Positions 1 to 64,000 of a stretch of DNA of 64,000 nt are shown one piece after another; position 1 is the first letter of the stretch; every line of letters starts with the position of its first letter. Both the position numbers and the translations under genes were made by a program. The stretch spans positions 78,368,001 to 78,432,000 of the forward strand of contig NC_079170.1 of the NCBI RefSeq assembly GCF_947568905.1, read 5' to 3'. The notes under the pieces are model-generated. The model saw nothing but the letters and a program-made list of their open reading frames with translations. It did not search any database and was not told where the DNA came from. The stretch comes from Ostrea edulis (taxonomy: Eukaryota).

Positions 1-17057: not shown

Positions 17058-17973
17058 AACAAGAGGGACATGAACCACATCGTTCGCTCGAGTCACCTTG
17101 GTCATGCTATGGTTCAACTGTTGTGATTTAAAATAGATTTTTCATCAATCATGAAAATGTTTGACCCCATATTGTGATCCCAATCCCAGCCCGAAAGGAT
17201 CACAACATAAATGAAAATGAATTCACATAGATACCTCAACATCAATATGACTAACATTATCTTGCTGTTCTGGAAAAGGTCATGGTCACAAGGTCATGAT
17301 ATAGGAATACCTTCCCATAAGAAATGTACATACTGAATATGAAAACTCTATCTGAAATAGTTCAAGAGATATTGAATAGGTAATTTTTTTTATTGAATGT
17401 AGGTCAAACCTCCAGGTCAAGGTCAATATCACAAGATCATACACCATTGCATCATATCAAAAGTTTTTCAGAAAAAAATCTGTATACAAAATTTGAGAGC
17501 ACTTTCCTAAATAGTTCAAGAAATATTTTTAAAGATTTTTCCTATATATATCAGCTCACAATACTCTAATCCCCTATTGTTGCCCCCATCTTACCGCCGG
17601 GAACCACCCATTACACAAATTTGGATTTATTCTATATCTGGAAGCTGTTATGTAAATTAGAACTTTTCTGGACCAGTGGTTCTTGAGAAGATTATTAAAG
17701 ATTTTCTCGATATACTTACATGCAGAACTTTGATCCCCTATTGTGGCCCCATCCTACCCTAGACAACATGATTCGAACAAACTTGAATCTGCGGTATGTC
17801 AGGAAGCTTTCATGTAAATTAATTTTTTGGGGGATTTTTGATAGACCTCACACTATTTCTGCAAATTTTCGTGATTATCACCCCTTGATGAGGGACATTG
17901 CCATTCACTTGAACAAAAATAAATACCATTCACTTAAGAATGTTTTGTGCAAAGTCTGGTCGAAATTGGCCCG

Positions 17974-18010
<37 letters not shown>

Positions 18011-18104
18011 TCAACGACGTCTTTGGGATGCCGACGACGACGACAGACAACGGACAAATTTCGATTAAAAAAGCTCACTTGAGCCTTTTGTTCAGGTAGC
18101 TAAA
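17058..18104. mobile_element. Non-autonomous Helentron/Helitron-like element (HINE type) with degenerate internal repeats
   Basis: Starts aacaagagggacatgaaccacatcg; ends gatgaaaatgtgaaaagttt..gacgacgac..aaagctcacttgagccttttgttcaggtagctaaa; internal ccc(c)tattg..cccc repeats. Matches the oyster HINE layout as I recall it. Confidence 0.6.
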
Positions 18105-18348
18105 GAAAATAAGCGTGAATTTCTACTTAATTTCGTAAAACATAGATCTTTATATATAGGTATATATACCCATTTACCAAAACTGTAATTCGTCCTCTGT
18201 TTATTGAGTTACATTGTGATGCGTTCTCGGGATATCTCTATCTTGTGTCATACCTGACAAACAAACAATTGCTCACGTGGGAAGAGATAACGATTTTGAA
18301 TAGCAATATGAGGTACTGTATCAAAGACAATCACAACTGATCGTCCTA

Positions 18349-18456
18349 TCAGTTCACACAATTAACCATTCAGTATCGCGGTCACGAGGCCGCTGTACAG
18401 ATCATGCATCTTTCTAGGATTATTTCCCGCCATTTCGGAATAAACCGCAAGTAAGT
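18349..18456 (+). promoter_or_regulatory. Candidate TSS and non-coding exon 1 of receptor gene 1
   Basis: Initiator-like TCAGTT at 18349-18354 and a strong donor caa|GTAAGT at 18451; an AG lies 13 nt before the ATG at 19473. Confidence 0.45.
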
Positions 18457-18686
18457 TTTCTATTTAGTTAGTTTGCTATTCTATTATTTCGTTAGTTTGC
18501 TATTCTATCATTTCGTTAGTTTTCTATTTCATTACATTTTCAACAATGAAATATTATAATTTATCCATTGAATAAAAAGGATATTTTTACTACAGTGAAA
18601 AATAACAACTGATTGTGACCTCATGTTAAATAATGACATGTTCTATATTTAATTGCTGGGATAAAATTTATAAATTCATTTCAAAA

Positions 18687-18887
18687 TTAAGGATTATCTC
18701 CCTTATGCATAGCTCTTATCCTTGGATGAATTTGGCTCCATTTTTGGCACTCTAGTTTTCCTTTTAGCTCTCACAAGTTTATTGTTATTTCGTATTTCCA
18801 AAATTTCGGCTTGAGTATCACTGAAGAGACATTATTTGTCGAAATGCGCATCTGGTGCATTAAATTGGTATCATATAAGTTTTACAT
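18687..18887 (+). mobile_element. Penelope-type pseudo-LTR carrying a hammerhead ribozyme
   Basis: ttaaggattatctccc..tttcggcttgag..ctgaagagac..gtcgaaatgcgcatctggtgc..taagttttaca. Confidence 0.7.
18815..18858 (+). ncRNA. Minimal type I hammerhead ribozyme
   Basis: Stem I GUAUCA/UGGUGC; CUGAAGA (18821-18827); stem II GACA-UUAUU-UGUC; GAAA (18841-18844); palindromic AUGCGCAU stem III; AUC cleavage triplet, predicted cut after 18852. Confidence 0.8.
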
Positions 18888-18924
18888 TGTAATGTTCTTG
18901 ACAACATTTTGAAACATTTCTCAA

Positions 18925-19325
18925 ATGAAAAGGGTGAAGATTATGAACGTGATCAACCTCTACAATGTAAACAGTGAAGATAAGAAACAGTGATCAAACT
19001 GATAAATTTATAAATTTTATGAAAGTGAGACTTAAGCCCTCTATCTTGATCAAGTCAATGAAGTAATTGTTACTTGTAGTCAACATTGTTATGTAGATAT
19101 TGTTATAATGGGTATAAAACAACCAGGACTCAGAGAACACTCGAGCTAATGACAGGTTTTGTTTGCAAATACGATCATCAGAACAACCATAGCATTTGCG
19201 AAATCATTACTCTTAAGTTGAAATCCCTGTAACATCTTCTTATTTGTTTGTAACATTTTTTCTGAAGACACCAGAAGTGGGATCAGGTGTCCAAGAGGAG
19301 TAAATGTCCATGTTGACCGGTCACA
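18925..19325 (-). mobile_element. Degenerate Penelope-like 3' fragments
   Basis: gtgaagataagaaacagtgatcaa; gcatttgcgaaat; gtgggatcaggtgtccaagaggagtaa. Confidence 0.7.
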
Positions 19326-19472
19326 TATTTCTTTGTTAATTCCTACATTTAATGTTAAGATTGTGACTTTAATCAGTTCAGCATTATGTTAAAATTCACA
19401 TCCTATTTTCATTTCTTTCTTGAGAATTCTCCTTTACCAGAGATTTATTGTAATTGCAGGTCAGCGAAATCC

Positions 19473-22400
19473 ATGGATATTTTCTGGTCAGCACTTACAT
19501 ATGTAATTCTTGTCGTTCGTGAAGCAAACCCAGTATTTCATGAAGATCATAACATTACGCACCAGGGAAGCGATTTTGGTTTCAACTATACACATGTATT
19601 ATTCCAAACCATTCTTCTTTGTGGGACAGATTTAATCTGTAACAAGTCTTTGCTGAATGTATTCGACATCCCAATCCAGTCAGTATCAGCTAAAGCACGA
19701 TGTGGGAACTGTTCCTGCGATTGCTTCAACTTCACCCCCGCAATCAATTGCTGCCCCGATATCATCTTTCAACATGGGCTTCTGGAATGCAAGGATGTAC
19801 AAATTTTGTCCAAAACAATTGACAGAAAAGAAGTTGTTGCCTCCTGCCCAGTCGGAACAAGCCCGGAATTATCACAGGAATGCACAATGAAACGATCTAC
19901 TATTGACGTAGTGCTTCAACCTCCAACAACCAGTGATTTGACACATATTTCATACCTGAATAAAAATTGTGGTGCATGTAATAAGGCAACCAACTTGAAA
20001 GAATGGAATATCATGTTCGGATGCTCAAAAGAAGTAGATTTCAATTATCTATCATCCTATCAAGAAATAGTAGATCTGGCAACTGTGCAAGCATGTGATA
20101 TTAGATTTAGTCCTCCCAATTCCTTGCAAAATTGTTCGATGCATATCCGTGAAAAAATCTCATTTTGCAATGTGACAGGGTCATGGCAGAATTATGATGT
20201 GCAAATAGAAAAAGCATGCCTTAGCTCCTACGTCGTTGCAATAGGCATGTTCAAAAACATTTTTTGTGCCATGTGCAATCCACCAGAATTTAAAGAGGGA
20301 TTCCTGATTGACGAATGCGACAATTCTACCAGCATATACAGTGAAGCATGTCGGTTTCTGCCGTTTCAGGAAGCATCGTTTCCATACAAGAACTACTTTT
20401 GTTTTATTTGCAACCATGGTGACAACAATACATTGCACTATAAAGATGTTGATCTCGTTGAATCACCATTTGAGTCATACGTAAAAGAAGGAGAATACCC
20501 ATATCAGTTTAAGTTTACAATTGCTTATAATGTCGATGATGTTAACCAGTACATGAGCAGACTCTTAAAAACATCGAATCTAAATGAAACGGTTTCCAAG
20601 CCTTCAACGGCAAAAAATACATATAAAAGGGAAAACCAATTTCAATGTTCAAAAACATTTGAATTTGGCGATCTAGGGGGACAAATATTTTCAACACACT
20701 TTAACCCAACTCCGCCCGAAGATACATCTACCTCAGATGCGAATACTTTATCCTCGATTAATATAACTAATTTAATCCGAATGAGTTTCGCTTTTTCGAG
20801 ACATGGTACCTGTACACCAGGATTATTGCCAAACTACACCATTCCTCTGCAGAAACAATGCTCCTGTACTGTAGGATGTAGGTCAGATTGTTGTGACGAT
20901 TTTGCCTTAAAAGTTCCGTGGACTTGTATTGATGATCGTTACCATAGAGATGGGAATAAGAAAGATTTTTTGGCGATTGGTGGATGTATGGAAGATGAAA
21001 ATATGGAACATCTGTGCAGCAGTGAGAAGACCCATCATTTTTATCAGGCATTACCGGTTACCTCAAAACACGGATATAAAGAAAATTACGTTAATTTCTT
21101 TTGTTATTTGTGCAACAGAAAGACAATTGACAGAAATTATCCCAATGTCACTGAAAATATTACAAAGGAAATCGAAATTTGGCCTTTGGTTGTATTTTGT
21201 ACTGTATACGTGAATCACAGGAACTTTCATTCACTCCAAAGTCTGATTGAATATGTAAACCAGAGCTCATGTGTACTGGAATTTTCACCACCTGCTAATT
21301 CTTCTAGATGTAGCGAAAACTGCAACGAAGGCCTGACTGAAATAGTCGAAAAATGTAACAAATCTAAAACTTGGTCCAATTTAAATGAAGAAATCCTATA
21401 TGCATGTGAGAATTCTGATTCATTTAGATTTCCCCGAATCAAGCTGGATAACACCATCTACAAAAATAAATTCTGTACAATTTGTAATCCTTTCAAAGGA
21501 AATATAGCAGATAGTTACTGCAGCGATTTCTCTCTACATTCGAATGTTAATCAAGCGTGTAAAGAATTTCCGAGCATAAACGTTTGCCATCCATACAAAA
21601 ATGTCTTTTGTGAAATGTGTCATAATGGTGGCATTGAATCGTATTGTTATGAAGAATTAGAAGCTAACGGAGGTTTAACAGATATTCCGGGTCCCACTCT
21701 ACCACCTTCTCCTTATGTTGGAACTTTCAGATCAACTTTCACCTTTTCAGCGTATGACACTTACGACACTGGTATTGACAAGTCAAACATAAAATGCCAG
21801 CAATACCAAATCTTTGATGATTATCAGGTAGGTACATGTAGCTCATATACATATTGCGTGATGATTCAATGACTGCTCAAATGTTATAATTGAAAAATGC
21901 TCCAAAATATAATCAGAACAAGGGTTGTCCAAATATAATACCAATAACAAAGGTAATCATAGTAAAGACTTAAAATGTAACCCGAATATAGATTGTCCAG
22001 ATTTGATCATGATAAAGAGTGCCCAATGCAAGCATAACAAAGACTGCAACTGAATTAACATATAAAGGGTGCCCAAATGCAATCATAGTAAAAGCTTCTG
22101 AAATGTTATAAGAAAGGACGGAAAAAAATTTCGAACGTAAAATGACAAGTGTTACTTCTCCTTTAATTCCTGTTTGATATTAAAAGATTTAACACCATTC
22201 TGAAGTCAATTTCTGTTTGATATTAAAAGATTTAACACCATTCTGAAGTCAATTTCTGATGAAGAAGCGGAGTTATTTAAAAACGTGAATTTAGCATCTC
22301 TTATCATATTTTTAAAAAATATGATTACACTAGTATAAACACACAGGAAAAGGTTACAGTGTTTAATGAAATCATTATACATGCATAAAAGATTGTTTTA

Positions 22401-22796
22401 CAAGACATTATATAGACTGATTATATGCTACACAAGCATAGCTTACAAATAAACTTCATAGGCACCAGTTGCACGACTACAGATGACATAGTGTGTTAGT
22501 TTTGGAATGGCAAGTATAGGTCTCGCTATTATCTACACTGTTTCATAACTAGTCTCATTACTCTAAACATATAATTTTTGTATATATCACAAATAAAACA
22601 GGTGGTTATGTTTACAATCGAATAGTTGCTAGTGGATGAAATGTAAATATAAAGCATTCTCGAGTGCAAGTAAACTGTCCTTTGATTCACTACAGAAAAT
22701 CAGAACGAATACTCTCGATGTCTTTGATAGAACATATCTAACGCTTTGATTTCAATGTTTACCATTATGATGAAAATTTTAATTTTGTTTTCACTT

Positions 22797-22827
<31 letters not shown>

Positions 22828-24435
22828 CAGAATACTTGCAAAAATTTCACATGCTTTCCCGGGAAGCTACTGCGAAATGACACATGCGTTTCCTTGCTGA
22901 TGGAGGCGTCTAATTTACGTTATACTTGGGCCTTAAAGCTCGAGTTCATTAACCTTGCATTGATTAACACAACGGTTAAAGAATCGATAACCAAAATAAG
23001 GAATTTCATTTCCCAAAATATCCATATCCTATTCAACACTTATGTCTTTGTTGAGGATTTCATATCAATGAGTAGAATCGGCTGCAGTGATGTATTTTCG
23101 AAGAACGGAGAAGTGTTGTTGTACTTAAAAATGTTCATAAATGACACTGTTAATAGAGATGAGATGGAACATAAACTACTCAGTTTCACTGACAGTCGTG
23201 TTGATTGGAATTTGTCAGATATGTTAGCACAGGATTGGAATGGATCTATTATGAACGTTAGAGTTTCAAGAAGTCCACAATCCTTATTCTTGCCTTCGTT
23301 TTTGTGGAAACTTGACAAAAAGACCCACTGCTTCGTCCAGGCAGAAAACTTGAGTCACGGTCCGGCAGTCTACAGAAATGTGCTGGTAAACCCGATGTTG
23401 ACATGCAAACAAGTTATTGTGAAGGACGGTGACTTTGGAGTAGCTTGGACAAAGATAGGGACGAAATATTCTTTCTTAGGCTTCAGTCTTTCCTCTCATC
23501 AATTTGTCTCGTCTGACAGTGGTGGGGTACGCGTGTGCGCAGAAGAAATACCATTCTACACAAAGACAACGACGGTATCGAAAAACGACCTGTCACCGAT
23601 ATTAATCGTAACCCTCGTTTGCATTATCATTTCTTTAATCTGCTTGATCATAACATTTGTGACATACTGTATGTTCTCAAGTCTTAGAACCCTGCCTGGA
23701 ATGAACAACATGTGTCTGGTCGTTTCTCTGTTTTTAGCGCAATTGCTCATGATAATAAGACCCTCTTTCCGATCAACATGGTTATCCATAGTTTCCGCCT
23801 TGTTGCATTTTTCTTGGCTCTCCACGTTTCTTTGGTTACAAGTCTGCTCCTTTCATGTATTTCGTGTCTTCAGTGCAAAAGGTCAATCTGACTTTCTTGG
23901 ACGGCAAAGCAGAAAAATTGTTATCAAATATTCAATTTACGCATACGGCAGTTCCGCAGTTATAGTTCTGACTAATATCGTCATCACATTGATCGTCACG
24001 AATGGAGAAAATACGGGATATGATAAAACATCCGCTTTGATGACGTATTCAGTGGCATTCATTGCCACTCTTATAGTCCCATTAGCACTTGTTTGCATGA
24101 CAAACATTGTGTTTTACATCTTCACTGCGTATAAGATATATTCTACCCCCAAAATAGAAAAGACAACCGGAAGTAGGGTTCACTTCAGTGTGTATGTGAA
24201 GTTATTTACCTTGACGGGGCTGTCTTGGATTCTACAGATAATAGATACCTTTCTGGAGATGTCCATCTTATCGTATCTTGTTGCTATCCTCAACGGCTTA
24301 CAGGGTTTGTTTCTAATGATCAGTTATGTATGTAATGGGCGAGTTTGGAGGATGTACATGAAAGCGTGTTGCAAGACGCCTTCCGATCGGGATATCTCAA
24401 AAGCGAGTACGAAAACAGACGTCACGAAAATATAA
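19473..24435 (+). CDS. Receptor 1: Cys-rich-ectodomain class B-like (Methuselah/latrophilin-like) 7TM receptor, 1319 aa. Coding exons 19473-21827 and 22831-24435
   Basis: Hydrophobic N-terminus MDIFWSALTYVILVV. Donor CAG|GTAGGT and acceptor poly-T-ACAG|AAT join in phase 0. Seven hydrophobic segments with LRTLPG..SLFLAQ, HFSWL..W, YVKLFTLTGLSW, LNGLQG motifs. Confidence 0.88.
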
Positions 24436-24897
24436 CCCACTGTAAAACAAATTCAAATTTTGAACTGTTGATATATTTTCAGTTGATGGCGATTGTCCTA
24501 AACGTGTTTTAAGCACACATAACATTTGTCAATTTTCCTAGTATTTCATATACTTGCTGATAAATCAAGGATATTCTGCTTGTTGTTGTTATTTGAATCA
24601 TGGTTCTAAGATTTGATCGAGTGGCTTTGAAATTTTTTATGGTTGATTGGTTGTGTGGAGGACTTTATCTTGGATGTGATTTTTAGTATTATTGTCTTAC
24701 TACTGGTTAATCATGTAGGAACATGGGCGGAGTCAATGAAAATGACAACTTCTTATATACTTACACTCGTACGATAGAATTGCTGTGAGTTTTGAAGGTA
24801 GAATTTAGTGTACACTGTACAATTCTTTTGATATTTGCCAATAAAAGAAAAAAATCCTATCATGTGGTTACGTGTTCAATATGAGTAACATACAAGT

Positions 24898-25410
24898 TCA
24901 CAAAACAGCAATGCATTCCACGGATACACACAACAGCATTCCACGGATACACGTTACAGCATTCCACGGATACACACGGATACACGTTACAGCATTCCAC
25001 GGATACATAATAACAGTATTCCACGGATACATAATAACAGCATTCCACGGATACACGTAACAACATTCCACGGATATACGCAACAGCATTCCACGGATAC
25101 ACACAACAATACTCCACGGATACACACAACAATACTCCACGGATACACACAACAATACTCCACGGATACACACAACAGCATTCCACGGATACACACGGAT
25201 ACACACGACAGCATTCCATGGGTACACACAACAGCATTCCACGGATACACACGGATACACACAACAGCATTCCACGGATACATAATAACAGTATTCCACG
25301 GATACACATAACAATACTCCACGGATACAGACAACAGCATTCCACAGATACACACAACAGCATTCCACGGATACAGACAACAGCATTCCACGGATACATA
25401 ACAGCATTTC
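24898..25410. repeat. Minisatellite, ~21-23 bp unit
   Basis: Repeated acaacagcattccacggatacac; explains the several overlapping repetitive ORFs here. Confidence 0.95.
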
Positions 25411-28202
25411 ACGCGTCTCACATCTGTTTGTAAAGAATGTCTAGGCTAGTAAACGACTCCAGCACCAGGACAGTTCAGTTACTGTAGGCTTGAAACACTC
25501 AAAAGGCTGAGGTAAGTACTCTGAATGTTCAGAGGTAAAGAGGCATCGCCAGGATCGGTTTATGATATTGCACCACTTGTGCAACTGGTTTAGAACTGCA
25601 TAAAAATTCATATGATACACCCACCGGGGACACTGAATCTACGAATAAGCCATCTTCGCTCCTTACACGAGGCCCGTCCCTCATTGTTACTAATGTACAC
25701 AGTGAGGTAAAGGTGTCCCGACGCCGAATAAAGTTAAAACAACAATCAAAACCTACCTTAGTGGACTTCACACTATATGACGTCACAACATAATAGTACG
25801 TCACGAGGTACGGCTCGATAGTTGTACATATCGCGGGGAAAATGTCATAATATTTTCTCGCTATTCACTACCGGCATTGTCCAGTGTTCAAGCTGTGTAA
25901 TCTATATGTAAATATGTTTGTTAGAGGATTCTTTTTCAGTTTTCGTTGATAGTATACAAGTCGCATATGTGCACTACAGTAATCTTAATATTACATTGTG
26001 ACCTTGAAATCGCCCGTGATGTGCATAGTATTTCAGAAGGAAGAAAGCCATTCGTGTGTACATATCGTTTTGGCACAGGTGAAAGATGACGATATTTTGC
26101 AAAGCATATTCCAAAAGGTAACTAGTTGCAAAGGAGTTTGATACAGAAGGTAGGATTTTTTTTTTTTACCTCGTTTAAATAAGATTTTACAGGGAATGTG
26201 GGAAATGCCTAATATTTAATAGAATCGTGAATATGGAGATTGCTAACATTTAATAGAATCGTGAATATGGAGATTGCTAACATTTAATAGAATCGTGATT
26301 ATGGAGATTGCTAAATAGGAGAGGACACTGTACCGGTCCAGATCACTTTTAAATTTATCATACCAATGTCGACATATCAAGCCTAAACTGCAAATGAATA
26401 GTGAAAATAGATACAATTGTGATACATATGTACCTTATTTTGTTCGGTTATTAGTAAGGGTGGACATCGTAAAACACCGGAACGTTGAATCGTCCAGTTC
26501 AGATTTCGATTAGTGTACGGTTACAAGTGTCATAAAACTGAATGACTTGTTGATGGGATAGACGGTCGCTAATATCATTGATAAAATTTCGTTCATTAAA
26601 CAAACGTTAGATGTTGATAGCATCAGTTAACGACCGCCGAGGTGAATCTGGCGGGAATAAAAACATGCACGCAGGCGATTCATCTGTCGGCGACGCCTGG
26701 TGAGCTGGAACAGGAATATGAAAGACAATCCGCATATCTCTAGTATTTATTATGGAAACAAACAGGTTTCGAATATTCTATTCTAATTTGACAAATGATA
26801 GCTGTTTCACGGTAGAATACCAAAGGCGATCCATACATATAATTATGATTGTTCAATATATTGAGAACATTATTATCATTCGCTTCATTTTCATTTATTT
26901 TTCTCTGGTTGACATTTCGAAAAAAAATTGAAATAAATAGTAAATAAATAAATTACAGTGACGACTTCTCTCGCATAAAAGTAGCAGGTATTAATGTAAA
27001 CCATACACAAAAGTCGTGCTGAGGGGAAATTCTTTGTTCGTTATCTCTGCTAGCATTTCAGGGTTTCGGGGTTTATTTTCATTTAATTTCTAAGTAATTC
27101 ATGCCTTTTTTTCAAAACTTGAACTCATCGCCTGATCGTTGATTGCAGACGTTTTAGCTCCTGGATTAGTAAACTTAAAAAGGCATAGATTAAGATAAAA
27201 AGTTCCAAAAATACTTCCGTGTCATTAAAGCCTATTGTAATATTACCAGGGATATACAGATGAAAAAAATACAAAACAGTTGAGGGTTTTCAAAGTTTTC
27301 ATTTTTATTCTATAATTTCCTATATGTATGCGATGAATTTTCAATTGTGTTGTGCCCGAGGGAATTTTAAGTTGCTTTATTACGCAAGATTTCAATGAGA
27401 TGAGTCCCCAGGCCAACAAACGAATATTTCAAATTAATTTGTATTCTCCAATATATATATACAAAGTATGCTGGATTTATGATACAGCTATAGATCGGGA
27501 CATGTAAAATTTACAAACATTGACTGTAACTTGGTACAATGATTAAGCGCCTAGTACTTAAAAAAGATGATCGGTTAAAAAATCTGTGTAAGACTTTTCT
27601 GATCTGGACGAGACGCACGATCTATATTTTTTTCTATATCGATTAACAATCGATCACAATTTGTATAGCAAACCGCACGTGGCTCTATTCTCATCTCAGC
27701 GGTGGGGTCTAACCTCTTGTGCTGATTATTTTATCATTAATTGGTTTCTAGTTAACAGTTTGTTTAGTAATTAGAATTTATCATGCAATAAATGTACTAT
27801 TGGACAATGCTACGATTCAATGGCCTGTGTCAGGCACCCGAAATGTTCGTATAACTGGTATTTGAGCAATGAAAGTGAATACAAGTAAAAAAAAATGCAC
27901 ATGTAAAAGAAATTATACTCCGAGTACATTACAGAATAGTCAGTTAGAGAGCTCTACAAACCTTGTGTTGACTTGCCAAATGTATGTAGTACCGACTTTA
28001 AATAAATTTTACTTACCTACTTACTTACATGTACTTCAAATCTAAAAATAGAATGGAAATAAGAAACTCTAAGTTACTGAGGAAACATTTCAGAATTTAA
28101 AAAAATGCAACGGTCGCTGTAGTCTTGTAGTTTTGATTGTTTTTTGGAATCGGGATACATGGAATAAATGTTTCATCTCGACGCCACATCAAACGTCGCA
28201 CT

Positions 28203-28430
28203 CGAAAATTTTTCAACCATATGGAGACGCTGCCGGTGAAAGGCTGTAAAATTTAGACCTATGCTTGGCGCTTTTGGCCTTTAAGTATGAAGGAATCTTT
28301 AACGTGCCGCACCTCCTGTGACACAGAACCTCGGTTTTTGCGGTCCCGTCCAAAGGGCCGCCCCTTTTAGTCGCATCTTAAGACAAACAAGGGGTACTGT
28401 GGACGTATTCTAACCCGAATCCCCACGGGA
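28203..28430 (-). mobile_element. SINE, V-domain-like
   Basis: Reverse complement of the 12873-13140 family (tttagtcgcatctta..acaaacaaggggtactg..ttctaacccgaatccccacggga). Confidence 0.75.
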
Positions 28431-29689
28431 CGCTTAAAACTGGAGATCTTTTGTCGCGGTGGGCGTTAACACGGAAAAGAGTCCCTACGCCCCAGAGCGC
28501 CACTCATTGGTCAGAACCTACATCAGGTGACGTCTCTACATGAGTGAAAAATTCTCGAATGGAGTTAAAACAATATACAAACAAATAAAGGCATGTTAGA
28601 ATGAAATAACGTAATACAAATGGATGACAGGGAATGGAGATGGAAAAATAATAAATGAAAATTACGCAACATGAATAAGAATTGTGCAAATGGATTGTGG
28701 AAATGGAAAATCAAGGAAATATAAATCGAAACAAGATAATTTTAATGCAAAGTATGAAATCCGCCGCTAAAGGTTTAGATATTCTATATGATTTCCAAGA
28801 GGACACACGAATTGCAATACATGTATGTGGCGTCCTTTATCTACAGATAAAACTATATGTACAATTTAGCGTGTAAGGTAGGCAGATATGGCACATTTTC
28901 GACTTAATTTTCAGTGCATTTGTTTTTGTTTTACCAAAGATAAATGAAATGACGGGTAATAAATCAGAGAAAAGAGATAGGAACGTATTTTTACAACAAT
29001 CCGGAAAGTCATAGCGAATTGCTTTTATAACTTGCACACTACCATTCCGTGCTAACTCTGTACAGTGTCAATTCTCCGGGACTACTTTTCCCTACGAATA
29101 TCGGAGTTGTAGCGTTACAGATTATACTGAGCTGACCGGAGTATGTATAACAAAAACTTCATAAAATATCGTAAATTAATGATATCTCATTAACAATGAA
29201 TAAAAATGAAACGTACTAATAACAGCTTATATTACTTATTATTACTTATTATTTCTTTTAAAAATATTCAGAACTCTTATACATGTTTTTAATGAAAAAT
29301 TATTGTACCGAAACGATGAAAACAGTTTCTCATTTCCTCATTCACGCTTTCTAACACCACCACAGATAGATGGGGCGCTGATAATGACTGCAACGCTTAA
29401 CATGTCACACGTCCTCTATTAATGAATCGACGGTCACTCCGACTTTATCATACGATAACTCAGAGCAAGTTTTTCACTTGCAATACTGGCCGCTACCAAG
29501 ACTGGTACTTCACTATTCTACAAGGCATCTAAAAGGCAATTGTTAAAACAGATTTATCACAATTGACATTTCTTTACCCAACCGCACAAGATATCGTGCA
29601 ATCACAGTGATCACCGACGTTTTTTAACGTTAATAATGTCAATATTATTCAATATTGGAGTTTACACAGTTAGTACATTTATACCGAGA

Positions 29690-29830
29690 CACGGTTATAA
29701 ATGGATTCCTAACTACTTGTCGTACAATTAGCCGTTGTTTATCGCTGGTGTGTGAGGAAGCTGCACGCGACACTTGATGGCTATTTTGTCGTCGTTATTT
29801 CGTGTCCTGTAGTATGCAACTAAAGTAAGT
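29690..29830 (+). promoter_or_regulatory. Candidate non-coding exon 1 of receptor gene 2 (5' boundary uncertain)
   Basis: CpG-containing segment ending in a strong donor aaa|GTAAGT at 29825; an AG lies 13 nt before the ATG at 33892. Confidence 0.4.
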
Positions 29831-30463
29831 AACTTCAATGTTTTATTTTGACTCATGTTTGTTAGTGGAATGAACTAATTCTGCGCAAGAATGGTTATTT
29901 GGTTTAAGAATTTTATGCAAAGATTTGTTTAATATAGAGGCGTACAACAGATGCTAACAATCCACGAGGAAAGCATATGGTGATTGGGTTTCTTGTTTAC
30001 CAATAGATTGTAAGCTTCTAGTGTAAAAAAAAGTTGACCTTCTCCCATCTATTTTGATTTAGAGAAATAAAAAAATCTAGTTGACCTAAAACAGAATTAA
30101 ACAAGTTTTATTCCATTAAGTTTAATATCTACGTAAATATGAAATGATGTAATGGATACTTTTTTTGGGTACATTTCACCAATTTGTAATACATACAATT
30201 TATTTCTTCTTTATCTCATTCGCTCTACATATGTTTTAATTCTGTGATAGTTTCTTATGTATTTCTACACTGAACACTTAACATTGTATTTAGAGGGATG
30301 ATTTCAGTTTTACTGAACACTTACATTGTATTTAGAGGAATGATTTCAGTTTTACTGAACACTTACATTGTATTTAGAGGAATGACTTCATTTTTACTGA
30401 ACACTTACACTTTATTTAGAGGGATGATTCCATGTTTCCTGAACACTTACATTTTATTTAAAG

Positions 30464-31447
30464 TATGGTTGTCAACGAGTAACCGGTTACTCGAGTACTC
30501 GCCGGAAGGTCCGAGTATCGATTACTAAAATCAGTAACCGAGTACTTAAACAAAAATTGTTTATTTCTTGTATGTTTTGTTTTGTTTCACTCATTCTATT
30601 TTCGCAGATCATCGTACGTTATCTCAAGCACCGTTCTCTCAATTACCTACAATGTATACATGTAGACTGAATTAAAGGCCTGTCCTGTTTTGACAACAAT
30701 TATAGTTATTAGCACCTCTGTCGGTGGCAGCACATCGCTTTGTTTATAGCCAGGGGCATACCATGATTCAACTTAAATACAGTTCAAATTAATTCAATAA
30801 TAAAACAAAAGCGTGGACTAGTAGCAAAAATGCCTCCGTCCTCTAAAGTATGGAAACATTTTAAACGGACCGGCGATTTAAAATATATAAAATGTCAACT
30901 CTGCGAAGTTGAATTAACGTTCACGGGAGGTACAACAAATATGCTGAATCATTTGCACATAAAACATGGTGATATTGAAGGAACTCCAGAGAAACAACCG
31001 TCTGTGGTTAATTTTCTAAACTCTCCGCGTACAAGAAATCTATTAGGCAAACAATCGGAAGACATAACACACGCAATTGTTGACATGGTTGCTCTGGATT
31101 ATATACCGCTGCTAATAGTCAAAGGGAAGGGATTTCAGAGGCTAATGTTGTCAAACTGGCTGTGGTAGTTTGACAATTTAGTGTAAACAGAAGTCAGGAA
31201 TACTAAAACGTATCCTACAATATTTATTACCTTATGCATAGCATTAAAACATACTTATCACATATAAAGCACACAACAGAAGCATAGACATAGTTACCAA
31301 CAGGCACAATGACACAAGACAACAAGTAGTATCAACTATGTTTAAGATTTTGAATTTTTTCTTGAATCACGATCGAGTACTCGAGTACTCGATCGGAAAG
31401 ACAACCGAGTAACCGGTTACTAATTTTTGATCAATTTGACAACCCTA
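30464..31447 (+). mobile_element. hAT transposon internal-deletion derivative (984 bp)
   Basis: TIR tatggttgtcaa / ttgacaacccta (12 bp, 1 mismatch); perfect 8-bp TSD ATTTAAAG at 30456-30463 and 31448-31455; subterminal gagtaaccggttac and cgagtact repeats at both ends. Confidence 0.92.
30830..31168 (+). pseudogene. Truncated hAT transposase (BED zinc finger and start of the next domain)
   Basis: KVWKHF..KCQLC..GGTTNMLNHLHIKH then ITHAIVDMVALDYIPLLIVKGKGF; no catalytic DDE domain. Confidence 0.85.
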
Positions 31448-32044
31448 ATTTAAAGAGAAGACTTCATTTTTACTGAACACTTAACTTTGTATTTAGAGGG
31501 AGGACTTCATTTGTACTGAACACTTACATTGTATTTATAGGAATGATTTCATGTTTACTGAACACTTACATTGTATTTAGAGGAATGATTTTATTTTTAC
31601 TGAACATTTACATTATATTTAGAGGAATAACTTCATTTTTACTGAACACTTACATTTTATCTAGAGGGATCATTTCATGTTTCCTGAACACTTAACATTG
31701 CATTTAGAGGGATTATTTCATTTTTACTGAACACTTATATTGTATTTAGAGGGATTATTTCATTTTTACTGAACACTTACATTGTATTTAGAGGGATGAT
31801 TTCATTTTTACTGAACACATACATTGTATTTAGAGGAATGATTTCATTTTTACTGAACACTTACATTGTATTTAGGGGAATGTCTTCATTTTTACTGAAC
31901 ACTTACATTTTATCTAGAGGGATGATTTCATGTTTCCTGAACACTTTTAAAGAGAAGACTTCATTTGTACTGAACACTTACATTGTATTTAGAGGAATGA
32001 TTTCATGTTTACTGAACACTTACATTGTATTTAGAATGATTTCA

Positions 32045-32838
32045 TATATACTCATATTCATATGAAGCAGAATTTATTAAAAAAACTTCTACGTGAGAAG
32101 AAAAAATCTCTCCCTGTGACCTTCAATTCGATTTTTAGATATATCGATGACGTTTCGTCTATTAACAATGATAGCTTTCATTCATATGTCGATTTGATAT
32201 ATCCCTGTGAGCTCGAAATAAAGGACACCACAGAGTCGTCCACTTCTGCTTCATACTTAGATATTTTATTGAAAGTAGACATTAACGGCAAACTGACAAC
32301 TCAACTGTATGACAAACGGGATGATTTCAGCTTCTCCATCGTCAACTTCCCACATTTATGTAGCAATATTCCATTATCACCTGCATATGGTGTTTATATA
32401 TCTCAACTAATTCGATATGCAAGAGCTTGTTCTGGGTATAGTCAGTTTTTAAATCGAGGTAAGGTACTGACAAACAAGTTGATGGTACAGGGATTTCAAC
32501 AGTCTCGATTGAAGTCAGCATTTCGTAAATTCTATGGTCGTTATAACGATCTAGTTCGTCAATACAACCTCGCATTGGGTCAAATGCTGTCTGACGTGTT
32601 TCATACCGATTGTTAAGCCGTTCTTGGCACACTGATTTGACTGCGGATAACTCCGTTTACCTGATCAGAATATGGGGCTCACGGCGGGTGTGACCGGTCA
32701 ACAGGGGTTGATTACTCCTCCTAGGCACCTGATCCCACCTCTGGTGTGTCCAGGGGTCCGTGTTTGCCCAACTATCTATTTTGTATTGCTTGTAGGAGTT
32801 ATGAGATTGATCACTGTTCGTTATCTTCACCTTGCATA
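32045..32838 (+). mobile_element. 5'-truncated Penelope-like retroelement (RT C-terminal, no downstream endonuclease; Naiad-like)
   Basis: ORF 32062-32616 has FRYIDD and ELEIKDTTESSTSASYLDILL..LYDKRDDFSFSIVNFP..YGVYISQLIRYARAC. A +1 A-run frameshift at ~32079-32085 breaks YSYEAEFI. A 3' UTR ends cttcaccttgcat. Confidence 0.88.
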
Positions 32839-33284
32839 CTGAACACTTGCATTGTATGTAGAGGAATGACGTCATTTTACTGAACACTTACATTGTGTTT
32901 AGAGGGATTACTTCAATTTTAATTTTAACTTTAAATTACAAGGATAACTTCATGTAGAATTCCATGTAAAACAATAATTTACAGGAAGTACTCCATATTT
33001 CATTCGAAATAAAACACAATTTTACAAGAATAACTTCAGATTTGATTCTATGTAAACACCAATTTACAAGAATACTTAATGTATAATTTTACGTAAAACA
33101 TTAAATCAAGGTAGTCCACCCCTCTAGAATTATAGGTTCAATCCTAAATTTTATTGTTGATTCTTCAAATATCATAACTTAATAATAAATGAAAATGATG
33201 AAATACGTATTTCGCGGTATCAATTTGTTTTCATCAAATAGCACATATATACCTGTTGTCAACGTCAGGAAATTGCACTTTTCC

Positions 33285-33630
33285 TTAAATGAAATATAAG
33301 GAATACTAAACAGAGATGTGAAAAATATGGACCCCTGCCTATACCAGAGGTGGGATCAGGTGCCTAGGAGGAGTAAGCATCCCCTGTCGATCGGTCACAC
33401 CCGCCGTGAGTCCCATATTTTGATCAGGTAAACGGAGTTATCCGTAGTCAAAATTAGTGTGCCAAGAACGGTCTAACAATCGACATGAAACACGTCATAC
33501 AAGATTTGACCCAATGATAGGTTGTATTGGCAAACTAGATTTACGAAATGCTGATTTTAAACGAGACTGTTGGAACCCCTGTATCATCAACTTGTTTGTC
33601 GGTAGCCTGCGTCGATTTAAAAACTGACCA
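33285..33630 (-). mobile_element. Penelope-like 3' fragment
   Basis: Reverse complement of the 32450-32800 region. Confidence 0.85.
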
Positions 33631-33891
33631 CGTGAAAACTGGCGGTGAAATGTCAACAGAATTGGATCAAAATGCAATAAAAACCCATGTAACATGAATA
33701 CTATGAACTATAGTTCATTTAAAGTTTATTTATACAGTATTATGACTCTGTAATGATCTATGTAAATCTACCTAAATACAAGGAATCCCTTAAAACAACT
33801 GTCTACGTTCAACAAAGTGCTTTTTATAATTTTTTTTTTTCGAAATACAGTACTGAAGAAAGGTTTTTCCAATTACAGATCAATCAAGACG

Positions 33892-36800
33892 ATGAACTTC
33901 ATTTGGTACATATCAATCTCTGTGATCGTAATTGTTGGAAAAACAAAGCAAATATACTATGAGGAAAATATTCCGATGCAGTTTAGAGGAGACTTCATGT
34001 TTAACGTATCACACTTAATTTTACAAAGTGCTCTTTATTGCGGAAGTGACATAATATGTAACAAGTCTTTACTAACTGTGTTCGGCATTCCACACGGATC
34101 AGGATCAGGTAAGACAAGGTGTGGGAGTTGTTCCTGTCGTGAAGATTACCCATCTCCCTACTCTTTACAAAATTCCTGTCCAGATGTTTTCTTCAAACAT
34201 GGGCTACGGGAATGCAGGGATGTAAATATTTTATCAAAGGAAAAGTTTTTAAAAGAAGTGGTTGCTTCCTGCCCAGTTGGAACAAGCCTGAATTTATCAC
34301 GGGAGTGTACAAAGGATCGATTTAATGTGGAGATCTTGCTTCATCCTCCCGTATCTAGTCATACAAGAGAGGTATCCTACCTAAATAAATACTGCGCTAT
34401 TTGCAATCAGGAGACTAATGGGAAGGAATGGAATGCAATGTTTGAATGCCCAAGATCGGTTGATTTCAACTTTCTTTCATCGTACCAAGAGATACTAAAT
34501 CTGGCAGGTCAAGAATCATGTAGTATATTGTACAATTCTCCTAATTCAAATGGAGACTGCGATAGGAAATACGATGGAAAATTGGCATCATGCAATGTAA
34601 CGGGATCATGGCTTAATTACGATGAACAGATAGAACAGGGGTGTCTCAGTTCTTATGATGCTCCAATTGGCATCTACAAAAACATTTTCTGTGCAATGTG
34701 TAACCCACCTACATTTCAAGAGAGTGCCATGATTGACAAGTGTGACAATTCTACCAGCATATATAAGGAAGCATGTTCTGTTCTGCCAATCCAGGAGGCT
34801 TCTTTTCCATACAAAAATTTCTTTTGTTTTGCTTGCAACCACGACGAGGACAACACCAGATACTATACTGATATTGATTACAAATCGGCCCAAGAAACAT
34901 ATAAAGCGAATGAGAAATATCCATTTCAGTTTGAAATTTCATTTTCTTACAGTGAGAATAATGTTGAACAGTACATCCGCGAAATGAATTCGGAGTCCAA
35001 TCTAGGGCAATTAATATCAGAACCAACAAGAAAAGAAGAAACATTTAGAAACGAATATCAATTAAAATGTCCAATTATACAGAGAAACTGGTCATTAGTA
35101 GACAAGGAATTTCCAGGAGAACAAAGCAAACCGTACAAAAATATTGAAATGGAATCACCTGTATCTGAACTGAACCCATTACATATGATCACAACATATC
35201 CTAAAATTAACATAACCAATTTAATCCGAATTAGTTTCGCGTTTTCGCGATATGGCACCTGTACACCAGGGTTATTGCCAAACTACACCATTCCTCTACA
35301 GAAACCTTGCTCCTGCACTGTAGGGTGTAGGTCAGATTGCTGTGACGATTTTGCTTTAAGTATTCCCTGGATTTGTATTTCTGAAATCCTTTGTGATAAA
35401 AACGGTAAAGGTAAAAAATATTTGACGGTAGGTAACTGCACTGCAGATAGAAAAATTGGACGTTTATGCACTGATAACAATACTTTGCATTTTTATCAGA
35501 TATTTCCAGTAACGGCGAGACACGGAAACAGGGAAAGTTATGCTAATTTTTTCTGCTATTTATGTAACAAAAATATGAATGGCATAAAATATACGAACAT
35601 CCTTGAGAAAGCTACACGAGAGGTCGCTGTTTGGCCTTTGAAAGTTAAATGCAGCAATTACGTAAATCACAGAAACTTTTATTCGTTACAACATCTAATA
35701 GAGTATTTTAACCAAACATCGTGCGTAATGGGTTTCGTACCACACACTGATGCATCAGAGTGCAAGGAAACCTGTAATTATGAACATTTTAACACTGTAG
35801 GAAGATGCAACGTATCTGGAACTTGGTCCGTGTTCAACATAGACATCCTTAATGCATGTGAATATTCAGAAAATTTTAGATTTCCCTCCGTTCAGCTGGA
35901 TGGAACAATTTTTAAAAATAAATTTTGTGCAATTTGCAATCCGTTTGAATCAAATCATACAAATATACCCTGCCGAGAGTTTCCCGAGAACTCCAGCGTT
36001 GTGAAAGCCTGTCAAGAATTTCCAGATGTCAATGTTTGTTTTCCCTACAGGAATGTGTTCTGCGAAATGTGTTTAAACAATGGCACTGAATCTGCATGTT
36101 ATCAGGGAATAGAAATTGATAAAGGTTTAACAACTTTAGTACCTACGCTTTTGACGACCATGCAACCCCTTCCTCCAGAGAATTTGTGGACGTTCAGATC
36201 CACATTCGGTCTAGGAGAATATGACGACCCCACCGCCGTCACTGAAAACAAACATCTTTCAACATGTCGAGATAATCAAGTCTTTGATGACTTACAGGTA
36301 AATGCAGTTCTTTTATTATAAGGAAATGTGCTTAATATGTTTCAAAATTGCAATTGTTTTTATAACTTTTCGACACTCAAGAAATGAGGGAATGTGAAAA
36401 ATCTATTTAGCTTTAAAATTAGAATAATGCTGTTAAATCTGAAGAACTTTATAATCATTTGACGTAGTTAATCTATAACAATGAGAATACCCACTACATT
36501 TAAGAGATGAGGTATGGGATCACCACACAATCATTATTACTAATTTTAGATATGTCTACTTTATCATCTCAGTAAATCATGATCATGCACATTTGTCTGT
36601 GTCTGTAAAAGATGTTGGCAGCAAATATATTTTATAACAAGCTTATGACTAATCTTAAAATCAAACAAAACTAAAAAAAATATATAATGAACCAGTCAAT
36701 TGATTCTTCAATCAATGTCATGCTTTTCTATGTATGATGATCGAAAGTGTCTGTGTTTTTCTCCTCATTAACAATATATCGTTTTATTACAGCAAATATG

Positions 36801-38373
36801 CAGAAATTTGACATGCTTTCCGGGCAAGGTGAGAAGAAATAAATCCTGTGTGTCACTGCTGGCTGTTACCTCTAAGTTACGATATACTCTAGCTGTGAAG
36901 ATTGAAATTTCTACCTCCACAGTAATCAATGCAACTGTTAAAGAATTAATAGAAAGAATACGGGGATACATTACAAAAAAGATCAAACTGCAGTTCAGTA
37001 CCAACGTTTTCATCGAAAAGATTGGACTAATGAGTTCAGTCAGCTGCAAGAAACCATTTACTGCGGTGAAGGAAGTGTTTTTATACCTGAAAATTTTCGT
37101 TGACGGACTTGTTAATCGGGATGAAATGGAACAGAAACTAGTCGACTTTACTGAATCAACAGCTGACTGGGATCTGTCGAACAAACGAAAACCAGAATGG
37201 ATGTTAAGAGTTAAAGTTTCAAGACATCATCAGTCTCTCTCCTTGCCTTCATTTCTGCAGAACCCTAATGAGACCAGCCACTGCTTTATCATTAAAGATA
37301 TTGAGAGTTATCGATCTGAAATACATAAGAATGTGTATGTGAGCCCATTGCTGATGTGTCCACAATTCATTTTGAAGGACAACGAATCTGGACTTGATCA
37401 TGTAAACGCTGGGGGCGAATATCCCTTCTTAGATACCCCTTCTTTCCATTACAAGTTTCCTTCCACAGATAGTGGTCAACTCCGCAAGTGTATCGAAACA
37501 AAACAACCGATGACATCTGAAACTGATGATTTCATTCTTACAATTCTTACAGTCGTTTCCTTGATTATCTCTCTAATTTGCCTGTTCATAACATTTGTGA
37601 CGTATTGTATGTTTCCAAGTCTCAGAACTCTGCCTGGAATTAACAACATGTGTCTGGTTGTGTCTCTGTTTTTAGCGCAGTTTCTCATGATAATAAGACC
37701 GATTGTCAAATCAACAGCCTTAACCATAGTTTCCGCGTTGTCGCATTTTTCTTGGCTGTCCACGTTTCTCTGGCTTCAGGTCTGTTCATTTCATATGTTC
37801 CGTGTCTTTAATGCAAAAGGTCGATCAGAATTTTCCGGAAGTAAAGGTAAGAAAAGAGCAAAGTTCTATGCCTTGTACGCTTTCGGCAGTTCCACATTTA
37901 TTGTCACAACTAATATTATCGTTTCGTTGATAGTCACTGATGGGGCAAATTCAGGATACGGCAACATGTTAACTTTGATGACGTATAAAACGGCATTTAT
38001 TGTCACTCTTATCGTCCCGCTGATTCTAATTTGTATCACGAACATCATATTTTATATGTTAACCGTTTATAAAATTCATTCCACCCCGAAATTAGAAAAG
38101 ACCTCCGGAAACAGGATTCATTTTAGCGTGTATGTGAAACTGTTTACCCTAACAGGACTGTCTTGGGTTTTGCAGATAATAGACACGTTTTTGGATATCT
38201 CAGTCTTGTCGTATTGTGTTGCAGTTCTCAACGGCCTGCAAGGGTTATTCATTTTTGCTAGTTATATTTGTAATGAACGAGTATTGATAATGTACCAGAA
38301 TGTTTGCTGCAAGTTTTCCGATTTTCGACCACCGTCAACTCTGTCTTCAAATACAGACACAACAAGAATGTGA
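33892..38373 (+). CDS. Receptor 2: paralogous Cys-rich-ectodomain 7TM receptor, 1328 aa. Coding exons 33892-36297 and 36793-38373
   Basis: MNFIWYISISVIVIV N-terminus; donor CAG|GTAAAT and acceptor ttattacAG|CAA in phase 0; same Cys framework and 7TM motifs as receptor 1. Confidence 0.88.
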
Positions 38374-39606
38374 GTCTAAATTATGAGTTTGTATGCTGTA
38401 CATAGATTATATCTTATCATTTCCTTGAATGGGTTGATTATAGTATTTCTTGTATGTTATGTTTAACACATAAATAAGATCATGATTGTTTCCTGATTGC
38501 ATTGATGTGATTTCTGAAAATCTTTCTGCAAGTTTCTCTGTCTCATGAAATAATCGTCAATGTACATAACTGAGTGCGATGTTCCGTGTCCTTCGATGCT
38601 ACGAAGATGAGCATTTTGAATAGTACCATATAGCAATTTTTCCGCATTTGTAAACTCCAGCGTTGTTTTTAGCTCCTAGGCATATAATATATAATTTTAG
38701 CGGAATTAATTGTAAAGGTTATGGAGTTTCAAAACATTGAAATTGATAAGCAGTGTAGCGTTAATAACTTATCTGTAAAACATTTCATTAAAATCAGAAA
38801 CAGCTGGAAAAGACTTTCCTCGTTATCCTCAAGATGAAACGTGCTATATGTACCTTTGGCATGAAACAATTGTAACACAGAGTTATCTTTCTTGGGAAAA
38901 TATAAATTATCACTGCAGACACATTTTGGCGCATTTAGCCATTAAATATTTGGTGACATGAACAAAAAACTGCTAAGATAAGCCAACATTATCACCCCAT
39001 GAAAAAACACCCAATAAGGAATACCGTTTTGTATTCGTCAGCTGGTGTATGGCATACACATCTCCATTATTGAATGTTCAAACAATAAGTGCGTGGTCTA
39101 GAGCGTTCGAATACGATACGAGGTTTTATACATCTTCATATACTATAATTCATACATGTAATCCCGTGAGAAACGTTTTTTCTCGTTTTAAGAAAAAGGT
39201 GGATAATATATGCGTAGTAATAACATATATCAAATCGTTATCATTAGAACTAGGGTAGTGCGACGTTAACATAGGATACAATGGTTACAATAAAATATCT
39301 GATGAAGCATCGAAGTTTGACTTTTAACTTGGTGTACAGCTGTATCATTTGCAAATGGAGGCAGGTTCTGACGAGAATTTTTCCATAAAAGACACCCATA
39401 TCGACGATGTTGGATGAAATTGATTCAGAGTTGTGATATCGCTTATTTTCATATTGGATTTAGTTATAATTTCCCCCAAAAGTGGCATATTTTGATATCC
39501 TATTTCCTAGGACTATCCGGGCTTGTCAATTAACATGTTGCAACAGTCATGAAATAGTCATGGAGATTTTCGTCAGAATGACCGGTGATATTGGCATGTG
39601 ATGTCA

Positions 39607-39820
39607 ACTGAAAAGGTTCAGATAATTAACAGTGATCCATCTCGTAACTCCTATAGAGGACTCACAGCGGGTGTGATCGGTAGACAGGGGATGCTTACTC
39701 CTCCTAGGCACCCGATCCTACTGCTGGCATGTCCAACAGTCCGTGTTTGCCCAACTAACTATTTTATATTGCTTATAGGAGTTATGAGATTGATCACTGT
39801 TCGTTATCTTCACCGTTCAT
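39607..39820. mobile_element. Penelope-like short insertion with an inverted 3' tail (duplicated at ~52625-52836)
   Basis: Reverse tail gaaaaggt..aacagtgatc..ctcgtaactcctata fused to a sense tail ctcac..cgggtgtg..gttatcttcacc. Confidence 0.75.
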
Positions 39821-40512
39821 ACGAAATACAAAGTTAAAGACACCGTCATATGAGGTGACAAGACTGAGGCCGGGGCACTTTTTATGAAGTGATGAGACTG
39901 ATGCCTGGGATACTCCATATGATGTGACAAAACTCTGACAACCGAGGTACCGTGCTATGAGGTGACAAGACTCTAGTGCCCGGGGCAGCGTCCGTAATGT
40001 ACTTTTTTGTGCAATTAGATAAGATTCTTTTGTGTTCACTTTTCCCAGGTCGAACACTGTATATCTAGGATTTAGACTCCCATACCTCAACTACATGTCT
40101 CCCATAATTTTCAGAAGATGATTTATATTTAATAAGTATGGTATGTTTGAGAGTGTTGGATCTAATAAAAACAAGCCCTCGATTGATTAATTTCAAGACA
40201 TTTCAATGTATCGTCCCCGTATGTTGTTTCATGTTCCTTTCAAGAAGTTTGCACTCATACAGGGACATTACCAGCGTCAGGTGAAAAGTCACACACGTCG
40301 ACCAGAGCATGATTCTTATAGGAAGGCTTGTTTATCCTACCAATACCTCCTTGATACGGTTCAATCACATTGCCGAACTCTTGGTAAATGGTACAGTGAC
40401 TTCTTCAGCGACCCAGATATGCACGAACATATAACTTCCCGACTCCTTATCTATCGTGACGATGGGGGAGAATCATGTCAATCGTTTAGGATTCATCTTC
40501 TCAACCATTACC

Positions 40513-40608
40513 TCTGGTGTGTCCAGGGGTCCGCGTTTGCCCAACTATCTATTTTGTATTGCTTGTAGGAATTATGAGATTGATCACTGCTCGTTATCTT
40601 CACCTTGC
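40513..40608 (+). mobile_element. Short Penelope-like 3' tail insertion present only in duplication copy A
   Basis: Flanked by ccattacc at 40505-40512 and 40615-40622; the paralogous site near 53492 has one ccattacc and no insert. Confidence 0.8.
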
Positions 40609-41849
40609 CTCTATCCATTACCTTAAATCCACATTTTTGTACCTATACTTCTCATTACCAGCTCGTTAGAGTTATCGCGCTTTTATGACTCTTGTGTGTC
40701 ATTGGTAAGAAAATGCACAAGTCTCGCGAGCAAGTGCGAAATTACTGGGACATAAACGAAACGTTCATAGTACCCTCCCCCCTTTAAGAGTTAAAATACA
40801 TGGTGTATTTTAGATAAAATAATCATTGGTCAAACTGCATTTTTCAAATATTCTAACACTATTTTATTAAAGATGTTACATGTTTTTTAAAACTCCACCA
40901 CACCTATTTTAAAATTTCCGAACAACAATGTTCTCTGTCCTAAGTCCATCAATATTTTGTAATTTTCAAAATAGCTTAGATGCAGTTTGAAACGCATTAG
41001 TTGTGTTAATTAGTGTTATAAACGTCTAAAAAAATGTAATTTGGCATATATGCAAGGTGAAGATAACGAACAGTGATCAATCTCATAACTCCTACAAACA
41101 ATACAAAATAGATAGTTGGGCAAACACGGACCTATATATAACTTGTTTTAAAATATGGAAATTGAGGAAGGGCGGGCGAGGGGGGGGGGGGGGGTACGTG
41201 TACGATTTCAAAGTCCATGCCATATGAACCTGTCCTAATTGTATGATAAAATAGAATGTCTTCATAGTCTGACATAATACCTTTAAAACATATTAATTCC
41301 ATTAATTACATGAAAAGTTCTTGTGTTGGATGTGCATATAGGTTTTTCCCTTCACAGTTCTTGCAATTGATGTTTTATATCGGTCAGATTTGGCAACTTT
41401 AGTACCTTCTCTCCCTCACATAGTTTAATAAGTTCGTCTGTTTTCTTGTAAGAATAATCAATTCCTAAATTTGACGTTAGAATTTTAATCAGTGTTGTGG
41501 TTTGCAGTCGGTTATAATATGTATTCGATACCATAATTTATATTACGTATGCCTAAGTAATGTTTACATTATGTTGTCCCGGTAGCACGACTTTACGCGC
41601 GTTTAATTTGAAGAGTTCCAGTAATGGAAATGATAAGTATTGTATGAAAGGTGAAGATAACGAACAGTGATCAATCTCATAACTCCTATAAGCAATACAC
41701 TATAGATACTTATATGTTTCTCATGGACATAGTAGTAAAGGTTCTTTATCCTGTCAAACCCTAACAAAGTGACCTCCTTATTAAAGTTAGTAGTTAAAAA
41801 TTCACCTTCATTTCCCAATATGATTGTACTTCCTGTAGCAGGTGTCTAT

Positions 41850-64000: not shown

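What the first reader, a model, noticed from the sequence alone, without database searches (positions are those of the whole stretch)
19600..21630. Ectodomain is an internal duplication of a ~290-aa Cys-rich module with six NxFCxxC motifs
The two halves align motif by motif (receptor 3): CSC..C..CCPD/CSC..C..CCDD; SYRNKYCAICN/TYVNVFCYLCN; W..C/WPL.V.C; SCNVTESWHNYD..AC/RCNVSGTWDNFD..AC; FKNIFCAICNP/YKNKFCKICNP; FPFKNYFCFAC/FPFENVFCEMC. Each module is an SMB-like head plus three [FY]xNx[FY]CxxC sub-repeats. I do not recognise the sub-repeat as a named domain.
Basis: seen in the sequence. Interest (0 to 1): 0.7.

Follow-up and report, generated by a model that had tools for sequence, protein, structure and literature searches.

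The report
Duplicated SMB-DUF8401 ectodomain of oyster GPCRs
The outer part of four neighbouring oyster receptor genes really is an ancient tandem duplication of a 280-300-residue disulfide-rich module, but the module belongs to a very large, already catalogued yet unstudied invertebrate domain family (Pfam DUF8401 behind a somatomedin-B-like head) whose predicted shape matches no solved structure.

Summary
The window holds four tandem two-exon class-B GPCR genes. In each, exon 1 encodes two homologous Cys-rich modules. N half against C half gives BLASTP E 3e-16 to 3e-20 and 72 bits, against at most 24.6 bits for shuffled halves. Each gene has exactly six [FYW]xNxxCxxC motifs, against 0.03 expected.

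The coordinates given are gene 1, which has slightly different equivalents.

Each module is a divergent somatomedin-B-like head followed by a body of three homologous 4-Cys units of about 40 aa (hhalign 94-98%), with an insert of about 55 aa.

The module is not uncatalogued. All 37 relatives found by the word searches carry Pfam PF28443 (DUF8401), which the local Pfam copy lacks. A profile search finds 3,878 representative proteins. No relative has a functional name, and no paper mentions DUF8401.

The duplication is old and typical of the family. C-modules of oysters, mussels, scallops, clams and Solemya form one clade. Both modules evolve at dN/dS of about 0.2-0.3.

AlphaFold gives pLDDT 92.9, and no PDB match exceeds Z 2.8. 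Paired loss of cysteines points to 12 disulfides per module and not to metal sites.

The earlier scan note on this window (s1-274748) concerns the 7TM exon, not this ectodomain. I rate this a new member of a known but uncharacterised kind, of moderate interest.

The parts
19473..21827 (+). Gene 1, coding exon 1: signal-peptide-like N-terminus, two modules, linker and tail (785 codons, phase 0 donor CAG|GTAGGT)
   Evidence: ORF; tblastn of Saccostrea orthologs; splice sites; intact frame
19614..20435 (+). Gene 1 N-module (SMB-like head 19689-19802; motifs at 19953-19979, 20250-20276, 20385-20411)
   Evidence: profile envelope (E 4e-95)
20436..20759 (+). Gene 1 inter-module linker, poorly conserved (dN/dS about 0.6)
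20760..21644 (+). Gene 1 C-module (SMB-like head 20838-20939; motifs at 21087-21113, 21459-21485, 21594-21620)
   Evidence: profile envelope (E 2e-57)
22831..24435 (+). Gene 1, coding exon 2: ferredoxin-like stalk of about 235 aa plus 7tm_2 domain and tail
   Evidence: Pfam 7tm_2 E 9.7e-13; acceptor TTACAG|; stalk model of the gene 3 paralog
33892..36297 (+). Gene 2 exon 1 (N-module 34033-34860, C-module 35209-36096)
36793..38373 (+). Gene 2 exon 2 (stalk + 7TM)
43670..46096 (+).
48895..50493 (+). Gene 3 exon 2 (stalk + 7TM)
55645..58050 (+). Gene 4 exon 1 (N-module 55783-56619, C-module 56959-57849); 95% identical to gene 3
61793..63388 (+). Gene 4 exon 2 (stalk + 7TM)

Best explanation
The region encodes the extracellular part of an orphan class-B GPCR. 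Its 7TM resembles adhesion GPCRs, but it has no GAIN/GPS domain.

The ectodomain is a tandem pair of one ancestral module. Each module is a divergent somatomedin-B-like head fused to a DUF8401 body. The body is built from three homologous 4-Cys helix-loop-helix units with an insert of about 55 aa after the first.

All 24 conserved cysteines of a module are most likely locked in 12 disulfides. Within each unit they are nested (C1-C4, C2-C3), and one bridge ties the head to the body. This gives a rigid, glycosylated binding scaffold, not a metal-binding motif.

The duplication happened once, at or before the origin of bivalves. Both copies have since been kept under purifying selection, joined by a fast-evolving linker.

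Inferred, not shown: the two modules act as ligand- or protein-binding surfaces, and occupancy is passed through a ferredoxin-like (SEA-like) stalk to the 7TM bundle without a tethered-agonist cleavage.
For: Duplication:
- 72 bits against at most 24.6 bits for shuffled halves.

Sub-repeat homology:
- unit 2 vs unit 3, 97.9%, E 3e-13; unit 1 vs 2, 94.9%; unit 1 vs 3, 94.3%; controls 3% or less.
- in relatives unit 3 is a full copy of unit 2, E 1e-17.

SMB-like head:
-.

Family membership:
- all 37 hits carry PF28443.1; full-length orthologs add PF00002.
- 3,878 representatives at E 1e-3 or better.
- Atlas clusters in Mollusca, Annelida and Arthropoda.

Age of the duplication:
- 127 of 173 retrieved proteins have two modules.
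- 121 of 123 C-modules form one clade (support 0.925). It includes Solemya, Mercenaria, Argopecten, Pinctada, Mytilus and the oysters.
- The Pomacea and Blattella repeats fall outside that clade.

Constraint:
- dN/dS is 0.23-0.28 for the N-module, 0.21-0.24 for the C-module and 0.62-0.65 for the linker.

One rigid unit:
- pLDDT 92.9, pTM 0.86.

Disulfides:
- Cys are lost in distant pairs: 3/30 (over 70 modules), 58/179 (13 or more), 33/46 (10 or more), 142/166 (8 or more), 39/45 (6 or more), 83/127, 95/124 and 190/226 (2-3 each).
- Every conserved Cys is accounted for in 12 pairs.
- The location is extracellular: a signal-peptide-like start, upstream of the 7TM.

Receptor class:
- 7tm_2.
- Nearest solved 7TMs are ADGRL3, ADGRL2 and ADGRD1.
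- No GPS, HRM or Methuselah_N hit.
- The stalk model (pLDDT 85.4) gives only generic ferredoxin-like matches, including the SEA region of Gpr126 at Z 4.4, and no GAIN match.
Against: - No function, ligand or expression pattern is known for any family member.
- Disulfide pairing rests on co-loss counts, some with only 1-3 events. I could not read model coordinates, and no chemistry has been done.
- The PF28443 model itself could not be run here, so its extent on the module is only inferred by proxy.
- Transcription is only suggested. Exon-only contigs come from two runs of guessed kind, and none spans the junction.
- SMB similarity is weak. The window's own heads give no Pfam hit at E 1 or better.
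- The stalk-to-7TM signalling route is pure inference.
Confidence: 0.75

Rival explanations
1. The CxxC-containing motifs are metal (zinc) binding knuckles, so the module is a metal-stabilised or metal-sensing domain and not a disulfide-knotted one.
For: There are six CxxC motifs per ectodomain. One family member hit a Cys4 zinc-finger Pfam model at E 0.0085 (RecR_ZnF).
Against: - The domain is extracellular.
- The number of conserved Cys is even (24).
- Cys are lost in specific long-range pairs, and each motif Cys pairs with a Cys outside the motif: 83/127, 95/124, 190/226.
- There are no conserved His, Asp or Glu partners among the invariant columns.
- The head pairs 33/46 and 39/45 match the vitronectin SMB disulfide pattern as I recall it from memory.
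Confidence: 0.05
2. The two halves only look alike because both are Cys-rich, or because the motif arose convergently. On this view there was no true duplication.
For: Identity between the halves is only 24-29%.
Against: - Composition-adjusted E values of 1e-16 to 1e-20 in four paralogs.
- Shuffled halves reach at most 24.6 bits against 72 bits observed.
- One profile matches both halves over about 300 positions: E 1e-95 and 1e-57.
- Collinear order of head, unit 1, insert, unit 2 and unit 3.
Confidence: 0.01
3. The duplication is a recent, oyster-specific or locus-specific event linked to the tandem gene array.
For: The genes lie in a tandem array. Genes 3 and 4 are recent copies (dS 0.036).
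Against: - N and C modules are only about 25% identical.
- Mytilus, Argopecten, Pinctada, Mercenaria and Solemya proteins have the same two-module layout.
- Their C-modules form one clade with the oyster C-modules.
Confidence: 0.03
4. These are canonical adhesion GPCRs whose ectodomain works through GAIN-domain autoproteolysis and a tethered agonist. On this view the modules are only adhesive decorations.
For: The 7TM is most similar to latrophilins and ADGRD1 among solved structures. A stalk of about 235 aa precedes TM1.
Against: - No GPS or GAIN Pfam hit at E 1 or better.
- The conserved stalk columns contain no CxC...HL(S/T) motif.
- The confident stalk model matches only generic ferredoxin-like folds at Z 5.6 or less, with no GAIN structure among the hits.
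Confidence: 0.07

Closest known systems
Pfam PF28443 (DUF8401) proteins, e.g. Saccostrea echinata LOC133188090 (P0016, 1321 aa) and S. cucullata LOC134241298 (P0019)
   Same: Same two-exon gene. Same architecture: two SMB-like + DUF8401 modules, stalk and 7tm_2. About 50% identity over 98% of the ectodomain. Six motifs at equivalent positions.
   Different: They are orthologs or paralogs in other oysters, not identical genes. All are 'uncharacterized protein' predictions. The Pfam entry is a domain of unknown function. The internal three-unit repeat, the disulfide scheme and the age of the duplication appear in nothing I could find.
SMB-bearing adhesion-like / Methuselah-like class-B receptors: Nematostella NvX and planarian PARF1 (PMC3261222); SMB-positive Mth/Mthl homologs of Nematostella, Branchiostoma and Saccoglossus, and the Crassostrea expansion (PMC4768249)
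   Same: Invertebrate 7tm_2 receptors with an N-terminal somatomedin-B domain and lineage-specific expansions. One PARF1 member is predicted to have two SMB domains. An expansion in an oyster was noted.
   Different: Those papers saw only the SMB domain. They did not describe the DUF8401 body or the internal duplication. I did not test whether the window's 7TM belongs to the Mth/Mthl clade, or whether NvX and PARF1 carry DUF8401.
Somatomedin B domain of vitronectin / ENPP1-3 / ENDOU (PF01033; PDB 1OC0, 5GZ4, 9FTW)
   Same: The core CxC-x3-C-x5-CC-x-D ... C spacing is shared. A profile of the heads finds these SMB domains almost exclusively. The co-lost pairs 33/46 and 39/45 correspond to the vitronectin C19-C32 and C25-C31 bridges (bridge pattern recalled from memory).
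   Different: The window's heads fall below Pfam detection. The C-module head lacks the first Cys pair. The last SMB Cys appears to bridge to the body (58/179) instead of closing the SMB knot.
Adhesion GPCRs (latrophilin ADGRL3, ADGRD1)
   Same: The 7TM similarity is the best among solved structures: E 3e-14 to 1e-8. Both have a large modular Cys-rich ectodomain.
   Different: No GAIN/GPS domain. A DUF8401 module is not listed among the N-terminal domains of vertebrate adhesion GPCRs that I know of (from memory).
Drosophila Methuselah ectodomain (PF06652)
   Same: A disulfide-rich ectodomain directly preceding a GAIN-less 7tm_2 receptor. The paper describes 10 Cys forming five disulfides.
   Different: No Methuselah_N hit. 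No structural match of the module to any PDB chain, the Methuselah ectodomain included.

Membership tests
Pfam PF28443 (DUF8401) | Significant match to the PF28443 profile HMM | not testable with these tools
   The local Pfam-A copy lacks this model: no hit for either ectodomain exon at E 1 or better. By proxy, all 37 proteins found with the window's module or with a relative carry precomputed PF28443.1, including orthologs 51% identical over 98% of the region.
Pfam PF28443 (DUF8401) | Sequence homology to proteins annotated with the family, over the body of the module | tested here: met
   E 4e-32 to 1e-4 for the single module and E 6.5e-240 for the exon. Fragments that lack the SMB head (P0007-P0009, P0012-P0014) still carry PF28443, so the Pfam domain lies in the body. 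Profile envelopes: E 1e-95 (N) and 1e-57 (C).
Somatomedin B (PF01033) | Match to the Pfam model at or above its threshold | tested here: not met
   The window modules give no hit at E 1 or better. 19 of 115 family modules hit at E below 0.01, best 1.4e-4.
Somatomedin B (PF01033) | Cys framework CxC-x(3-5)-C-x(5)-CC-x-D ... C and similarity to solved SMB domains | tested here: met
   The framework is present in both heads. For the head profile against the PDB, 13 of 16 hits are SMB domains (ENPP, ENDOU, vitronectin, SUSD2), best E 5.7e-4. This is weak but specific.
Somatomedin B (PF01033) | SMB fold and disulfide knot | tested here: inconclusive
   Co-loss of 33/46 and 39/45 fits two SMB bridges. 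The whole-module fold search returned no SMB structure. The head was not modelled alone.
Adhesion GPCR (class B2) | 7tm_2 transmembrane domain related to ADGR receptors | tested here: met
   PF00002 at E 1e-11 to 1e-13. ADGRL3 at E 3e-14 is the best solved relative.
Adhesion GPCR (class B2) | GAIN domain with GPS autoproteolysis motif before TM1 | tested here: not met
   No GPS or GAIN hit at E 1 or better. No CxC...HL(S/T) in the 39-sequence stalk alignment. The stalk model is ferredoxin-like, best Z 5.6, with no GAIN chain listed.
Methuselah / Mth-like receptors | Methuselah_N ectodomain (PF06652) | tested here: not met
   No hit at E 1 or better.
Methuselah / Mth-like receptors | 7TM falls inside the Mth/Mthl clade of PMC4768249 | not tested
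This is a lead only.

The most novel reading that the evidence does not exclude
The SMB-like head plus DUF8401 body is a new disulfide-rich fold, built from a triplicated 4-Cys helix-loop-helix unit. It may be the ancestral ligand-binding ectodomain of a huge, overlooked protostome (perhaps metazoan) clade of GAIN-less class-B GPCRs, the same clade earlier papers glimpsed only as 'SMB-containing adhesion-like / Methuselah-like receptors'. The bivalve two-module form would then be an ancient elaboration of it.
Probability: 0.3. Interest if true: 0.6.

Novelty: new member of a known kind. Interest (0 to 1): 0.35.

Why it matters
The family is very large: 3,878 representative clusters at 50% identity, and 588 at E 1e-30 or better. 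It is attached to a signalling 7TM domain across molluscs, annelids and arthropods. Yet it has no ligand, no structure and no literature.

This report adds four things:
- the module anatomy (head, three homologous units, insert)
- a testable 12-disulfide scheme
- a confident model with no solved analogue
- the dating of the tandem duplication to the bivalve stem

Together these give concrete construct boundaries for expressing and solving the domain and for deorphanising the receptors.

For this locus alone, the result is a correct but ordinary annotation: four intact members of a catalogued orphan family.

Tried and rejected
- Local Pfam scan of the ectodomain exons: no hit, because the model is missing from that copy.
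- PDB sequence search with the module profile: 0 hits at E 10 or better.
- Foldseek against the PDB, VIA-align wide, and VIA second look on the module model: nothing beyond Z 2.8. The best was a 37-residue Kazal-like overlap that I do not regard as meaningful.
- ESM Atlas searches by shape and by features: they returned only the family itself.
- Literature: no paper holds 'DUF8401'. A broad mollusc / adhesion-GPCR search gave nothing specific.
- A homolog search seeded with the cockroach member, to find named arthropod relatives: four unnamed fragments only.
- RNA evidence: no run on record as RNA holds the stretch. Contigs of two guessed-RNA runs cover exon parts only, and no contig spans the exon 1 / exon 2 junction, so splicing is inferred from GT-AG sites and orthologous protein models, not seen.
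- GAIN/adhesion reading of the stalk: rejected.
- Metal-binding reading: rejected on the co-loss pattern.
- I could not read model coordinates, so no S-S distances were measured.
All searches and folds used single exons or parts of database proteins by reference.
Full report
**What is in the window**

The window has about 36% GC and no N runs. On the + strand it carries four paralogous genes. Each is made of one long ectodomain ORF and one ORF of about 530 aa that holds a Pfam 7tm_2 domain.

Full-length Saccostrea proteins of 1321-1331 aa align across both ORFs of every gene with no residues missing at the junction. The junctions have canonical phase-0 GT/AG sites.

| Gene | Coding exon 1 | Coding exon 2 |
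|---|---|---|
| 1 | 19473-21827 | 22831-24435 |
| 2 | 33892-36297 | 36793-38373 |
| 3 | 43670-46096 | 48895-50493 |
| 4 | 55645-58050 | 61793-63388 |

All exon-1 frames are open.

Every search and fold used one exon, or a part of a database protein, by reference.

An earlier scan note on this window (s1-274748) calls the genome flat oyster. My hits agree with an ostreid origin: the best orthologs are in Saccostrea, and a more distant paralog is named from Ostrea edulis. I did not verify the species.

**Check of the observation**

The finding's coordinates (19600-21630) cover the two modules of gene 1: N 19614-20435 and C 20760-21644. Gene 1 has slightly different equivalents.

The N half and C half of each ectodomain align with composition-adjusted BLASTP E values of 4e-18, 3e-16, 1e-19 and 3e-20. 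Two hundred shuffles of the gene 1 C half reach at most 24.6 bits, against 72.0 bits observed.

Each ectodomain has exactly six matches to [FYW].N..C..C, against 0.03 expected from shuffles.

**Anatomy of a module**

Alignment with relatives shows a collinear plan:
- a head with the spacing C-x2-C-x-C-x3-C-x5-CC-x-D ... C
- unit 1: CP.G ... C ... PV.S ... YxNKxCAxCN
- an insert of about 55 aa with three conserved Cys
- unit 2: CNVTGxW..YD..IE.AC ... FKNxFCxxCN
- unit 3: a degenerate copy of unit 2 in the window's genes, and a full copy in many relatives

An HMM of unit 2 finds unit 3 of relatives at E 1e-17. It finds units 1 and 3 of the window genes at E 1e-4 to 1e-6.

Profile-profile comparison of the sub-alignments:

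| Pair | Probability | E value |
|---|---|---|
| unit 2 vs unit 3 | 97.9% | 3e-13 |
| unit 1 vs unit 2 | 94.9% | 4e-8 |
| unit 1 vs unit 3 | 94.3% | 1e-7 |
| controls (head, insert) | 3% or less | - |

The unit is a 4-Cys element of about 40 aa, not just the NxFCxxC motif.

The head is SMB-like:
- 19 of 115 family modules hit Pfam Somatomedin_B at E below 0.01.
- UniProt names Mytilus and Pomacea members 'SMB domain-containing'.
- A profile of 70 heads hits almost only SMB domains in the PDB: ENPP-type phosphodiesterases, ENDOU, vitronectin and SUSD2, best E 5.7e-4.
- The window's own heads are too divergent for Pfam.

**What family it is**

The local Pfam copy gives nothing for the ectodomain. 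The ESM Atlas and the precomputed annotations of every homolog found (14, 19, 4) name PF28443, DUF8401. This is a Pfam 38 entry absent from the local library.

Fragments that lack the head still carry PF28443. The Atlas lists PF01033 separately. The module is therefore a divergent SMB head plus DUF8401.

Full-length relatives combine PF28443 with PF00002.

An exhaustive profile search finds 3,878 representative proteins at E 1e-3 or better, 2,200 at 1e-10 and 588 at 1e-30.

Named members come from Saccostrea, Ostrea, Mytilus, Pinctada, Argopecten, Mercenaria, Solemya, Pomacea and Blattella. Atlas clusters add Annelida and Arthropoda. All names are 'uncharacterized', 'hypothetical', 'SMB domain-containing' or 'GPCR family 2 profile 2'. 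No paper in the library contains 'DUF8401'.

**Age of the duplication**

Of the 173 retrieved proteins and the four window genes scanned with the module profile, 127 have two full modules, 46 have one (many of these are fragments), one has three and one has four or more.

In a maximum-likelihood tree of 298 modules, 121 of 123 C-modules fall in one clade (support 0.925). All N-modules fall outside it.

That clade holds the C-modules of the window genes and of Saccostrea, Mytilus, Argopecten, Pinctada, Mercenaria and the protobranch Solemya. The second modules of the snail Pomacea and the cockroach Blattella lie outside it.

The duplication therefore happened once, at or before the bivalve ancestor. 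Multiplication in other lineages was independent.

Among genes 1-3, dN/dS is 0.23-0.28 for the N-module, 0.21-0.24 for the C-module and 0.62-0.65 for the linker. dS is about 1-1.5, so these ratios are approximate. Conservation across oyster orthologs is even over both modules and drops in the linker. Genes 3 and 4 are recent copies (95% identity, dS 0.036).

**Structure**

AlphaFold2 on the gene 3 N-module, with a 115-row alignment, gives mean pLDDT 92.9 and pTM 0.86. All five models lie between 91.3 and 92.9. This indicates that head and body form one compact unit.

Each unit is modelled as a short helix ending at its second Cys, a loop, and a second short helix that starts at the CxxC.

Searches for a solved analogue:
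- Foldseek against 350,542 PDB chains: nothing better than E 2.7.
- An exhaustive VIA-align pass over 48,161 representatives: five chains at Z 2 or more, best Z 2.8 (37 residues, Kazal-type).
- The second-look pass: nothing.
- The profile against PDB sequences: no match.

The tool's own note says models without a clear match usually still reach Z 7-8, so this model is unusually isolated. A weak or missing match does not prove a new fold, and the head and units were not modelled separately.

**Disulfides or metal**

I could not read coordinates, so I used co-variation of Cys presence. In 298 modules, Cys columns are lost in specific distant pairs (numbering of the gene 3 N-module):

| Pair | Co-loss events | Note |
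|---|---|---|
| 3/30 | over 70 | essentially all C-type modules |
| 58/179 | 13 or more | ties head to body |
| 33/46 | 10 or more | |
| 142/166 | 8 or more | |
| 39/45 | 6 or more | |
| 83/127 | 3 | |
| 95/124 | 2-3 | |
| 190/226 | 3 | |
| 240/271 | 1 | |
| 251/268 | 1 | |
| 9/35 | 1 | |

With the invariant 207 and 223, this accounts for all 24 conserved Cys as 12 pairs. The pattern is nested C1-C4 / C2-C3 in each of the three units, plus one head-to-body bridge.

Pairs 33/46 and 39/45 correspond to the C19-C32 and C25-C31 bridges of the vitronectin SMB domain. I recall that pattern from memory.

This evidence, the extracellular position and the lack of conserved His argue for disulfides and against zinc knuckles. 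Support for some pairs is thin.

**Rest of the receptor**

The 7TM exon matches 7tm_2. Among solved structures it is closest to ADGRL3, ADGRL2 and ADGRD1 (E 3e-14 to 1e-8).

The roughly 235 aa between the ectodomain exon and TM1 are conserved in 37 full-length relatives. They fold confidently (pLDDT 85.4, pTM 0.85) into a beta-alpha-beta-beta-alpha-beta sandwich.

That model matches only generic ferredoxin-like domains (Z 5.6 or less). The matches include the region of zebrafish Gpr126 that I take to be its SEA domain (Z 4.4). There is no GPS motif, no GAIN match, no HRM and no Methuselah_N.

The receptors are adhesion-like in their 7TM, but they fail the defining GAIN/GPS test.

**Link to the literature**

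SMB domains on invertebrate class-B receptors have been noted before:
- amphioxus adhesion GPCRs (PMC2246102)
- the Nematostella NvX cluster and planarian PARF1, one member with two SMB domains (PMC3261222)
- Mth/Mthl homologs of Nematostella, Branchiostoma and Saccoglossus, with an expansion in Crassostrea (PMC4768249)

None of these papers describes the body behind the SMB domain. I could not test whether those receptors carry DUF8401, or whether the window's 7TM belongs to the Mth/Mthl clade. This remains a lead.

**Expression**

No run on record as RNA holds the stretch. I laid four runs on 5,501 bases, within the 6,000-letter limit.

Contigs of two runs guessed to be RNA (organism A, about 96% identity) cover only exon parts of gene 3. 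They cover nothing in the unique intron bins. No contig spans the junction. This is suggestive only.

**Verdict**

It is not an unknown domain in the database sense. It is the two-module form, standard in bivalves, of the catalogued but entirely uncharacterised SMB + DUF8401 ectodomain of GAIN-less class-B GPCRs.

New here:
- the homology of the three units
- the disulfide scheme
- the single ancient duplication
- the confident model without a solved analogue

I file it as a new member of a known kind, with moderate interest.

Noticed in passing
window 9782-11053 (+): An intact 423-aa ORF with two B-box zinc fingers (E 1e-16) and weak NHL / LDL-receptor class B propeller hits. It looks like a TRIM-like gene lacking a RING in this ORF, upstream of the receptor array.
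   Followed up: partly
window 46097-46219 and 58051-58158: The ectodomain ORFs of genes 3 and 4 read on past the GT donor into an in-frame His-rich stretch (HHHHDHHH...). This is an intronic CAT/CAC microsatellite, not coding sequence, and could mislead ORF-based gene calls.
   Followed up: partly
window 46288-46655, 47208-47391, 47576-47943: Segments of the gene 3 intron have depths of thousands to hundreds of thousands in all four runs, with many rearranged joints. They look like very high-copy repeats or transposable elements.
   Followed up: no
window 45875-46096 vs 57850-58050: Genes 3 and 4 are 95-99% identical through both modules. The 67-codon tail after the C-module is only 75% identical, with dN/dS 1.5 and a length difference: a local replacement or rapid divergence just before the splice donor.
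   Followed up: partly
window 22798-22824: An uninterrupted run of about 27 T precedes the acceptor (TTACAG) of gene 1 exon 2. This is a far longer polypyrimidine tract than in the other three genes.
   Followed up: no
P0008 (224 aa): A DUF8401 fragment is filed in NCBI under a Candidatus Thiodiazotropha metagenome-assembled genome. It is most likely host (bivalve) DNA binned with the symbiont and not a bacterial gene.
   Followed up: no
P0127 (Blattella germanica PSN54745.1, 1544 aa): A cockroach protein carries five module-like stretches that lie outside the bivalve N/C clades, so it multiplied the module independently. A search seeded with it found only four unnamed fragments.
   Followed up: partly
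window 45000-45412 and 49046-50465: Contigs of two runs from 'organism A' match only exon sequence of gene 3 at about 96% identity, with many fixed differences. They could be transcripts or a closely related population or species.
   Followed up: partly

What the first reader, a model, noticed from the sequence alone, without database searches (positions are those of the whole stretch)
23770..24050. Both cysteines of the canonical TM3-ECL2 disulfide are missing in all four receptors
Eight residues before the TM3 His, where class B and Mth-like receptors have Cys, all four have Leu (WLSIVSALLH, ALTIVSALSH, SLVAASVLSH). The ECL2 GYG..C motif reads GYDKTSALM, GYGNMLTLM, GYDKTSTLM and GYDKMSTLM. 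The TM4 W-G-x-P motif is also altered (YAYGSS, YAFGSS, YAFGVS). Paired loss of one of the most conserved GPCR features, with intact ORFs, suggests a remodelled extracellular face or non-canonical signalling.
Basis: partly seen in the sequence, partly recalled or inferred. Interest (0 to 1): 0.7.

Follow-up and report, generated by a model that had tools for sequence, protein, structure and literature searches.

The report
Oyster receptors lacking the conserved disulfide
Four neighbouring, intact receptor genes of the flat oyster belong to an oyster-only branch of a mollusc receptor family that lost, once and together, both cysteines of a disulfide bridge that its relatives keep, and the genes have stayed under purifying selection since.

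Summary
The window is Ostrea edulis (OX387710.1). It holds four tandem two-exon genes of 1319-1341 aa. Each has a signal peptide, a Cys-rich DUF8401 ectodomain, a 250-aa stalk and a 7tm_2 domain. All four have Leu where ADGRL3 and the mollusc relatives have the TM3 Cys. All four have Ala or Thr at the ECL2 Cys. None has a Cys in any extracellular loop.

Of 198 family members examined, 162 keep both Cys, 35 lack both, and one Haliotis protein lacks only the TM3 Cys. The 35 form one clade (97/92 support). Every named member is an ostreid oyster. The sister clade, which includes Pinctada, keeps the pair. So this was one loss on the oyster stem, followed by expansion.

The genes look functional. 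The ORFs and splice sites are intact, 7TM dN/dS is 0.13-0.21, and ECL2 is as conserved as the helices. Five of the seven clade-defining substitutions sit around the former bridge.

My inference is that non-covalent packing replaced the covalent staple. Signalling was not tested. The family has no GAIN/GPS domain, so it is not a canonical adhesion GPCR. The TM4 change is not clade-specific. This is a real lineage-specific variant that I did not find described, of moderate interest. Earlier scan notes do not cover it.

The parts
19473..21827 (+). Gene 1, coding exon 1: signal peptide (MDIFW...) plus a Cys-rich ectodomain of 785 aa
   Evidence: Open frame ending at a CAG|GTAGGT donor. It matches full-length Saccostrea proteins carrying PF28443 (DUF8401) at E 1e-250.
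21828..22830 (+). Gene 1 intron (1003 nt, phase 0, GT..AG, with a long T tract before the acceptor)
   Evidence: NCBI model P0002 joins ...FDDYQ to NTCKNFTCFPGK across it.
22831..24435 (+). Gene 1, coding exon 2: stalk domain (about 250 aa), 7TM domain (from about 23593) and stop
   Evidence: 7tm_2 at 48 bits. 512 of 513 residues identical to P0002 of Ostrea edulis. AlphaFold model pLDDT 85 with seven helices plus H8.
23782..23784 (+). Gene 1: Leu codon (TTA) at the TM3 Cys position (residue 318 of exon 2)
24016..24042 (+). Gene 1: ECL2 motif GYDKTSALM. The Cys-equivalent codon is GCT (Ala) at 24034-24036.
23938..23955 (+). Gene 1: TM4 motif YAYGSS (family norm Y.YG.P)
33892..36297 (+). Gene 2, coding exon 1 (802 aa ectodomain)
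   Evidence: NCBI calls a 1336-aa product here with DUF8401 (weak) plus 7tm_2.
36793..38373 (+). Gene 2, coding exon 2 (stalk plus 7TM). TM3 Leu at 37720-37722; ECL2 GYGNMLTLM at 37954-37980.
43670..46096 (+). Gene 3, coding exon 1 (809 aa ectodomain)
48895..50493 (+). Gene 3, coding exon 2. TM3 Leu at 49846-49848; ECL2 GYDKTSTLM at 50080-50106.
55645..58050 (+). Gene 4, coding exon 1 (802 aa ectodomain)
61793..63388 (+). Gene 4, coding exon 2. TM3 Leu at 62741-62743; ECL2 GYDKMSTLM at 62975-63001. Recent duplicate of gene 3 (dS 0.03).

Best explanation
These are four functional tandem paralogues of an oyster-specific (Ostreidae) clade within a mollusc family of large orphan receptors. Each has a signal peptide, a DUF8401 Cys-rich ectodomain, a ferredoxin-like stalk and a class-B-type 7tm_2 domain. 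In the stem of this clade, after its split from the branch that contains the Pinctada members, both cysteines of the TM3-ECL2 disulfide were replaced (TM3 C>L/M; ECL2 C>T/A), together with neighbouring residues. The clade then diversified and expanded by tandem duplication under purifying selection. Shown here: the paired absence, its single origin, its taxonomic range, intact genes and sequence constraint. Inferred: ECL2 is still a structured lid, now held on TM3 by non-covalent, mostly hydrophobic packing (Leu/Met on TM3 against the conserved T-L-M of ECL2), and the proteins still work as surface 7TM receptors with ordinary transducer coupling.
For: Both Cys are absent in all four genes, and no Cys is left in any extracellular loop. 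Of 198 family members, 162 have both Cys, 35 have neither and 1 has only the ECL2 Cys. The Cys-less proteins are monophyletic at UFBoot 97 / SH-aLRT 92, and 97% of bootstrap trees need a single change. The trait columns were left out of the tree. The sister clade, with Pinctada imbricata P0090 and P0094, keeps the pair (95/94). Named Cys-less members are Ostrea edulis, Saccostrea echinata, S. cucullata and Magallana gigas. Saccostrea also keeps a Cys-bearing paralogue, P0143, elsewhere in the family. The ORFs are intact at 1319-1341 aa with GT..AG phase-0 introns in all four genes. dN/dS is 0.13-0.21 over the 7TM with dS above 1. No exon frameshifts appear in other individuals' DNA contigs. 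Two 4.4-4.5 kb Logan contigs carry an uninterrupted 1331-aa Cys-less orthologue, which looks like spliced mRNA. ECL2 entropy is 1.39 against a 7TM mean of 1.25 in the clade (2.27 against 2.28 in relatives), and five of the seven clade-defining substitutions lie at TM3-top/ECL2. The stalk cysteines are unchanged. The model has pLDDT 85, ECL2 blocks score 82-85, and the 7TM matches ADGRL3/L2/E1/G2 at TM 0.7-0.82.
Against: There is no RNA evidence for the four O. edulis genes themselves. The runs found are DNA-like: they cover the intron and show no joints. NCBI's model of gene 1 starts at an internal Met, giving 605 aa. The TM3 position is not uniformly hydrophobic in the clade (L, M, H, T, A, V, R, K), which weakens a simple Leu-Leu packing story. 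I could not read model coordinates, so the contact between residues 318 and 402 was not measured. Surface expression and coupling were not tested. dN/dS between genes 3 and 4 in the ectodomain is 0.69, on very few changes.
Confidence: 0.78

Rival explanations
1. The loss marks a change of mechanism. Without the staple, ECL2 becomes a mobile gate, or the receptors no longer signal as G-protein-coupled receptors. They might instead act as adhesion or scaffold molecules, or be driven by the stalk helix or ectodomain entering the 7TM pocket.
For: The family has no GAIN/GPS domain or Stachel motif, so its activation mode is unknown. A helix (237-251) directly precedes TM1 in the models. The class-B polar-network positions are already unusual family-wide: Asn at 2.50 and Cys at 3.50, in CSFHMF. 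ECL1 is two residues shorter in the clade.
Against: The unusual TM2/TM3 residues are shared with the Cys-bearing relatives, so they do not track the loss. The TM6 and TM7 motifs align with ADGRL3. ECL2 is as constrained as the helices, which does not fit a floppy loop.
Confidence: 0.15
2. The genes are decaying or non-functional copies whose loss of the disulfide reflects relaxed constraint.
For: No transcript evidence for these four loci. Tandem arrays often contain dying copies. A 24-aa tail relic lies downstream of gene 3.
Against: Four uninterrupted reading frames of about 1330 aa with conserved splice sites. dN/dS is 0.13-0.31 at dS above 1. The Cys-less state is kept across at least three oyster genera in at least 31 distinct sequences. 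An orthologue appears as an mRNA-like contig.
Confidence: 0.05
3. This is an alignment artefact: another cysteine pair substitutes for the canonical one.
For: HMMER and MAFFT disagree by one residue on the ECL2 position.
Against: There are zero cysteines in ECL1, ECL2, ECL3 and the pre-TM1 linker in 35 of 35 clade members. The remaining 7TM cysteines lie inside helices, for example C339 at the 3.50 position. The stalk cysteines are the same set as in the Cys-bearing relatives.
Confidence: 0.02

Closest known systems
Latrophilin-type adhesion GPCR 7TM domains (ADGRL3, ADGRL2; also ADGRE1, ADGRG2, ADGRD1)
   Same: They are the best sequence and fold matches of the 7TM domain (E 1e-18; TM 0.7-0.82). 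They share the TM3 llHf.WL, TM6 GL(T/S)W and TM7 N.LQG.F motifs, and both have a large ectodomain.
   Different: No GAIN/GPS domain and no Stachel. The ECL2 C-W-L reads S/T-A/T-L and the TM3 Cys is Leu. E3.50 is Cys. The ectodomain is DUF8401 plus a ferredoxin-like stalk.
Cys-bearing members of the same mollusc DUF8401-7tm_2 family (e.g. Pinctada imbricata P0090 and P0094; Pecten, Argopecten, Mytilus, Sinanodonta, gastropods)
   Same: The same architecture and length (about 1300 aa), the same stalk cysteines, the same CSFHMF motif in TM3 and the same ECL2 length.
   Different: They keep the TM3 Cys and the ECL2 GYG...C(F/Y)(L/I). The oyster clade has L/M...S in TM3 and GYD...T-L-M in ECL2, and ECL1 is two residues shorter.
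Class A GPCRs that naturally lack the TM3-ECL2 disulfide (S1P/LPA, cannabinoid and melanocortin receptors). This is from my own knowledge and was not tested here.
   Same: They set a precedent that a 7TM receptor can fold and signal without this bridge.
   Different: They belong to a different class (7tm_1). As I recall, they usually keep other extracellular disulfides within loops or the N-terminus. The oyster clade has no loop cysteine at all.
Drosophila Methuselah / Mth-like receptors (the label NCBI gives several relatives)
   Same: A 7tm_2 domain without a GPS. A lineage expansion in Crassostrea gigas has been reported (PMC4768249).
   Different: No Methuselah_N ectodomain was detected. 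Placement among Mth/Mthl receptors was not tested here.

Membership tests
Pfam 7tm_2 (class B, secretin/adhesion-type 7TM) | Match to PF00002 above the gathering score | tested here: met
   40.5-48.4 bits against a cut-off of 20.6 in all four genes.
Pfam 7tm_2 (class B, secretin/adhesion-type 7TM) | Seven-helix fold resembling solved class B receptors | tested here: met
   AlphaFold model pLDDT 85 with 7 TM helices plus H8. Foldseek hits to ADGRL3, L2, E1, G2 and PTH1R, with target TM 0.7-0.82.
Pfam 7tm_2 (class B, secretin/adhesion-type 7TM) | Conserved TM3-ECL2 disulfide (ECL2 CW motif) | tested here: not met
   Leu at the TM3 Cys and Ala/Thr at the ECL2 Cys, with no loop cysteines. The CW motif is reported across all 33 human aGPCRs (PMC8263569).
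Adhesion GPCR (class B2) | GAIN domain with a GPS motif directly before TM1 | tested here: not met
   No GPS or GAIN Pfam hit in the window proteins or in full-length relatives. The stalk model (pLDDT 90.6) is a ferredoxin-like alpha/beta domain plus a small beta part. No GAIN match appeared in the Foldseek, VIA-wide or Atlas searches.
Adhesion GPCR (class B2) | Tethered agonist (Stachel) after an HL|T/S cleavage site | tested here: not met
   The pre-TM1 sequence (...RVCAEEIPFYTKTTTVSKNDLSP...) has no HLT/HLS site by inspection. Function was not tested.
Adhesion GPCR (class B2) | Large modular ectodomain | tested here: met
   About 1040 extracellular residues: DUF8401 modules plus the stalk.
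Methuselah / Mth-like | Methuselah_N ectodomain with ten cysteines | tested here: not met
   No Pfam hit. Per PMC4768249 this ectodomain is a derived feature of insect members only.
Methuselah / Mth-like | 7TM groups with Mth/Mthl in a phylogeny | not tested
Mollusc DUF8401-7tm_2 receptor family | DUF8401 (PF28443) ectodomain fused to 7tm_2 | tested here: met
   The model is absent from the local Pfam copy. Precomputed hits exist on close full-length relatives and, marked weak, on the NCBI 1336-aa product of gene 2 in this window. Exon 1 matches those relatives at E 1e-250.
Mollusc DUF8401-7tm_2 receptor family | Stalk with conserved cysteines (C8, C19, C85, C167, C192, C236) and the TM3 CSFHMF motif | tested here: met

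The most novel reading that the evidence does not exclude
A whole, expanding clade of class-B-type receptors works with a completely cysteine-free extracellular loop face. On this reading the loss was adaptive rather than neutral. It could make folding and gating independent of extracellular redox state in an intertidal animal. Or it could free ECL2 to move for a new activation mode driven by the stalk helix or ectodomain. The clade would then be a natural experiment on what the 'universal' GPCR disulfide is for.
Probability: 0.12. Interest if true: 0.65.

Novelty: new variant of a known kind. Interest (0 to 1): 0.42.

Why it matters
The TM3-ECL2 disulfide is one of the most conserved GPCR features. 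In adhesion and secretin receptors the ECL2 CW motif is needed for stability and activation (PMC8263569). Here a clade of a 7tm_2 receptor family has been without it since before the ostreid genera sampled here diverged, and it remains under selection. Close relatives that keep the bridge (Pinctada) are available for comparison. That gives a clean natural pair for asking how the bridge can be replaced, using Cys-swap mutants in both directions. It also flags a large orphan mollusc receptor family (DUF8401-7tm_2, 451 cluster representatives at E up to 1e-30) whose automatic names, 'adhesion GPCR E3-like' and 'Mth-like', are not backed by the defining domains.

Tried and rejected
1. RNA evidence. 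The one run search returned only runs that cover the intron and show no joints, so they are DNA-like. Nothing can be said about expression or splicing of the four loci.

2. L001, the contig of P0003, is genomic O. edulis and not a transcript.

3. Fold assignment of the stalk. Foldseek on PDB gave nothing at E up to 0.001. VIA-wide gave only Z about 5 (viral Rep domains, the Gpr126 SEA region, the MUC16 SEA domain). Atlas gave TM up to 0.37. So 'SEA-like' is only a weak lead, and a GAIN domain is not supported.

4. The local Pfam copy gives nothing for the ectodomain exons.

5. Paper searches for DUF8401, for Mth-like receptors in bivalves, and for oyster adhesion or class B GPCR repertoires found no description of this loss.

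6. Earlier scan notes on GPCRs in this genome concern other loci.

7. I rejected the pseudogene reading and the 'another Cys pair' reading.

8. I could not measure the distance between residues 318 and 402, because model coordinates are not exposed.

Full report
**What is in the window**

The window is from Ostrea edulis. ORF 22894-24432 is 512/513 identical to NCBI's 'adhesion G protein-coupled receptor E3-like [Ostrea edulis]' (P0002). That protein is encoded on OX387710.1 of GCA_947568905.1.

Four long + strand ORFs of 513-527 aa each carry a 7tm_2 domain, at 40-48 bits against a gathering score of 20.6. Each lies 0.5-3.7 kb downstream of an ORF of about 830 aa that is rich in cysteines.

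NCBI's model P0002 splices the end of the first ORF to the second (...FDDYQ | NTCKNFTCFPGK...). The DNA there shows CAG|GTAGGT and a T-rich tract ending in ACAG|. The same phase-0 GT..AG junction is present in all four copies. The resulting reading frames are uninterrupted at 1319, 1328, 1341 and 1333 aa, and each starts with a signal-peptide-like segment.

Full-length relatives of 1260-1331 aa combine PF28443 (DUF8401) with PF00002. They occur in Saccostrea echinata, S. cucullata and Pinctada imbricata. NCBI itself calls a 1336-aa DUF8401(weak)+7tm_2 product for gene 2 of this window. tblastn finds only these four genes in the window, plus a 24-aa relic of a C-terminal tail.

**Check of the observation**

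All the quoted strings are there.

- **TM3.** The best solved relative is ADGRL3 (7sf7, E 1e-18). Its TM3 Cys aligns with the Leu eight residues before the conserved His.
- **ECL2.** ADGRL3's C-W-L aligns with S-A-L of the window protein. In the family alignment the relatives read GYGxxxC(F/Y)(L/I), and the Cys column falls on Ala/Thr of GYDKTS-A/T-LM. Under either alignment the loop has no Cys.
- **All loops.** Using the helices of the AlphaFold model to delimit loops, 35 of 35 Cys-less proteins have no cysteine in the pre-TM1 linker, ECL1/TM3-top, ECL2 or ECL3. Among the relatives, 161 of 162 have exactly one in ECL1/TM3-top and 160 of 162 exactly one in ECL2. The 'another Cys pair' refutation therefore fails.
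- **Stalk.** The stalk cysteines are the same in both groups.
- **TM4.** The strings are also correct, but ADGRL3 itself has Tyr rather than Trp there. The family norm is Y/F-G-x-P. Pro is replaced in only 26 of 35 clade members, and also in 32 of 162 relatives. This part of the finding is not specific.

**How widespread the loss is, and its date**

A word-index search found 60 relatives. The 24 closest lack both Cys, and every named one is an oyster. Those from Pecten, Mytilus and gastropods keep both.

An exhaustive HMMER search of 1.84 billion representatives gave 3661 hits at E up to 1e-3 and 451 at E up to 1e-30. Pooling all sequences with a 7TM region gave 198 proteins:

| State | Count |
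|---|---|
| Both Cys | 162 |
| Neither Cys (including the four window genes) | 35 |
| ECL2 Cys only (Haliotis rubra P0054, on a long branch) | 1 |

I built trees of the 7TM domain with the trait columns removed. Both place all Cys-less proteins on one side of a single branch. The quick tree of 97 rows gave SH-aLRT 93. The careful tree of 64 rows gave UFBoot 97 / SH-aLRT 92, and 97% of bootstrap trees need one change.

The sister group (95/94) keeps both Cys and contains two Pinctada imbricata proteins of 1318 and 1322 aa. Named Cys-less members come from Ostrea, Saccostrea and Magallana. Saccostrea cucullata also has a Cys-bearing paralogue, P0143, in a distant part of the family.

So the pair was lost once, in one paralogue lineage on the oyster stem. 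This happened after the split from the branch that holds the pearl-oyster members and before the ostreid genera diverged. The lineage then diversified into several deep subclades and tandem arrays. No intermediate with a single Cys was seen inside the clade, so the order of the two losses cannot be told.

**Are the genes functional?**

- Nei-Gojobori dN/dS among genes 1, 2 and 3 is 0.13-0.21 over the 7TM, 0.16-0.24 over exon 2 and 0.24-0.31 over the ectodomain. dS exceeds 1 in these comparisons.
- Genes 3 and 4 are recent duplicates, with dS 0.03.
- DNA contigs of other O. edulis individuals show SNPs but no indels in the exons.
- Two Logan contigs of 4.4-4.5 kb, from two runs, carry an uninterrupted 1331-aa Cys-less orthologue (P0069) with short flanks. 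This is what a spliced mRNA would give.
- Direct RNA evidence for the four window genes could not be obtained. The only runs returned cover the intron and show no joints.

**What changed with the loss**

Seven positions are conserved in the 162 Cys-bearing relatives and differ in the clade. Five of them lie at the former bridge:

- TM3: C>L (also M and others), and G>S four residues later.
- ECL2: GYG>GYD, C>T, and F>L.

ECL1 is two residues shorter, while ECL2 length is unchanged. ECL2 is not released from constraint. Its mean column entropy in the clade is 1.39 against 1.25 for the whole 7TM; in the relatives the figures are 2.27 and 2.28.

The AlphaFold model of exon 2 (65-sequence alignment) has mean pLDDT 85.1, with seven helices and helix 8. 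The ECL2 blocks score 82-85. Its 7TM matches ADGRL3, ADGRL2, ADGRE1 and ADGRG2 with target TM-scores of 0.7-0.82.

From this I infer that ECL2 remains an ordered lid, and that the covalent staple was replaced by non-covalent packing. This is inference only. I could not read model coordinates, and the TM3 position is not uniformly hydrophobic in the clade.

**What kind of receptor is it?**

The 7TM is class-B-type and nearest to latrophilins. However, neither the window proteins nor full-length relatives give GPS, GAIN, HRM or Methuselah_N hits.

A separate model of the 255-aa stalk has pLDDT 90.6 and pTM 0.87. It shows a beta-alpha-beta-beta-alpha-beta ferredoxin-like domain (residues 25-184), a small beta part, and a helix (237-251) leading into TM1. 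Fold searches give only weak matches with Z about 5. These include the SEA region of Gpr126 and a MUC16 SEA domain, and none is a GAIN domain.

The family-wide TM3 motif CSFHMF puts Cys at the class-B E3.50 position, and Asn aligns with H2.50. These oddities are shared with the Cys-bearing relatives, so they are not linked to the loss.

The family is therefore best described as a mollusc DUF8401-7tm_2 orphan receptor family. It is adhesion-like in layout but is not a canonical adhesion GPCR. Its 'Mth-like' label is untested.

**Comparison with what is known**

PMC8263569 states that the TM3-ECL2 disulfide is conserved, and that a conserved stretch around the CW motif occurs in ECL2 of all 33 human aGPCRs. 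Mutating the Trp or Ile of that motif destabilises ADGRG2 and abolishes Stachel signalling. PMC4768249 notes a Mth/Mthl expansion in Crassostrea gigas but says nothing on these cysteines. DUF8401 occurs in no paper of the library. I found no description of the loss.

From my own knowledge, which I did not test here, some class A receptors (S1P/LPA, cannabinoid, melanocortin) also lack this bridge. Dispensability of the bridge is therefore not new in principle. What is new is a clade-wide paired loss in a 7tm_2 family with no loop cysteine left.

**Verdict**

This is a real lineage-specific variant that I did not find described, of moderate interest, and it comes with a good natural comparison set.

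Noticed in passing
window 9782-11053 (+): An intronless 423-aa ORF with two B-box zinc fingers (PF00643 at E 1e-16; ANCHR-like B-box). By eye, its C-terminal half looks like a beta-propeller or NHL repeat. It may be one of the TRIM-like genes that are expanded in bivalves.
   Followed up: partly
window 51332-51403 (+): A 24-aa stretch 83% identical to the C-terminal tail of gene 2. It lies about 850 bp downstream of gene 3 and is probably a relic of an earlier duplication or rearrangement in the array.
   Followed up: no
window 46097-46219 and 58051-58158: Directly after the exon-1 donor of genes 3 and 4, the intron opens with a CAT/CAC microsatellite. In the exon's frame it reads as a His-rich tail. 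Intron retention would therefore append a poly-His/Asp tail and a stop, giving a secreted ectodomain.
   Followed up: no
window 22800-22830: An unusually long run of T (about 30 bases) forms the polypyrimidine tract of gene 1's acceptor. Reads seem to be cut there in the contig data.
   Followed up: no
window 19473-21827 and the other three first exons: The ectodomain carries repeated (Y/F)(K/R)N.FC..CN motifs and two CxC...CC.D(F/I) stretches that resemble somatomedin-B modules. UniProt labels a Mytilus fragment of a related protein (P0239) 'SMB domain-containing'. The local Pfam copy finds nothing, and Pfam files the region as DUF8401.
   Followed up: partly
P0054 (Haliotis rubra, 397 aa): This is the only relative with a half-loss: the TM3 Cys is Ser and the ECL2 Cys is kept. 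It sits on a long branch next to Haliotis paralogues that have both Cys. It could be a decaying copy or a gene-model error.
   Followed up: no
TM3 of relatives (column of W335 of exon 2, gene 1): About half of the Cys-bearing relatives have Cys where the oyster clade and ADGRL3 have the conserved TM3 Trp (F.WL versus FGC(M/L)). This gives two membrane-embedded cysteines four residues apart, together with the CSFHMF Cys.
   Followed up: no
L004 10001-12821 (same DNA as window gene 1): NCBI's model of gene 1 (605 aa) starts at an internal Met of exon 1, although the frame is open for another 715 codons upstream and has a signal peptide. The neighbouring gene 2 is modelled at 1336 aa. Gene 1's annotation is probably truncated.
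   Followed up: partly
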